Positions 1-64,000 of a DNA stretch of 64,000 nt are shown piece by piece. The number at the start of each line of letters is the position of its first letter. Position 1 is the first letter of the stretch. A program made the position numbers and the translations under genes. Below the pieces are notes generated by a model that was not told the DNA's origin, searched no databases, and saw only the letters and a program-made list of their open reading frames with translations. The DNA is from Nannocystales bacterium (GTDB taxonomy: Bacteria > Myxococcota_A > Polyangia > Nannocystales > Nannocystaceae), in contig JBOEGF010000018.1 in NCBI GenBank assembly GCA_050633305.1, forward strand, positions 192,001-256,000, in the 5' to 3' direction.

Positions 1-2440
1 CGACCTCACCCGCGCGGGCGAGTTCGGCCGCCGCAAAGATCTCGCCCGTGTCGTTGGACGGATCGTGGACCGTGGTGACGCCGAAGGTCAGCGTCGCGTA
101 GTGCATCCAGTTCTGCTGCGGCGTGATGCCGGACTCGCCCTGTGAGCCATGGGCGTGCACATCGACCAGGCCGGGGATGATCGTTTTCCCGCTCACGTCG
201 ATGCTCGTGGCGCCGCCGGGCACGGTCACTTCGCCTCGCTTCCCCAGGGCTTCGATGCGATCGCCTTTGACCACGATCACGCCGTCCTCGATCACCTCGT
301 CGCCCTTCATCGTGACGATGCGGGCGCCCGTGAGCGCGAACGTCGTGTTCGGGACGTAGCTGTCGACATCGAAGCCGATGTCGGTCCCCGCTTCGGGTGG
401 CTCGGGGAGCTCTTCGGGGGCGCCGTCGATGAACGAGAACGCCTCTTTGAGGTCGCGCGCGAACAACTCGGGACCGGTGGACCAGTACAAGCGTTCGCTG
501 TTGCCGGACCAGTGCATGTAATCGCCCGTGTCACGGCTGACCCGCCGGATGGGAAGGGCCTTGGAGGTGGGGCTCACATCGAAACTACGGCCGGTCGCGG
601 GGAGCGGTGCGACGTAAGCGTTGAAGCCCTCCTGAAACGCCAGCCACTTTCCGTCGGGAGAAACCCGCATGCGGTTGGCCTTCTCGGAGCCCACGTGCGT
701 CCGGAGGTCCGAGCCATCGAGTTCAACGCTTCGCAGCTCGCGCTTGCCCTTCTTGCCGAACCCGGTGAAGAACACGCGGTCGTCCTCGGCGCCGAAGTGC
801 GGGCTGCTCCCGCTGTGGCTGATGAGCGCAGGGGTTCCGCCGCGGGTGGGGACGCTATACAGACCGGTGTCTTCGCTCCACAGCGGCGAGGTGAGCCAGC
901 CGCCGCCACCCTTGCGGAAGACGATGGTGCTGCCGTCAGGGGAGAACACGGGGTCGAAGTAGTGCCCGGGCGCTTTGGTGACCGTGCTGCTCCGCCCGCC
1001 GCTGGCAGGAACGGTGCGGACGCTGGCGAGCCCCTCGTCGGTCCAAGACACGAACACGACCCGCTTCCCGTCGCGGGAGAAGGACCCAAAGAACTCGTGC
1101 ACGTCCTTGTCGTTGGTCAAGGGTTTGGCTTGGCCGCTGGGCAAGCTACGGACGTACAGCCGCCCCAGGGCCTGGAAGATGACTTTCTTGCCGTTCGGGG
1201 AAACGACGACGTCTCGCAGCATTTTGGTGTGAAACGACTTGGGGTGGGGGTCGACCTCGTGTCGAAGTGCCTCGACCACTTCACGGGTATCCTTGACCCG
1301 GAAGGGGATGTTGCTGACGTTGCCCGACTTCAGGTCGACGCGGTGGAGCTTGCCCTCTCCCCAGTAGACGAGCTGGCTGTTGTCCGGGGTCCACGCCATC
1401 GTGGGGTATACGCCGTGGATCGCCCACGTCTCCTGCATGTCGCGGTCGAGGTTTCGAGCGACGATACGCTCGGCTCCGGAGGCCAGGTCCTTGACCGCGA
1501 GGACGGTGTCGAGACCTTGCCGCCGAACGAACGCGAGTTGCTTGCCGTCGGGGGATGGAGTGGGCCGTACTGCGCCACCGATCCCGCCGACGAAGACCTC
1601 GATGTGTCCGTCGGCGCGGTCCATCCGCTTGATGTCGTAGATGCCCGCGTGCGGGTCTTTGTTGTATTCGAAGACGTCGCCCGGGGTGGTGTCCTGGCTG
1701 AAGTACAGCCACTTGCCGTCGGGGGAGAACGCGGGCTCCCCGACGTCCTTCTGGTCGTTGGGCTTCTCCGTCATGCGGACGCCCTTGGTGTCACCGCCGA
1801 TGTGGTACAGCCACATCTCACCCGAACCCAGGCTTCGCCGAGCGGTGAAGTGCTTGTGGGCCACGATGAACTGGCCATCGGGGGTCCATGCGGGGCTGTT
1901 GACCAGGCGGAAGTCCTCTTTGGTGATCTGGCGCGGTTCACCTCCCTCAGCAGGGAGTACCCAGATGTTGTCGGCGCCGTCGCGGTCGCTGGTGAATGCC
2001 AACCATTTCCCGTCCGGGCTGAAGACGGGCTGCATGTCCCACGACATGCCCTGGGTCAGCGGGGTGGCCTCTCCGCCTTCGAAGGGGATGCTGTAGAGAT
2101 CGCCGAGCAGGTCGAAGACGATGGTCTTGCCGTCAGGACTCAGTGTGAGGCTCATCCACGTCCCCTCATCGGTGTCGATGCTGACCTTCTTCCGCGGACC
2201 AGGCGCCTTTTCGACGTCCCACGCTTCCTTCTTCTTGGCCTCGTCCCCTGCGTTCCCGTCGGATTTTTCCGGGGGAGGCTCCGGTGGCGGGGAGGGATGG
2301 AAGCTCAGCGAGTCGTCCCCCTTTTCCGCTTGGGTCGCGTCCGGTGTCTGCGTCTCCCCGCCCTGACGACAGCCTGGGGTGACGAAGCACGCCAACAGAA
2401 GAAGCGTTTTCAGCGAGGAGGAGCGCGCGGTGGGAGCCAT
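1..2440 (-). CDS. PD40/TolB-like beta-propeller + amidohydrolase family protein, probable lipoprotein (3' end runs off the window)
   Basis: Not in the ORF track; translated manually from ATG at 2440: MAPTARSSSLKTLLLLACFVTPGC...WDVEKAPG...DEGTWMSLTLSPDGKTIVFDLLGDLY...MQPVFSPDGKWLAFTSDRDG (PD40-type repeats). Near position 1 the same frame reads IIPGLVDVHAH (amidohydrolase HxH metal motif) ...FGVTTVHDP. Confidence 0.9.
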   Translation of the reverse strand, partial: MAPTARSSSLKTLLLLACFVTPGCRQGGETQTPDATQAEKGDDSLSFHPSPPPEPPPEKSDGNAGDEAKKKEAWDVEKAPGPRKKVSIDTDEGTWMSLTLSPDGKTIVFDLLGDLYSIPFEGGEATPLTQGMSWDMQPVFSPDGKWLAFTSDRDGADNIWVLPAEGGEPRQITKEDFRLVNSPAWTPDGQFIVAHKHFTARRSLGSGEMWLYHIGGDTKGVRMTEKPNDQKDVGEPAFSPDGKWLYFSQDTTPGDVFEYNKDPHAGIYDIKRMDRADGHIEVFVGGIGGAVRPTPSPDGKQLAFVRRQGLDTVLAVKDLASGAERIVARNLDRDMQETWAIHGVYPTMAWTPDNSQLVYWGEGKLHRVDLKSGNVSNIPFRVKDTREVVEALRHEVDPHPKSFHTKMLRDVVVSPNGKKVIFQALGRLYVRSLPSGQAKPLTNDKDVHEFFGSFSRDGKRVVFVSWTDEGLASVRTVPASGGRSSTVTKAPGHYFDPVFSPDGSTIVFRKGGGGWLTSPLWSEDTGLYSVPTRGGTPALISHSGSSPHFGAEDDRVFFTGFGKKGKRELRSVELDGSDLRTHVGSEKANRMRVSPDGKWLAFQEGFNAYVAPLPATGRSFDVSPTSKALPIRRVSRDTGDYMHWSGNSERLYWSTGPELFARDLKEAFSFIDGAPEELPEPPEAGTDIGFDVDSYVPNTTFALTGARIVTMKGDEVIEDGVIVVKGDRIEALGKRGEVTVPGGATSIDVSGKTIIPGLVDVHAHGSQGESGITPQQNWMHYATLTFGVTTVHDPSNDTGEIFAAAELARAGEV

Positions 2441-2532
2441 GCGAGGCCATTGCTACCACCGCCGCGAGGCATACGTCAGCCCCCGCCCTTGCGTGCCCCC
2501 GCCTCCGGGGGCGATGCTGCGTCGCCGCGCCC

Positions 2533-4197
2533 ATGGAAGCCCTGGAACATTTCGTAGAGAGCATCAACTCGCTCATCTGGTCCTCGGGCATCCCGGTCGG
2601 CGATCAGACGATCCCGTTCATCGTCATCGCACTGCTGGGCGTTGGCTTCTTCCTCACGTTCCGGTTGGGCCTGATCCAGTTTCGACGCCTGGGGCACGGC
2701 ATGGCGGTCGCCACAGGTCGCTACGACGACCCGGACGATCCCGGCGACGTCTCGCACTTTCAGGCGCTGTCCACCGCACTCTCCGCCACGGTTGGGATTG
2801 GCAACATCGCCGGAGTCGCGATCGCCTTGCACTGGGGTGGTCCGGGGGCGCTGTTCTGGATGTGGATCACCGCGCTACTGGGCATGGCGACCAAGTTTGC
2901 GGAGGTTACGCTGGCCCAGAACTACCGCGCGAGTGGGGACGACGGCGTGGCAGGCGGGCCGATGTACTACATCGAGAAAGGCCTCGGCCCGAAGTGGAGG
3001 CCGCTGGCGTTGTTCTTCGCCGTGGCCCTCGGACTGACCGCGTTCTTGACTGGCAACGGAGTCCAGTCCAACACGGTCGCCGACACGATGGTCAGCACGT
3101 TTGGTGTGCCCGCATGGGTCACCGGACTTGTGGCTGCGGCGGTCGTGGGTGGGGTCATCCTTGGCGGCATCAAGCGCATCGGTCGGTTCACGTCGATCCT
3201 CGCGCCTGCGATGGCCGGGCTGTATGTCAGCGGGGCGCTGGTCATCCTGGTGATGAACGCCGGGGAGATCTGGCCCGCCCTCAACCTCATTGTCTCGGAA
3301 GCCTTCAACCCAACCGCCGGCGTTGCGGGCACAGGCGTCGGCGCGTTCTTGGTCACGGCGATGTGGGGCGTTAAGCGAGGTTTGTTCTCCAACGAGGCGG
3401 GACAAGGCAGCGCACCGATCGCACACGCTGCGGCCAAGACCGACGAGCCCGTCTCCGAGGGCGTCGTTGCACTGCTCGAGCCGTTCATCGACACGATTCT
3501 GATCTGCACGATGACCGCGATGGTCATCATCATCACCGGCGTCTGGAAGGACCGGATGCCCACGGAACTCCCGGTTTCGCGCGGGGACATGACCTTCGTC
3601 GAGCTGAAGGACGACGGCTCGTTCACGCAGATCAAGGGCACACCGGAAAGCGTGGTCGTCGAAGACGGAGCTTCGATCGGGCCGTCGGTCGCGTGGCACG
3701 ATGCGCCGGTCCAGGAGCTCTACGTCGACGAGGGCCAGAAAACCCTGTTCACCGGAACGATCGACCCGGCCGGGAAGGTGGCGGTTGGCTCGGACGGAAC
3801 CGAGTACGACACGCTCTACGGCTACGCGGTCGAGAGCGGCGCGCCCCTGACGATGCTCGCGTTCCGCCGCGGCCTCGCGCCGTTGGGAGACTTTGGGCAC
3901 CACATCGTCCTGCTGTGCGTGCTCTTGTTCGGCATCTCCACCGCGATCTCGTGGAGCTACTATGGGGACCGCTGCGCCAACTACGTGCTCGGGCCCAAAG
4001 CCGTCGGTCCGTATCGCGCGGTCTTCGTGTTGATGCACTTCCTCGGCGCCGTGGTCCCGCTCTCGCTGGCGTGGACGCTTGGGGATGTCCTCATGGGTGT
4101 GGTCATCTTGCCGAACTTGATCGCGCTGGTCCTGCTCTCGCCCAAGCTCGTGGAGCTGACCAAGGACTACTTCGAGCGCCAGCCCTGGAAGCGTTGA
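2533..4197 (+). CDS. Alanine/glycine:cation symporter (AGCS, AlsT/AgcS family)
   Basis: SHFQALSTALSATVGIGNIAGVA, GGPGALFWMW, GGPMYYI, RGLFSNEAGQGSAPIAHAAA and SWSYYG motifs; many TM segments. Confidence 0.95.
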   Translation: MEALEHFVESINSLIWSSGIPVGDQTIPFIVIALLGVGFFLTFRLGLIQFRRLGHGMAVATGRYDDPDDPGDVSHFQALSTALSATVGIGNIAGVAIALHWGGPGALFWMWITALLGMATKFAEVTLAQNYRASGDDGVAGGPMYYIEKGLGPKWRPLALFFAVALGLTAFLTGNGVQSNTVADTMVSTFGVPAWVTGLVAAAVVGGVILGGIKRIGRFTSILAPAMAGLYVSGALVILVMNAGEIWPALNLIVSEAFNPTAGVAGTGVGAFLVTAMWGVKRGLFSNEAGQGSAPIAHAAAKTDEPVSEGVVALLEPFIDTILICTMTAMVIIITGVWKDRMPTELPVSRGDMTFVELKDDGSFTQIKGTPESVVVEDGASIGPSVAWHDAPVQELYVDEGQKTLFTGTIDPAGKVAVGSDGTEYDTLYGYAVESGAPLTMLAFRRGLAPLGDFGHHIVLLCVLLFGISTAISWSYYGDRCANYVLGPKAVGPYRAVFVLMHFLGAVVPLSLAWTLGDVLMGVVILPNLIALVLLSPKLVELTKDYFERQPWKR

Positions 4198-4207
4198 ACG
4201 CGGCCCA

Positions 4208-5041
4208 TCACAGGCTGAGCATGGCGCCTTCGGGCGCCTTGGCTTGCAGCGCGCGCTCGTCGACAAACATCGTGTTGATCATCGACCCGCCGCGGACCGC
4301 ATAGCCCCGTGCGCGGAGCAGCTCGATCGCCGGTCGCACCAACGCGCTGGAGTCGAACACCGCCGTCTCCACGCATATGACGGTGGGACGAACTCCTCCC
4401 TCGGACATGGAGGTGAGGATCTCGAGGTCGAGCCCTTCGACGTCGATGCTCAGGAGGTCGAGTCCCTTCGTGAAGTGTTGCTCGATCAGAGCGTCGACCA
4501 AGACCAGCTTCATATCGATGGTGTTCTCCAGCGCGCGGCCCTGCGCGAGGTAGCGGTCGACCTGCTCCTTGGAGAACGTGTTGAGCTGGGGTCGATCTCG
4601 AATCAGGTAGTACGGTGCGGACTCTGCTTCCCCCACGCCGACCCCGGCGTTCACGACGACATCTCGCGGGCGGACCTCGCTCAGCATCTTGGCCATCGGC
4701 GGGTTCGGCTCCACCAGGACACCTTGGCCGCCCGAGAGATACGCGAGGTACGTGTTGCTCCCGATGGTCGGGTGAAACGCGCCAATGTCGAGGTAGCGGG
4801 GTTTGGTGACACCGAGCATGCTCAGCGCCTGCATCAGCATCAGGTCTTCGCCCTGCTGAGCGTAGGTGACCTGGCGCCCATCCGGGGGCTGAGGCCCGAG
4901 TTTCGGGACGGGCAGCACAGGGGGAGGCGTGGCGGCTTTGGGTGCTGGGGGAGCCGTGCCAGCGGGGGCCGGCTCATCGGAGCACGAGGGCAGGCTGCAC
5001 AGGGTGAGTCCGGAGCCGAGGAGGAAGTTGCGACGATCCAT
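4208..5041 (-). CDS. FkbM family SAM-dependent methyltransferase with N-terminal Tat/lipoprotein-like signal
   Basis: YAQQGED, YLDIGAFHP..SNT, GVLVEPNP, DLLSIDVEGLDLEIL and RPTVICVE motifs. Start re-assigned to ATG 5041 (MDRRNFLLG...LPSC). Confidence 0.85.
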   Translation of the reverse strand: MDRRNFLLGSGLTLCSLPSCSDEPAPAGTAPPAPKAATPPPVLPVPKLGPQPPDGRQVTYAQQGEDLMLMQALSMLGVTKPRYLDIGAFHPTIGSNTYLAYLSGGQGVLVEPNPPMAKMLSEVRPRDVVVNAGVGVGEAESAPYYLIRDRPQLNTFSKEQVDRYLAQGRALENTIDMKLVLVDALIEQHFTKGLDLLSIDVEGLDLEILTSMSEGGVRPTVICVETAVFDSSALVRPAIELLRARGYAVRGGSMINTMFVDERALQAKAPEGAMLSL

Positions 5042-5135
5042 GCGGAGCGCGACCACGGTATCAGGGCGCGCTCGGTCTGCCGCTGGGCCGAGGAACTTGC
5101 CGGCGTGCGGTCTGCGAGGGGGCGGAAGAGCTCGG

Positions 5136-7346
5136 CTACGTCGGGGTGGCTTGGTCTGCAAGGATCCGTGCCGAGATATTGTCCGCTTCGCGGTCGTAGG
5201 TGGCGGCAGCTTCCTTGTCGCCGGCGTGCTGAAGCGCGCGTCCGAGCGAACGCAGTCCGGCCGCGACATCTTCGTGGTCTCGGCCGTGGGTCTCGGTCAA
5301 AATGTCCACGGCACGCGCGAAGTGTTCGGCAGCCTCCGCGGGGCGTTGCTGCAACTCCAGCAGAACCCCGAGCCGGGAGTGGGTGTTTGCGACGCTGGGA
5401 TTCCAAGGGCCCAGGTGCTCTTGCCGTGCGTCGAGGGCCTGGCGGACGAGCTGCGTCGCGCGGTCGTGGGCGCCTCGGAGCCGGAGGACGTGCGCCAAGT
5501 CGAGTTGAGCTGGGACGATGTCGGGATGGTCCGAGCCCCACGCTTCGATCGCGAGCCGCAAGCTCTCTTCGTGCAGCACCTGGGCCGTGTCGAGCTCACC
5601 ACGGGCCATCGACACGTAGCCCTTGGAGCGCTCCAACTCGGACCGGTCCTGGGGGTCGAGCTCGACCCGAGTTGCAAGTGCGATGGCTGGCTTGAGCCAG
5701 CGCTGGGCGGCGTCGAACGCTTGAGCGCTTGCGAGCGTGGATGCCAGGGACGCCGACAGCTGGATGGCCAGGCGATCGTCTCCGTACTCCAGAGCCATCC
5801 AGTACGCGGCTTCTTTGGCGGTTGCGGCGGCGCCAAGGTCCCCCCGTCCGACCTCGGCCTCGCCCATCGCCGCCAACGCGTGCATCTCTACGAACGGTGC
5901 GGATTCTTTTCGTGCGGAGTTGAGCACGTCTCGAAATACATCGGCTGCTTCGGCTGCACGGCCCGAGCGCAGCACACCCAGGCCGTGCGCCAACTTCCTC
6001 ATCAGGGGCCGCGACACGGTGAGGGCGGGCCCTGGGTGGTCAACACAACCGCTGAGCGGGCCCATCGCGCGTGTGATGGAGAACGGCGCAGACACGAGTC
6101 TTCGGTCCGCGGCAAAGTACGCCTCCAGGACCCCCGCGAGTCGAACGATGCGGTCTTCGAAGCAGGCAGCGGTCGCTTCGTAGGCCTGCTTGTCGACGGA
6201 TTTTTCGACAAGACCGGCCTCGCACGCGGCGTGAGCATGTTGTTTCCAGTCTTCGACGTATGCGTCGGTATCCGCGGAAAAACGGTCCCAGCTCTTGGTG
6301 GCACCGGCCCAATCTACGGCCAAGAAGCGGCGCCGGAGTCCCGCCCGGCGGCTGCCATGCCAGACCGCGTCAGCGGGTTTCGAAACGTGGTCGCAACGCG
6401 TTGATCGTTCGAGCTGAACACCGGCGATCACGGCGGCGACGCCCATCGTGCTCGTCACGAGGGTTGCCAGCCGGCGCCGGTTTCGTACGGGGTTGCGGGT
6501 CAGCGCCTCGACGAGTTCCTGCATGTTTGCGAACCGCGCTGTCCGCTCGACCTGCAGCCCACGTTTGAGGGCGGTGGCCACCGAGAGCGCTTGTGAGCCC
6601 CATCCTGTGGAGGCGGGTCGCTGAAGCTCGCTCCCCAGGCGCTCGCCGAACAGTGCCTCCCACGCGGTCACGCAGAAGGCGTATTGGTCGGCCAGGGCAT
6701 CCGCGGGGTGGCCTTGCCGTTGCTCGGGGGACCAGTACGCGGGCGTACCGACGGGGATTCCAGGGTGTGTCTGCGCGGCGGAATCGTCTCGGTTGACGCG
6801 GTGGCTTCGCGGGTCGGGGAGGGTGCGCGTTGCAGTCCCTCGAGCCAAGCCGAAGTCGGCAACCCGGACCCGGCCATCCTGCCCGACGAGGATGTTGGCG
6901 GGCTTGAGGTCGCGATGCACGATCCCTGCTCGGTGGGCAGCCGCCAGTCCTCGACCGGCCTGGACGATCAACTCGAGAGTCTGACGGAAGCGCGCGGATG
7001 GCACCGGGCGTGCGGCGAGCCAGTGATCGAAGTCCACCCCGTCGACCATCTCCATCGCGACAAACACTTGGCCGTCTGCGGAGCCGACCTCGTGAACGGT
7101 CACCACGTTCGGGTGGCTGAGCTTGGCCAGCGTTCGGGCTTCTCGCTCGAGCCGCAGTCCGGCGCTGGAATCGGCGTCACCGGCCTGTGGCTGCAGGACC
7201 TTGAGCGCGACACTTCGGTCGAGCTGGGGATCGTAGGCCCGATGCACCGTCCCCATGGCCCCCGAGCCGATATGACCTACGACCAGGAACCGGCCCAGTC
7301 GCATGGGTTCCGGTCCCTCGGGAGGGGTCTGTGTGCTCCGCGTCAT
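5136..7346 (-). CDS. Ser/Thr protein kinase with TM segment and C-terminal TPRs
   Basis: GSGAMGTV, VALK, HRDLKPAN, DFGLA and GTPAYWSPEQ motifs; hydrophobic segment; kinesin-light-chain-like TPRs (GSDHPD, GPWNPSVA, GRDHEDVA). Confidence 0.93.
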   Translation of the reverse strand: MTRSTQTPPEGPEPMRLGRFLVVGHIGSGAMGTVHRAYDPQLDRSVALKVLQPQAGDADSSAGLRLEREARTLAKLSHPNVVTVHEVGSADGQVFVAMEMVDGVDFDHWLAARPVPSARFRQTLELIVQAGRGLAAAHRAGIVHRDLKPANILVGQDGRVRVADFGLARGTATRTLPDPRSHRVNRDDSAAQTHPGIPVGTPAYWSPEQRQGHPADALADQYAFCVTAWEALFGERLGSELQRPASTGWGSQALSVATALKRGLQVERTARFANMQELVEALTRNPVRNRRRLATLVTSTMGVAAVIAGVQLERSTRCDHVSKPADAVWHGSRRAGLRRRFLAVDWAGATKSWDRFSADTDAYVEDWKQHAHAACEAGLVEKSVDKQAYEATAACFEDRIVRLAGVLEAYFAADRRLVSAPFSITRAMGPLSGCVDHPGPALTVSRPLMRKLAHGLGVLRSGRAAEAADVFRDVLNSARKESAPFVEMHALAAMGEAEVGRGDLGAAATAKEAAYWMALEYGDDRLAIQLSASLASTLASAQAFDAAQRWLKPAIALATRVELDPQDRSELERSKGYVSMARGELDTAQVLHEESLRLAIEAWGSDHPDIVPAQLDLAHVLRLRGAHDRATQLVRQALDARQEHLGPWNPSVANTHSRLGVLLELQQRPAEAAEHFARAVDILTETHGRDHEDVAAGLRSLGRALQHAGDKEAAATYDREADNISARILADQATPT

Positions 7347-7461
7347 CCGAAGTCGTGTCTACCCCGGTGGTTCTTCGTGGGGTCGATTGGCGTAGCACTC
7401 GTGTTGCGTGCGGGCAACGTGCGGGCTCCGGCGGTGAGCTCGACGTGCCCCCGGGCACGCT

Positions 7462-10400
7462 CTACTTCACGACTTCGATCGCTTCGATCTCCATCTGTCC
7501 TAGGGAGACCAACGCCAAAACGTCGGAGACCTCCAGCGGTAGGTGACCGGCGGTGACGGCCATCCGTCCCCATGTCGGGTCGATCTCGAACCATCGCTTG
7601 CCGTCGTGATAGGCGACCCAGGCATGCGCGACCATGTCGTCGCCCTCAGCTGCCATTCCGCTTCGTACCTCGGCTGGCACACCTGCCGCTCGCAACAGGG
7701 AAACGGTGAGCAGCGCGTACTCGCTGCAATCGCCTCGTCCGACTTTGAGGATCTGGGTCGCGTCGATCGAGCGAGGCGTCACCTCGTACGCGACCCGCTC
7801 GTGGACCCACTGGGTGATCGCGGTTGCCTTGGCGGTGGCGTCCATGTCGGGCTTGGTCAAGGAATCTCGAACGGTCTCGATCTCCGGAGCATGAATCCGT
7901 AGGTCGTTGGAGGTCTTGAGCAGCTCCTTCTCTCTCGATTCGCTGAGTACGGCCGCGGCATCCGTGTCACGTGCCTTGGCGCGGACAACAAGCTCGACGT
8001 GGGTCTCGTCGACGGCGCGGGCGGATCCCCGCGCCGAAGGATAGACGGACTGGTCGACGAAGGTCTGGGCGTCGCCGACCGCTAGCTTGAATCGCAACGT
8101 GCCATCGGTCTCCGAGCGCGGGAGCGTGCGGGGCAGTGCGGCTGCGTTTCGGAATCGGGCAGAGGCCAACCACTGGTCCACCACCTCGCTGGCGTCGCGG
8201 TCTCGAAGCCGAAGGGACATGCGACCCTGCATGCGACCCACGCGGGTGGATGGCTCCCAGGTTGCCTCGAACCCGACGTCCTCGACCAAGCCCACCGCGC
8301 CGGCGAAGAACCGCAGGACGACACGATCGAGGCCGGTTGCTGTGACGGGGATCTTTGCGATGACCTTGGACGCGCGCGCGCCGTCGAAGCTACCGCGGCC
8401 GAGGAGGTGAGGACCGCCCGTGCGAGCGGGGGGACGGGAGAGGGCGGTGCGGAGCAATGCCTCGGTGCTGGCGATCAGGACGAGGCCGTCAGCCGAGCCG
8501 TACCACCAGCCCGCACGTGACCGCTTCGGCGTCCCGGTTGGACCGCGGACGCCGGACTTCGCTGCCGCAGCACGGAGGGGTTTGCTGGATGGGAAGACGA
8601 GGACCCACTGCTTCCAAAGCCCATCCCCGACCGCGGGATACCAGCCCAACGCGGCGCCGGTGCTCCGCAGGAGGAGCTCGGTTGGCGGCACGACATCACC
8701 GGCGGCGAGTTCCACTTCGGTGAGTTCGCGTAGATCGTCGTCGTCTTTCTGTTCGGGGTAGCCGACGACGAGCGTGCTGACGGCTCCGGGAGGCAAATGC
8801 CCGTGGGCGTTGGTCATGTCCAAGACGTGCGCGTCGGTCGTGGCCGAGTATTGGAATGCGACCCCCTTGCCGTCCGCGACCACCTCGCTGGCGACGCTGG
8901 CATCGTCGATGGGCGAACTCATGCCCATGAATGCTGCTTGGAGGGCGCTACCGTCTTTCCAGCCTCGGGTGAGCGAGATGAACTCCGGATCCTGACCCAG
9001 GCTTGGAGTGTCCTCAGCGGGCTCGAACAACACCCGGCGAGCCATGAAGTCGTTGGAGAACACCAAAACCCGGTCTCCCACGAACAAGTATCGCTCTGCG
9101 TCGGTGCCGATCGAGGAGGTCTGTGCGTCGATGATGGCGTAGTAGTGCAGCTCGTGGCCGGCGATGCGTTTGCGATGCCGGAAGCGTTCGGTTCGGCGCT
9201 CTTCTGGGTCCTCCTGCGGTTTGTCTTCCTTTTCGACCTCTTGGTAGACGAGCTCGTGTAGCACCCCGGGAAGGATGCTCAGAGCCACCGGAAGCAACCC
9301 GGCTCCGTTGGAGAGCCTCAACACGATCGCCAGGCCTGCATCCGAATCGTAGCCGCGTTGGCCCAGCTCGGTGAGCAGCGCGTCCTGATCGAGGACTGTC
9401 GCCGCGCACACGAAACCGCTGTCACCCGCCATGTTCGCGCATTCGATGGGCTCGGAGAGATCCAGCCCACCGCCTTCGAGCAAGGCATCGAAGCCGTTGG
9501 TTTTTCGTACCGACTCCACCGCACGGTCGAGCATCAGGCGCACCGTGGGGTCACCGGGGTCGAGTCGCTGGGCCAGGTCGAGTACGGTGCTGGCGAACAA
9601 GCCCGGAGAGGCGACCCTGGAGAAGGTCCAGTGCCGCGTCGGAAGGAGCTCGGGGAGGGGGGACTTGGCCAATACCTCTGCAGAGCGGGGCTTCTTGGCG
9701 GCCCTCGCCATGGCGCGTTGGGCGGGGTTGAACGACTTGGCGTCGTGGGCAGCGCCGGCGACCACCTTGCCGTGCCAGTCGCTGAACTGCCGCAACATCT
9801 TGGCGATGTTCTGGTGGCCCTCCTCTTTGTCGTCGAAACGCTTGGCCACGTTGCGCAAGCGCGGCCCGTCTTGTGCGTCGGCCAGCTCGACCAGGCCGTA
9901 GCCTAGAGAGCGGGTTTCCCATCGACGCTCCTTGGGCAACGTCTTGGGGTCGAGCGCGTCGAAGCGCGACCGAACGGCTCTTGCGTAGACCGAGGGCTCG
10001 GCCACCTCGAGGACGTCGAAGGCCAGGAATGCGAGGCTAGGAGGACCCTGCACCGCGGTCTCATAGGCCTGTGCCGTGTCGACGAGTCCCGGCCGCTGGG
10101 AGGCGATGACCCACGCGTCTTGTACAGCGTCCTCTTCGCCACCGGCGAGCAGCTCGGCGGTCCAGCGGCGAGCGTTGATCTCGGGCAACGCCAACCCGAG
10201 TTCGATACGGCCACGCGGCCCGGTCTCGGTCCGGTCGAAGTAGTCCGGTGCCGACAGAGGGATGCCCATCGGGAGCAAGTGCTTGGCGTCTCGCAGCGCA
10301 CGGGAGGGGTGGTGGAGGACGGCCTTGCGGCCCCACGCGTGGAGGCCAGCGTCGTCATCGAGCAGCGTGGCCAGCGATACGCGCCGAGCGGTGCGGTCCC

Positions 10401-13400
10401 CCGGCGACGCACAGTCGAGCACGCGGCGTCGGTCGGCGACGGTGGACGAGGAGAGGTACAGGTCGAGCATGAGTTCTGCGGCAGCAGAGCCGGGCGCATT
10501 CGCCAAGCTCGTCGTCGCCGGACAGCCCTGGCCCTCGAAAGCGGCGGCCTCGAGGCGGGCTTTGAGGCGAAGTCGGTCTACCAGCGTGTGGCCGTCCGCC
10601 CGTACCGTCGCTGCAGCGAAGGCGGGGACCACCGCATCGAGCGGCGCGAAGCTTTTTCGGAGCAGCGCGAATGCAGTCAGCATCGAGTCCGCGCGGGCGT
10701 ATGGCGCCGAGGCGATGAGGGTGAAGACCCGGCCTCCCACCGGAATACTGGCGACCGCCCAGACATTGGTCGAGCTGCTGAGCGTGGCCTCGACCGCTTC
10801 GCCCCCTGGCAACTCGGTGCTGCGCACGAAGTGCTGCGTGTAGCCGTGAGCGGCGAGCGCATCGAGGGTTGGGCGCAAGCACTCTTCGCCCAAACATCGA
10901 GATGCGCGAGCTTCTTGCGTGACCGACAGCCATTCGCCCCCGGGCCCTTCGGCGCTGAGGGGTTCGTCTGGGCGGGGGTCCCACGCCAGAGGGAAGAATC
11001 CATCGGCGCCGATCTCGGTGTGACTACGGTAGCGCGGGATCAGGGCGTCCATGTCCTGGGGCGAGATGGACGCGAGCCGGCCGTCAAACGCTTCCGTGGA
11101 CCGGATCCACGCGGGGAGACCCGGCCGGGCGCCCAGCACCGACTCGGGCAGGGGCGCGTGCCGGAAGAGTGCCGACTGCGGGTATGCGCCGCGACCTCGG
11201 GCGATCGACGCCTTCGCGCCCTCGATGTCGTCGGATCCGGCGTGGGCCATCGCCGCGACGACGGAAACCAGCGGATTCGTCGGGGCGTCGTCCTCAAGCT
11301 GGGTGAGCAAGGTCAAGGCGTGCTCATGCCGTCCGTGTCGGGTCTCGGCCTCCGCGAGCACGAGTTGCAGCACGGCGGATTCCGGGTGTGCGGCGTGCAT
11401 CGGCTCCACCTCGGATGCGGTGTCGTAGGACTCGAATGCGAGTGAGACCGCCGAACCCAGGACCTCGGCCGGGGCCCGCTCGGATGCGAGGTCCTCGGCC
11501 AACAGTGGCGCGAGGGCGTGGGCCCGCGCTGCACCCAAGGGACCGACGGGCATCTGGGGGTCTTCGGGCATCGCCGCGCTCACCTCGGCGTAGTGCTGCG
11601 CGGAGCGAGGGCGTTGTCCGCGGAGGCCCTGGTAGGCAAGCCGGGCGTAGCGGGTGGCGACGTCGACGTTGGACTCCGACAACGTGCCCGCGTGTGCCTG
11701 CTCGGCCCGAACAGCGTACTCGGGTTCGGGAACCTCGTTGGAGCTGTTGTCGCTGTAGCGGGCGAACGCATGTCCTTCGATGCGCGAGTGTGCGGCTCGC
11801 TCGGGCTGGTTTCCCATCGAGAGCCATGCGCCGAGGTTTTGGTGGAGGACCGCGATGTCCGCTCGGTCGCGCAGCGGAGCGGTGCTCGCTTGGTAGGGCG
11901 GCGGGGGTCGACCTTCAAACAGCGTCGCGAGGGCGGTCGGAGAGGGGACGTCTTGCTGTAAGAGCAGGTAGCTGTAGTTGACCGCCGACTGCCAGCTGCT
12001 GGCACGTTCGGCCTCCCATGCGCGCCGGCAGGTTGGGAGGGCGCGGGGGTCCTCGGGTGCGTCGCTGAGCAGCATGCATGCGTAGCCGAGCATTGTTGCG
12101 CCCTTCGCGTTGTCGAGCAGTGCCTCGTGCTCGGCGGCCGCACCCAAGTCGGAGCGCCAGCGCCACTCGTGCCACAGCACGTCGTCAGAGATCGCGTCAT
12201 CGAGGGCGGCCTGGTGGAGACGGACCAGCGCGTGCGTAGACTCCAGTGCGTACAGACTGTCTTCGGGAACCTCGGTGCGCGCGACCGAGAGCGCGGCTTG
12301 GTGCTCGCCGGTCAGCAGCATCAGGTCGAGGATTGTCTCGTTCGGGGCGTAAGGCGCTCGCTGGTGAAGCGCCACGAGTTTGGCAGCCAGTGGGCGTGCA
12401 TCGGCAAGGCTCGTCGAGGCGTTGAGCAACTCGGTCCCCTTGTCGATCGCGGTGTAGAGCACGTCGGGAACGAGCGAGTCCGAGGCCTCCCACGCCTGCT
12501 GTGGATCGTTGGACAGCGCCTGCATTCGCGCGAGTGTCTTGAGGTCGGTGATCGATCCTTGCTCGACGGCTCGTATGACGGCGAATGAGAGCGCACCGTG
12601 GCGCGTCATCGCGAGCAGACCAGCGTCGGTCTGCAGCGAAACGCCCAGTTCGAGCAGATGTCGTGACGCCGTAGGGCGCTGTGGCCAAAGGTCCACGAGG
12701 GCGTCTCGGGCGCCCGGAACGTCCCCAGATTCGGCGAGCATCAGGGCCTCTGTCTCTCGTCGGGCCGGGTCGTTCGCTGGGACTTTCGCCAGATGGTTCC
12801 GCGCGTCTTCAAGCTCTCCCGCTTCGAACGCAGCGCGTCCGGCGAGCCCGTACAAGAGGGTGGATGCCGGGGCGGGGAGACCCTCGGCGAGCTGGCCGTA
12901 GATCTCCTCAGCCTTGGAGAACGCACCCGCCCGAACGTGGATGCTTGCGGTCTGCATGCGGGAGGGCCAGGGCGCGGCGGCGTCGAGGGCTGCGTCCATG
13001 CCGAAGCCCACGCTCGGGACGTCACCCCACCAGCGGGCATCGAGCCACGAGCCGCCCCCATGGGTGGCCTCGTCGCGCCCCGCAAGTTTGTCGGCGAGTG
13101 TGAGCTGCAAAGCGGCGAGGCTGGGCGTGGGCAGGGTGTTACCGAAGCGCTGCAGCCAGTCGTCGGCTTGCCCGAGCGAGCCTCGCTTCATTAGGCCGGA
13201 GACGTACGCATTGGTGAAGGTGGAGGACAACGCGAGTGTGGTGTCTCGAGCGCCTTGGAGGGCAGCCCAGCCCGCCTCATCGAGGTCTGCCGAGCCGACC
13301 CAGCCCAGGAGCGTGTCTGCGGCGGCGTGGTCCAGCCCTGCGTCGCCGAGCGCCCAGGTCGCATGGGAGTAGGGTTGGGTGAGCAGCGGGCCGCACAGCT

Positions 13401-14715
13401 GCGGACCGTGCTGTTGCTCAAGGCATCGGTCGAGGAGCGGAAGCGCTGGACCGATGCGATCCTTCACCCAACGTCGATCGCTTCGGCTCAGAGCACCTGA
13501 GGCCCAAAGCCGGACGTCGTCTTCTTGGGTGAGTTGCGGGTCGCGGACTGCGACACGGCGCAGCAGCGCCGCCTGAAGAGCCGTACCCAGTGGTGTCTCG
13601 GGGTCGGGGAAGTGTGCCCAGTCCATGACCTGGGCCCGCCAGCGGGCCAATGCGCGGTCGGCTGCGAGGAAGGATGCGCCCTTGTGCTTGGATCTCCACA
13701 GATCATAGGCCTCGGCCTTGCCCGCGTGCACCAGGGCGAGCCCCTCGATCAGTTCGGCGAGGTCCCGCTGGCTCTCGGAGGACCAGCTGGCCTCCGCCGC
13801 TTCGAGGACCATCAACGCGTCCCCGGACAAGCCCCGAACGAGCAGCCGATGGGCGTAGTGGAGCTGCGCCGCGGGAGCGTCGGCGTAGGTCTCAGAGCGT
13901 CGCCGAGCGCGTGAGAGAACCGAGAGTGGACTCCACAGTGCAACCTGATCCGCGAACAAGTCGGCGTCCGGGATCAGGGTTCCCGCTCGCATGGCCTCGC
14001 GAAGCTCGAGCAGGATTCGTGCGCGAAGGTCGGACGGGTCGTGTTTGCTGATCGTGGCCGCGAGCTCGACCGCACGTTGGCTCAGCGCTCCAGCACGGAC
14101 GTCCTTGGTGAGTACCGACCAGCGCACGTCATTGCCGGACGCTCCAAGCTCGCGCATCACCGCACCGGGGGGGGGGCTGTCCAACGCTGACACGCCGCCG
14201 AGCACCCCGTCCGCACTTTGCAGCAGGTGCCAAACTGCCAACCAGGCCTCAGGATCGTTCTCGGTACGCTTGAGAAGTTCTCGAGGGTCGCCCTCCCAGT
14301 ACGCGCTGTGCTCACACCCCCAGATCAGGTCCTCTGCGTTCGGTCTGCGTTTCGCGAGCGCGGCGCTCAAGACGAGGTTGCCGTCTCCGAATCGTCGTCC
14401 CAACCGCAGCCCCATGTTGGCGGCGCGGCGGAGCTCGCGTTGTGCGGCCGCCTGTTGCGCGTTGGGAGCTTCTGCAGCGCGCGCGACACGGGCGGTGGCT
14501 TGTGCTCTCTCCAAGCGCTTCGTCGCATGAAAGATCGCGTCAGTTCCAAGTCCGAGGTCGCTGGCAAACGCGGCTCGTTGCGCATGGTCTTCGGGGCCGA
14601 GCTTTGCGTTTTGTTCCAGTCGTCCGCGAGTGAGCGCCGCGGGATGGTCGAGGCGAGCCGCACACGCCGCAAGGAGGCACAGGAGACCCAGCCAAAACGC
14701 GCGAGGTGCCATCAC
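7462..14715 (-). CDS. Giant (2417 aa) lipoprotein with TPR-like repeats and C-terminal transglutaminase-like domain
   Basis: Lipobox LLAAC near the N-terminus; long Ala/Leu-rich helical repeats; C-terminal GDCSEYALLTVSLLRAAGVPA...HAWV...WFEIDPTWG (Cys-His-Asp triad). Start is GTG 14715 or ATG 14712. Confidence 0.85.
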   Translation of the reverse strand: MMAPRAFWLGLLCLLAACAARLDHPAALTRGRLEQNAKLGPEDHAQRAAFASDLGLGTDAIFHATKRLERAQATARVARAAEAPNAQQAAAQRELRRAANMGLRLGRRFGDGNLVLSAALAKRRPNAEDLIWGCEHSAYWEGDPRELLKRTENDPEAWLAVWHLLQSADGVLGGVSALDSPPPGAVMRELGASGNDVRWSVLTKDVRAGALSQRAVELAATISKHDPSDLRARILLELREAMRAGTLIPDADLFADQVALWSPLSVLSRARRRSETYADAPAAQLHYAHRLLVRGLSGDALMVLEAAEASWSSESQRDLAELIEGLALVHAGKAEAYDLWRSKHKGASFLAADRALARWRAQVMDWAHFPDPETPLGTALQAALLRRVAVRDPQLTQEDDVRLWASGALSRSDRRWVKDRIGPALPLLDRCLEQQHGPQLCGPLLTQPYSHATWALGDAGLDHAAADTLLGWVGSADLDEAGWAALQGARDTTLALSSTFTNAYVSGLMKRGSLGQADDWLQRFGNTLPTPSLAALQLTLADKLAGRDEATHGGGSWLDARWWGDVPSVGFGMDAALDAAAPWPSRMQTASIHVRAGAFSKAEEIYGQLAEGLPAPASTLLYGLAGRAAFEAGELEDARNHLAKVPANDPARRETEALMLAESGDVPGARDALVDLWPQRPTASRHLLELGVSLQTDAGLLAMTRHGALSFAVIRAVEQGSITDLKTLARMQALSNDPQQAWEASDSLVPDVLYTAIDKGTELLNASTSLADARPLAAKLVALHQRAPYAPNETILDLMLLTGEHQAALSVARTEVPEDSLYALESTHALVRLHQAALDDAISDDVLWHEWRWRSDLGAAAEHEALLDNAKGATMLGYACMLLSDAPEDPRALPTCRRAWEAERASSWQSAVNYSYLLLQQDVPSPTALATLFEGRPPPPYQASTAPLRDRADIAVLHQNLGAWLSMGNQPERAAHSRIEGHAFARYSDNSSNEVPEPEYAVRAEQAHAGTLSESNVDVATRYARLAYQGLRGQRPRSAQHYAEVSAAMPEDPQMPVGPLGAARAHALAPLLAEDLASERAPAEVLGSAVSLAFESYDTASEVEPMHAAHPESAVLQLVLAEAETRHGRHEHALTLLTQLEDDAPTNPLVSVVAAMAHAGSDDIEGAKASIARGRGAYPQSALFRHAPLPESVLGARPGLPAWIRSTEAFDGRLASISPQDMDALIPRYRSHTEIGADGFFPLAWDPRPDEPLSAEGPGGEWLSVTQEARASRCLGEECLRPTLDALAAHGYTQHFVRSTELPGGEAVEATLSSSTNVWAVASIPVGGRVFTLIASAPYARADSMLTAFALLRKSFAPLDAVVPAFAAATVRADGHTLVDRLRLKARLEAAAFEGQGCPATTSLANAPGSAAAELMLDLYLSSSTVADRRRVLDCASPGDRTARRVSLATLLDDDAGLHAWGRKAVLHHPSRALRDAKHLLPMGIPLSAPDYFDRTETGPRGRIELGLALPEINARRWTAELLAGGEEDAVQDAWVIASQRPGLVDTAQAYETAVQGPPSLAFLAFDVLEVAEPSVYARAVRSRFDALDPKTLPKERRWETRSLGYGLVELADAQDGPRLRNVAKRFDDKEEGHQNIAKMLRQFSDWHGKVVAGAAHDAKSFNPAQRAMARAAKKPRSAEVLAKSPLPELLPTRHWTFSRVASPGLFASTVLDLAQRLDPGDPTVRLMLDRAVESVRKTNGFDALLEGGGLDLSEPIECANMAGDSGFVCAATVLDQDALLTELGQRGYDSDAGLAIVLRLSNGAGLLPVALSILPGVLHELVYQEVEKEDKPQEDPEERRTERFRHRKRIAGHELHYYAIIDAQTSSIGTDAERYLFVGDRVLVFSNDFMARRVLFEPAEDTPSLGQDPEFISLTRGWKDGSALQAAFMGMSSPIDDASVASEVVADGKGVAFQYSATTDAHVLDMTNAHGHLPPGAVSTLVVGYPEQKDDDDLRELTEVELAAGDVVPPTELLLRSTGAALGWYPAVGDGLWKQWVLVFPSSKPLRAAAAKSGVRGPTGTPKRSRAGWWYGSADGLVLIASTEALLRTALSRPPARTGGPHLLGRGSFDGARASKVIAKIPVTATGLDRVVLRFFAGAVGLVEDVGFEATWEPSTRVGRMQGRMSLRLRDRDASEVVDQWLASARFRNAAALPRTLPRSETDGTLRFKLAVGDAQTFVDQSVYPSARGSARAVDETHVELVVRAKARDTDAAAVLSESREKELLKTSNDLRIHAPEIETVRDSLTKPDMDATAKATAITQWVHERVAYEVTPRSIDATQILKVGRGDCSEYALLTVSLLRAAGVPAEVRSGMAAEGDDMVAHAWVAYHDGKRWFEIDPTWGRMAVTAGHLPLEVSDVLALVSLGQMEIEAIEVVK
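14167..14176. repeat. G10/C10 homopolymer tract inside the giant transglutaminase gene
   Basis: cgcacc-GGGGGGGGGG-ctgt; encodes S-P-P-P on the minus strand; longest homopolymer I found in the window. Confidence 0.9.
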
Positions 14716-14779
14716 GATATCCGCCTATCACGGCTTACCCCCAAACGACAGTGCGGTGCGTGTCGGGGTACAATTGGGG

Positions 14780-15433
14780 ATGCGTTGGACTTGGATTGGG
14801 TGTGTCGTGTGGTCGGTGGCTTGCGGTCCGGCGGTTGAGACCGAGGAGGGGGGGACGACGCAATCAAGCGACTCGACCGGTGTGGACAGCCCGGCGGCGC
14901 CGACGATGACGGAGCCGAGCACGTCTCCGGTCGATGGGATGGGCTCAAGCGGCGAGACCGGGGCCGATGCGACGACGGGCACCTCTTCGCTCGACGGCGA
15001 GTTTTTTCTCGCCATCACGGCAACGCCGGTTGCCCCGACGACGCCGTTTCAGTTTCTCGCTGAGGTCAAGGTCGATGCCGGCGCGGTGGCCATGTTGTTG
15101 ACGCCGCTGAGCCTCGAGATCGCTTCGGTGGACGCTCCGCGTGAACCCGTGCCCCCGCCGTTCGAGGTCTCCGGCTCGATCTCTACCGACGGGTCATTCG
15201 GTATCGAGATCCCGGAGCTCTCGCTTCCGGGCCCGACGAACCCGATCACCGGGTCCGACATCATCGCCTCGGTGACGCTCGAAGGGGTGATCAGCAACGA
15301 CCAGATCTGCGGGCGGGTGTCTGGGATGATCACTTCGCCGGCGAGTATTGACCTCACCGGGAGCACCCTGGCCGGGGTGAGGATGGACGGTGGCCCGCTG
15401 CCTCTCCCTGAGGACCTCGGTTGCGCGCCGTAG
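14780..15433 (+). CDS. Hypothetical lipoprotein with Ser/Thr-rich linker and beta-rich domain
   Basis: MRWTWIGCVVWSVAC lipobox-like signal, S/T/G/D-rich linker, then a beta-rich domain (NPITGSDI, CGRVSG). ATG 14780 lies 5 nt after TACAAT. Confidence 0.75.
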   Translation: MRWTWIGCVVWSVACGPAVETEEGGTTQSSDSTGVDSPAAPTMTEPSTSPVDGMGSSGETGADATTGTSSLDGEFFLAITATPVAPTTPFQFLAEVKVDAGAVAMLLTPLSLEIASVDAPREPVPPPFEVSGSISTDGSFGIEIPELSLPGPTNPITGSDIIASVTLEGVISNDQICGRVSGMITSPASIDLTGSTLAGVRMDGGPLPLPEDLGCAP

Positions 15434-15434
15434 C

Positions 15435-15740
15435 TCAGCTGTCGCAGCCGAGCGGGGCTGCGATTTTGCTCATCTGTGTCGCCAGTCGGATGTCGAGCGC
15501 GGTGACTCCCCCTGCATCGTGGGTCCACAGCTGAACCTCGACTTTCCCGTACACGTTGTACCAGTTGGGGTGGTGGTCCAACGTTTCGCACACCATCGCG
15601 ACCCGGACCATGAACCCAATCGCGGTGCTGAAGTCGGGGAACTCGAAGCTTCGGCTCAGCTGATTCGCGGAGAGCGCCCAGCCGGGAAGCTCAGAGAGAA
15701 ACTCGGCGATCGTCTCGTCACTCAGTCGCGGGTTGCCCAC
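15435..15740 (-). CDS. phhB: Pterin-4-alpha-carbinolamine dehydratase
   Basis: FPDFSTAIGFM...LDHHPNWYNVYGKVEVQLWTHDAGGVTALD signature. Confidence 0.95.
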   Translation of the reverse strand: MGNPRLSDETIAEFLSELPGWALSANQLSRSFEFPDFSTAIGFMVRVAMVCETLDHHPNWYNVYGKVEVQLWTHDAGGVTALDIRLATQMSKIAAPLGCDS

Positions 15741-15801
15741 GGGTCGAACTATACAGCCCGAGACCTTGGCGGGGGCGTGTCGCCTGCGGCATCGTGAGCC
15801 G

Positions 15802-17061
15802 ATGCTCGGTCTGCCGCTGTCGCTGCTCCTCTCGCTCGCCGCCGGGGCAGCACCGGATCCTCAGCTTCTGGACGCGACCAGACTGGCCCGGACGGAGTAC
15901 GAGTGGTTTCACGCGCACCCGGAACTCTCGAAGGAAGAGGTTCACACGGCCAAGCACCTTGCCGAGGTGTTGCGCGGATTGGGACTCGAAGTTCACGAAG
16001 GGATCGGCGGTACGGGTCTCGTCGGCGTCCTAAAGGGGAATGGCCCCGGCCCGACGGTCTTGTACCGAGCAGACATGGATGGGCTTCCGGTGACCGAGGC
16101 GACGGGGCTGCCGTACGCCAGTCGGAACAAGGGGGTGATGCACGCGTGCGGGCATGACGTGCACATGGCGACCGCCGTGGGCGCGCTCTCCGTGCTCGCT
16201 TCGACTCGCGACACCTGGTCAGGCACGGTGTTGTTCGTCGGTCAGCCGGCGGAAGAGCTGGGAGCAGGGGCCCGCGCCATCGTGGCCGACCGGGCCTTCA
16301 AGAAGCTGTTGAAGAAACACGGCAAACCTCGATTGGCCATCGCGCTTCACGATGCTGCCGACGTTCCCGCAGGCCAGGTCAGCATCATCGAGGGCCTCCA
16401 TCATGCCAACGTCGACGGGGTCGACATCATCGTGCACGGCAAGGGAGGGCACGGGGCGCGGCCGCACGAGGCGATCGATCCGGTCGTGATCGGTGCGGAG
16501 ATTGTCATGTCGCTGCAGACGATCGTCTCCCGGCGCATCCGGCCCGACCAAAAGGCTGTGGTCACAGTCGGGAAGTTCGATGCAGGGACCAAGCGCAACA
16601 TCATCCCGTCCTCGGCGACGTTGATGCTGACGGTCCGATCGTACGGGCCTCAGATGCGCAAGCGCCTGCTCACCGAGATCAAGCGCGTGGCCACGCAAGT
16701 CGCCAAGGCGCATGACGCCCCCAAACCGCCAACCATCCGGACCACGGCGGGGTTGCCCTCCTGCGAAAACGACCCGGAATGGACTCGAAGCATTCGAGCC
16801 GCGTTCGAGGCGGAGCTCGGCGCCGACAATGTCGGACGGCATCAGCCCTCCCTGGGTGGAGAGGACTTCGGCATCTTTGGTACGGAACTCGGTATCCCCG
16901 CGATCATGTGGAAGCTGGGTGCCGTGAACGCATCGGATTGGAAACGGGGGCGGAACCGTCCTGGCCTGCACTCCGACAAGTGGGCACCGGAGCCGGACCC
17001 GACGCTTCGGACCGGGATTCGTACGGTGGTGGCGGCGGTGCGCGCTGGATTGGCGAGCTGA
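15802..17061 (+). CDS. M20D family amidohydrolase/peptidase, possible signal peptide
   Basis: HAHPELSKEE, RADMDGLP, MHACGHDVH, QPAEE, GKGGHGARPH and GGEDF motifs; hydrophobic N-terminus from ATG 15802. Confidence 0.92.
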   Translation: MLGLPLSLLLSLAAGAAPDPQLLDATRLARTEYEWFHAHPELSKEEVHTAKHLAEVLRGLGLEVHEGIGGTGLVGVLKGNGPGPTVLYRADMDGLPVTEATGLPYASRNKGVMHACGHDVHMATAVGALSVLASTRDTWSGTVLFVGQPAEELGAGARAIVADRAFKKLLKKHGKPRLAIALHDAADVPAGQVSIIEGLHHANVDGVDIIVHGKGGHGARPHEAIDPVVIGAEIVMSLQTIVSRRIRPDQKAVVTVGKFDAGTKRNIIPSSATLMLTVRSYGPQMRKRLLTEIKRVATQVAKAHDAPKPPTIRTTAGLPSCENDPEWTRSIRAAFEAELGADNVGRHQPSLGGEDFGIFGTELGIPAIMWKLGAVNASDWKRGRNRPGLHSDKWAPEPDPTLRTGIRTVVAAVRAGLAS

Positions 17062-17083
17062 GGCGGGTGTTCACAGCGCCCCC

Positions 17084-17659
17084 TCACTGTGCCGACACGT
17101 GCAGCATGGCTGAGAGCTCCGTGCCGGTCGCGAGTGGGGGCCAGTCCGCCGCGGAGAGGACCGTGGTCATGCAATTCCAGAGGTCTGCGGCGACCGGCGG
17201 CCGGCGTTGCTCGTCGAGGATCGCGACCGCCACGTGCTCACGCTTGGTCCAGTGAAGGCGGACGGTGAGGTGGTAGCGGGACGCGCGGTCGAACTCCCGC
17301 GAACGTTCGTGGCACGCTCGCAGCCCAACACGAAGGGGCCGGATCGCGGCACGAACCGAGCGCGTGGTCTCGAAATCCGGTGCGGACACTGCACCGATTC
17401 GGACGCGTGCTCGCGGAGGCCAGTGGGAGCTCGTCGCGGGCTTGTCGAACTGAGTCTCGAGGCTGGTGCGTTTGGTGCCGAAAGAAGGGTCGAACAAGTT
17501 CGCGCCTTCGACGGTGTACTTCGACTCCGAGTCGTTCCAGCATCTGAGGTCGAACCCCGTCAGGGGCTCGGCAGAGGCGGAGGATGGAATATGCCGAGCA
17601 CAACCGCCGAACAGGACGATGGCCGCGAGCAGAAGCGGGACGATGCCGTAGACCCTCAT
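17084..17659 (-). CDS. Hypothetical lipoprotein, possible AgmX/PglI C-terminal-like domain
   Basis: LFGGC lipobox; C-terminal pattern AIRPLRVGLRACHER...WNCMTTVLSAADWP resembles the two-Cys TonB-C-like AgmX/PglI domain. Confidence 0.6.
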   Translation of the reverse strand: MRVYGIVPLLLAAIVLFGGCARHIPSSASAEPLTGFDLRCWNDSESKYTVEGANLFDPSFGTKRTSLETQFDKPATSSHWPPRARVRIGAVSAPDFETTRSVRAAIRPLRVGLRACHERSREFDRASRYHLTVRLHWTKREHVAVAILDEQRRPPVAADLWNCMTTVLSAADWPPLATGTELSAMLHVSAQ

Positions 17660-17759
17660 CGCCTGGGAAACGCGGGGCGTCCCGTGGCCTTACGGTTTGG
17701 AACCGCCGGCGCCGACGCAGGGACCGGGAGCCCCAATCCGCCCGACAGACGGAACCACG

Positions 17760-17794
17760 AAAAAGCGGCCGTGCCCGCAAGACAACGACCGCTC
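17760..17794 (-). terminator. Probable intrinsic terminator after pspA
   Basis: Minus strand GAGCGGTCGT-TGTCTTGCGGGC-ACGGCCGC-TTTTT: GC stem with one G-U pair followed by a U-tract, about 20 nt after the pspA stop. Confidence 0.65.
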
Positions 17795-17814
17795 CTTCCG
17801 ACGGACTGCGATGA

Positions 17815-18657
17815 TCAGGTCGCGGAGAGCTTCTTCTTGAGCTCTTCGAGCTGCGCGTCGATCTCGGCCCCTTTGGCAGCGTCTTCGACCTCTTCGTCGG
17901 CAACAGCATCGCCGCCACCCGCGGCCGCCGGCTCTGGTTCGACTTCGCCTGCCAGAGCTCGTCGTTCGCGCTCCTGCTCGGCGGCCTGCAGCGCCATCTT
18001 GGACTTCAGCGCGGAGAGGTCGTCATCAACCCCACTGCTGGCTTCGAGCGCCTTGAACTGCGACTCGAGGGAGGCCTCGGGAAGGGCACCGCCGATTTCG
18101 GCAACCGCTTCCGCTTCAGCTTCGATCTGCGTGACGCGATCCGACATGCGCTCGAAGGTGTCGAACGCCGAGGTGGAGTTGATGTTGGACAGCGTCTCGT
18201 TGATGGTGCGCTGCGCCTCGGCCCGTTTTTGGCGGGAGACGAGGATGTTGCGCTTGCGCTTGGCTTCCTCGATCTTGTTGTCGAGGCCTCGGAGCGCGCC
18301 CTTGAGCTGCTCGACGGACTGCTTTTGCGCTTCCCACTGCTGCTTGAGCGTCTCGGCGACTTCGCCGTGCTCGTGCTTACGTGCGAGCGCAGCCCGGGCG
18401 AGCGCGTCGTCGCCCGCTTTGACCGCGAGCATGGCCTTGCGCTCCCACTCGGCGGCCTTGTTGGCCTCTTGCTCGTACTGCTTCTTGATCCGCTTTTCGT
18501 CGGCGATTGCGACGGCGACCTGTTTCTTGGCCTCGACAAGCTGCGCCTTCATGTCCACGAGGACCTGATTGAGCATCTTCTCCGGGTCTTCGGACTTGTT
18601 GATCAGCTCGTTGATGTTGGAGCGGATCAGGGTCCCGAGTCGTGAAAACAGTCCCAT
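17815..18657 (-). CDS. pspA: PspA/IM30 family protein
   Basis: MGLFSRLGTLIRSNINELINKSEDPEKMLNQ..., WERKAMLAVKAGDDALARAAL, coiled coil, FERMSDRV; acidic C-terminal extension. Confidence 0.95.
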   Translation of the reverse strand: MGLFSRLGTLIRSNINELINKSEDPEKMLNQVLVDMKAQLVEAKKQVAVAIADEKRIKKQYEQEANKAAEWERKAMLAVKAGDDALARAALARKHEHGEVAETLKQQWEAQKQSVEQLKGALRGLDNKIEEAKRKRNILVSRQKRAEAQRTINETLSNINSTSAFDTFERMSDRVTQIEAEAEAVAEIGGALPEASLESQFKALEASSGVDDDLSALKSKMALQAAEQERERRALAGEVEPEPAAAGGGDAVADEEVEDAAKGAEIDAQLEELKKKLSAT

Positions 18658-18660
18658 GTC

Positions 18661-19101
18661 TTAAGCGTTCCTCTCGGTGCCGGTCTGGTCGGCCGCACCC
18701 GTGCTCTGGTTGGAGGCGACCATCGGAGCAATCTTGGCATAGTGATTGTCGAGCGCCATGCACATGTCGTCCACCATTGCCTGGAACTCGTTGAAGTCGA
18801 GGTTCTCGAGCTGTTGGGCGCCCGAGAGCACCAACTGAGAGCCCTGAAGGGAGTAGCTCGCGTGAAGTAGCTCGGAGTTGAGCTCGAGCAGCATGCGGAA
18901 CACCGCGGCGTGATCGCCCACGGCGCTGACGCCAAGCTCGAACAGCTGGATGGAAAAGAGGACGATGGGGTCTTCGATCTTGACACCGAGGCTCGCGTTT
19001 CGCGCGCTCTCGGGGTGTAGGACCCAGGTCCCGTCGGCGATCTGCTCGTACGGCAGACCGCTCTTGATGAGGAAGGAGTCGAGTTTGTCAGCGCTGCTCA
19101 T
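18661..19101 (-). CDS. YbjN/CesT (type III chaperone-like) domain protein
   Basis: From ATG 19101 (MSSADKLDSFL...): FRMLLELNSELLHASYSL...LENLDFNEFQAMVD pattern; stop is 3 nt before the pspA start. Confidence 0.75.
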   Translation of the reverse strand: MSSADKLDSFLIKSGLPYEQIADGTWVLHPESARNASLGVKIEDPIVLFSIQLFELGVSAVGDHAAVFRMLLELNSELLHASYSLQGSQLVLSGAQQLENLDFNEFQAMVDDMCMALDNHYAKIAPMVASNQSTGAADQTGTERNA

Positions 19102-19412
19102 GCCTGTGGACCATGCTGGTACGCGCCCCGGACGGGGCCGTGCGAGAGAGGGCGGGGCCACCGGGGGCCTCGCGAGTCCGCGCACCGGAAACGCGGGGGT
19201 GCAGGGTATTCCAGGCCACGATAGCGCGGCAAGCGACGAACCTGACCGGTGACACGGTGGGGCTAGGTCTGCGACAACCGGAGCTGGACGCGGTTTCTTC
19301 CCACCAACCCGGCTGTGACGACCGTTCACGCACGGGTCCTGGCCGCCGGGTCCCTACGGCCCCTCCCGGGACTTCCCCGGGCTGGGTCTGCGTGGTATCT
19401 CGCCAGGGTCGC

Positions 19413-20192
19413 ATGACCGAAGGCGTAACTCCGGCTCCGCTGCCGCGCCACGTGGGCATCATTATGGACGGCAACGGCCGTTGGGCACGTGCTCAGGGCT
19501 TGCCGCGGGAAGAGGGCCACGAGCGTGGCTCCGACTCCGTGCGCACTGTCGTCCGTGCCGCTCGTCGCATCGGGATTCCCGCCCTGACCCTGTTCGCGTT
19601 CTCTTCGCAGAACTGGGATCGACCCCCCGAGGAGGTGTTTCGCCTCATGGAGCTGCTGAGGCGGTTCCTGATTCAGGAGCGGGACGAGATCCTCGACAAC
19701 GGTATTCGCCTGATCACGGTCGGCGACACCGAACGGCTGCCGCCGCACGTTCGCGATCCTCTGGTCGAACTGATGGCCGCCTCGGCCAACAACGAGGGCA
19801 TGGTGTTGTGCCTCGCGCTCAGCTACGGCGGCCGCGAGATGATCGCCCGGGCGTGCCAGGAGATGTGCCAAGCCGCGGTGGCGGGCACGCTCGATCCGTC
19901 CGATGTCTCGGTGGAGACCGTCGAGTCCTACCTGCCGTCCTCCAAGCTGCTGCCTCAGCTCGATCTGCTGATTCGCACCAGCGGCGAGCATCGGATCTCC
20001 AACTTCTTCCTGTGGGAGACCGCGTACGCGGAACTCCACTTCACGGAGAAGATGTGGCCCGAGTTCGCCGAGGAGGACCTGCTCACGGCCCTGCATGATT
20101 TCGCCAGCCGCGAACGCCGGTTCGGTCGAACCTCCGAGCAGGTCGAGGATGCGGCCCCCGCCGGTGGCCGTTCGGCAGCCGGGATGGACTGA
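19413..20192 (+). CDS. uppS: Undecaprenyl diphosphate synthase
   Basis: PRHVGIIMDGNGRWA, FAFSSQNWDRP, ALSYGGR, DLLIRTSGEHRISNFFLW and RERRFG motifs; start ATG 19413. Confidence 0.96.
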   Translation: MTEGVTPAPLPRHVGIIMDGNGRWARAQGLPREEGHERGSDSVRTVVRAARRIGIPALTLFAFSSQNWDRPPEEVFRLMELLRRFLIQERDEILDNGIRLITVGDTERLPPHVRDPLVELMAASANNEGMVLCLALSYGGREMIARACQEMCQAAVAGTLDPSDVSVETVESYLPSSKLLPQLDLLIRTSGEHRISNFFLWETAYAELHFTEKMWPEFAEEDLLTALHDFASRERRFGRTSEQVEDAAPAGGRSAAGMD

Positions 20193-20197
20193 CGCGA

Positions 20198-21019
20198 GTG
20201 GGAGAGACGCTCAAGCGCCTGTTGACGGCTGCCGTTCTGGTGCCGTTCGTCCTCCTCGCGATCTTCGTGGATCCCACCAGCTACGGGGTCCTCGTGCTCG
20301 CTGTGATCTTCGGCGTTGGTGCGCAGGATGAGTTCATCCGGATGGCGCTTCCGGTCTCCGAAGAGGACCCTGCGATTCGCATCCGTGTCGCATCGGCGTT
20401 GCTCGGGACCGCCGTCGTCGTGTTGCCGTCGCTGTACACGCCCGGCGTCGCACTGCCGCCGATGTTGGCGCTGTCCGTGTTGGCGCTTGGGATGGTGGTG
20501 CTCTCTCGACGCGTCCAGCTGCCGAACGCGGGACGCCATTTCGCCGTGACGCTGGCCGGGCTGCTCTATGCGCCGGCGCTGATGTCGGTGCTGCCGCTGC
20601 TCAAGGACTCTGGTCGCCCTGAGTGGCTGACCGTCGTGCTGTGCATGGCGTTCTTTTCCGACACGGTGGCCTACTTCTTTGGGCGAGCGTTCGGCAAGCA
20701 CAAGCTCTACCCCGCAGTGAGCCCTGCCAAGAGTTGGGAAGGCGCGTTCGGAGGCGTTCTCGGCTCGTGCCTCGCGACGGCCGGAGTGGGTTCGATGTGG
20801 CTGCTCCCCGACTTGCCCATCGCTCACGCGATCCCTCTGGGAGTCTTCGGCAGCGTTGCGGGCCAGACCGGCGACCTCGTCGAGTCCATGCTCAAGCGAA
20901 CGTTCGGGGTGAAGGACTCTGGGACGATCCTTCCCGGGCACGGCGGTCTGCTCGACCGCGTGGATGCGCTGCTGTTTGTCGCCCCGGTGACGTACTACTA
21001 CGTCACCCTCATCGGCTGA
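20198..21019 (+). CDS. cdsA: Phosphatidate cytidylyltransferase
   Basis: SDTVAYFFGRAFGKHKLYPAVSPAKSWEG and GDLVESMLKRTFGVKDSGTILPGHGGLLDRVD motifs. Confidence 0.96.
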   Translation: MGETLKRLLTAAVLVPFVLLAIFVDPTSYGVLVLAVIFGVGAQDEFIRMALPVSEEDPAIRIRVASALLGTAVVVLPSLYTPGVALPPMLALSVLALGMVVLSRRVQLPNAGRHFAVTLAGLLYAPALMSVLPLLKDSGRPEWLTVVLCMAFFSDTVAYFFGRAFGKHKLYPAVSPAKSWEGAFGGVLGSCLATAGVGSMWLLPDLPIAHAIPLGVFGSVAGQTGDLVESMLKRTFGVKDSGTILPGHGGLLDRVDALLFVAPVTYYYVTLIG

Positions 21020-21106
21020 GCGTCACGCTGGCGAGTCGCCCCGGAGCGCTTCGCAAAGCTTCGGAGATTGGGCAGCCCGAACTCGGCCGCCCCTCGACAC
21101 CAAACG

Positions 21107-21349
21107 TCAGTCGCTGGCGGGGGGAAGGGCCTTTTGGTCGTTCTTCTTCACGGCGTAGTAGATGCCCGCACCGACCCCGCCCACCAGGAGCAGCGGCCAT
21201 GCAGCAGCGACCAGGGCTGCGGTTCCCCAGCCAGCTGCGCCCGTGACGGCAGCAGCAGCGGCGGACTTGCCCGAGGAGGCTTTCTTTTGAGATTTGGCGT
21301 ACCAGTACGTTCCGGCGGCCACGCCTGCGCCGATGAGGAGTGCAAACAT
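21107..21349 (-). CDS. Small Ala/Gly-rich membrane protein (80 aa)
   Basis: MFALLIGAGVAAGTYWYAK...WPLLLVGGVGAGIYYAVKKNDQKALPPASD; hydrophobic segments; TATACT 15 nt upstream. Confidence 0.65.
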   Translation of the reverse strand: MFALLIGAGVAAGTYWYAKSQKKASSGKSAAAAAVTGAAGWGTAALVAAAWPLLLVGGVGAGIYYAVKKNDQKALPPASD

Positions 21350-21449
21350 GAGGGTTCTGCGCCGAGTATAGGCCGAATCCAACGTCGTGCTCGCCAAGGA
21401 CTCGGCGCGGGGTGGACGCGGATAGGGCCTCGGGCCATACTCCCTCGCC

Positions 21450-22694
21450 TTGTCCGACCCGAACAAACCCCTGGACGCGACTGAAGAGACCTCGCGAGCG
21501 CCGGTCACTGCGCCTGGGGCCTCTCCTGCGGCGACCCACGCCGAAGAGTCCGCGCGCGGCGCGTCCGAGTCGAACGAGGAAGCCCCTGTGCCCAACAAGC
21601 GTCGTCGACGTCGTCGAAGGGGTGGCCGCAACAAGAAGCCTCCCGCGGATGGTGTCGCGGCTGGGGCAGCCACAGCCACGGCTTCCTCCGCCCCCGCCCC
21701 CGCCCCCGCGCTCGACCCCGGCATCGCAGCCCTGGCCGGAGGTCTGCTCAGTCACATCGACGACCGAGATGTTCCGTGCAGCAACGACGGCTGCAACAAC
21801 GTGTGGCAGTGGTCTGCCGCGGAGCAGATCGCTGCATACGGTCAGCCTCCTCCGCGGCGCGAATGTGCTCGATGCACGAGCACTTCGGCATCTGAGATTC
21901 GGTGCTCCGTCGACGGGTGTCGGCGGACGTGGAGCTGGAGCCGCGACGCGCAGATCAAGCATCGCTCGTGGAACAAGCGTCGTGGAGATGAGCGCGGCGG
22001 TGGGGGTCGGAAACGTCGGCGCCGAGGCGACGGGCCACCCCGCCGGAAATGCGATCCTTGCCAAGCCAAGCTCGCCAAGCTCAGCGAGCGGCCCTCGTCG
22101 TGCAAGGTCCACGGGTGCACCCGGCCGGTGTTGATCGATCGGGACGTGCAGCTACGAGCTTGGGCAGCATCGGGGAACCCCGACCCGGACTTCGATGCCG
22201 CCTTGCCCAAGCAAATGTGCGAGGTGTGTCGTGAGTTCTGCCGAACCCATGACGACCGCGCCGTCGCGTGCGGTCGCCCCGACTGCGAAAAGAGTTGGAC
22301 CTACAAACGCGGCGCGCAGTTGCAGGCGTTTCTTGCGGGACGGTTCGAGGACCCAATCCGCCTTTGCGAACGATGCGAAAGCGAAACGCGTAAGGCTGCC
22401 CACGGTTCCAGTGCTCCTGCGAACGTGGAGGTCATGCCGTGCATCGTTCCCGGTTGTGACGGTGTTTGGCATTTCCGAGCCGGTCAGAAGATCCCTAGCT
22501 GCCAAGACGGGGAACAGCCGGTGCAGCGCATGTGCGACGAGCATCGCAAAGCCAACGGTGCCGAGCCGCGGATGAAGTCGGCGAAGGGTCACACTGCCCC
22601 AAGCGAGAGCGAGCTCGAGGCGCCCGCAGAGCCCGATGAACAACGTCCCGAATCGGATCCCCAAATCACGTCCGCAAGCGAGCCGATTTCTTGA
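21450..22694 (+). CDS. Cys-rich protein with five tandem putative zinc-ribbon repeats and Arg-rich tracts
   Basis: Five units of C-x4-C...Q...C-x2-C/H; NKRRRRRRRGGRNKK and GRKRRRRG tracts; TTG start. Confidence 0.8.
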   Translation: MSDPNKPLDATEETSRAPVTAPGASPAATHAEESARGASESNEEAPVPNKRRRRRRRGGRNKKPPADGVAAGAATATASSAPAPAPALDPGIAALAGGLLSHIDDRDVPCSNDGCNNVWQWSAAEQIAAYGQPPPRRECARCTSTSASEIRCSVDGCRRTWSWSRDAQIKHRSWNKRRGDERGGGGRKRRRRGDGPPRRKCDPCQAKLAKLSERPSSCKVHGCTRPVLIDRDVQLRAWAASGNPDPDFDAALPKQMCEVCREFCRTHDDRAVACGRPDCEKSWTYKRGAQLQAFLAGRFEDPIRLCERCESETRKAAHGSSAPANVEVMPCIVPGCDGVWHFRAGQKIPSCQDGEQPVQRMCDEHRKANGAEPRMKSAKGHTAPSESELEAPAEPDEQRPESDPQITSASEPIS

Positions 22695-22808
22695 CCCGCA
22701 CGGTGAGACCTGCGACGGTGGCCTCGCGCACGTAACCCCGGCTCTTCCCAACGCTCTTCTCCCGGCTCTCTCCGACTTCTCCTGCGACTGCGTGCGCACA
22801 AGTTCCAG

Positions 22809-22846
22809 ACGGCGTCTCGTTTCATACGAGACGCCGTTTTTGTTTT
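22809..22846 (+). terminator. Intrinsic terminator
   Basis: Perfect 12-bp stem ACGGCGTCTCGT-ttcat-ACGAGACGCCGT followed by TTTTGTTTT. Confidence 0.88.
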
Positions 22847-22959
22847 GGTTCTCGTTGTGGCCGGGGAAGGATGGCGCTTCGTGGGTGGGTGCGCCCGCGG
22901 ATGCGTCACGTCGGCCGGCTGCTGGGCCAGCTGGGTGCGACGTGTCCGACCGACAGCCC

Positions 22960-25900
22960 CTAGAATCCCGGATGCCAGATGTAGCGGGGTTCGTTGCTCA
23001 GGGCTCGGCTGGCCAGCATGCCGGATTGAGTCGAGGCTTCGACGCATCCGCAGTTGAGGTCCGTGCGGGTCCAGTCGCCGCACAGGACGAGTCCTTGCAC
23101 CCAAGATTCGGTCTGCCCAAGTCGCAGGCCGATGGCGTTGGGCTGGGAGAGTACGTAGTGGTCCGAGGGGTGAGACGAGATGTTGAAATACTGGGCGTCG
23201 AGGCGGCCCTGTCCTTCGACACCATCGGGGGCCGCAAGGTTTGACAACATGTCCTCATAGGACGGGATGCTGTCGAAGATGCCGCGGTAGTGTTCCTGCA
23301 GCCACCCACCGAACTCGCTCCTCCACTGGTCCGACTCCGTTGTTGGGTAGTTTGGGCGCGCGTTGGGGTAACCCTGGGCGGTGGTGATCGCTGTCAAACT
23401 GCCCGTGTGGTACGAGAGACTCTTGGGGCCGCCGTCGGTCTTGCCCCACGGCTCCCACTGCAGCAGGTGCGTGAAGTCGCCCAGGCTCGGCTCGGGCAAG
23501 GCATACGACGTGAGCATGCCGTAGGGGTTGGTCGTGAGCTGGTCCATCGGCTGCTGGAACCACAGCTGCGCCGAAATTGTCCGGATCACCTTCATCCCGT
23601 CGACCATGCTCCGCCACTGCGGTGCGTGAGACGGGGATGAACTCTCCGTGAGCTGCTTGGCAATCGCGGGGAAGACGGAGACAGGGATTCCCAGGATGCA
23701 GTGGTCGAAGTCCTTCCCCAACTCGAGAAGCTTCTCTCCCACGCCCTCCCAGCCCGACCAGGGGCTCTCCAGGTTGATGCCCCGGTCCCGAAGTGCCTGC
23801 CCCTGGCTGAGCTTGTCGTAGCGGGGTTCGGTGGGCCACGACGGCAGCGAAGGCGGGTTTCCGGGGATCCGTACGAAGGGGTCGTAGGGCGTTCCGTCCT
23901 CGGTGGTGGCCTGGACCTGCATCTTGACCCCGGCCAGTCGTCGCTCGTCGCCGGTGCCTTCGACGACGAGGTCGGTGACCTGGTGGAAGAAGTGAACCTT
24001 GGCGCCGAACCTCTGCAGAGCGAGGTAGTACGGCGTGATCATGGTCTGCGGACAGCTGTACTTGAAGAAGTAGGCCGGGTATCCCTTGTACAGAAAGCTG
24101 ACCAAGACGAACCACCTCAGGCCTACCCCTGCGGCGAGTTGGTCGGGGGTCGCGGTCTCGCCATGGGCAAAGAGGGTCTCGTAGACCTGTGTGATGGCGG
24201 CCGCGTCCCGGTTTCGTTCGTCCAGTCCGTTGTCCAGGAGCCATTGTCGGAAGTCGTGGCCGTCGAGCGCATCGAAGTGGACCGTCTTGGCGTGGATGAG
24301 GCCAACGAGTGCAGTGAGGAGGATGTCGAGGCCCTGCCAGACGAAGTAGACCTCGGGCTCGTCCTCCATGAAGTCTTCGAGGACCGTCTTGAGTGCGGAT
24401 CGAACCATCTCCAGGACGCTGGCGATGATCCTGAACAGCAGGGTTCCGCGCTCGATCTGGTCGGCGATCGCATCGACCGCCAGCCGCTCGACGTACGAGA
24501 CGAGTTCGTCCAAGCCGTTGCGGAGCTCCTTGGTCTCCAGGTCGACGAAGTCCTTCACATCGGCGGCGATGCGCTCCCACAGGTTGGGCTCCTTCTCGGC
24601 CTCAAAGCGGGCCTCCTCGGCGCGGTTGTGCCGAAGCAGGACCTCGGTGTCCTGCACGACGCGGCGCAATGCGCTGGACACGAAGTTCCCCAGGTTCGGC
24701 TCGGGGTCCTCGCCTCCCTCGGGAACCTCGCCTGGAATCTTGCCGTTGAACTCCTGCGGTGTGGCGAAGTATCGCCACTCATCCTTCCACTTCTGGAAGA
24801 CGCCGACGTCCTCACAGCCGATGAACGCGCCTGCGACCGGTCCTTGGCCTTCGTTGTAGTTGTACGGGGCTTGTCCGACCTCGATCTGGAGTCCAGCGTC
24901 CTCCCACGCCTCTCGCATGGTTCGAAAGCCGTTCTCGTAGAAGCCGACGAACGCGTGCAGTCCATGCTCCTCGATCCGGTCGTCCTTGGTGGTGTTGCGC
25001 CCGGCCGCGCACTTTCCCCCGAGGCGCCAGCCGACGGAGTAGACCTCGACCTCGTAGCGGTCGACTTGGCGGGCGAGATAGTACGCGGCGGCGAGGGCTG
25101 AGGGCCCGCCCCCCAAAACCACGACCTTCTCTTTGCGCGGTGGGCTGGGGCTGTGGAAGCGCGCGTCTGCACAAGAACCAGGGAGCGAAACGACCTGGTT
25201 GCAGCGCAGGCGGAAGGCTCCGAGGACCTCAGTATCGAGGCTTGGGACCGCGATGGGGCCAGGGGGCAAGCCTGGCGGTGTGAGGGCGGTCGTGAACTCG
25301 ACGGTCGCGGTCAGTGGCTGAACGGTCGCGGTCGCGTCGCTGAAGTCGTAACAAACCGTGCACGCCAGGAATGGGCTGACAAAGTCCCGCTCGTCGAAGG
25401 CTTCGTCGTCGACGATCCGCAACGCCTGCGAGATCGTCGGCATCTCGAACAACTTGCGGACCGATTGAAACAGTGGGAGCGAGGATGGGGGTTGTGGCGT
25501 CCCAGCTTCGGCGAACGTCGCACTCGCGATGAGTTGGTCGTTGTCTCGGTTGCGGACCGTGTAGCTGTCAGGTCCGTTGGCGATGTTTCCCAGCTCCTTC
25601 TCGAAGCCGTACAGCAGGTTGCCCAAGCGCCGAGGAAGGTCTTCGTCGAGGTACAGCCGGGGCATGTAGACGAACGGCCCGCGGTTGGCCACATGCAGGG
25701 CGGTGCGCTGTACGTAGGGCACCGCCACCATGAGTTCGTTGTAGTCCATCTCGCCGAACCACGCCTCGAAGTGGTCGTGCGAGAACATGACGAACACCGG
25801 GTGTTTGTCGGGGAACGTCAGCGTTTGCGGGGCGAGCTCGAGGCCCAGCGGGAGGAGCTTTTCGACCCGCTCACGGGGCAGGCCCAGCACGACGATGCGG

Positions 25901-26076
25901 GAGTCGAGCGTTCCCACGCCCTCCGAAGGGGAGTTCTCGCCGCGGCTGACATGCTCATCGTCGAGTCCGGCGTTGCGAGCCAGCTCCCGGAGCGCATCCG
26001 GGCTCCGACCCTTCGCGATGCTGTGTGCGGCACGTTCAAGGTCGGATGCTGGGCTTCGCGTGGGGCGGTGGGTCAT
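22960..26076 (-). CDS. Fusion of acetoacetate-decarboxylase-like domain and FAD/NAD(P)-binding oxidoreductase (amine oxidase/carotene desaturase-like)
   Basis: N-terminal part: YNELMVAVP, YMPRLYLD, GNLLYGFEKELG (ADC-type Schiff-base Lys motif). C-terminal part: KVVVLGGGPSALAAA, WRLGGK, EHGLHAFVGFYEN, LCGDWT...GCVEASTQSG. Confidence 0.82.
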   Translation of the reverse strand: MTHRPTRSPASDLERAAHSIAKGRSPDALRELARNAGLDDEHVSRGENSPSEGVGTLDSRIVVLGLPRERVEKLLPLGLELAPQTLTFPDKHPVFVMFSHDHFEAWFGEMDYNELMVAVPYVQRTALHVANRGPFVYMPRLYLDEDLPRRLGNLLYGFEKELGNIANGPDSYTVRNRDNDQLIASATFAEAGTPQPPSSLPLFQSVRKLFEMPTISQALRIVDDEAFDERDFVSPFLACTVCYDFSDATATVQPLTATVEFTTALTPPGLPPGPIAVPSLDTEVLGAFRLRCNQVVSLPGSCADARFHSPSPPRKEKVVVLGGGPSALAAAYYLARQVDRYEVEVYSVGWRLGGKCAAGRNTTKDDRIEEHGLHAFVGFYENGFRTMREAWEDAGLQIEVGQAPYNYNEGQGPVAGAFIGCEDVGVFQKWKDEWRYFATPQEFNGKIPGEVPEGGEDPEPNLGNFVSSALRRVVQDTEVLLRHNRAEEARFEAEKEPNLWERIAADVKDFVDLETKELRNGLDELVSYVERLAVDAIADQIERGTLLFRIIASVLEMVRSALKTVLEDFMEDEPEVYFVWQGLDILLTALVGLIHAKTVHFDALDGHDFRQWLLDNGLDERNRDAAAITQVYETLFAHGETATPDQLAAGVGLRWFVLVSFLYKGYPAYFFKYSCPQTMITPYYLALQRFGAKVHFFHQVTDLVVEGTGDERRLAGVKMQVQATTEDGTPYDPFVRIPGNPPSLPSWPTEPRYDKLSQGQALRDRGINLESPWSGWEGVGEKLLELGKDFDHCILGIPVSVFPAIAKQLTESSSPSHAPQWRSMVDGMKVIRTISAQLWFQQPMDQLTTNPYGMLTSYALPEPSLGDFTHLLQWEPWGKTDGGPKSLSYHTGSLTAITTAQGYPNARPNYPTTESDQWRSEFGGWLQEHYRGIFDSIPSYEDMLSNLAAPDGVEGQGRLDAQYFNISSHPSDHYVLSQPNAIGLRLGQTESWVQGLVLCGDWTRTDLNCGCVEASTQSGMLASRALSNEPRYIWHPGF

Positions 26077-26087
26077 GAGGTCCTGCG

Positions 26088-29000
26088 TTAGGCCAGCGTC
26101 TCCGCACAGCCCGGTGAGATCATCTCGAAGAGTCGCTGTGGGGCAGCGATGGATTCGGTTTCAATGTAGTCGCGTGCTTGGGTTCGGAGTTCGTCGCTCT
26201 CGCTCCCGCCAACGAGGTGGGCGAGTCGCATGCGTGAGACCGCGGAGAAGCTTCCCATCTTGTGGGCGTCGAAGTCGTCGACGGCTTGTCGGAAGTGCTT
26301 GACCGCAGCGTCTTGGTCTCCCTGTTGCTCGAACACGTTGCCCAGTGTCAGGTGCCCGTAGGCATGCTGGTGGCGGGTCGGGAGCGAAGAAACCATCTTG
26401 CGGCCGTGCTCGGCGGCAAGTTTGAGGAACGCAGACGTTTCGGAGCGTTTGCGAAGGGCCATCGCAAGCGCGTTCTGACAGAGCCAAAACTGGTGCTCGG
26501 CGCGTGAGAAGGGCGAGCGCTGGATGTCGAACTTCTCGATCTCGGGCCGTCGCGCCTCGACCAGGCGCCACGCCGCTTCGACGTTGCCCTGGTACCGAAG
26601 CAACGCTGTGGTCTGCGAGACGTAGTTCTGAATGTGCGCCTGGAACCCCCACGGCGCTTCCTCGCGGTACAGCAAGAGCTGTTCTTCGGCCTCGTCGACG
26701 CGGTCGGCAGCAAGGTAGACAAGGTGCCCCAGAAGCCCGCGGGCGAATCCTTGGGAGTAGGTGTGTGCGAGCTGGACGGAGTTGCGGAGCAGTTCGTGGG
26801 CTCGGGGCGCGAGTTCCTGGGCACGTCCCATGAACTGAATGCACAGCGCCGCGTGGCTCTCGCAGAAGCCCACCTCGGGCGCGGTCCCGGTCGTCTGTTC
26901 GATGAAGGTGGTCTTGGCCTCGTCGAGGGTGCGTTGGGCTTGCTCCCACTCGCCGAGGAACAGGTGCACGTGGCCGCGGGCCTGCAAGACCATCCCGCGC
27001 GCGTACGGGCTGGCGGCGGCCTCGGCGAGTTGATCTGCGTGGTCCAGAAGGTCGAAGCAGCGCTCTCGTTTGGCGACGGGCTTCATCGAGGCGGTGAGGT
27101 GGGCCTCGAACCCCAGTGAGCGGGCGAGCTGCGTCGGGTCGCCCGTCTTGAGCGACCAGCGAAGGTGTTGCGCGTGGAAACCTGCGCCAAGGAGTCCGTC
27201 CGTGTAAATGAGGCCGCGTGCGGCCGTCCACAGTGCGTCCATCTTGGAGCGTAGCTCCGGGTCGATGCTGTCCTCGGACTTTGCGTCGACCTTGAAGGAC
27301 TTGATCGACAGCGCAGCACGGTGCCAGAGCACGGAGCGAATGGCGTGTCCGCGACTCTGAGGAAGCACCACGTCGTGGGCGCCGAGCACTTCCTTGAGCA
27401 CGACGCGGCCCTCGCGGGAGTGGCCACTGGTGAGCAGCAGTTCTGCGGCGGCCTGGAGCAGGGGCGGGCGTCGGTCCTCGGTGAGCTGGTCAGCGGCGGA
27501 GAGGAAGACCTTTGCCGCTTCGTACTGACGGCCGGCGCTTGCGAGTGCTCGGGCGTATCGGGCCTCGAGGTCTCCGCGTTCTTCGTCCGGCACCACGCCG
27601 ATATCGAGTGCGGCTTGATACAGCTCTGCCGCGCGGTCGAAGGCCAGGGCTTCGGCAGCCTGGTCCGCCGCGGCGATGGTGTGCTTGGATGCGAGAGCAG
27701 GCGCACCGCCGCGCCGGAAGTGGTGGCTCAGCGCGGCTGCGTCGGGCTCATGACTCTCGGCGAGCGCGTGTGCGATCCGCAGGTGCAGGTCCCGGGCATG
27801 GCGCGCATCAAGGCCACGCAACACGGTCTCTCGGATCCGGTCGTGATAGATCTCGACGATGGGGGTATCCCCAGGACCCTCGGTGCGGACGAGGGTCTCG
27901 GCGCGGAGGTCGGCGAGCGCGTCTTGGCTTGACGCTTCCACCTGAGCGAGGCGCGTCGCGAGCTCCATCGGCATCCGCCCCCCGGCCACCGACACGATCG
28001 CAAGCATGCGGCGTGCGGCAGCGGAGAGCAGTTCCAGGCGGTGGCGAATGACATCGTCCAGACTCACCGCGGAGTCGGTCGCCGACAGGTCTTCGCCGCG
28101 GTGGGTCCGCTGAGCATGCCGGACCAGCTGCGCGACAAAGAAGGGGGAGCCCTCTGCCTCGCGAGCGACCTCGGATGCGAGCGTCTGATGCACGGGCGAG
28201 TCCTCGCCAAGCATACGCAGTGCGAGACCCTTGGCCTCCTCCAGGCCCATCGGGCCCAGCCGCATGGCGCGGAGGTCGATCGCCGGCTCGATGGCGTGAA
28301 GTTCGGCGATGAATCGACCCAGGATCTGTGTGCGCTCCGGTGCGGCTTCTCGAAAGCTGCACACGAGCATCAACGGTGGAGCGTCCACGTGGTGCAGGAC
28401 GGATTCCAGCACCACGAGGCTGTCGAGGTCGGACCACTGAAGGTCATCGATGTAGACGACCAGAGGGCGTCGGTCCGCGATGCGACCGAGCAGCTCGCGG
28501 AGGGACTCGATGCCGCGGCGCCGCGCCTCCTGCGGCATGACATCCGGAAGCACATGCAGCGGGGCAATCGCGACGGCGGGAACGCTGAGCAACACCGGAA
28601 ACAACCGGGCCAGCGCGGAGATGTTGCGCGGCAGAAGAGCCTGGGCTTCGGTCGAGGTCGGGAGCGTCCGCAAGAACGCGCTGACCATGTCCATGACGGA
28701 ATCCAGCGCCTTGTAGGGGATCGACTCTCGCTCGGAGCACTTGCCCGCGAGCACCAACGCGCCGCGATTCCGACCGACTTTTCGAAGGAACTGATCGACG
28801 AGGGCGCTTTTGCCGATGCCGGACACCCCCTCGAGCGTGACGACGACGGGGCGTCCCTTCCGGGTCGCGGCGAACGCTCGGTGGAGCCCGCGGAGTTCGT
28901 TCTCCCGGCCCAAGAAGAGGTTAGCGTTGCTCCGTTCGTCCGGGGTCTCCGCGCGCTCGTGGCTGCCCAGCCGCGCCAGGATCTCGTCGCCGCTGGGCCG

Positions 29001-29927
29001 CTTGCTCGGGTCGCGCTCCAACAGATCCATGCAGAGCGACTGAAGGTCGGGCGGGATGCCGGTGACCCTCGCGGAGGGGAGCTTCGGGGCCTCGTCTTTT
29101 TTGGCGGCGAGCAGGGCGAGCAGGCCGAGGCCGGTGTACGGCGGGGCTCCGGTAAGGAGCTGGTAGAGCATTTCGCCGACCGAGTACCAGTCGCTTGCGG
29201 GGCCGACCTCAGCGCCGTAGGCCTGCTCGGGGGACATGAAAAGCGGCGTTCCGAGGACGGCACCGTCGGCGGTCACCCCGACCGCGTCGTCGGCGTCGAT
29301 CCCCCGGACCAAGCCGAAGTCCAGGATGACCACCCGGCCGGACTCCTCCATCAACACGTTGGATGGCTTGAGGTCGCGGTGGAGGAAGCCCGCGTCGTGG
29401 ATCGCTTGCACACCCTCGGCCAGCTGGCGCATGGCTTCACGGACCCGGTCGTAGTCGCGGGCGGGGTCGTGCACGGTCCGAGTGCCGTCCTTCGGTGGGC
29501 CGCACAGCGCTTGGGTGAACCCCTTGCCGCGGACGAGCTCCATCGAGAAGAACAACCGCTCGCCCTGGAGCATCAGCTCATGCAGCCGGATGACGTTTCG
29601 GTGCCGAACATCGGCCAGCGCCCGGAACTCCCGCTTGAAGCGGTACAGGGCGTCGGGGCTCATTCCCCGGATCGCTTTAATGGCGACCGGCGAGGCGGAT
29701 GGCTCCGGGGGTTCCGCCTCGAAGACCTCTCCCACCGCACCCCGGCCGAGCCGGGACAGAATCGTGAATCGCCCGAGACGCGTTGGGATCGCGTCCGAGT
29801 CGCGCCCTTCCTCATCCCGGAGCTGGGCGCCGTCGAGAACGTGGGTTTCGGTCCGCGTCCGAGCGGCAACCTCTGCGTTGCTCTCCCCGTCCGCTTTACC
29901 GTCCGCTGATGGCTTCAATCCCGCCAA
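26088..29927 (-). CDS. Ser/Thr kinase + STAND/AAA ATPase + TPR-like protein
   Basis: GRGAVGEV, HRDLKPSN, DFG and GTPLFMSPEQ motifs; FLGRENEL, Walker A GVSGIGKS, Walker B YIDDLQWSD, EGSPFF; helical C-terminus. Start (TTG) uncertain. Confidence 0.92.
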   Translation of the reverse strand: MAGLKPSADGKADGESNAEVAARTRTETHVLDGAQLRDEEGRDSDAIPTRLGRFTILSRLGRGAVGEVFEAEPPEPSASPVAIKAIRGMSPDALYRFKREFRALADVRHRNVIRLHELMLQGERLFFSMELVRGKGFTQALCGPPKDGTRTVHDPARDYDRVREAMRQLAEGVQAIHDAGFLHRDLKPSNVLMEESGRVVILDFGLVRGIDADDAVGVTADGAVLGTPLFMSPEQAYGAEVGPASDWYSVGEMLYQLLTGAPPYTGLGLLALLAAKKDEAPKLPSARVTGIPPDLQSLCMDLLERDPSKRPSGDEILARLGSHERAETPDERSNANLFLGRENELRGLHRAFAATRKGRPVVVTLEGVSGIGKSALVDQFLRKVGRNRGALVLAGKCSERESIPYKALDSVMDMVSAFLRTLPTSTEAQALLPRNISALARLFPVLLSVPAVAIAPLHVLPDVMPQEARRRGIESLRELLGRIADRRPLVVYIDDLQWSDLDSLVVLESVLHHVDAPPLMLVCSFREAAPERTQILGRFIAELHAIEPAIDLRAMRLGPMGLEEAKGLALRMLGEDSPVHQTLASEVAREAEGSPFFVAQLVRHAQRTHRGEDLSATDSAVSLDDVIRHRLELLSAAARRMLAIVSVAGGRMPMELATRLAQVEASSQDALADLRAETLVRTEGPGDTPIVEIYHDRIRETVLRGLDARHARDLHLRIAHALAESHEPDAAALSHHFRRGGAPALASKHTIAAADQAAEALAFDRAAELYQAALDIGVVPDEERGDLEARYARALASAGRQYEAAKVFLSAADQLTEDRRPPLLQAAAELLLTSGHSREGRVVLKEVLGAHDVVLPQSRGHAIRSVLWHRAALSIKSFKVDAKSEDSIDPELRSKMDALWTAARGLIYTDGLLGAGFHAQHLRWSLKTGDPTQLARSLGFEAHLTASMKPVAKRERCFDLLDHADQLAEAAASPYARGMVLQARGHVHLFLGEWEQAQRTLDEAKTTFIEQTTGTAPEVGFCESHAALCIQFMGRAQELAPRAHELLRNSVQLAHTYSQGFARGLLGHLVYLAADRVDEAEEQLLLYREEAPWGFQAHIQNYVSQTTALLRYQGNVEAAWRLVEARRPEIEKFDIQRSPFSRAEHQFWLCQNALAMALRKRSETSAFLKLAAEHGRKMVSSLPTRHQHAYGHLTLGNVFEQQGDQDAAVKHFRQAVDDFDAHKMGSFSAVSRMRLAHLVGGSESDELRTQARDYIETESIAAPQRLFEMISPGCAETLA

Positions 29928-30026
29928 GAGTCCCGCGCGCTGGCTCCAAGACTCGCGCGTTTGTGCCGAGCCGGCAAGGGGCTGTACAGCCTCTCCGAAT
30001 CGAGCTGGGCCCTAAGTCGAGTTGTC

Positions 30027-30416
30027 TTAGTTGAGCGCGTACGGTGTGCTGAGGCTGAAGGCGGCGACTTCGGCATCGAACTGTTCACCGTCTTCAGTGA
30101 CCATTTGATACGAGCCGTGCATCGTGCCGAAGGCTGTCGGGAGCGGGCATGCGGAGGTGTACTGAAAGCGCTCCCCCGGACGCAGGACGGGCTGTGCACC
30201 GACGACCCCCGGTCCTCGGACCTCTTCTACGTGCCCGTCTGCGTCCGTGATGACCCAGTGCCGGCTGACCAGCTGCATGGTCTCTTCGCCGCCATTGTGT
30301 AGCGACACGGTATAGGCAAAGAACCAAGCTCCGTCTCCCGGACTTGATTGCTCAGGGATGTACCGGGACTCGACCTTGACCTCGAGCCCGCGAGTGATCG
30401 CCTGGGATGCCGACAC
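30027..30416 (-). CDS. apaG: ApaG protein
   Basis: FFAYTV, QLVSRHWVITD, VRGPGVVGAQP, YTSACPLPTAFGTMHGSY motifs. Confidence 0.96.
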   Translation of the reverse strand: MSASQAITRGLEVKVESRYIPEQSSPGDGAWFFAYTVSLHNGGEETMQLVSRHWVITDADGHVEEVRGPGVVGAQPVLRPGERFQYTSACPLPTAFGTMHGSYQMVTEDGEQFDAEVAAFSLSTPYALN

Positions 30417-30452
30417 CGGGACGGATGGTAGCAGGTCGGGTGGGGGTCGGGC

Positions 30453-31301
30453 TCACCAAGTCGGCGGCGGGGCGAATCGGTCGTCGAAGGGTCGGGCTCG
30501 GCGGCGACGCTCACGGTCCGGTGTCCAGCGCGGTGCGCGTTCGGAGAACAGCGCGACGCCGATGACTCCAACGTCACGGGATGCCCCGCGGCGCGACGCG
30601 TAGCTGTCGCGGGTCCGGCCGAACCGGAACGCTGCGACCTCGTCTTCGTGGGTCCGCCATCCTTCGATCACCAAGGTTTCGTGGGCCTCCAAGATGTAGC
30701 CCCGCTTGCGGGTGGATGCGTGACCGCCGTCGATGACATCGAGGCCGTCGACGGACGCCACGACTTCGTAGCGCTGCCGGGAGTGGTTGCGGATCTCGAC
30801 CTCATAGCGCTGACCCGGCGCCCCAATCGCGTACCGCTGGTCTCCGACATCCAGAGCGTCCAGCACTCGGCCTCGGCTATCGACGAGCGAGACGGAGATA
30901 TCGCGGGCTGCGTCGTACAGGGTCGAGGTGCGCCACGGGGAGTCACTCGATGCGGAGACCCCGTCAAAGTCGTCGTACCAGAGGCTGAGCACGGTGTCCG
31001 GGCGGTTGGTCGCACGCTCAAAGCGGGTCTCGTATGTGTCGCTGTGCCGTCTCTCCCCATATAGGGTTCCGAGTCCGGACCGCTCGTCGTCGGTTTCGTA
31101 GGCCCCCGACGATTCGTCGTACGCCGCCGACGTCGGTGAGGCGGTGCTGGACCGCGGTGAACTGGGCGCGCGTGGTGCCCTCGCTCGGCCGTGACGTGTA
31201 CCGAGGTGTGGCGACGAAGCGCGTTGCGCGCGTCTCTTGGAAGCGCAGCCGGCAAGTACGAAAGCGAGCAGAACGAAGGGGAGAGCGCGAAGCATCGACA
31301 T
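30453..31301 (-). CDS. Hypothetical lipoprotein
   Basis: MSMLRALPFVLLAFVLAGC lipobox; conserved-looking core GLGTLYGE, VASVDGLDVIDG, RGYIL, IEGWR, AAFRFG, VGVIGVALFSE. Confidence 0.75.
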   Translation of the reverse strand: MSMLRALPFVLLAFVLAGCASKRRAQRASSPHLGTRHGRARAPRAPSSPRSSTASPTSAAYDESSGAYETDDERSGLGTLYGERRHSDTYETRFERATNRPDTVLSLWYDDFDGVSASSDSPWRTSTLYDAARDISVSLVDSRGRVLDALDVGDQRYAIGAPGQRYEVEIRNHSRQRYEVVASVDGLDVIDGGHASTRKRGYILEAHETLVIEGWRTHEDEVAAFRFGRTRDSYASRRGASRDVGVIGVALFSERAPRWTPDRERRRRARPFDDRFAPPPTW

Positions 31302-31492
31302 CGGTTCGGGCCCGGAACGTCTCGATGGCGGTCGATCCTTACAGTACGGAACGCCGTAAACCACATGGTGGGCGATCACTCACAGCTCGGTACATCGAAA
31401 AACGTGTGGCGTGGCTTGCCCTCCTGACACGCCGGATCTACACACCCCCCGCCTACCGACGTGTAGGACACGACCACACAGGAAGCCGACCG

Positions 31493-32587
31493 ATGACCCG
31501 ATGGACTCAAGCCACACTCGTGATGACCTTTGCCGCAACCGCCCTCGTGGGCTGTGCTGGCACGGCGACCGTGGCGCCCACCGCTCCCACCGCGCCGTCT
31601 GCTGACGCCGCCGAAGTCCACGCCGTCGTCATCGAACCGACCGTCGCTGCCGTGACGGCTCAACCTGGAATCGACACCGCGTGGCTCTCTTTTCGCGACC
31701 AGCGCGACGCACGTTTGACCATGGTCGGCGAGCCGCTCTTGGCCTGTGCCAACGCGCCGGCCAAAGAGCAGGGGCCCGAGTGTGTGGCCCGCCGTGAGAG
31801 CTTCGAGGTCGCCTACGGTCTCAGCACGCTGTATCGGGTCACGCACGATCCCACATACCTCGACGCTGCCGACGCATCGATCACCTCCAAGGCTGTCTCG
31901 CGGGTGGACCGGCTCAGCGTGTATGGCCAGTCCTACTTCCTGGCACTGGCCACCGAGCGCGAATCGACCAAACGGCGGACCGATCTGCACGCCGCGGCCG
32001 GTGATGTGGCCGAGTCCTTGGAGACCTGGCTCAGGGAAGCCGACGACTACTCGTTCGCCCAGCGCACCATGTTTGGCAACGAGGAGAACGCCGCGCTCGT
32101 GCTCGAGCGTCTGTGGGACTGGGCGGACCTCAACGCAGATGACGAGCTCCGCGGCCGTCTTCGTAGCCTCACCGAGACTCGCTTCGTCGCAAAGGACATG
32201 GACTCCTGGTGCCCGCAGACGGTCGACGGCGAGCCGGAGAACTTCGAGTTCCTTCCCCCATGTTTGCAGCGCGCCAGTGCTGTGCTGTCGGTCCTTCCCG
32301 CCGAGCGATCGAACCCCTGGCTCGACACGTTCCTCTCGCAGCAGACTGAGCTGGAGCCGGTGACCCTGTCCCGGTTGGCGACGCATGAGGCGCTCAACTT
32401 CAGCCGCGCCGTTGCGCTGTGGCGGGTCTACGAAGCCACGGGCGATCTCCGGTACCGCTCGAAGTACGTCCAACATGTCGAGGCTGGCCTCGACCGCATG
32501 GCGCAGCGCACCGACGCTGGAGAACCCATCGACCCTTGGCACGCCGGGTACGCCGTCCAGGCGCTGGCGATGAGCACCCGGATCTGA
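31493..32587 (+). CDS. Lipoprotein, divergent DUF2891-like helical protein
   Basis: LVGC lipobox from ATG 31493; YGQSYFLAL, FLPPCL and ALNFSRAVAL recall DUF2891 motifs (from memory). Confidence 0.6.
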   Translation: MTRWTQATLVMTFAATALVGCAGTATVAPTAPTAPSADAAEVHAVVIEPTVAAVTAQPGIDTAWLSFRDQRDARLTMVGEPLLACANAPAKEQGPECVARRESFEVAYGLSTLYRVTHDPTYLDAADASITSKAVSRVDRLSVYGQSYFLALATERESTKRRTDLHAAAGDVAESLETWLREADDYSFAQRTMFGNEENAALVLERLWDWADLNADDELRGRLRSLTETRFVAKDMDSWCPQTVDGEPENFEFLPPCLQRASAVLSVLPAERSNPWLDTFLSQQTELEPVTLSRLATHEALNFSRAVALWRVYEATGDLRYRSKYVQHVEAGLDRMAQRTDAGEPIDPWHAGYAVQALAMSTRI

Positions 32588-32662
32588 TCAGTCTTCACCG
32601 GCTCGTTGCGCCGCCGTCCGGGTTCCACGACCCCGCGGCGGCGTTTCGCGTTGTGCCGACCT

Positions 32663-34243
32663 TCACCCGCAGGTGATGTCGATGCGAGTGGGCGTCAGCA
32701 CTTGGGCGTTGGGGATCGAGTTGCCGACCTGACCTTGTGCGTTGAGGCCCCAGCAGTACAGCTCGTGGGTGTCCGAGAGCACGCACGCGTGGCCACTTCC
32801 GAAGACTGCGTCGTCGATGACGATCGGCATGCTCGCTTCGTCGACCGGGTCCAAAAGGACCGGCGTCGTTGCGAACAGGTCGTTCTTGGTCTCGCCCACG
32901 AACTGAAGCTTGTTGCCCGTGTTGTCGCCCCAGCAGTACATCTCGCCCGTGCCGAGTTGGGCGCAGGTGACGTTGCCGTGTGCGCTGAGGTCGGTGATCG
33001 GTGCGTCGGGCAGGAGCGCGACGACAGGCGTGATCGAATCGACGCCCAAGCCATCGCCGAGCTGACCGAGGGTGTTGTCTCCCCAACAGTTGACCTGATC
33101 GCTGACGCGCGCGCAGCTGTAGGTGTCGCCCGTTGCGATGTCGCCGACCGGCGGCACGAGGATTTGCCGAACGGTGGCGGAGAATGGGACCGTGCCCGGG
33201 TTGACGCCGAGCTGTCCGTCCGCGTTCTCGCCCCAGCAATACATCTCACCGGTGGCCGTACGTCCACAGACGTGGCTTGCGGCACCGTCGATCTCGGCGA
33301 AGTTGAACAACGCCTCGACGTTGACGGGCCCGGGCGTCTCGGCCCCGGTGAGCTGCCCTCGGGTGTTGGTCCCGAAGCAAGTGGCGAGGAAGTCGGCGTC
33401 CTGTGCGATGCAGGTGAACCCGGTCCCGAGCGCAGGTTGAACCCAGTTTGTCGCGAGGTTGACCAGGGTTGGGATGGCGGTCGTCGGCGAAGGGACGCCG
33501 GGTACGGACGCGCCGGTGACGTTCTCGCCCCAGCACACCGCGTTGCCATCTTCACGGAGCGCGCAGGTGTGAGCGGGCGATGCGTCGATGTCCGTGGCCG
33601 CGAGTCCCACTCCGCCCAGCAGCGTCTCCGCGGTGAGGACCGGGACCGCTGACGACAAGACTCCCGGGACTCCAAGTTGTCCGGTGTCGTTCGCCCCCCA
33701 GCAGAACACGGCCCCGTCGGTGCGGGTGACGCAGGTGTGGTTCGCGCCCGCGGCCATCTCTGCAACACAGCCGCAGGTGCCGCCGTAGCAGCTGAGTCCG
33801 TCATCGCAGGCATCGTCGCAGCAGGGCTGATCCAAGCTGCCGCAGGTGTCGCCGGTCTCCGATCCGGTCGCGTCGGTATCCGTGACGGTGGGGTTCGTCG
33901 TCGACGGATCCAGGGTCGTGGAGGGTTCGGTGTCCGAGGAGCTGCCCGACCCCGAGCTGGTCGAGGTACCCGCCATGGTCGGGTTGATGTCGGTGTCTGT
34001 GGCTCCTGGAGGCTCCACGCACTCGCCCGCGAGACCCGCATCGGCTTCGTCGCCGTAGCGGAAGCCTGTGGCGCAGATTGGATCTGCGTAGCTACAGTAG
34101 CCTGTTGGCTGACAGAACCCTGGCTCGACACCACGTCTGCACTGGGTGTTGTCGGAGCAGTTGTAGGCTCCGATGTTCAGGCAACCGCTTGCCAGACCCG
34201 CTGTGAAGCCCAGGGAGAGTGCGATCCGTCCAGACGCCTGCAT
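32663..34243 (-). CDS. RCC1-repeat lipoprotein with Cys-rich N-terminal domain
   Basis: LASGC lipobox from ATG 34243; repeated HTC...CWGxNxxGQLG units; S/T/D-rich linker. Confidence 0.9.
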   Translation of the reverse strand: MQASGRIALSLGFTAGLASGCLNIGAYNCSDNTQCRRGVEPGFCQPTGYCSYADPICATGFRYGDEADAGLAGECVEPPGATDTDINPTMAGTSTSSGSGSSSDTEPSTTLDPSTTNPTVTDTDATGSETGDTCGSLDQPCCDDACDDGLSCYGGTCGCVAEMAAGANHTCVTRTDGAVFCWGANDTGQLGVPGVLSSAVPVLTAETLLGGVGLAATDIDASPAHTCALREDGNAVCWGENVTGASVPGVPSPTTAIPTLVNLATNWVQPALGTGFTCIAQDADFLATCFGTNTRGQLTGAETPGPVNVEALFNFAEIDGAASHVCGRTATGEMYCWGENADGQLGVNPGTVPFSATVRQILVPPVGDIATGDTYSCARVSDQVNCWGDNTLGQLGDGLGVDSITPVVALLPDAPITDLSAHGNVTCAQLGTGEMYCWGDNTGNKLQFVGETKNDLFATTPVLLDPVDEASMPIVIDDAVFGSGHACVLSDTHELYCWGLNAQGQVGNSIPNAQVLTPTRIDITCG

Positions 34244-34367
34244 CGTGCTAAGGGCGCACACGGTGTAGGACCTGCGCGCCGCGGGGAGAATACCACGGAG
34301 CCTGGAATTGCAGCATTCCGGCGTGCGCTTGTGGCTGGTCGCGTGAGCGCGCTAGCATGGTTGCACG

Positions 34368-36158
34368 ATGAACCGAGGAACAGGCGGTGCTCATCCTGCC
34401 GCCTCGGCAGGTCCCCCACCTCCCCCCACGGCCGGGGAGGGGGCAAGCCGCATCGGTCGCTACGAGCTTCTTCGCAGGCTGGGCGCCGGCGGGATGGCCG
34501 AAGTCCACCTTGCGCGGGCGACCGGGTTCGAGGGCTTCGAGAAGCTCCTCGTGCTCAAGCGGATCCTTCCGCACCTCGCGGCCGACCGGCATTTCGTACA
34601 GATGTTCTTGGCGGAGGCGCGCCTTGCTGCGCTTCTCCAGCACCCCAACATCGTTCAGGTGTTCGACCTAGGGAAGGAAGGGACGGACTTCTTCTTCACG
34701 ATGGAACTCGTCTACGGCGAGAACGCCTACGCGATCTCACGGGCCGCGAGGAAGCGCCGTGAAGAACTCCCGATCGAGCACGCGATCTCGATCATCATCG
34801 GCGCAGCATCGGGGTTGCACTACGCGCATGAGCGCGTCGGGATGGACGGCAAGCCGCTGGGCATTGTGCACCGCGACGTTTCGCCCACGAACTTGATGGT
34901 CACCTACGACGGGTGCCCGAAGGTCGCCGACTTCGGGATCGCCAAGGTCACGAACCGCACCGACGTCACGCAGGCCGGCATCCGCAAGGGCAAGGTGCCG
35001 TACATGTCGCCCGAGCAATGCAAGGCGGCCCGCGTCGATCGCCGTAGCGACGTCTTCGCCCTAGGGATCTGTTTATACGAACTCTCGACGGGCAGTCGTT
35101 TGTTCGACGGCGACAATGAGTTCGGCGTGATGAACCGGATCGTCACCGGGGACATTCCGCTGCCGTCCACCCGGCGCGCGAACTACCCCAAGCCGCTCGA
35201 GCGCATCCTGATGAGGGCGCTCGCGACCGACATCAACAAACGCTACGCCACGTGCATGGAGATGCAGCACGAGCTGGAGGCGTTTGTCCGCGATGCACGT
35301 CTGGACGCCAGCGCATCGTCACTCGCCCGTTGGATGCATCGTGTGTTCAAGCCGCAGCCATTCCCGTGGGGGGCGTTGCAGGGCGACGGCGTCACGGGGG
35401 GAGGCGGCGCCCGGCCGACCATCGCGGACTCCGGCGCTGGGCTTGGCTCGCGACCCGGCGACGTGGTGAGCCGCCCCGACATGACGCCGCACTCCGGTGT
35501 GGGCAGCTACCCGATGCCGTCGAGCGCGAGCTCGGGGCTCATGCCTCCATCGGCTCATCCCGCGCCGTCGTCCGCTGGGACGGGGGCGGGTCCGCGGACA
35601 TCGGCGGGAGCGGCCAACGATGGCGGCACGCTCAAGGGCGTTGCGATGGGCCTCGGTATCGTGGCTGCGATCGCAGTCGCCTCGGTCGCGGGCTTGGTCA
35701 TCTACAAGAACACCGGCGACGGACCGGCCGACGCGCCTAAGGCGAGCGCGGTCGCCGGAGCCGAGGCCGAGCGCCCTGAGGTGTCCGGCGAAGCTGCGCC
35801 TGTGGAAGACGCGCCCACAGCCGCCCCCGTCGCGGAGGCGCAGGATCCTGTCGCTGTTCCCGCAGCTGACGCTCCACAAGGGAACCCGTCTGACGCCGAG
35901 CCTGAGCCTGAGCCTGAGCCCGCGGTCGAGGCCGCGCCAGTTGTCGAAGCTGCGCCGGTCGCCGAGGCTGAGCCCGAAGAGGTCATCGAACTCATCGACG
36001 ATCCGGCGACGACTCGGCCGAGGACTTCTCGTCCCAAGAACTCCAAGCCCCAGACTTCGAAGCCCCAAGCTTCCAAGTCGAAGCCGAAGACCTCCAAGCC
36101 CAAGAAGAAACCCAAGGCGGACGCTGGAGCCGACCCCGACGGGTTCTGGGGCAACTGA
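34368..36158 (+). CDS. Membrane-anchored Ser/Thr protein kinase
   Basis: GAGGMAEV, HRDVSPTN, DFGIAK and GKVPYMSPEQ motifs; TM GVAMGLGIVAAIAVASVAGLVIY; low-complexity PE/KP tail. Confidence 0.95.
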   Translation: MNRGTGGAHPAASAGPPPPPTAGEGASRIGRYELLRRLGAGGMAEVHLARATGFEGFEKLLVLKRILPHLAADRHFVQMFLAEARLAALLQHPNIVQVFDLGKEGTDFFFTMELVYGENAYAISRAARKRREELPIEHAISIIIGAASGLHYAHERVGMDGKPLGIVHRDVSPTNLMVTYDGCPKVADFGIAKVTNRTDVTQAGIRKGKVPYMSPEQCKAARVDRRSDVFALGICLYELSTGSRLFDGDNEFGVMNRIVTGDIPLPSTRRANYPKPLERILMRALATDINKRYATCMEMQHELEAFVRDARLDASASSLARWMHRVFKPQPFPWGALQGDGVTGGGGARPTIADSGAGLGSRPGDVVSRPDMTPHSGVGSYPMPSSASSGLMPPSAHPAPSSAGTGAGPRTSAGAANDGGTLKGVAMGLGIVAAIAVASVAGLVIYKNTGDGPADAPKASAVAGAEAERPEVSGEAAPVEDAPTAAPVAEAQDPVAVPAADAPQGNPSDAEPEPEPEPAVEAAPVVEAAPVAEAEPEEVIELIDDPATTRPRTSRPKNSKPQTSKPQASKSKPKTSKPKKKPKADAGADPDGFWGN

Positions 36159-36176
36159 CCGTACTGGGATTCAAGC

Positions 36177-36962
36177 ATGCTCGTCCCCTCCGTTCTCTCC
36201 GTCGTTCTTTCGTCGTTGCTGCTGACCGCGGCGGGTCCCGACGATCTGCTCTCCGATCCCGAGGCGCAGACGCTCGTGGCCGAAGCTCAGATTCTGTTCT
36301 CTGAAGGAAACTTCGGTGAGGCCGCGAAGCTGATCGAGAAGGCGTACCTCATCGAGCCCGTGCCCGAGTTGTTGTTTCCGTGGGCACAAGCCGAACGGGA
36401 GCAGGGCAACTGCCGGGCCGCGATCGACCTCTATGGGCGACTGCTCGAGGAAATCCCCGAGGGGCGGATGGCTGATTCGGCGCGCAACAACATCGCGCTG
36501 TGCGAGCAGGAGATGCCGGCCGAGGAAGCGGTGGTTCCCGTGGTCGAGGAGGACCCGCTCGAGGAGGAATACACCGAGCCCGAGCCCGAACCTGTGCCCG
36601 AGCCCGTGACGAAGAGCGACGACCAGCCCAAAGTGAAGGAGTGGTACAAGGACCCCGCGGGCGGGGTTCTGACCGGGCTTGGCGTGGTGGGCGTGGGCGC
36701 GGGCGCGGCATTGCTGATCGTCGCCAACGGGAACGGCAAGAGTGCTTCGGACGCACCTTCCCTGGACGACTACCACTCGCAGAGCGACACGGCTGTCACG
36801 CAGCGCAACGCGGGCGCTGGTGTCCTCTCGGTCGGCGGAGCGTTGCTCGTCGCGGGGGTGATTCGCTACGTGTTGGTCGCAAAGAAGAACAAAGCCTCTG
36901 CGACCGCTTCGCTCTGGACGGCGCCGGGCAGTGGTGGCGTCGTGTTCTCCGGGCGATTCTGA
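36177..36962 (+). CDS. Secreted TPR protein with Gly-rich hydrophobic helices and terminal beta-strand
   Basis: Signal peptide; TPRs (FSEGNFGEAAKLIEKAY; GNCRAAIDLY); PE linker; two Gly-rich hydrophobic helices; ends GGVVFSGRF; 18 nt after the kinase. Confidence 0.8.
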   Translation: MLVPSVLSVVLSSLLLTAAGPDDLLSDPEAQTLVAEAQILFSEGNFGEAAKLIEKAYLIEPVPELLFPWAQAEREQGNCRAAIDLYGRLLEEIPEGRMADSARNNIALCEQEMPAEEAVVPVVEEDPLEEEYTEPEPEPVPEPVTKSDDQPKVKEWYKDPAGGVLTGLGVVGVGAGAALLIVANGNGKSASDAPSLDDYHSQSDTAVTQRNAGAGVLSVGGALLVAGVIRYVLVAKKNKASATASLWTAPGSGGVVFSGRF

Positions 36963-37085
36963 GCAGCAGGCCGCCGCGGAGGGTTGGCTTGAGACGGAGG
37001 TCACGGCAACGCTCCCGTGCTGTGACTCCACTGCCCTATGGGGCGAAGGTAGGCCTGCTACGTTCCGGCGTCTTCCGAGGTCGCC

Positions 37086-38081
37086 ATGAACCTGCGTAGC
37101 TCTTGTGTCCTACTCTCCGCCTGCCTTGCCCTGACTGCCTGCGACACCCCGTCCGACGACAGCACCTCGGGGTCGAACTCCACATCCGGTGGCAGCACGT
37201 CGGACGACGACCCCACGAACATCTCCGTGTCGGTGTCCATCTCGGCCACGACACCGCCGACCGACCCGGCGACCACGGACTCGACGGTCGGCGATACGGA
37301 CGCGTCGAGCACAGACGCGACCGACGCGACGAGCAGCCCCACTGAGCCCACCGCCGGAGAGACGGACTCGACGACGACCGACCCCACCGAGGGCGGGACG
37401 GACTCCACGACCACCGGCGGCGCAGGGGGGACGAGTGTCTACGACGTTCAGGATGGGACCGTCGCCGAAGGCGAGACCGTGACGATCGAAGGCGTTGTGA
37501 TCACCGGCCTCCGGTCGTTCGTGGGCGTGACCGTGCAAGAGATCGATGGCGGTGAATACAGCGGTGTCTACGTCGACACCGGGGACGTAGACCTGAGCAC
37601 GTTCGCGGTCGGCGACATCGTCGACCTCACCGGGGTGACCGCGGAGTCGAACCCGGGCTCCACCGGATTGGATGGCCTCACGCAGATCCTCATCGACGCG
37701 GATGGCTCGATGACCGCGACCGGCGACACCATGGAGCTCAGCGTAGAGGCGGTCGACTTCACCGTCTTGGCCGATCCCGACACGGCGGAACCATGGGAGA
37801 GCGTGCTCGTCACGACCTCCGGCGCGTTCGAAGCGGTGACCGCGACCGCGTCGTTTGGCGAGTTCGGCGAGTTCGCAGTGGAGGAGGGGGGCGCGACGCT
37901 GACGGTCGACAATTTCCTGTACGCGATCTTCGACAAGGACAACGCTGCTGACTTCCCCGGCTTCGGCGAAGGCGCAACCTTCACAGCGGTCTCGGGCGTG
38001 CTCAACTACAGCTTCGGTACGTTCAAGCTCGCGCCGCGCAGCGCGGCCGAGCTCGAGGGATACGCCGCACCGGCTGGCTGA
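37086..38081 (+). CDS. Acidic lipoprotein with OB-fold-like domains
   Basis: LTAC lipobox; S/T/D linker; SVYDVQ...VTIEGVVIT...YSGVYV...VGDIVDLTG, EPWESVLV and GVLNYSFGTFKLAPR resemble the OB-folds of extracellular nucleases; no nuclease domain seen. Confidence 0.75.
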   Translation: MNLRSSCVLLSACLALTACDTPSDDSTSGSNSTSGGSTSDDDPTNISVSVSISATTPPTDPATTDSTVGDTDASSTDATDATSSPTEPTAGETDSTTTDPTEGGTDSTTTGGAGGTSVYDVQDGTVAEGETVTIEGVVITGLRSFVGVTVQEIDGGEYSGVYVDTGDVDLSTFAVGDIVDLTGVTAESNPGSTGLDGLTQILIDADGSMTATGDTMELSVEAVDFTVLADPDTAEPWESVLVTTSGAFEAVTATASFGEFGEFAVEEGGATLTVDNFLYAIFDKDNAADFPGFGEGATFTAVSGVLNYSFGTFKLAPRSAAELEGYAAPAG

Positions 38082-38171
38082 GCGCGCGTCTCCCGGTGTG
38101 ACCGTGGGAAGCGGGCACATCGGGGGATCAGCCGTTGCCCGGGAGGGACAACGGCGATAGCGTCGACCACG

Positions 38172-39014
38172 ATGTGTCGGATCTTCGGCTTTCGGTCAGT
38201 CATCCAGAGCCAGGTCCACCGAAGCTTGGTCAGCGCTGACAATGCGCTGATGCAGCAGGGTGGGCGGCACCCTGACGGTTGGGGGGTGGCCTACTACAAC
38301 GGTGGCGCGCCACACGTGATCAAGAGCGTGTCGTCCGCCCATGTCGACCACCTCTTCCGACGCGTCTCGGGAATCGTGGCATCTGAGACGGTGCTCGCGC
38401 ATCTACGCAAGGCGACGCAGGGAGAGCACACGATCCTCAACACGCACCCGTTCCAGTTTGGCCACTGGGTGTTCGTGCACAACGGCAACATCTCGGGCTT
38501 CGGCGAACGGCGGGAGGAGCTGCTCGACAGGATCCCTCCTGTGCTGCGGCGCTACATCCTGGGGGACACGGACAGCGAGCTGTTTTTCTACCTGCTGTTG
38601 GGGCACATGGCGCAACGGTGTCCTCTGACCCAAGCTGGGTACGGCCTGGACGATCTCGTCGCTGCGGCTCGCGCCACCGTCGAGGAAATCGTCTCGGTGG
38701 CCGGAGACCTTTGTCTCGACGATGCCGGCCCTCCCACCGAAAACTTCCTTTCGTTCGTGATCACCAATGGGACCACCATGCTCGCCCACCAAGGCGGGAA
38801 AACGCTCTACTACAGCACGTACAAGCGCCAGTGCCCTGATCGTGACGTCTGCCCGAGTTTCGGGCCCGCCTGCGAGGCGCCCACCGAGAAGGGCTTCGTC
38901 AAACATCTGCTGGTCTCGAGCGAGCCGTTGCAGGGCGACAATGAGTGGCAAAAGATGGAGCCTTTCGAGGTTGTCGGCGTCGACTGGCGCATGCAGATTC
39001 AGCACGCCCGATGA
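38172..39014 (+). CDS. Class II glutamine amidotransferase domain protein (EgtC/YafJ-like)
   Basis: N-terminal MCR (Ntn Cys), HPDGWG, AHLRKAT, NTHPF, HNGNI, GDTDSE and SSEPL motifs. Confidence 0.92.
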   Translation: MCRIFGFRSVIQSQVHRSLVSADNALMQQGGRHPDGWGVAYYNGGAPHVIKSVSSAHVDHLFRRVSGIVASETVLAHLRKATQGEHTILNTHPFQFGHWVFVHNGNISGFGERREELLDRIPPVLRRYILGDTDSELFFYLLLGHMAQRCPLTQAGYGLDDLVAAARATVEEIVSVAGDLCLDDAGPPTENFLSFVITNGTTMLAHQGGKTLYYSTYKRQCPDRDVCPSFGPACEAPTEKGFVKHLLVSSEPLQGDNEWQKMEPFEVVGVDWRMQIQHAR

Positions 39015-41257
39015 CCGATTCCCAGCGTCCCTTGCCCAGATGGTGGCTCGCGCTGCTGTCTTCTTTTGTCGCGGCGGTGTGCCTGTGGGCTGCCGGCAAG
39101 CTCCCGTGGTCCGATGACTGGACCCTGTTCGCCGCGATGACGACTGCGCTGGGTGTCGCCCATCTCGGCTGCGCGCTGACGGCTCTGCTCGGCAGTCCCC
39201 TGCGTGCGAAAGCGTGGCGATGGCAAGGCGCGATGGCGATGGTCTACCTCGCGTACGTGACCTGGAACCTGGTGCGGACCTCGAGCTACGTGGCTGAGCT
39301 CTACGGTGGGTTGGGCAAAGGCGTCGCGGTGTCGCTGGGGCTGGTGTGGCTCATCGTCGCCGGGCTCACCGTGCCGCTGACCGCGTGGGGGTTCGCCGTG
39401 ACGGGCGGGATCCGGCCCGGAAACGTCGCCAAGGGATCGGCGGCGGTGCTGCTCTTGCTCGCGGGTGTCGGCGTCGTTCGCAGTCGTGATGCCGCGGCCG
39501 CCGAGTCGATCGTCCAGCCAGAGGTCGCCGCGGACGTGCGGTCGCTGGTCGCGGACCACATCCCTGTCATGCCGCCCCCCCCGAAGGGCGCTCCGTCGCT
39601 GAGCACCTCCAAGCCGGCGAAGTGCCCGAAGGTTCCCGACCCCGCGTTCACGACGGTTGTCGCGACGTTTCTCGAGGCGAACGAGGCGGGGCGCCCGACG
39701 CCGGTCTCGCGCTGCTTTCAGGGCGACGGCGTTCGGGCGTTCGAGCAGATGGGGGATGCATTGCTGATGGCGTCGCTGGGGGGCCGCGTCAAGGTGGACG
39801 TGCTGACCGGCGGGCAGCCTCTGCGACACGTGGTTCCGGTGGTCGACAGCATGCTCTTGCGACCCGGCCTCGACGGGGTGTGCGAGGGGAGCCGCTGTCT
39901 CATGCCGTGGCAGATGCTGGCGCTGGACGCGTTCAATACCAACACGCCAATCCCCGTCATCCCGGACCTCCGCTTTGGCTTCGACCCGGTCGCGCTCCGC
40001 AAAGCTCTCGCGCCCACCGACGCGACCGGACCCATTCCGAGCGGTGTTGAGGGACTGACGCGTATCGAGACCCGCAGTTTCGTCTCGGACGGGAAAGGCG
40101 ACGTGCATCCTCTCCGCCGGATGCGACGGGAGCGAATGGAGCTCTCCTCGCAGGCCCTGCAAACCTCGGTCTCCGGGGCCGAAGCCTACATCCACTCGGC
40201 GATTGGGGCGGACGGGCGCTTCGAGTACAAACTCCACCCCTTCTCGGGGCTGGTCTCCTACCGAGGCTTCGCGCTGGCGCGGCAAGCCGGTACGACCCTG
40301 GTCGTTTGCGAGCTGTCGCAGCACGACGCGCGGGCACGGGCTGTCGCCCGCAAAGCCCTGGGGATGATGCAGTCGACCGAGCGGCGGAAGGGCGACATCT
40401 CCATGCTGAAGTACCCCAAGACCAAGCCCGCCAAGCGCGTGCCGTTGGGGGACACCGCGCTGGCCGCGATCGCGTTTCTGAGCTGTCGTGATCGGGTGGG
40501 CAAGCGATTCGACCCGACCATCGACCGGATCACCAAGTTTCTGTTGTCGATGCAGCGGGAGAACGGTTCCTTCCATCCGGCCTACGACTTCGAAACCGGG
40601 GAGCCTATCCCGGGCCCCGACCCGCTGTACGCCGTGGGGCAGGCGATCTTCGCGCTCGTGCTGCTCGAGGAAGCGAGCATGGAGAACCCTGAGTTGTTCA
40701 CCGACGCGGCGGTTGTGCACGAGGCTGTCGAACGCGCGATGGACTACATCGCGGAGGACTATTGGAGTGGGTTTGTGCGCGACTTCTTCTTCATGGAGGA
40801 GAACTGGAACTGCCTCGCGGCTCGCGCTGCGCTCGGCCATCACCGCCACGACGGATACGAGAAATTCTGCCTCGACTACGTCCGCTACAAGACGCGGTTG
40901 ATTCTCAGCGAGGAGGACGCGGTCGACCCCGACCTGGTGGGCGGATACGGTTACGGAAACGTGCTGCTTCCGCACAACACCGGGTCCGCTGGGTTTGGGG
41001 AGGCCGGCTCGGCAGCACTCGCGATCTCCGAGGCTCGAGGCGAAGACGCCTCGGACATCGAAGCCCCTCTGAGGCGTGCGCTCGAGTTCTTGTTGCATCA
41101 CCAATGGGACGAGGTGGCTTGTTTTGCGTGCGAAGGTCCCCACCCCGTCGTGGGAGGGTTTAGCGAACACATGGGCTCGCCGACGATCCGCATCGACTAT
41201 GTGCAGCATGCCTGGGCGGGGTTGGGCCACAGCGCACGCGTACTGGGACTGCTCTGA
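39011..41257 (+). CDS. Membrane protein with large extracytoplasmic alpha/alpha-toroid-like domain
   Basis: About five N-terminal TM helices; DGRFEY, LARQAGT, LGDTALAAIA, MQRENGSF, YAVGQAIFAL, FLLHHQW and IRIDYVQH motifs; ATGA overlap with the upstream gene. Confidence 0.75.
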   Translation: MTDSQRPLPRWWLALLSSFVAAVCLWAAGKLPWSDDWTLFAAMTTALGVAHLGCALTALLGSPLRAKAWRWQGAMAMVYLAYVTWNLVRTSSYVAELYGGLGKGVAVSLGLVWLIVAGLTVPLTAWGFAVTGGIRPGNVAKGSAAVLLLLAGVGVVRSRDAAAAESIVQPEVAADVRSLVADHIPVMPPPPKGAPSLSTSKPAKCPKVPDPAFTTVVATFLEANEAGRPTPVSRCFQGDGVRAFEQMGDALLMASLGGRVKVDVLTGGQPLRHVVPVVDSMLLRPGLDGVCEGSRCLMPWQMLALDAFNTNTPIPVIPDLRFGFDPVALRKALAPTDATGPIPSGVEGLTRIETRSFVSDGKGDVHPLRRMRRERMELSSQALQTSVSGAEAYIHSAIGADGRFEYKLHPFSGLVSYRGFALARQAGTTLVVCELSQHDARARAVARKALGMMQSTERRKGDISMLKYPKTKPAKRVPLGDTALAAIAFLSCRDRVGKRFDPTIDRITKFLLSMQRENGSFHPAYDFETGEPIPGPDPLYAVGQAIFALVLLEEASMENPELFTDAAVVHEAVERAMDYIAEDYWSGFVRDFFFMEENWNCLAARAALGHHRHDGYEKFCLDYVRYKTRLILSEEDAVDPDLVGGYGYGNVLLPHNTGSAGFGEAGSAALAISEARGEDASDIEAPLRRALEFLLHHQWDEVACFACEGPHPVVGGFSEHMGSPTIRIDYVQHAWAGLGHSARVLGLL

Positions 41258-41262
41258 GGCCC

Positions 41263-41709
41263 ATGCCAATCGCGGGAGAGCGGTGGAGGCTGTGGGCGGG
41301 GACCGTCGCGCTTGCAATGACGTCAGCCATCGTGTGGCCGGTCATCCCCGACAAGGACAGCTTTCCGCTCTCGAACTACCCGATGTTCTCGACGCCGAAG
41401 ACGACGCGGGCAAAGATCTACCACCTCGTCGGATTCACGCCGACGGGACAAGGCATGCCTCTGTCGCCGTCGATGCTCGACACCGACGAGATCATGCAGG
41501 CGTACCAAACGGCGAAACTCGCGATCCGTGGCGGACGCGCCCAGCGCTTGTGCGAGGAGACGGCCCTCCGCGTGGCGAGCAGCGATGACTTTGCGGACGT
41601 CACTCGGGTCGAGGTGCGCATCGACGTCTTCGATGCGGTGCACTACTGGGAAGGGGACCGCTCGACGGAGCACAGCCGAGTCATCGCCAAGTGTGGGGTC
41701 CAGCGATGA
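41263..41709 (+). CDS. Small membrane-anchored protein, probable HTTM partner
   Basis: One TM followed by DSFPLSNYPMFS; ATGA overlap with the downstream HTTM gene. Confidence 0.7.
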   Translation: MPIAGERWRLWAGTVALAMTSAIVWPVIPDKDSFPLSNYPMFSTPKTTRAKIYHLVGFTPTGQGMPLSPSMLDTDEIMQAYQTAKLAIRGGRAQRLCEETALRVASSDDFADVTRVEVRIDVFDAVHYWEGDRSTEHSRVIAKCGVQR

Positions 41710-42623
41710 GCGCCGTACGGCGGGTGGTGGCTCCCGACATGCCAGCGGAGCGGCTGGCCACGCTGCGGATTTTGGTGGGGCTGTATGGCGTCGTCTACCT
41801 GCTCGCGCGGGCCAACGTGATCTGGGGCGTCACGCGTTACCCCGCGGGGCAGTTCAAGCCGGTCGGGCTCGCGATGCTGGTGCAGGCCCCGATCTCTCCT
41901 GCGCTCGTGGTCTGCGGACTTCTGCTCGCGCTCGTGTCTGGCATCGCATTCAGCCTGGGCTGGGGATTCCGCTGGACCGGGCCGCTGTACGCCGCCGCAT
42001 TGCTCTGGGTCCTCAGCTACCGGAACTCGTGGGGCATGCCGTTCCACACCGAGAACCTGCTGGTGCTCCACACCATCGTGTTGGCAACAGCGCCCAGCGC
42101 CGCAGCGTGGAGTCTCGATGCCCGGGGCCGTGCAACTCCTGGGGCGCACGCACGCTTTGGGTGGGCGGTCGTGCTGATGTGTTGGGTCACCGCGTTGACG
42201 TATTTCGTGGCCGGCTGGGCAAAGCTCTCGCACTCAGGCTTCGAATGGGTCACCAGCGACACGCTGAGGAACTTCATCGCGTACGACAACGTTCGGAAGG
42301 CCGAGCTCGGGGCGGGGTATTCCTCCCTGGGGACCTGGATGGTGGCGCACGCGTGGATCTTCCCACCGATGGCCGCGGTGAGCCTCAGCGTTGAGCTCTT
42401 GGCGCCGCTGAGTGTCCTTCACCGACGACTTGGAATGCTCTGGTGCGCCGCCGCGTGGGGATTTCACGTCGGTGTGTTGGCGCTGATGTACATCCTCTTC
42501 CACTATCCGATTCTCGGGTTCGCCTACGCGCCGTACTTCCCGGTGGAGCGCCTGGGCCACTGGGCTCTTCGAAGGTGGGGGCGAAGGTGGCGGCGTCCAC
42601 CGGTGCAGGGCGCGGGTCCCTGA
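41706..42623 (+). CDS. HTTM-domain (vitamin K-dependent carboxylase-like/SdpB-like) membrane protein
   Basis: LATLRILVG, LGWGFRW, FHTENL, YFVAGWAKL...W, ELLAPL and FHVGV motifs; multi-TM. Confidence 0.8.
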   Translation: MSAVRRVVAPDMPAERLATLRILVGLYGVVYLLARANVIWGVTRYPAGQFKPVGLAMLVQAPISPALVVCGLLLALVSGIAFSLGWGFRWTGPLYAAALLWVLSYRNSWGMPFHTENLLVLHTIVLATAPSAAAWSLDARGRATPGAHARFGWAVVLMCWVTALTYFVAGWAKLSHSGFEWVTSDTLRNFIAYDNVRKAELGAGYSSLGTWMVAHAWIFPPMAAVSLSVELLAPLSVLHRRLGMLWCAAAWGFHVGVLALMYILFHYPILGFAYAPYFPVERLGHWALRRWGRRWRRPPVQGAGP

Positions 42624-42649
42624 GGCGCCCTGCGGGGGACCAACTCGGT

Positions 42650-43900
42650 CTAGGTCCCCGTCCTCCATCCCTCGAGGTAGCGCTGCTGTGCATCGGTGAG
42701 CACGTCGATTCGGACCCCAATCGCTTCGAGTTTCACGGCCGCGACGGCCCGATCGATGTCGTCGGGGATCGTGTGCACGCCCGGAGCCGGGACGCCTCGG
42801 CCCAGGGCAAGGGATTCCGCGGCGAGGGCCTGGTTCGCGAAACTCAGGTCCATGACATCTGCCGGGTGTCCCTCGGCGGCCGCGAGGTTGGCCAGTCGGC
42901 CTTGCGCAACGACGAGCACGACGCGTCCACCTGGCAGCGTGAATTCCGTGAGGTGGTCGCGAAGCTCGCGCTGCGCCGTGGCGATGTACTCCAGCGCTTT
43001 GAGGTCGAGTTCCACATCGAAGTGCCCCGAGTTGGCGATCACGATCCCCGATTTCATTCGCTCGAAGTGTTCGGCACGCACGACGTGTTCGTTTCCGGTT
43101 GTGGTGCACAGAAAGTCCGCCTGCTCGACGGCTTCTTTCAGGGGCATCACCGCGAGGCCATCCATCAGAGCTTCGAGCCCGCGGACGGGGTCGACCTCGG
43201 TCACGATGACACGCGCCCCCAGCCCAGCCGCTCGCTCGGCGACCCCACGTCCGCACCATCCGTAGCCACACACCACAAAGGTCGAACCGGCGATGAGTCG
43301 GTTCGTGGCCCGCATGAAAGCGTCGAGCGTGGACTGTCCGGTGCCGTAGCGGTTGTCGAACATGTGTTTGGTGCGGGCGTCGTTGACCGCGAACACCGGG
43401 AATCGCAGTACGCCTTCCCGGGCCATACTGTGCAGTCGGGTGACACCTGTCGTGGTTTCCTCCGTGCCGCCGATGACGGAATCGAGCAAGTCCGTGCGCT
43501 TGGTGTGCAACAGCGTGGTGAGGTCGGCTCCATCGTCGAGGACGAGGTGGGGCCGGTGCTCGACCGCCTGGCCGAGGTGCCGGAAGTAGGTGTCACGGTC
43601 CTCGCCGGCGATCGCGAAGACCTCGATGCCGTCGAGGACCGCGAGTCCGGCAGCGACGGTGTTCTGAACGCTCAAGGGGTTGCTCGCGCAGAGTCGAACC
43701 TCGGCGCCACCGGCTGCGAGCGTGCGGACCAAGACTGCGGTCTCGGCGGTGACGTGCATGCAGGCCGCGGCGCGAATCCCCTCGAGAGGGCGCTCGCGGG
43801 CGAATCGTTCGCGAATTGCCATCACCGCCGGCATGGCGCGCTCGGCCCATTCGATGTCCTGTTGTCCACGCGGCGCGAGCGAGTTGTCGAAGATGTCCAT
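42650..43900 (-). CDS. ahcY: Adenosylhomocysteinase (short type)
   Basis: CMHVTAET, SNPLS, LDDGAD, EETTTG, KHMFDNRYGTGQS, GYGWCGRG, GHFDVE and GRLANLAAAEGHP motifs. Confidence 0.96.
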   Translation of the reverse strand: MDIFDNSLAPRGQQDIEWAERAMPAVMAIRERFARERPLEGIRAAACMHVTAETAVLVRTLAAGGAEVRLCASNPLSVQNTVAAGLAVLDGIEVFAIAGEDRDTYFRHLGQAVEHRPHLVLDDGADLTTLLHTKRTDLLDSVIGGTEETTTGVTRLHSMAREGVLRFPVFAVNDARTKHMFDNRYGTGQSTLDAFMRATNRLIAGSTFVVCGYGWCGRGVAERAAGLGARVIVTEVDPVRGLEALMDGLAVMPLKEAVEQADFLCTTTGNEHVVRAEHFERMKSGIVIANSGHFDVELDLKALEYIATAQRELRDHLTEFTLPGGRVVLVVAQGRLANLAAAEGHPADVMDLSFANQALAAESLALGRGVPAPGVHTIPDDIDRAVAAVKLEAIGVRIDVLTDAQQRYLEGWRTGT

Positions 43901-43958
43901 GCCCGTGGTGTGACTTCGAACCGCGTGTTAGTCACTTGAATCTATTTTTCGTATGGCG

Positions 43959-43975
43959 TTAGCATTGCTAATGCT
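43959..43975. promoter_or_regulatory. Putative LysR-type operator (T-N11-A palindrome) between ahcY and the LysR gene
   Basis: TTAGCATTGCTAA (43959-43971) is a perfect T-N11-A dyad; it overlaps a second dyad AGCATT-gct-AATGCT (43961-43975) and the LysR ATG; the region is locally AT-rich. Confidence 0.7.
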
Positions 43976-44909
43976 TCCGGATTTGAACAGGTTGAAGGTG
44001 TTCGTCCACGTCCACGAAGCCGGGAGTGCGCGGGAAGCTGCTGTCTTGCTCGGAGTGACCCAGTCGGCGGTGAGTCAGAGCTTGGGAAAGCTCGAGGCTG
44101 AACTCGGCGTCGCGCTGTTCGTCCGGCAGCATCGCCGGCTGGTTCGGACTGCCGAGGGGCGCCGCTTATACGATGTTGTCGCTCCGTTTCTCGCGGCGCT
44201 CTCGGAGTCCCTCCCCGAACTCGAACGGACGTCGGGCGAGCTGGTGGGGACGCTTCGTGTCGGTGCGCCAGCCGAGCTGGGGGCGGCGCGACTACCTGCG
44301 GTCTTTGCCGCGTTCCGGGTGGAACACCCGACGGTGAGCTTCTCCCTGCGTCTTGGGCATCCGTCGGTCCTGGTCCCGGAACTCGCCGACGGCGGCCTCG
44401 ACATCGCGTTTGTCGACGAGTTCGACGCTCCCGCGCGGCGGGCAGGTGGCATCGACGCCCATGGGGGGCTCGATGAGCAACTGGTGTTGGCCGGGAGCCC
44501 TCAGGTCGTCGCCGCTGCCCGGGAAGGCAAGGACCGCTTCGCGCGCCTGCAGGCTGCCGACTTCGTCACGTACCACTCGCGTGGACCCTCGGTGGCGTCC
44601 TGGTTTCAGCATCACTTCCAGCGCGTCCCCGGACGCATTCGCCGTGCGGTGGTCGTGGAGAGCGTGCAGGCCGTCGTGGGTTCGGTTCTGGCCGGACTCG
44701 GGCTGGGCGTCGTCCCCTACGATGCCGTCGCAGCTGCCGTGGAGCGAGGGGAACTGGAGGTTGTCCGCACCCGGAAGCGACCCTTGCTCAACAGAATCTC
44801 GTTGCTGCGGCTCCTCGACAAGCGGCCCTCGACGTTGGAACAGAAGTTCCTCGCGACCCTCCCCACCCAGCTCCGCGGGTACTCCCGGCACTCAGCTGGC
44901 GGACTGTAG
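43971..44909 (+). CDS. LysR family transcriptional regulator
   Basis: DLNRLKVF...GSAREAAVLLGVTQSAVSQSLGKLEAELGVALFVR HTH; GTLRVG; substrate-binding domain; divergent from ahcY. Confidence 0.95.
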   Translation: MLPDLNRLKVFVHVHEAGSAREAAVLLGVTQSAVSQSLGKLEAELGVALFVRQHRRLVRTAEGRRLYDVVAPFLAALSESLPELERTSGELVGTLRVGAPAELGAARLPAVFAAFRVEHPTVSFSLRLGHPSVLVPELADGGLDIAFVDEFDAPARRAGGIDAHGGLDEQLVLAGSPQVVAAAREGKDRFARLQAADFVTYHSRGPSVASWFQHHFQRVPGRIRRAVVVESVQAVVGSVLAGLGLGVVPYDAVAAAVERGELEVVRTRKRPLLNRISLLRLLDKRPSTLEQKFLATLPTQLRGYSRHSAGGL

Positions 44910-45611
44910 CGGGGGCGCCGGCCCGAGCGCGAGCGGGGTTGAGGGCGAGCCCATTCCCCGGAATGGCCTCAACATCAGTCGTTCGGCGACGTTTTCGTGA
45001 AGGTTCTGAAGACCGTCGAGGACGGCTTGCCACCGCTCCTGATCGCGGACCTCTGTCGCGCTTTGCGTGGACTCGGGCAGCTCGCCCGCAGGCAGCGCGC
45101 GGCGATGGATGGTGTCCGCGACCCAAAGTGTCATGAACAGGCGGGTGGCAAACATGGCGGGGAGGAGCAGAATCGCGGTTGCCCACGCGGTGAGGCTTCC
45201 TGCGATGCTCAGGGTCAACGCGCCAGCGGCGAACAGGGCAGCAGCGCCGCCGGCCACTCTCAGACCGTTGCTGGGTTGGGTCTGCTTGGCAAGCGCGACG
45301 CTGCGTGGGCTGCTTCGGGCGACGACGCGGAGTTTGTAGGCGTCGGCCTCCTCGGTGCTTCGCCCGGGGCTCTGGAATCGTTGGACGCTGACCGAGGCCA
45401 CGAACGAGCCGCGTCGCACTCGGAACGACGCGCCGCACAGAGAGCCCGACAGCCAAACCCGGCGGACCTCGTAGCCCGCGTTGGCGGGGAGGTGCCGGGC
45501 AAGAAGATCTGCGGCTCCCTCTAGAGTGTCCGCGGCGACCCGCTCCGTGTAGGTGGAACGTGCGCCGTATCGAACACTCCAGTCGAGCTGGCCGCGGGAC
45601 GTGTGAGTCAT
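44892..45611 (-). CDS. Hypothetical membrane protein (2 TM)
   Basis: Protein-like ORF with two adjacent hydrophobic helices; TACGCT 9 nt upstream; 18-nt tail-to-tail overlap with LysR. Confidence 0.6.
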   Translation of the reverse strand: MTHTSRGQLDWSVRYGARSTYTERVAADTLEGAADLLARHLPANAGYEVRRVWLSGSLCGASFRVRRGSFVASVSVQRFQSPGRSTEEADAYKLRVVARSSPRSVALAKQTQPSNGLRVAGGAAALFAAGALTLSIAGSLTAWATAILLLPAMFATRLFMTLWVADTIHRRALPAGELPESTQSATEVRDQERWQAVLDGLQNLHENVAERLMLRPFRGMGSPSTPLALGPAPPLQSAS

Positions 45612-45692
45612 CCAACGATCAGCGTAGCCGATCGGGGCGGTAAGGCCAGGCGCGTTCCGGAGGCGCCGAATCGGGCACGCCGGCGTCGCGGA

Positions 45693-46061
45693 TCAGCGAA
45701 GGGTGCGACCGAATGGAAGCAGCGATAGAGGGATCAGCTTGATGTGCTGCTTGGCAAACGGGAGCCCGACGATCGTGATGGCGAGGCAGCAGGCCCAGAT
45801 GAAGTGCGCGATCGCGAGCTCCCAACCGAACAACACCAACCACAGCAGGTTGAAGACGATCCGCAGTGCGCTGTTGGCGTGGGGCAGCTCCCGCACCTCC
45901 TTGCCGAAGGGCGTGAGGGTGGCGGCCCCGATCTTCATGGCTTGAATGCCAAAGGGGATGCCGACGATGGTGACGCAGAGGCCGAGGCCCGCGACGATCC
46001 AGGCGAGGCCGGAGAGCAACCCGCCGAAGACGAGCCAGATGAGATTGCCGAGCAAGGACAT
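45693..46061 (-). CDS. yccF: YccF domain inner-membrane protein
   Basis: Two repeats of N-x-x-W-x-x-x-G ... TIVG(I/L)PF ... PFG; start ATG 46061. Confidence 0.9.
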   Translation of the reverse strand: MSLLGNLIWLVFGGLLSGLAWIVAGLGLCVTIVGIPFGIQAMKIGAATLTPFGKEVRELPHANSALRIVFNLLWLVLFGWELAIAHFIWACCLAITIVGLPFAKQHIKLIPLSLLPFGRTLR

Positions 46062-46336
46062 GGGGGGCGGATGAGACCGCGGGCGATACCGCGGCATTCC
46101 CAACCACTGTGCGTCGTCCTGTGAGCCGTGCAACCGGACACGAAGCCAGCGACCCAGGGTTCCCGGCCGGCGAACCGATAGGTCGGACCTGCTGGCCTGT
46201 CACCCCGGAACTCCTGGTGAAATCGCTCCAGCTCCGCCGCTGTCGCACTCACCTCCTCCCGCTCGTCGCGTGCGCGGAGCCAGAGGACTCCGCCACGGGA
46301 TGCCGTGCGGGCGCCGCGGCACAGGTCGACGACCGC

Positions 46337-46380
46337 AAAAATGCGGTTGCCCCGACGACGTTGACGTCGGACCAACCGCA
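46337..46380 (-). terminator. Intrinsic terminator after lpdA
   Basis: Minus strand TGCGGTTG-gt-CCGACG-tcaacgt-CGTCGG-gg-CAACCGCA-TTTTT, about 40 nt after the lpdA stop. Confidence 0.78.
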
Positions 46381-46422
46381 CTTTGAGCTCCACGCGCTTG
46401 CGCGCTCTGAAGTCGGAGCGCT

Positions 46423-47850
46423 TCAGCGCTTGGGGTTCTGAATGTGGATGGCCTCACCGATGGCGTGCTTGGCCGCTTCCATCACCGCCTCACCCAGCGT
46501 GGGGTGGGGGTGAATTGTCAGGCCGATGTCGGGGCCGTACGCGCCCATCTCGATCGCCAGTGCGGCTTCGGAGATGAGGTCGCTCGCCTCGGGTCCGACG
46601 ATGTGAACCCCGAGGACGCGCTCGTCGTCAGCATCGACGACCACTTTCACGAAGCCCACAGCCTCGTCGATCGCCATGGCTCGGCCGCTGGCGGCGAAGG
46701 GGAACTTGCCAATGTTGACCTTGTGGCCCTTGGCTTCCGCTTCCTTCTTGTTCATCCCCGCCGAGCTGATCTCGGGGTCGGTGAACACCACAGCCGGGAT
46801 CACTCGCGCATCGTTGACGGTCTTCTTGCCTGCGATGACCTCGGCGATGACCTCGCCCTCGTGGCTGGCCTTGTGCGCGAGCATGGGCTGACCGACGACG
46901 TCTCCAGCGGCGTAGATGCCAGGCACGTTGGTCTGCTGCCGGTTGTCGACGACGATGAAGCCCTTGTCGTCCAACTTCACGCCCGAACGCTCGATGGCCA
47001 AGCCGCGCGTGATCGGGAAGCGACCGACCGCGACCAAGACGACATCGGCGGAGACCTCTCGGGTCTCGCCGCCCACGTCCATCTTGACCACGGCCTTGCC
47101 ATTTCGCTCTTCCCAGCCGGTCGCGCGGGCGCCCGTGATGATCTCCCCGCCGTCCTTCTTGATCTGCTTGGCGACCGGCATACCCAGGTCCTTTTCCATG
47201 GCCGCGAGAATGCGGTCCATGCCTTCGACGACGGTCAGCTTCGTGCCCAGACGTTGGAAGGTTTGGCCAAGCTCCAGGCCGATGTAGCCACCGCCGATGA
47301 CGATCATCTCATCGGGGATTTCATCGAGCGCGAGGGCTCCCGTGCTGTCGACGATGCGCTTGCCGTCGTACTCGAACCCGGGGATCTGGATCGGAAGCGA
47401 GCCGGTCGCGAGGACGATGTGCTCCGCCTCGACGATATCGTCGGGCTTCTTCTTGCCGTCGACCTCGGGGTAGCTGAGCTTGACGCGCTTGGGCGCCAGG
47501 AACTCGGCGGTGGCTTGCACGTAGTCGCAGCCGTTGGCTTTGACCAGGCCGTGGACGCCGCTGGTGAGCTTGTGAATGACGCCGCCCTTCCAGGCTTGCA
47601 TCTTCTTCATGTCGACCTTCGGCGGGCCAAAGGTGATGCCCATGCTCTCGGCGTGCTGCGCTTTGTGGGCGAGCTTCGTCGCGCTGATCAGCGCCTTCGA
47701 TGGAATGCAGCCGACGTTGAGGCATACGCCGCCGGGCTGGGCCTTCTCGACGAGCATGGCGTCGACGCCGAGCTGGCCGAGGCGAATGGCGCAGGGATAG
47801 CCACCGGTGCCGGCACCGATGACGAGGGCTTTCTTCTTGATGATGGCCAT
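46423..47850 (-). CDS. lpdA: Dihydrolipoyl dehydrogenase (E3)
   Basis: GAGTGG, GGVCLNVGCIPSK, GGGYIGLE, GDVVGQPMLAHKA and HPHPTLGE motifs; all catalytic motifs present. Confidence 0.97.
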   Translation of the reverse strand: MAIIKKKALVIGAGTGGYPCAIRLGQLGVDAMLVEKAQPGGVCLNVGCIPSKALISATKLAHKAQHAESMGITFGPPKVDMKKMQAWKGGVIHKLTSGVHGLVKANGCDYVQATAEFLAPKRVKLSYPEVDGKKKPDDIVEAEHIVLATGSLPIQIPGFEYDGKRIVDSTGALALDEIPDEMIVIGGGYIGLELGQTFQRLGTKLTVVEGMDRILAAMEKDLGMPVAKQIKKDGGEIITGARATGWEERNGKAVVKMDVGGETREVSADVVLVAVGRFPITRGLAIERSGVKLDDKGFIVVDNRQQTNVPGIYAAGDVVGQPMLAHKASHEGEVIAEVIAGKKTVNDARVIPAVVFTDPEISSAGMNKKEAEAKGHKVNIGKFPFAASGRAMAIDEAVGFVKVVVDADDERVLGVHIVGPEASDLISEAALAIEMGAYGPDIGLTIHPHPTLGEAVMEAAKHAIGEAIHIQNPKR

Positions 47851-47863
47851 GGCTGGAGGGCGA

Positions 47864-49138
47864 TCAGACGGAGAGGAACAGAAGGTTGGGGTTCTCGAGC
47901 TGGCGCTTGACCTCTTGCATGAAGCTGGCGCCCTCGAAGCCGTCGACGACGCGGTGGTCGAACGAGGCGGAGAGGTTCATGAGGTGGGCAGCGACGACGT
48001 TGTCGTTCTCGTCGAAGACTGGAGTCTTGCGGATCGCGTGCACGCCCAGGATCCCGACCTCGGGGTGGTTGAGGATCGGGGTCGCCAGCACGCCACCGAT
48101 GGCGCCGAGGCTGGAGACGGTGAAGGTCGAGCCGGTGAGCTCGTTGCGGGAGGCCGTGCCTTCCCGAGCTGCGTCGGAGACCCGGGTGATCTCGGCGGCG
48201 ACCTCGAGGATGCTCATCCGATCGGCGTCGTGGAGGACCGGGACCATCAAGCCCTGCTCGGTCGTCGCGGCGATGCCGATGTTGTACTGCTTGCGCTTGA
48301 CGATGTTGCCCCCGGCCTCGTCGAGGAACGCGTTGACGATCGGGTACTTCTTGAGCGCTGCGATGACCGCCTTGACGATGAACGGCAGGTAGGTGAGCTG
48401 CACGCCCTCGGCTTTGGCGACCGGCTTGGCATCCTTGCGGGCCTTGACCAGTTTCGTGACGTCGATCTGCTCGACGTAGGTGTAGTGGACCGCGGTCGTG
48501 TACGACTTGACCATGCCCTCTGCGATGCGGCGACGCATGCCGCGGAAAGGCACGAGTTCGTCAGCGTCGGAGACCACAGCGGGAGCAGTGGGCGCTGCTG
48601 GACGGGCGTTGGGCGGTGTCGGTGCCGCGGCGGCAGGGACGGCTGGAGCTGCGACCGGAGCCGGAGTCGCGCGAGCCTGAGCGACGTGGGCCTTGGTGAT
48701 GCGGCCGCGGTCGCCAGGGACCGTGGCGAGGTCGATCCCCGCTTCGCGGGCCATGGCTCGCGCGGCGGGAGTGGCCAGGACTTTCCCTCCGGTTGGGGCT
48801 GGAGCCGGAGCTGCGACTGGGGCCGAAACCGGAGCGGCCACGGGAGCCGGGGCCGCGGGTGCTGGCGCAGCTGCCGCGGCCGACGGCTTTGGAGCTGCGG
48901 CCCCGTCGGAGGCCAGCATCGCGATCACCTGACCGACGGCCGCGATCTCGCCTTCGGGCGCTTTGTGCTCTTGAACGACGGCATCTTGCGGCGAGGGAAT
49001 CTCGACGGTTGCCTTGTCGGTCATGATCTCGACAAGGGGCTCGTTGGCCATGACGTTGTCGCCGGGCTGTTTCAGCCAGCGCACGATTTCACCTTCGACG
49101 ACGCCTTCACCGATGGCGGGGAGCTTGAACTCGATCAT
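47864..49138 (-). CDS. Dihydrolipoamide acyltransferase (E2) of a 2-oxoacid dehydrogenase complex
   Basis: Single lipoyl domain (TDKATVEIPSP), Ala/Pro linker, PSBD (ATPAARAMAREAGIDL), catalytic DHRVVDG. Confidence 0.96.
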   Translation of the reverse strand: MIEFKLPAIGEGVVEGEIVRWLKQPGDNVMANEPLVEIMTDKATVEIPSPQDAVVQEHKAPEGEIAAVGQVIAMLASDGAAAPKPSAAAAAPAPAAPAPVAAPVSAPVAAPAPAPTGGKVLATPAARAMAREAGIDLATVPGDRGRITKAHVAQARATPAPVAAPAVPAAAAPTPPNARPAAPTAPAVVSDADELVPFRGMRRRIAEGMVKSYTTAVHYTYVEQIDVTKLVKARKDAKPVAKAEGVQLTYLPFIVKAVIAALKKYPIVNAFLDEAGGNIVKRKQYNIGIAATTEQGLMVPVLHDADRMSILEVAAEITRVSDAAREGTASRNELTGSTFTVSSLGAIGGVLATPILNHPEVGILGVHAIRKTPVFDENDNVVAAHLMNLSASFDHRVVDGFEGASFMQEVKRQLENPNLLFLSV

Positions 49139-49194
49139 TGCAGGGTCCTTGGAGATTGGAGAAATTCGAGAGGGCGCGACAGAATCGCGGACGC

Positions 49195-50148
49195 TTAGAA
49201 CGTCGCGACGTGGGTGATGGCGGTGCTGAGGGTCTCGAGGTCGGGCAGGGCCCGGGCCTCGGCAGATGCGGTCAGAGGACCGTCATCGCCGGTGACGCGA
49301 AGCACGGGGGCGTCGAGGGTGAGGATGGCGTGGTCGGCAAACAGAGCCGCGAGTTCGGAGCCCACACCGCAGTGCCGCGGACCTTCGTGCGCGATGACGA
49401 TCTTGCCCGTGGCCTTCGCCTCGGCGGTGAGAGCATCGCGGTCCAGCGGTGCGAGGCACTCCACGTCGATGATGCGGGCATCTTGACCCGACCGGTCGAC
49501 GGCCGCTTGCACGAGGGGAAGGCATGCGCCCCAGGTGAAGACCGTCGCAGCTTCGCCGTCGCGGACTCGCCGCGGACTGGCGAACGGTCGGGCGAGTGCA
49601 TCGACGCACTCTCCGGCAGGAGCCAGCGCCAAGCTTCTGGGGATGAGCAACACAGTCGGCTCGTCCCCGGCCCAACCTTCGACAGCTGCACGAAGGGTTG
49701 CGCCGGACTCGGAAGCTTCGCCAAGAACCACCACGCGGAGGCCGGGCACTCGCGAGAGGATCGATGCGGGTCCTTCCGTGCCTCCACCACCGAGGCCGAA
49801 CCCAGGGCCGAACGGCGCGAGGAACACCACGGGCGCGGGAATCTCGTGACGCCAGCCGAGCTTGGCGGACTCTCGCAGTGCGGCGAGGCTGTCCACGAGC
49901 GACGACGCCTCCGGGCAGATGACGATCGGACGGAGCCCCTCGGCTGCCATCCCTGCCGCGTGGGCGGGGAGCACGGTGGGGCACAGCGGGGTTGCGAGCA
50001 GGCGGGGAGCCAGCTCGGGGTCGTCGGCCGCGACACGGGTGAGGCCGAGCATGGTGCCGTCGACCACGTCCTCGCCGAGGACGACACGACGCTCGTCGGC
50101 ACGAAGCAGGTCTGCGAGCACGGTGGCGAGATGTTGCAAGACGTTCAT
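49195..50148 (-). CDS. 2-oxoacid dehydrogenase E1 beta-like subunit, catalytic residues degenerate
   Basis: VVLGEDV, GLRP, PGLRVV, TWGA, PLD and TGKIVIAHEGP...GSELAA...LDAPVLRVTG are recognisable; TPLSE reads TPLCP and HSQ reads GTE; ATGA overlap with E1 alpha. Confidence 0.88.
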   Translation of the reverse strand: MNVLQHLATVLADLLRADERRVVLGEDVVDGTMLGLTRVAADDPELAPRLLATPLCPTVLPAHAAGMAAEGLRPIVICPEASSLVDSLAALRESAKLGWRHEIPAPVVFLAPFGPGFGLGGGGTEGPASILSRVPGLRVVVLGEASESGATLRAAVEGWAGDEPTVLLIPRSLALAPAGECVDALARPFASPRRVRDGEAATVFTWGACLPLVQAAVDRSGQDARIIDVECLAPLDRDALTAEAKATGKIVIAHEGPRHCGVGSELAALFADHAILTLDAPVLRVTGDDGPLTASAEARALPDLETLSTAITHVATF

Positions 50149-51056
50149 GCGGGCTCCGTGACAGATTCGATGGCGCGGTCGAGGCTTCCGCGAACTTCCG
50201 CTTCGATCACGTCTTGAAGCGTTTGAGTCCAGGCGCCGGTTTGGTCCAAGTGCCGTCGGAGTCGCTCGACCGGGTCGCGATGCGCTGGGGGGTCGCGGTG
50301 CATTTGGGTGACCACGACCTCGACCAAGCTCGCGCCGCGTCCTTGGCGAGCGCGGTCGGCAGCCGCCTCGATGGCGGCGTGGGTTCCGAGCGCATCTGCG
50401 CCGTCCACCCGGCGGACCCAAAGACCTGCGGCCTTGGCACGGTCCGCCACTGCGTCGCCCACGGCTCCAGCCTCCGCGGGCGCGCCGTCGGGCCACAGTT
50501 GGCTGCGGCAAACCATCACCAACGGCAGCGCGAGCGAGGACGCGAGCATTGTCGACTCGTGAAACGCTCCGGTTGTGGTCAGGCCTTCGCCGAACAAGCC
50601 GAACGTGACCCCGCGCTTGTCGGCCAGCTTCTGTGCGTGGGCACGGCCTGTCGCGAGCGCGAGGTGCATACCCAGCGCGTCGGTTGGGGGCGCGATGCGA
50701 TGGCTTGCCGAAGCGATGCGTCCGGGCCCCAACTCGTCGGAGCTGAAGAGTCCGGCGACGATGGCTTCGAGCTCGAGGCCTCGCCCCAAGGCCACCGCGG
50801 CGTCGCGGAAGCCGGGATAGATCCAGTCCTGCTCCTCGCTGACCAACGCGGTGGAGATCAACGCGGCTTCTTCGCCCGCGGCAGATGCCCACATCGGCAG
50901 ACCAGCGCGGCTGAGTTTTAGGTCGAGGCAGCGGGCGGCGACCAACAGCTTATAGAGCTGCTTCGTGTCGACGCTTCCGGGGCGTGTGCCCACCAGCTGA
51001 CCGTTGGGGTCGAGAACGACCGTGACGCCTTCGGGATCCCAGGGTGTCGGCTCCAT
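50145..51056 (-). CDS. 2-oxoacid dehydrogenase E1 alpha-like subunit, ThDP-binding motif degenerate
   Basis: GEEAA, DWIYPGFRD, FGEG...GAFHE, RVDGAD, RARQGRGASLVE and DPVERLRRHL are recognisable; GDG...NN reads GEG...RS; the YR..HS loop is absent. Start ATG 51056. Confidence 0.88.
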   Translation of the reverse strand: MEPTPWDPEGVTVVLDPNGQLVGTRPGSVDTKQLYKLLVAARCLDLKLSRAGLPMWASAAGEEAALISTALVSEEQDWIYPGFRDAAVALGRGLELEAIVAGLFSSDELGPGRIASASHRIAPPTDALGMHLALATGRAHAQKLADKRGVTFGLFGEGLTTTGAFHESTMLASSLALPLVMVCRSQLWPDGAPAEAGAVGDAVADRAKAAGLWVRRVDGADALGTHAAIEAAADRARQGRGASLVEVVVTQMHRDPPAHRDPVERLRRHLDQTGAWTQTLQDVIEAEVRGSLDRAIESVTEPA

Positions 51057-51119
51057 TGCAGGGGGGCGCCGCTCGGCAGTGGACCGCCAGAAAGGCAGGA
51101 CCAACCGTGACGCGAAAGC

Positions 51120-51149
51120 GTTGTATCTACGGCCGGCCTGGAGCGTCAA
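51120..51149 (-). promoter_or_regulatory. Putative sigma70-type promoter of the E1a-E1b-E2-E3 operon
   Basis: Minus strand TTGACG-N18-TACAAC, with the -10 about 63 nt upstream of the E1 alpha ATG. Confidence 0.5.
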
Positions 51150-51348
51150 GGCGCCACATGGGAGGCCCTGCAAGGGCGACCAGCGGAACCTCGACTGCGT
51201 TCCGATGATCCAAGCGTTGGCTCACGCTGTTCCGCCCACGCCGCGCGGGCCTGATCGCTCGCGTTTTACGTCGGGGCGCCGGCTTCGGCGCGCGGGACGA
51301 ATTGCGGACGCGCAGTCGCGTTCACGGTTCGGGCGTTCCCGGGATGCC

Positions 51349-52434
51349 TCACTGCGTGGGCTCTTGCTTGCGGACGCAGACCGCCATGTCGAGCGTCTCA
51401 CTCTTGATCGCCGTCCGGGCGGTTCCTGCCCTCCCGTGGACGACGAACGCGACGTCTTCCGCTTTGAGCGCTCGCGTTCGGGACCAGATCGCACCGTCTG
51501 GAAGGACCCGAGCTTTCGCGAGAACGTTGAGTTGCTTGGAACTGGGGGTTGTCCATCCTCGGACGCCGGCGTGTGTTCGTCCACGGCAAAGGTTCATCGC
51601 CGAGTACCAGTCGCGCGCGCGCTCGCTTGCAGCGTAGACCAGGTAGCCGCTGGCCGAGGTCACACGTTCGTGTCTGAGCGCCGCCGCGTCTTCCGAAGAC
51701 GGCGCGGATTGGGGAGGAGGCGGGGGCGGAGGCGGAGGCAACCGCGTGGGTTGGATGACCGGCGGGGCTTTGGGCGCGTCCGGGGCATCTGCGACGACGG
51801 CGGGCGCGGGGGCAGGTTCACTGAGCTCGGGCACGGGCGCAGGTGCCTCCTCGGATGGCCGGAACGCGAGCATGCCAAGTGCGGTGGTCATCGCTCCGAC
51901 AAGGGGCCAGATGAGCAACTGGGGTCGGAACGCCCGTGGTGAGCGCGCCGGGGCTGGCGTTGGGACCGGAGCCGGGGTCGTGGAGATGTCGACGACGTTT
52001 TCCTCGGCGCGTTCGAGCGGGTGGACGATTGGCGCCTCGATCGTCTCTTCGCACCGCAACGTTTTCATGCGGGCGCAAACCTGCCGGAACAGCGGCTGGG
52101 CACATCCCGCTCGTGTGCGGTCAACCCATGCGTGCTCGCGGTCGACCTCGCGGGCCAGCCGCGAGCGCAATACGGGGGTGTCGAGTTCGTCGGCGGCCGC
52201 GACCAGGAGCAGCGGCGGGCCCTCGCCCTGTAGTGCCTCTGCACAGGCCTGTGGCGAGGCCGGCACCAGACGAGTCTGATGGCCTTGCTCCCGGAGTAAG
52301 CGTGCCAAGCGGGTGGCGTCGAGTTGAGTAGGACGGCTGTAGATCAGCGCAACCTCGTGCTCCTGCGCGGGGTCGACCACCACCGAGGGGGCGGCGGGAA
52401 TGTTCGACGCGGCATGCACGGGCTTCTGCGACAT
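51349..52434 (-). CDS. Bitopic membrane protein: cytoplasmic alpha/beta (TIR/receiver-like) domain, TM, Pro-rich linker, DUF1566/Lcl-C-like domain
   Basis: EVALIYSRPTQLDATRLARLLREQG; TM LLIWPLVGAMTTALGMLAF; poly-Pro linker; DWYSAMNLCRGRTHAGVRGWTTPSSKQL...IWS...AVCVR. Confidence 0.65.
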   Translation of the reverse strand: MSQKPVHAASNIPAAPSVVVDPAQEHEVALIYSRPTQLDATRLARLLREQGHQTRLVPASPQACAEALQGEGPPLLLVAAADELDTPVLRSRLAREVDREHAWVDRTRAGCAQPLFRQVCARMKTLRCEETIEAPIVHPLERAEENVVDISTTPAPVPTPAPARSPRAFRPQLLIWPLVGAMTTALGMLAFRPSEEAPAPVPELSEPAPAPAVVADAPDAPKAPPVIQPTRLPPPPPPPPPQSAPSSEDAAALRHERVTSASGYLVYAASERARDWYSAMNLCRGRTHAGVRGWTTPSSKQLNVLAKARVLPDGAIWSRTRALKAEDVAFVVHGRAGTARTAIKSETLDMAVCVRKQEPTQ

Positions 52435-52579
52435 CGTCCGAGTCCGGTGACGCTTGAGCGGGATGGGGGCGGACGTGCGGCCCAATAGGGGCTTGGCCCG
52501 AACGGGCTGACCCGTTGTGACCTGGGTGTCCCGCGGTCTGATGGTTGCCCCCGCGGTCAGCTGCTAGGCTGGTCCTGAG

Positions 52580-53332
52580 ATGCTGACCGTCGCATCACTG
52601 CTTGCCGCGATGACCATCGCAGGCGCATTCTGGGTGGGTGTTCTCGCGGCCCGACGCCTGCGCGACTGGGGAGAAGGGCGACGCGCGCTCGAGGAGGGAC
52701 ATGGACCACCCATGGCCCTTGCCGCCGCGGCCGGCGCTCCCCCGGACGACCCCTCCAGTCGTCGTGTTCGACAACTGGTTGCCGAACGCCTCGCCAACCC
52801 CCGCCGGAGGGCTGGCGCGGTCGCGCCCCGGCAGCTGGCCTCTTCTGATCCTGCCGCCCGGAGCGAGCTCGGTCTGAGCTCACTGCGACAAGGCGATGTT
52901 GTCGTTGTCGAGGCGGCGGACGGCGGGGCGGACGGCGACTACTTGACCGAAGGTGTGGTCCTGCTGCGAGAAGGCAACCACACCACCACCGTCGTCAACA
53001 TGGCGGATGGTTCTCGCCGACGGTGGCTCGTGGGGGGGTCTCATCTCGACGAGTGGTTCGTGCTCGAGCCGATCGCAGCCCATGGCCTCAGCGGTGAACC
53101 GCCACGCAACATCCGTCGCGACCGTGGCGACTACACGCTGCAACGTCGTGGGCAGGCGAGCGCGGCATGCACTGGACGGCACGAACGCCCCGAGCAACCC
53201 CGGGTGGCGAGCTACGTTTATGGGGGGTCGTCGCGCAACGTGCTGTGGCTGGAGCGCTGGGGGCACGAAGTGCTGATGGCCGAGGGCATCCGTCTCGAGG
53301 CCGAGTCCGTCTCGTTCCTCCCGGGAAGCTGA
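52580..53332 (+). CDS. DUF4178-like domain protein with N-terminal TM
   Basis: N-terminal TM; LRQGDVV...DYLTEG...LREG...RRWL...YTLQRRGQA...YVY...LWLERWG...G pattern. Confidence 0.65.
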   Translation: MLTVASLLAAMTIAGAFWVGVLAARRLRDWGEGRRALEEGHGPPMALAAAAGAPPDDPSSRRVRQLVAERLANPRRRAGAVAPRQLASSDPAARSELGLSSLRQGDVVVVEAADGGADGDYLTEGVVLLREGNHTTTVVNMADGSRRRWLVGGSHLDEWFVLEPIAAHGLSGEPPRNIRRDRGDYTLQRRGQASAACTGRHERPEQPRVASYVYGGSSRNVLWLERWGHEVLMAEGIRLEAESVSFLPGS

Positions 53333-53336
53333 CCCG

Positions 53337-53549
53337 ATGGACCTCGATCTGGCGACGGCGCTGACCTGGCTGCTCCCATCCCTGCCGTTCGGGCTGGCGG
53401 GCTACGCCATCGTTTCCGGCAGGATTCCTGTTCGTCGCTGGATGTCGCCGGATGGGCAGCTGCGTAGGAACGCGCACCCGGTGAAGTACTGGATGTATGT
53501 CGCGATGCTGCTCCTGATCGGCGGCGTGTGGCTGTCGGCGGCCGGCTGA
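53337..53549 (+). CDS. Small hypothetical membrane protein
   Basis: 70 aa, two hydrophobic segments, RRNAHPVKYW; 4 nt after the upstream stop. Confidence 0.6.
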   Translation: MDLDLATALTWLLPSLPFGLAGYAIVSGRIPVRRWMSPDGQLRRNAHPVKYWMYVAMLLLIGGVWLSAAG

Positions 53550-53595
53550 ACTCGTCGCTCCCGCCGAACGATGAGCCTGGGGCTGCTCTCGCGAA

Positions 53596-54423
53596 CTAGT
53601 CGCGCCGGCTCCGCAAGTCCGCACGCCGCTTCTGACCTCTGCGCCGGAACAGACTCCCGAGTGTGCTCGCGGATTCCGGGAACACGTCGACGAGCCGAGC
53701 CATCCATCCGCGGTGCCGGGGAAGAAACACCTCGAGCGGACGAGCGAGCATGGCTTCGAGCACCGCTGCCGCCACTTCGTCGGGGCTGAGTTCGCGAGAA
53801 CCGCTGAAGACCATGTCCGCTTGCTCGAAGGATTCTTGGCGGTCGAGCATCGGCGTTCGGACGGCGTCGGGGCAGACCACGGTGACCGCGACCCCCTTGC
53901 GGCGCAGTTCGCTGGAGGCGGCGAGGGAGAAACCACGCACGGCGTACTTGGTCGCGGAGTAGACCGCGATGCCCTCGACGGGCGCGAGGGCGGCCAAGGA
54001 GGCGACGTTGATGACATGCCCGCGCCGTCGCTCGACGAAGCCGGGCGTCACCGCTCGCATGCCCCGGATGACGCCCATCAGGTTCACGGCGACTTGCTGC
54101 TCCGCGTGTTCGAGGTCGAGGTCGTGGACCCAAGCGGGATGGATGACGCCCGCGACGTTGACGAGCGTGTCGAGCCCGCCCATCGCACCGACGGCGGCGT
54201 TCTCCGCGGCCGCCCATCGGGAGTCGTCGCGGACGTCGAGGGCGGCGGTGTGGATTCTGTCATCCGGCCATCCGCGATCCTGCGCCACTGCACGTAGGGC
54301 TTCCCCATCCGCATCCGTTGCGAAAACCGAGGCGCCGGCTGCGGCCAAGCGATCTGTGAGAGCGAGCCCGATCCCGCTCGCAGACCCGGTGACCAGGACT
54401 TTGAACGCACGGTGCGTACCCAT
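53596..54423 (-). CDS. Short-chain dehydrogenase/reductase (classical SDR)
   Basis: TGSASGIG, LDV, NVAG, NVASLA, YSATK (YxxxK) and VCPDAVRT motifs. Confidence 0.95.
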   Translation of the reverse strand: MGTHRAFKVLVTGSASGIGLALTDRLAAAGASVFATDADGEALRAVAQDRGWPDDRIHTAALDVRDDSRWAAAENAAVGAMGGLDTLVNVAGVIHPAWVHDLDLEHAEQQVAVNLMGVIRGMRAVTPGFVERRRGHVINVASLAALAPVEGIAVYSATKYAVRGFSLAASSELRRKGVAVTVVCPDAVRTPMLDRQESFEQADMVFSGSRELSPDEVAAAVLEAMLARPLEVFLPRHRGWMARLVDVFPESASTLGSLFRRRGQKRRADLRSRRD

Positions 54424-54480
54424 AGGAGTACGCTACCGCGTTTTGACCGCATCTGCGTGGCGTGCAACCATCAGCGCCAC

Positions 54481-54789
54481 ATGGACACGGTCAAGGGGCT
54501 GTTCGGCTACGTCGTGCTCGGGGTCTGCTTGTTGCTGGCCTACCAGGGCTATCAGAACACCTCAGACCCGGAGGGTACGGAGTCGCTCGCCAAGTCCGTG
54601 GCGTGCGATGTCGACTCGCGATGCGTCCTCAAAGGAGAGCGACCGCGGGAGATTCGCTCGGACGTGTTGGGCCGTTACTACGACTGGAAGACGACCGTGG
54701 GTCCAGTCGAGGTCACGTGCCGCCGTGAGCTGTGGTTCTTCGGCGAGTGGACCTGCTCGTCGGCCAAGCCCGAGCCGGCTTCGCTGTGA
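54481..54789 (+). CDS. Small exported/membrane-anchored Cys-containing hypothetical protein
   Basis: MDTVKGLFGYVVLGVCLLLAY anchor; four further Cys; CRRELWFFGEWTC. Confidence 0.6.
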   Translation: MDTVKGLFGYVVLGVCLLLAYQGYQNTSDPEGTESLAKSVACDVDSRCVLKGERPREIRSDVLGRYYDWKTTVGPVEVTCRRELWFFGEWTCSSAKPEPASL

Positions 54790-54797
54790 GCCGAAGG

Positions 54798-54826
54798 CTC
54801 GGCCGGCCCAGTGGGGACCGGCCGAG
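54798..54826. terminator. GC hairpin between convergent genes
   Basis: CTCGGCCGG-cccagtgggga-CCGGCCGAG, 9-bp stem, no U-tract. Confidence 0.4.
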
Positions 54827-54833
54827 ACCGACT

Positions 54834-57800
54834 CTAGGGGAGGTCGGCCGGCTCTCGAGCTTCGGGGGTTGGAGGCAGATCGTTGCAGGCCTCCTTAGTC
54901 CAACATCGCGACTGAAGCGGGTCGGTGTTGGGCTCGAGCATGAACGTGCCGAGCATGTGGAACATCGCCCACCCGACGTCGTAGCTCTCGCCGACCACAG
55001 CGTTGGCCGAGCAGGAGTCTTCGACGTCTGGGTCGCACAGCTCGAGCGCCCAGTCGCTCATCTGACCCGGAAGAGCGAAGCCGTGTTGTCCCTGCGGGAT
55101 GGCGTAGGGGAAGACCGCGCCAGAGTAGCCTCTCGTGTCGTTGCCGAACGAATCTTGGGTGCTGACCAAGTGCAGCGGTTCTTCGAGGCGCGGAATGTTG
55201 TCGCCCCAGATGTCATCGCCTTCACTGAAGGACTCGACATCCATGTGGACGCCGAGCGATCCGTCGAGTCCGAGCAGCGACCGGTCTTCGTCGCTCTCGG
55301 GGGGGTTGGTGTACTCGTAGCGACGGAAGATGTTGATCGCCTCCGCGCTATGGGTGTCGAGCAGGACCTGGTTGGGCGGGACGCCCCACCGAGGGTCGGG
55401 ATCGAGGTAGTTCACCGCGCCTGCCGCTCGGGCGACGGTGACCCCGGAGTGTGCGGGGACGCTCATGTCACCGGTGGTGGTGACGATGAGGTAGCGGGCA
55501 CCCGTTTCATCCCCGGTTCCCGGGTAGACGAGCGAGTCGCGGGAAAGGTATCGGCTGACCACGCCGGGGTCGGTCGGGTCGAGGACCATCTGGCCCAAGT
55601 CCATGAATCGACGCAGGGCCGGACGGTTACGCTCGAGTCCGAGTCCTTCGGCGAGTGCGATCAGGTCGCCGCCGGGGACGGGAATGCCCTCGATGGTGTA
55701 CGGGGTGCCGTCCTCGTGGATGGGCGTCTCCATCTGGTCGATGACCAACAGAGGCTCACCCGGGTCTTCGATCAACTCGCACTCCTCGCTGCCGGTCTCG
55801 AGTACGGGTCCTCGGTACAGCGCAATCTCGACGCCGTCGCCAAGGTCGCTGGGGAGGGAGATGCGAGCCCGCCCTGCGACGCCGTTGTCGTCCGCGTCGG
55901 GCAGGATGTACGCACACGCGACCTCCTCGTTGACCATGTTGGTGACGACCATCGTGTCACCAGGCTGCAGGCCGGGATCGGAACCCGGTCGACCCTCGGC
56001 GTCGACAGCTGAGGGCGGGACGAGGCGGCGGATCGGGATGTCGGTGAGGCTGTTGAGCTCGGTGAACTGGGTGAAGATGTCGGCCGAGCCATCATCCGCA
56101 ACGGTGATCTGATACGTGGGCCCGATGACACGCATCATCACGGCTTGAGGGACGCCGCCCTGCATCGAGCGGGCGCCCACGTCCGCCAGGCGAGCGCCAC
56201 CGGCGATGGGCACGATGGCTTCGATCTCGGGCTCCACGGCACCGAGCGTTGTCGCCATGATGCCCCCAAGAGAGGCGCCTAACATGTAGATCGGAGACTC
56301 GCTGCCGATGTCGACGAAGCCGTCTCCGTCGAAGTCGCCGGCGAGGTCGTCTTCCACGCCGTTGCCATTGACGTCCCAAGCCCATGTCTTGGTGCCGTCC
56401 CACGTCCGTACCGTGCGGATGAGCTGCATGTAGTCCAAGGACGACTGCCGCATCATGTCGCGGGTGTGGAAGAGATACGAGGTCCAGAAATCGACCCCGC
56501 TGTCGACGACGCCGTCGCGGTCGAGGTCTTGGAAGCGGCGCATCGTGCCGTCGGGCTCTTCGACGAACCCACCACGCACGAACTCGAGGGCTTCAGCGCT
56601 GGGGCCAAGGCCCGCGGTGTCGAGGAAACCGCGGAGCAGGTCACCCTCGTCCGGGTTGAGCCCCAGGCCGTGGCTGACGTTGTCGGTCGAGATCGTGGCC
56701 ATGCCGAACATCGACAAGAAGCCCGAGAACCCGATCATTTCGCCGACGCGGTTGCTGCCGTAGCCGTGGCCGAGCAGGACGATGGGCGCCATCTTGCCTT
56801 CGCCACGCGCTGAGACCTCTTTGCGGGGCAGCACCGCCCAGAACGGAACCTCCTCGGCACGCGCTCCCACCGGGGTGCGGTCCAGGTCGTGTGGCCAGGA
56901 CTGAAGGTCGAGGTTGAGCGGCTTGCCGTCTTCGTCGAACCGGTCGAACAACTGCGGCGACTGGTACGTGCCCATCGCGTGGAAGTCGACGTAGGAGTGA
57001 CCGTCGAGCATCGCCGTCGCCTGTTGCGACCCCAGCTCCAGGTCGAGCAGCGCGGTGCCGGCGAGCGTCAGAACACCAACCCAATCCTCGTGATGCATCA
57101 CGTAGGGGGTGCGTCCCTCGAAGCGGGTGCCGGGCTCGGTTTCCTTGAGCTTGAACAGCTGAGCGAGTTCGGGAGCGAACTCGTCCGCGATGTGGGACTG
57201 GACGCCGTGGCCATAGAGGCCGTCTCGAACCGCAACCCAGTCGTCGGCGGCCGACATCGTCGTGTAGGGAAACGCGAACGCGATGTCGGACTCGCTGAGC
57301 CCCTCGGGTAGCACCTCGAGCAAGGGCTCGAGAGCTTGGGTTTGCCCCGCGTGGTTGACGTAGTTGAAGGGCGAGCCGACGGGCTCTCCGTTTTCGTCGC
57401 GGACTCGCCGGGTCACGACCATCGCGTACGTGGTCTGCTCGCGCAGCGGCATCATGGGCTTGGCGATGACGGTGTTCGTCTCGCGCTCGTAGAAGCTCAT
57501 GAGGGCATCCGCGCGGCCGGCTAGGTCGTCGGCGGTGGGGTTGCGACCGGGCAGATAGTTCGGTTTGTCGAGAATGCCGTCTGCGTCGGTGTCCTCGGGA
57601 AGGTCGAGCACGCCGTTGCCGTTGATGTCTTCGCCCGCATCGAGCACGCCGTTGTGGTTGGCGTCCTCGCCGGGGTCGAGTTTGCCGTTGCCGTTGAGAT
57701 CCTCGTCGGTCTCCTCGAACATCAGCGACAAAGAACCGGCGCGGGGATCGTTCGTCCCGTACCGGTCGTTGCGTTCCAGCGTGACCGGGTAGTTGCCGTT

Positions 57801-58250
57801 GCCAAAGTCGAGGTGCACCAGCTCGCCGAACTCGTCCGAGTCGCGGTCGATGTTGATCAAGTAGATCGCGTCGTCGCTGGTGTCGTAGTCCGCATCGTCA
57901 TGGCGGTTGATGATCGACATGGGATCGATGGGCCCGGTGAACGGGACGGAGATCGCCTGGTACAGGCCCCATCCGTCGAGTTCGTCGATCAACCGACGCG
58001 TTCGCTGCTCCATCACGCTTGGCGCGATCATCGAGGCATTGACCCGCCTGCCGGTCCGCGAGTGGTCGTCCGGCCGGGTCGCGATGTCGTTGGGCAGCGG
58101 GATCTCGGGCAGCGGACGCGCGTCGAAGTCGAACTTCACGGTCACGTCCGCGTCCTGTGCCAGCAGAAGACCTTCGGCCGGACTACAGCCGGCGAGAGCC
58201 ACCAGCGACAGTCCCCACACCCACGAACGCATCGGTTTACGGCTACGCAT
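54834..58250 (-). CDS. Large lipoprotein with alpha/beta-hydrolase (lipase-like) core and Ca-binding-type repeats
   Basis: LAGC lipobox; PLPNDIAT; Ig-like N-terminal region; GHGYGS oxyanion-type motif; GASLGG nucleophile elbow; QHGF; DxNxNG repeats. Confidence 0.82.
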   Translation of the reverse strand: MRSRKPMRSWVWGLSLVALAGCSPAEGLLLAQDADVTVKFDFDARPLPEIPLPNDIATRPDDHSRTGRRVNASMIAPSVMEQRTRRLIDELDGWGLYQAISVPFTGPIDPMSIINRHDDADYDTSDDAIYLINIDRDSDEFGELVHLDFGNGNYPVTLERNDRYGTNDPRAGSLSLMFEETDEDLNGNGKLDPGEDANHNGVLDAGEDINGNGVLDLPEDTDADGILDKPNYLPGRNPTADDLAGRADALMSFYERETNTVIAKPMMPLREQTTYAMVVTRRVRDENGEPVGSPFNYVNHAGQTQALEPLLEVLPEGLSESDIAFAFPYTTMSAADDWVAVRDGLYGHGVQSHIADEFAPELAQLFKLKETEPGTRFEGRTPYVMHHEDWVGVLTLAGTALLDLELGSQQATAMLDGHSYVDFHAMGTYQSPQLFDRFDEDGKPLNLDLQSWPHDLDRTPVGARAEEVPFWAVLPRKEVSARGEGKMAPIVLLGHGYGSNRVGEMIGFSGFLSMFGMATISTDNVSHGLGLNPDEGDLLRGFLDTAGLGPSAEALEFVRGGFVEEPDGTMRRFQDLDRDGVVDSGVDFWTSYLFHTRDMMRQSSLDYMQLIRTVRTWDGTKTWAWDVNGNGVEDDLAGDFDGDGFVDIGSESPIYMLGASLGGIMATTLGAVEPEIEAIVPIAGGARLADVGARSMQGGVPQAVMMRVIGPTYQITVADDGSADIFTQFTELNSLTDIPIRRLVPPSAVDAEGRPGSDPGLQPGDTMVVTNMVNEEVACAYILPDADDNGVAGRARISLPSDLGDGVEIALYRGPVLETGSEECELIEDPGEPLLVIDQMETPIHEDGTPYTIEGIPVPGGDLIALAEGLGLERNRPALRRFMDLGQMVLDPTDPGVVSRYLSRDSLVYPGTGDETGARYLIVTTTGDMSVPAHSGVTVARAAGAVNYLDPDPRWGVPPNQVLLDTHSAEAINIFRRYEYTNPPESDEDRSLLGLDGSLGVHMDVESFSEGDDIWGDNIPRLEEPLHLVSTQDSFGNDTRGYSGAVFPYAIPQGQHGFALPGQMSDWALELCDPDVEDSCSANAVVGESYDVGWAMFHMLGTFMLEPNTDPLQSRCWTKEACNDLPPTPEAREPADLP
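57561..57704 (-). repeat. Four tandem 36-nt (12-aa) DxNxNG Ca-binding-type repeats
   Basis: EDLNGNGKLDPG / EDANHNGVLDAG / EDINGNGVLDLP / EDTDADGILDKP. Confidence 0.8.
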
Positions 58251-58462
58251 GACGAGTTGCGCTTATACCGCGGGTTGGGGGCTGTTGGTCAGAGCGGGGT
58301 TCTCGCCGCTGCGTGAGCGAACGGAGGACACAGCTTGGTCTGCGTCGGACAACACCGAGCCGAACTGCGGTGTCCAGCCCGCGCAACGGCCCGGTGCCGC
58401 TGAAAAGTCTCGCGGCTGTGGTCGCTAGGCCTCAGGGAGGGCCGAGCCGTACGTGGAACCGC

Positions 58463-60280
58463 TTAGTAGCGGATCTCGGTGCGGAACCAGACCGCACCCA
58501 CGGGTCCGTCGGTGTTGCCGACGTCGTTCGCAATTCCGGCGCCCGGAAGCAGGAGTCCACCTTGCAGGCCGGCCTGCAGCCAGAACTTGTTGATGTCGAA
58601 GCGCGCGCGGATTCCGAGGTCGAGCTCGGTCCCGTAGTAGCGCTTGTCTCCATCGCCCGCCACGGAGTTGGTGGGGGTGCCACCCTCGAGGCGGGTGACG
58701 AAGGGATCCACAACGGGGACGGGCGCGGCGGCGAACAGAGGCCCGCCCCAGATCTCCAGCCGCTCCCAAAGGGAGTAGCGGAACTTGGGATGCGCGTACA
58801 AGGCGTTGCTCACCCCGCCGCGGGTGGGGATGAACTGGGTGCCGTTGAGCGGGACACCGGTGAGCTCGCCATCCGTCGCGAGCATCTCGCTGCGGGCACT
58901 TCGCCAGCCTTGAACCTGTTTGAACAGGACCAGGCCCGCGGTGTGACCAGCGTCGAACGTGAAGTTGTTGATCCGGCGGTCGGTTGGGTTGGGGTCACCG
59001 CTGGCGTAGCCCAGGTCGGCTCCCAACAGCCAGGTGTCGTGGTCGCCGAAGAACCCTCGCGCGACCGCGCCGCCCTGTCGGATCTTGTGGGTGCCGTGTT
59101 CGTCGCGCGCGATGGTGGTGCGTCCGGCGATGAAGGTGCTCTCGAACGCCCCGATGAGCTGCATGTCGTCGCGCAGCCACTTGGTGCCCTGGCCGGCGAT
59201 GTTGAACGCGCCGACTTCGAGGTCGTTGTCGTTGGCGTACAGGTCACCATCATCCGCGGTCGTTTGGTTGCGATAGACCGCGTAACCGCCGATCCAGTTG
59301 GTGGGGGTCTTCTCCGGCTGGTACCGGACGATCACCAACGCTTGTCCGGTGAGGTCGCCGTCGGTCAGGACGGAACGCTCGTCCCGGAAGACGATGTCGC
59401 CGCCGAACCCGATGGCCAAGTGTTTGATTTTGCCCGCGCGGTAGGAGAACGGCTTGGTCACGAAGAGCAGGCGCTCGTAGATGTCGCCCGGTCCGTCGTC
59501 GCCAAACTTCATGTCCCCGAAACGGTCGAGGTTGTTGCCGTCGTTGGCCAGAATGCCCTGGCCCCATGTGAAGGATTGCTGACCCAGACGGATCAGGCCG
59601 AACGGTAGACGTGCTTCGAAGTAGAGCTCGCGGGGGTCGACGATGGTCAGGTCGGTGCGGTCCGGCGGGTGGCCGCGGTCGATGATCTCGTCGATGACCG
59701 GGTCCTCGCTGCCCGAAGGAGCCCAGCGCCCGTTGGCCAGGTCGAGCATGCCGACGAAGCGGAACTTCTTGCGGATCTCCAGCTTGGGATTCCAGCGGAT
59801 CCGTCCGGTGGAGAACCCTCCCTCGTCGTACGTCTCGCCGTTGCGATCGAGGGTGAACTGATCCACCCAACCGATCTGGTTGCGGACTTGAATGCCGGGG
59901 TAAAACTTGACCCTGCGTTTGCCGATGGAGGCGACCTCGTCGGCGGGGACCCCGGCCACGGTGGTGAGCGCACGAGGGGCCTCGCGCCGGACCTTCAGTG
60001 CTGGCTGGGCTGCAGGCGGCTGGGCGGCGGGTGGGGTGGCAGCGGGGGCTGACTCCGGTTTGGGCTCTGCCTCCGGTGTTGCTTCCGGCTCTTGTGCGCG
60101 CCCGGCCATGTCGGCTTCGGGTGCGGGCGTGGGCACCGCTGTGGCGCCCTCGTAGCCGCGACCCTGATCGCCCTGCGAGGGGGCGCCGGGCTCAGTGGGC
60201 TCGGCGGTCGTCGCTGGGGCGTCGGTAGACGCGGTTGCAGGTGCAGCTACAGCGAGGCAGAGCAGAGCCGATGCGAGCAT
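58463..60280 (-). CDS. Putative outer-membrane beta-barrel protein
   Basis: Signal peptide, Pro/Ala/Glu linker, alternating amphipathic strands (RLGQQSFTWGQGILANDG; YYGTELDLG), C-terminal beta-signal-like VWFRTEIRY. Confidence 0.8.
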   Translation of the reverse strand: MLASALLCLAVAAPATASTDAPATTAEPTEPGAPSQGDQGRGYEGATAVPTPAPEADMAGRAQEPEATPEAEPKPESAPAATPPAAQPPAAQPALKVRREAPRALTTVAGVPADEVASIGKRRVKFYPGIQVRNQIGWVDQFTLDRNGETYDEGGFSTGRIRWNPKLEIRKKFRFVGMLDLANGRWAPSGSEDPVIDEIIDRGHPPDRTDLTIVDPRELYFEARLPFGLIRLGQQSFTWGQGILANDGNNLDRFGDMKFGDDGPGDIYERLLFVTKPFSYRAGKIKHLAIGFGGDIVFRDERSVLTDGDLTGQALVIVRYQPEKTPTNWIGGYAVYRNQTTADDGDLYANDNDLEVGAFNIAGQGTKWLRDDMQLIGAFESTFIAGRTTIARDEHGTHKIRQGGAVARGFFGDHDTWLLGADLGYASGDPNPTDRRINNFTFDAGHTAGLVLFKQVQGWRSARSEMLATDGELTGVPLNGTQFIPTRGGVSNALYAHPKFRYSLWERLEIWGGPLFAAAPVPVVDPFVTRLEGGTPTNSVAGDGDKRYYGTELDLGIRARFDINKFWLQAGLQGGLLLPGAGIANDVGNTDGPVGAVWFRTEIRY

Positions 60281-60293
60281 CCCGCGGACGCTA

Positions 60294-62735
60294 TCACGTC
60301 CGTACGCGGACGAGCCAAGCCGTACACGCCAACAATGCGACGTAACACACTGCTCCGGCGTAGAGCGTCGCGGCGATTCCCCAAGCCATCGAGCACGTCA
60401 GCGCGAGGCCACTGGCCACGACACCGCATGCTCCGTTGACGCCCCACATCCACGGACCGAGGTCAGGTCGACCTTCTCCGGAAAGGGCACTGACCAGGCG
60501 AAGCCCAAGGGGGAATCCTAACCCCATGCCGAGTGCGGGAACCCCAACGACCGCGACGCCAGCGAGGACTCTGGTTGCCGTGGGGGCGCTCGCCAACGCC
60601 TGCATGATCGGATCGAGGGTCAATGCGACACCGACGACAAGCAGGGCGGGGAGCAGGGGGTACAGCCGCGCGACCACCGGATGGTCCATGGGGACCTTGC
60701 CCGAGAGCAGGCTGCCGACCCCCGTAAAGAAGATGATGCCGCCCAACAACGAGGCAAGCGCGAGGGTGGGGTGGCCTATGAAGACGTTCAGCCGCGAAAG
60801 CAGCCCCATCTCCACGAACATGAAGCCCAGCCCGATGAGCGCGAAGTAGCCACACGAAGCGCCAACATCCGCCAAGCGGTACCCCGAGAGGTCCTTGCGT
60901 CGCCACAACAGTGGAATCACCACCGCGAAGAACGTCAGCACCGTGGACGCAACCGTGGCGTAGATGAGGGTCTGTGTGGCGTAGAGGTTGCCGAGGAACG
61001 CGTGGTCGAGTTCTCCGAGATCCTCACCGTGCGTGAGCCATGCTCCGGGCCGGAGCATGTTGAAGAAGAACGGGCGCTCGTCCGTCGGCGGCGTGAAATC
61101 CAGGTCTTGCGTTCGCGCCCACGCCCACATGGCGTCACGATCGGTGAACTCGGCGAGCTCGCGAAGCATGGGGTTGAGTGGCAGGCGTCGGGGGGTGAGC
61201 AGCATGTTGTAGCCGCGCTTGACCGCCTGACGTTGCACGCGATCGATGTCCTTGTCGGAGAAGGGCAACGCGGAGACCAACAGCGTGGCGATCGCCTGGT
61301 TCTGCAGCAGCACGATGTGCTTGCGCGGCTCCTTGACGCCCAGAGACCACAAGGTCTCCATGGCGAGCCCGAGCATCCTGGCGGTCTCCCCAGGGGAGGA
61401 AGGCTTGTACCAACGGGACACCGTGAAGATGCCTTTGGGCTCGAGGCGGCTGAGGAAGATCCGCCACGCTTCGACGGTGTACAGCCCGTTCTCAGACAGC
61501 GCGTAGGCTCCCGCGCCCGTTGCAGCCCACGTGTCGATGAGCGACATCGTGAGCACCCGATAGCGTTGCTGGTCTCGGGCCATGAACGATCGAGCCTCGT
61601 CGTTGACCAGCGTGACGCCTGGGAGGTCGGCGATGCCGGAGAACTCCCGCATCGGGCCCTCGTGCAGGTGCACGATCAGGTCGTTGAGCTCCACGCCCAC
61701 GACTTTGTCGTGTCCGACCCGGACGGCTTCGAGCACATCGCGGCCTCCACCGACTCCGATGACGGCCGCCGGCCCGTGGGGCCGCAGAAGGTGTGCGAAC
61801 GAGGTGACGTCCCACGCCAGGTACCGGTGCATGTCCGGTGCGCCCGGAACATCGTCGTCGGGGTTGGTGTCGAGACCGGCCATCATGGTCCCCGCGGCTC
61901 CGTCGATCTTGACGAAGCGCTGCGGGATCGCCTGGGCGAGCTCCGGCGGAAGTTTTCGGGAGGGTGCCCACAGGGCCGGGGGCACCTCGATGGTGTCGTC
62001 GACCGTGACCCGCGAGTAGGTGTTCCACTCGCGGAAGGCGTGGATCGAGCGGACGTCCTCGAAACCTTTCACGTAGCGGGGGTAGACCAGTCCACCATCG
62101 GTGGCAGCGTTGCCGATCCCGCCGCCCACCAAGACGACGGTGAGCGCGAGCAAGCCCCGCAACTGCCCCGCGCTCACGGCTGACTGGCCGCCGCGCGCGA
62201 ATGCGTAGCCCGACGCCGCGGCGAGCCCACTGGCGATCAGGATGCCGCTGGGAGCATCAACCAAGTCGAGCAGCGGGATCACGACGACGCAACCCGCGGC
62301 CGCTCCTACCAGATCGACCCCGTACACGGTCCCTGGCGGCATGCCGGCTCGCGTGAGGGCCAGCGTGAGAACGACGCCGCTGACCGTGAACGGGATCGCG
62401 AGTGCGGTGCCGTATCCGAGGGTCTCCGCGAAGCTCGCGGCCGAGGTGATCGGCTCGAGAGGGATCTGAAGGGCGGCCCAAACGCCCACCGGCATCAAGA
62501 CCGCGAGCAGCCCGGAGCCCTGAACCAGCCTCAGCGTGATGTCTTCGTCGCGGAACCACTTGGGTCGAACGAAAACCACGACGGCGCCCGCGGTCATGCC
62601 GAGCATGGCCAGCGAGATCACGAAGAAGGCCAAGTGGTACCAGGCGACGACCGAGGTGATGCGCGTGAGCAGCACCTCGATGATCAGGGTCGCCATGGCG
62701 ATGAGGAACACGCCCGAGTAGGTGGCCTTGCGCAT
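60294..62735 (-). CDS. Multi-TM spermidine-synthase-like (class I SAM-dependent) membrane protein
   Basis: About seven N-terminal TMs, soluble domain VIGVGGGRDV...GVELN...DEARSF...ENGLYTVEA, TDERPFF, then more TMs (MGLGFPLGL, WGVNG). Start ATG 62735. Confidence 0.85.
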   Translation of the reverse strand: MRKATYSGVFLIAMATLIIEVLLTRITSVVAWYHLAFFVISLAMLGMTAGAVVVFVRPKWFRDEDITLRLVQGSGLLAVLMPVGVWAALQIPLEPITSAASFAETLGYGTALAIPFTVSGVVLTLALTRAGMPPGTVYGVDLVGAAAGCVVVIPLLDLVDAPSGILIASGLAAASGYAFARGGQSAVSAGQLRGLLALTVVLVGGGIGNAATDGGLVYPRYVKGFEDVRSIHAFREWNTYSRVTVDDTIEVPPALWAPSRKLPPELAQAIPQRFVKIDGAAGTMMAGLDTNPDDDVPGAPDMHRYLAWDVTSFAHLLRPHGPAAVIGVGGGRDVLEAVRVGHDKVVGVELNDLIVHLHEGPMREFSGIADLPGVTLVNDEARSFMARDQQRYRVLTMSLIDTWAATGAGAYALSENGLYTVEAWRIFLSRLEPKGIFTVSRWYKPSSPGETARMLGLAMETLWSLGVKEPRKHIVLLQNQAIATLLVSALPFSDKDIDRVQRQAVKRGYNMLLTPRRLPLNPMLRELAEFTDRDAMWAWARTQDLDFTPPTDERPFFFNMLRPGAWLTHGEDLGELDHAFLGNLYATQTLIYATVASTVLTFFAVVIPLLWRRKDLSGYRLADVGASCGYFALIGLGFMFVEMGLLSRLNVFIGHPTLALASLLGGIIFFTGVGSLLSGKVPMDHPVVARLYPLLPALLVVGVALTLDPIMQALASAPTATRVLAGVAVVGVPALGMGLGFPLGLRLVSALSGEGRPDLGPWMWGVNGACGVVASGLALTCSMAWGIAATLYAGAVCYVALLACTAWLVRVRT

Positions 62736-62736
62736 G

Positions 62737-63336
62737 TCAGTCGACTTTGAACGAGTAGTCGACGCCCATCGTGGATCCGTCGAAACTCGGGAAGCGGTGA
62801 CCATACACGACCTTGCGAGCACACGGGACGACCCCGGCCTTCTTCAGGTTTCCGCTGGCCTTCACCGTCACACCGCCAACTTTGCCACTGGGCTCGATGG
62901 ACAGCACGAAATCGAGTTCGCCCTTGAGGCCTTCATCGTGTGCGAGGGCGGACTTCTCGATGCATTTGTTGAACTTAGGTTCGAGTCGCGACAGATGCTG
63001 CCGGATCGTGCGATCGGCGAGCCGCTCGGTTCCAGCGTCCATGTCCAAGCCCTTGGCGGCCTTGGGATCGTAGCCGGGGACGTTGCTATCGTCTTCGGCC
63101 TTGAACCCTCCGCCCCCGTCCTTGGGCGCGGAGGAGCCTTTCCGGCGGCGGCGTCTCTTCTTCTTGCCCGAGGTCGGCTCGGGCTCGGGCTCGGGCGCTT
63201 CGAGCTCTGCAACGACACACTTCCCTGCTTCGCATTTTGTGCCTTCTCCGCACACGCCGTAGCACGCGTCAGGTCCCGGCTTCGGGTCGCATGCGGCAAC
63301 GAGCAAGACCGCGGTGGTAGCCAGCCAGCCCCTCAT
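62737..63336 (-). CDS. Lipoprotein with AgmX/PglI C-terminal (TonB-C-like) domain
   Basis: LVAAC lipobox from ATG 63336; small Cys knot CYGVCGEGTKCEAGKC; KKKRRRRRK; IRQHLSRLEPKFNKC...GELDFVLSIEPSGKV...C...FP. Confidence 0.8.
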   Translation of the reverse strand: MRGWLATTAVLLVAACDPKPGPDACYGVCGEGTKCEAGKCVVAELEAPEPEPEPTSGKKKRRRRRKGSSAPKDGGGGFKAEDDSNVPGYDPKAAKGLDMDAGTERLADRTIRQHLSRLEPKFNKCIEKSALAHDEGLKGELDFVLSIEPSGKVGGVTVKASGNLKKAGVVPCARKVVYGHRFPSFDGSTMGVDYSFKVD

Positions 63337-63373
63337 GCGCCCGAAGGTATCAGACGCGGTATGGTCTTCGGCG

Positions 63374-64000
63374 ATGTGGCGACCTCCCGAACGGATTCGG
63401 CATCCGCTCCCCGACGACGCATGGCCTACGGCTGAGCAGGCGGCTGCATCTCGATGGTTCTCTCCCGTTTCGATGGGTCCGCTCACGTTGGCCCATCGCA
63501 CCTGGATCCCCGCGATGGTCCCGTGGCGGGCGACTGAGGAGGGATTCGTGACCCCGGATGTGCTGGCTTGGTATGGGCGATTCGCACAAGGACGGCCGGG
63601 GGCGATCGTCGTCGAGGCGACGGGGATCCGGGACGTGCCCAGCGGGCCCTTGCTGCGGGTCGGTCATGACCGCTTCGTGCCCGGTCTGCGCGAGTTGGTC
63701 GAGACGGTCCGGGAGCGCAGCGGTGGTCACACGAAGCTGTTCATCCAGTTGATCGACTTCCTACGAATCCGAAGACGCCCGGCCAAGGACCGGTTTCTCC
63801 GGCAGTTTCTGTCTGTGACCGATGCGCACCGTGAGGCGGTGGGCGAACAAGACGAGGCGAGCGTCCGCGCAGCGTTGCTTGCGATGACGGACGAATCCCT
63901 CCACGCTGTGCTCTCGCCAAGGGAGCGGGAAGCGCTGACCCACGGGGACCGTGAGCGGGTGACGGACGTCCATCTACCGCATGTTGCGGAGCTTCCTGCC
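63374..64000 (+). CDS. NADH:flavin oxidoreductase / Old Yellow Enzyme family (partial, runs off the window)
   Basis: Not in the ORF track; manual translation MWRPPERIRHP...WFSPVSMGPLTLAHRTWIPAMVPWRATEEGFVTPDVLAWYGRFAQGRPGAIVVEATGI...GHDRFVPGLRELVETV...KLFIQL matches the OYE TIM-barrel N-terminus. Confidence 0.85.
   Translation, partial: MWRPPERIRHPLPDDAWPTAEQAAASRWFSPVSMGPLTLAHRTWIPAMVPWRATEEGFVTPDVLAWYGRFAQGRPGAIVVEATGIRDVPSGPLLRVGHDRFVPGLRELVETVRERSGGHTKLFIQLIDFLRIRRRPAKDRFLRQFLSVTDAHREAVGEQDEASVRAALLAMTDESLHAVLSPREREALTHGDRERVTDVHLPHVAELPA

Follow-up and report, generated by a model that had tools for sequence, protein, structure and literature searches.

The window (the whole stretch of DNA analysed, 64,000 nucleotides) carries an operon in the order alpha-beta-E2-E3, all on the minus strand, whose two E1 homologues appear to be catalytically dead from their sequences. 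The same genome encodes elsewhere a fused alpha-beta E1 with intact motifs. On balance, we favour the reading that the dead pair is a pseudo-E1 adaptor, which would tether the working fused E1 to the E2 core.

The operon and the losses in its E1 pair

The preliminary description of the locus had listed uninterrupted reading frames, alpha and beta overlapping at an ATGA, and a plausible promoter. We found four open frames and the overlap (Table 1), and the start-stop overlap is retained in 18/21 family loci. The promoter stood only in part: a strict sigma-70 consensus scan was blank (0 promoters found, 0.2 expected), but a TTGACG-type element is conserved 5' of alpha, with TTGACG-N17/18-TAnAAn present in 15/16 family loci inspected, the window counted among them.

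Table 1. Features of the operon and their positions in the window
Feature	Position	Strand	Remarks
Pseudo-E1 alpha	51056-50145	-	303 aa; PF00676
Pseudo-E1 beta	50148-49195	-	317 aa; PF02779 + PF02780
E2 acyltransferase	49138-47864	-	lipoyl domain, PSBD, catalytic domain
E3 dihydrolipoyl dehydrogenase	47850-46423	-	TIGR01350
Promoter-like element TTGACG-N18-TACAAC	51120..51149	-	5' of operon; conserved across family loci
Alpha G156-E157-G158, old diphosphate-binding site	50583..50591	-	predicted to receive the final two residues of the fused-E1 tail
Alpha SQLWP in place of the ThDP/Mg-motif NN	50490..50504	-	column counts, 120 homologues
Beta TPLCP (activating Glu lost)	49978-49992	-	alignment to solved E1s
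Beta C-domain LDAP	49306..49317	-	matches the LEAP surrounding E285 in G. stearothermophilus beta (1w85_B alignment); E2-docking region
E2 PSBD	about 48683-48781	-	shortened loop specific to family

E2 and E3 look functional, as had been proposed. E2 has its lipoyl motif (DKA, K42), the PSBD and DHRxxDG (as DHRVVDG), while E3 carries CLNVGC and HPTLGE and scores 523.6 bits against TIGR01350 (cut-off 408.8). A loose pattern had suggested that some E2s are without a PSBD; this was ruled out, the domain being found in 21/21. The shortened loop of the family PSBD is a point against an adaptor.

The losses described for alpha were mostly borne out. In the alignment to 3dva and 1w85, RSQLW takes the place of the G. 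stearothermophilus QNNRF, and the Mg-ligand Asn is gone (NN to SQ). Compared with solved E1s, alpha has neither the YR...H...DD loop nor the C-terminal arm, and the Tyr102-equivalent is lost. The reading of GEG for GDG as a defect was wrong: GEG occurs in 16/49 intact myxobacterial alphas, which rules it out as a mark of death, and it is invariant in 120/120 pseudo-alpha homologues. None of these 120 contains GxG..NN (searched as G[DE]G-x24-28-NN) or the [YF]RxxxH of the outer active-site loop with His271, which is deleted. In the columns of SQLWP, S is found in 116 homologues, Q in 117, W in 120 and P in 119. Kept or newly fixed residues are R84, G156-E157-G158, S185-Q186-x-W188-P189 and P193-x-E195-A196-G197. 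The predicted model (pLDDT 90) has the E1 alpha fold, with a Foldseek TM of 0.87 to 1umb_C, and an ESM Atlas search returned E1 alpha clusters only. Fusions of a dead alpha to other proteins were sought among 8000 longer candidates and none scored, which is weak evidence.

Alignment of beta to solved E1s confirmed that TPLCP, ICPEASS and GGTEG replace TPLxE, EIQF and HSxS. The activating Glu59-, Phe85-region (EIQF) and His128-equivalents are thus lost, and the invariant channel Phe is changed to Gly (G35). Glu, EIQF or His was found in 0/21 family betas; the 53 intact betas used for comparison were defined by Glu and EIQF, and hence 53/53 carry both. The predicted beta model has a pLDDT of 89 and a Foldseek TM of 0.90 to 1qs0_B. 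The C-terminal domain had been called the best-conserved part of beta. This holds against intact betas (35%, N-part 26%) but not among the 21 dead orthologues (49%, N-part 52%). The LDAP motif is retained in 21/21 dead family betas and the terminal aromatic residue in 18/21; E285, the G. stearothermophilus residue in the matching motif, contacts the PSBD. L[EDQ][ASC]P is present in 48/53 intact betas and in 10/10 dead betas of other lineages. In a domain search both proteins were E1 homologues only, with no E2-type lipoyl, PSBD or core-binding domains.

An orphan fused E1 and the modelled contact of its tail

An active E1 encoded elsewhere had been suggested as a partner, and we identified a fused alpha-beta E1 of 753 aa (G000:C24:272827-275085) that is catalytically intact as judged by its motifs. 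All five (GDG..DN, RLNxHS, PINE, EIQF and YHSM) are present in 26/26 family copies. It occurs in 69/72 genomes of the order and in 42/42 high-quality ones, the same 42 that carry pseudo-alpha. Neither E2 nor E3 was found near it in 45/45 surrounding loci of 3-20 kb, and the docking motif L[EDQ][AS]P is present in 0/26 family fused E1s and in 1/120 fused proteins. With neither a docking motif nor an E2 of its own, the fused E1 therefore needs some tether.

The fused E1 ends in a near-invariant C-terminal tail, V/I-L-W-T-P-x-R-x-x-V-x-stop, preceded by a variable linker of 23-44 residues. The L, W, T, P, R and V of the tail stand at constant register from the C-terminus in 26/26 fused E1s. A relative that has its own E2 and lipoyl domains (P0122) has no such tail. 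Other E1s of the genome were considered as partners. A second orphan fused E1 (G000:C18:758405-760678) was rejected as the general partner, being found in 19/72 genomes (9/42 high-quality) and having no tail; the PDH E1 on contig C22 and the OGDH E1 on contig C29 each have their own E2.

We modelled the tail with one dead alpha and two dead betas. In the complex model the tail lies in the empty ThDP cleft of the dead pair, scoring 0.65 against 0.00 for the best control; the mark used for this score was attained by 116/157 solved complexes and 2/215 mismatched pairs, a calibration set that the tail job does not resemble. Separate runs were uneven (0.24, 0.74, 0.65) and share at least 37% of contacts, and the pLDDT of the tail is low, at 40-45 (at least 39). 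Swapping beta for an unrelated protein brought the tail's score to 0.00. The closest predicted contacts between alpha and the fused E1 are 158-752, 156-753 and 156-752. Predicted contacts coincide with the cofactor cleft, and conservation there is 0.86 in alpha (0.70 in the rest) and 0.88 in beta (0.62 in the rest). The contact residues R84, GEG, E26-D27 and L55 are conserved in active enzymes as well. Against specific docking, an open cleft may simply attract short peptides in modelling.

If the dead pair is an adaptor, its operon would be expressed and its subunits would assemble into an alpha2beta2 tetramer, still docked on the E2 PSBD through the beta C-domains. The emptied ThDP cleft is predicted to bind the C-terminal tail of the fused E1, and the end of the chain would sit on the old diphosphate-binding GEG. 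The linker would then keep the working E1 close enough for the lipoyl arms to reach it. Decarboxylation would be done by the orphan fused E1, which has lost the normal E2-docking motif, and the substrates are probably branched-chain keto acids. The fused E1 may have been gained laterally, with repeated death of the resident alpha afterwards.

Recurrence in Myxococcota and competing explanations

Outside the order, a dead alpha was found in 32/33 operons from fused-positive genomes and in 0/36 from fused-negative ones, where control operons were chosen by a strong match to intact alpha or beta and related genomes are not independent. Within family f19, the first alpha is dead in 3/3 fused-positive operons and intact in 3/3 fused-negative ones; a fourth fused-positive genome (G670, a 650-contig assembly) gave no operon match and is excluded from this count. 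One fused-positive operon (L142) has an intact beta and second alpha, with no dead alpha. A genome-level control, in which intact beta was present in 22/78 fused-positive and 27/80 fused-negative genomes, was uninformative because many fused-negative genomes give no match to beta, and operons were therefore compared directly. In quick trees, as are all those reported here, pseudo-alpha descends from the first alpha of an intact myxobacterial operon (SH-aLRT 97). The SQxWP/PAEAG signature is not shared by the dead alphas of other lineages, which, like L142, counts against the adaptor reading. Dead alpha appears to have arisen at least three times in Myxococcota. The operons form a graded series from intact through half-dead to shrunken. 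Decay of beta was confined to operons in which no live alpha turned up alongside, as expected of function loss.

A wider reading, plausible but held tentatively, joins these observations. The dead E1 would be a fourth kind of subunit of 2-oxoacid dehydrogenase complexes. Its ThDP pocket would have come to receive the C-terminal peptide of a fused E1 acquired by lateral transfer, and this would have happened along one and the same path three or more times within Myxococcota. The end of the peptide would mimic the diphosphate of the cofactor. In two-alpha operons the first alpha would die and turn into the socket, the second continuing to function with the beta that both share, and the catalytic residues of beta would be lost only once the second alpha is gone. 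A foreign enzyme would thus plug into the resident E1 and repeatedly disable it.

The same contact could be regulatory, the dead pair sequestering or inhibiting the fused E1, or capturing its tail only when the old site is free of a ligand (ThDP, a diphosphate or Mg) and so serving as a metabolic switch instead of a permanent tether. The co-occurrence and the complex model fit this equally well, and a competing ligand is possible because R84, GEG and the Ser-Gln that occupies the old metal site hardly vary. We consider it unlikely nonetheless, as the fused E1 has to be tethered somehow and the docking motif kept by the dead beta would be superfluous for a pure inhibitor.

It is quite improbable that the pair is a structural occupant, which fills PSBD sites and sets E3 loading or core stability while the tail binds some other partner, for example E2, E3 or the active site of the fused E1 itself. 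The retained LDAP and terminal aromatic of the dead beta agree with such a role. It leaves unexplained why the residues lining the cleft are the most constrained in both subunits, why alpha is retained at all and why alpha death in f19 tracks the fused E1; the tail score of 0.00 upon replacement of beta also speaks against it.

We also give a low probability to a new enzyme or small-molecule binder, with altered chemistry in the old site and no connection to the fused E1. Strong new invariants lie within the site, and glyoxylate carboligase uses ThDP but lacks the activating Glu. More than that Glu is lost here: alpha has no equivalent of N202, Y102 or H271 and beta none of E59, F85 or H128, residues assigned to Mg, cofactor binding and catalysis in the excerpt of PMC2663715. 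The restriction of beta decay to operons with no live alpha found likewise looks like function loss.

Recent decay of redundant genes drifting into pseudogenes is scarcely credible, although alpha and beta have a GC3 of 0.78, below the 0.83 of E2 and the 0.87 of E3, and a long branch leads to the pseudo-alpha family. Pseudo-alpha was found in 67/72 genomes of the order (presumably Nannocystales), 42/42 high-quality genomes and 17/17 genera, and no match holds an internal stop; cultured Nannocystis punicea and Paraliomyxa miuraensis both carry the dead alpha. In ten within-genus pairs, dN/dS was 0.07-0.19 for alpha, 0.08-0.24 for beta, 0.09-0.22 for E2 and 0.07-0.16 for E3. The decay reading is contradicted by these ratios, far under 1, and by the presence in all high-quality genomes; the preserved alpha/beta overlap also speaks against it. 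The comparison suggested earlier, in which intact orthologues and a dN/dS near 1 would have indicated decay, thus came out for a maintained pseudoenzyme: orthologues share the losses, with dN/dS of 0.07-0.24 for the pair. Half-site complementation between subunits was ruled out, both halves of the site being lost.

Relation to known complexes and significance

Complexes of the 2-oxoacid dehydrogenase type rank among the most thoroughly studied enzyme machines. With heterotetrameric E1 (1umb, 1qs0, 1w85; TIGR03181) the pseudo-pair shares both folds (TM 0.85-0.90), the operon order and the docking motif. It differs in that no member examined retains the Mg-ligand Asn, the activating Glu, either His or the stacking Phe, and pseudo-alpha is about 60 aa shorter and reaches 161.5 bits against TIGR03181, where the cut-off is 411.

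In the literature searched, E3BP, which is a dead E2, was the one dead complex subunit that we came across. This protein (also called protein X) belongs to eukaryotic PDH complexes and is presented in the excerpt of PMC10156792 as an inactive core paralogue that recruits another component. The proposed pseudo-E1 would likewise be an inactive paralogue recruiting a working enzyme, a likeness that draws on the co-occurrence with the fused E1 and on one complex model. According to that excerpt E3BP recruits E3 via its PSBD, whereas here a dead E1 would recruit a second E1, with the old cofactor pocket as the predicted site of binding; the pseudo-E1 is not a member of the E3BP family.

Other E1s face the same problem as the fused E1, that of attachment without a contact between beta C-domain and PSBD. 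E. coli-type E1 attaches to E2 via its N-terminal region (excerpt of PMC6270654) and actinobacterial OdhA holds E1 and E2 in a single chain (excerpt of PMC10415282). As far as these excerpts go, neither employs a separate dead E1 as go-between; P0122 takes the fusion route. The Myxococcus xanthus esgAB (bkd) genes encode a myxobacterial branched-chain keto-acid dehydrogenase E1, which the excerpt of PMC4320627 describes as an active enzyme specified by two separate genes, with no mention of a dead E1 or fused partner. No dead E1 was described in the titles and abstract openings of the literature searched (Creative Commons PMC and bioRxiv).

Database annotation labels the pseudo-E1 genes as ordinary dehydrogenase subunits, and metabolic models would therefore credit the wrong genes. 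The graded operon series allows the birth of a pseudoenzyme to be traced step by step. If the adaptor reading is true, an order-wide dead E1 that uses its cofactor site as a socket for a peptide would represent a new mode of complex assembly, and would illustrate how an enzyme gained by lateral transfer becomes connected to the multienzyme core of its host.

Loss of catalytic residues from a conserved E1 pair

The E2 and E3 genes of the operon, like those of both E1 subunits, are open frames on the minus strand. A domain search found lipoyl, PSBD (the E2 domain that docks E1 and E3) and catalytic domains in E2, and E3 scored above its NCBIfam cut-off. The E1 subunits scored well under theirs (alpha 161.5 vs 411; beta 96.8 vs 321), and their predicted folds were those of E1 subunits (alpha, pLDDT 90, TM 0.87; beta, pLDDT 89, TM 0.90).

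In the available extract of PMC2663715, Mg binding, cofactor binding and catalysis are assigned to alpha D173, N202, Y102 and H271 and beta E59, F85 and H128. Alignment to solved structures confirmed the catalytic losses that the preliminary description had read in these uninterrupted frames with their ATGA overlap: the equivalents of N202, Y102, H271, E59, F85 and H128 are gone and D173 is replaced by Glu. GEG in place of GDG, which had been counted among the alpha defects, is not one, since 16 of 49 intact myxobacterial alphas share it.

The dead alpha was present in 67 of the 72 genomes of the order (inferred Nannocystales), in 42/42 of high quality and in 17/17 genera, with no internal stop in any match. 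Named homologues (Nannocystis punicea, Paraliomyxa miuraensis, Nannocystaceae and Nannocystales bins) point to Nannocystaceae. Among the best 120 of 189 alpha homologues, GxG..NN and the His loop each occurred in 0/120, and R84, GEG, W188, P193, E195 and A196 were each found in 120/120; the Glu, EIQF or His was retained in none of the 21 dead betas of the order (family betas). Within-genus dN/dS (Nei-Gojobori, 10 pairs) was 0.07-0.19 for alpha and 0.08-0.24 for beta, with 0.09-0.22 for E2 and 0.07-0.16 for E3. The orthologue search and dN/dS estimate called for earlier thus gave the same losses throughout and values of 0.07-0.24, arguing for maintenance and not decay; judged by sequence comparison, the dead pair is retained by selection. 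The alpha/beta start-stop overlap was kept in 18/21 loci. A TTGACG...TAnAAn element, missed by a strict promoter scan, was found upstream of the operon in 15 of 16 loci examined, and we infer that the operon is expressed.

In the ESM Atlas the nearest clusters were short E1 alpha-like proteins of 284-305 aa that occur most often in Acidobacteriota and Chloroflexota; these could be further dead alphas.

Coordinates of the features discussed (window positions unless a contig or locus is named; G000 is the window's own genome, C its contigs, L a locus)
Feature	Position	Strand	Remarks
E1 alpha, 303 aa	51056-50145	-	open frame; E1 fold
E1 beta, 317 aa	50148-49195	-	open frame; E1 fold
PSBD of E2	48683-48781		ATPAARA type
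DUF4178 gene	52580-53332	+	divergent from operon; adjoins it in 16/20 family loci
Two-domain YccF membrane protein	45693-46061		domain search
Presumed adenosylhomocysteinase-like protein	42650-44909		resemblance by motifs; gene divergent from LysR-like gene
Fused E1 on C24, 753 aa	G000:C24:272827-275085		candidate partner
Fused E1 on C18	G000:C18:758405-760678 (L037:8406-10679)		no tail
Two-alpha operon	L039:7990-12614		intact alphas

A fused E1 and its C-terminal tail

An active E1 encoded elsewhere had also been proposed, and a candidate was found. Of the genome's three E2 genes, two lie beside their own E1 (PDH on C22, OGDH on C29); two single-chain (fused) alpha-beta E1s (C18, C24) have no E2. 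The C24 enzyme, putatively active, was found in 69/72 genomes of the order (42/42 of high quality), and all five catalytic motifs were intact in 26/26 copies of its type. Around the fused E1, neither E2 nor E3 was present in any of 45 loci (3-20 kb), which also covered relatives from outside the order. Automatic database annotation labels its relatives 2-oxoisovalerate dehydrogenase. The C18 enzyme is patchy (19/72 genomes of the order); its motifs look intact and no E2 is nearby. The PDH operon on C22 (L038) showed no E3 gene within the 19 kb fetched, so the window's E3 may also serve PDH.

In canonical complexes the PSBD docks at the beta C-terminus (extract of PMC11754459), one PSBD per tetramer on the two-fold axis (extract of PMC2663715). 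The docking motif was found in 48/53 intact betas, in 21/21 dead family betas as LDAP and in 10/10 dead betas of other lineages; in the two sets of fused E1s counted it occurred in 0/26 and 1/120. By alignment, G. stearothermophilus beta E285, which we take to contact the PSBD, falls within the LEAP segment of the docking region. The PSBD of the family E2s has a loop 1-2 residues shorter than the GTGxxGR type (21/21); other operons retain the long loop, and the short one coincides with the change of LEAP to LDAP in beta.

At its C-terminus the fused E1 has an Ala/Pro-rich linker, 23-44 residues long (measured in 24/26), followed by a tail in which L, W, T, P, R and V keep a constant distance from the stop in 26/26. 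Of 589 more distant relatives, the best 120 were compared; 110 have an Arg 4 or 5 residues before the end. One relative, P0122, lacks the tail and has E2 catalytic and lipoyl domains of its own at the N-terminus; this single case is only suggestive, because P0121, P0127 and P0130 also have no clear tail, yet no E2 or lipoyl domains. E2 catalytic and lipoyl domains are C-terminal in P0152, and P0149 and P0164 join a fused E1 to lipoyl and FabH-like ketosynthase domains, an architecture that suggests direct acyl-primer hand-over. Tail-bearing fused E1s were also labelled Planctomycetota, Acidobacteriota and Haliangium ochraceum (P0290, P0300, P0376).

The modelled complex comprised one alpha, two betas and a peptide of the fused E1's final 35 residues. 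The median score was 0.65 (runs 0.24, 0.74, 0.65), and the best of three controls gave 0.00; the control set had neither an intact E1 nor the fused enzyme's own site nor a scrambled tail. The score mark was passed by 116/157 solved complexes and 2/215 mismatched pairs, counts only roughly valid for this job. Runs shared at least 37% of contacts, tail pLDDT was 40-45, and confident contacts came only from residues 743-753, the conserved tail. Predicted contacts (alpha 54-57, 82-84, 128-129, 155-159, 186, 193-197 and 251; beta 4, 26-27, 30-35, 55, 79, 117 and 175) line the former ThDP cleft, with the last two tail residues placed on G156-E157-G158. The model supports, and does not itself show, tail binding to the dead pair. 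Contact positions were more conserved than the rest (alpha 0.86 vs 0.70, permutation p 0.0015; beta 0.88 vs 0.62, p 0.00005). They include the family-specific invariants alpha P193, E195 and A196 and beta G31 and G35, the last position being Phe in 53/53 intact betas; some are also kept by active enzymes.

Recurrence outside the order

Intact relatives in the class are often arranged alpha1-beta-E2-alpha2-E3. In a phylum sample of 401 genomes, fused E1 (E 5e-131 or better) was found in 78 genomes of other classes; another 16 matches were weaker and were excluded as paralogues. Outside the order, 32/33 operons of fused-positive genomes had an alpha with neither GxG..NN nor the His loop; in the remaining one, L142, no first alpha was seen. 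Dead alphas occurred in 0/36 fused-negative operons, the first alpha being intact in 30 and absent from the fetched stretch in 6. These control operons were selected by strong match to intact subunits, and the fair comparison is therefore the set selected by an intact-like beta alone: a dead first alpha in 21/22 fused-positive genomes vs 0/20 fused-negative operons (of 27 available; 15 with an intact first alpha, 5 with none). Dead betas were confined to operons in which no live alpha was found.

As a forward test, 400 genomes of the class were searched for fused E1. Outside the order it occurred only in family f19 (4/67 genomes). Three of these had a dead first alpha, a live beta and a second alpha that retains its motifs (with a frameshift in the assembly of G611); in the fourth the operon was not matched. 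The first alpha was intact in three fused-negative f19 genomes.

By its starred branches, a quick tree of 46 alphas requires at least three changes to dead first alphas. The f19 dead alphas clustered with intact f19 alphas (SH-aLRT 96), and in a quick tree the order's E2 clustered among intact operons from the class to which the order belongs (95). The order's dead alphas joined other long branches (95), which may be an artefact. As kin are not independent, these cases amount to a few lineages and not to dozens. Dead alphas of other lineages lack the SQxWP and PAEAG signature.

Many myxobacterial operons have two intact, divergent alphas around one beta (L039-L043, L170, L195), alpha1 often with GEG and alpha2 with GDG; these may yield two E1s of differing specificity or a mixed tetramer. 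Seven loci of f35, f46, f51 and f60 (L132-L136, L140, L141) combine a shrunken dead beta with a mini-alpha of ~170-200 aa after E2, reduced to the diphosphate-binding core; two mini-alphas sit among first alphas in the tree, on long branches. In f30 (L116, L118, L120) an intact second alpha lies outside the operon, within 1-5 kb of the fused E1 gene.

Possible roles of the dead pair

We consider it probable that the dead pair is an adaptor: its beta C-domains would dock on the E2 PSBD, and its old cofactor cleft would hold the fused E1 tail. The same contact might be put to regulated or inhibitory use, which we regard as rather unlikely. Plain occupancy of PSBD sites seems improbable to us; we are equally doubtful of a new chemistry. 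On its motifs the pair does not belong with the active E1s. Decay is scarcely credible at the dN/dS values obtained.

Titles and abstract openings of the literature searched, with subscription journals mostly outside its scope, held no description of a dead E1. E3BP is described in the available extract of PMC10156792 as a paralogue of E2 that is inactive and serves to recruit E3. The dead pair is not an E3BP, but the proposed adaptor would work like one. The pseudo-E1 is real and conserved, with a specific, testable candidate partner.
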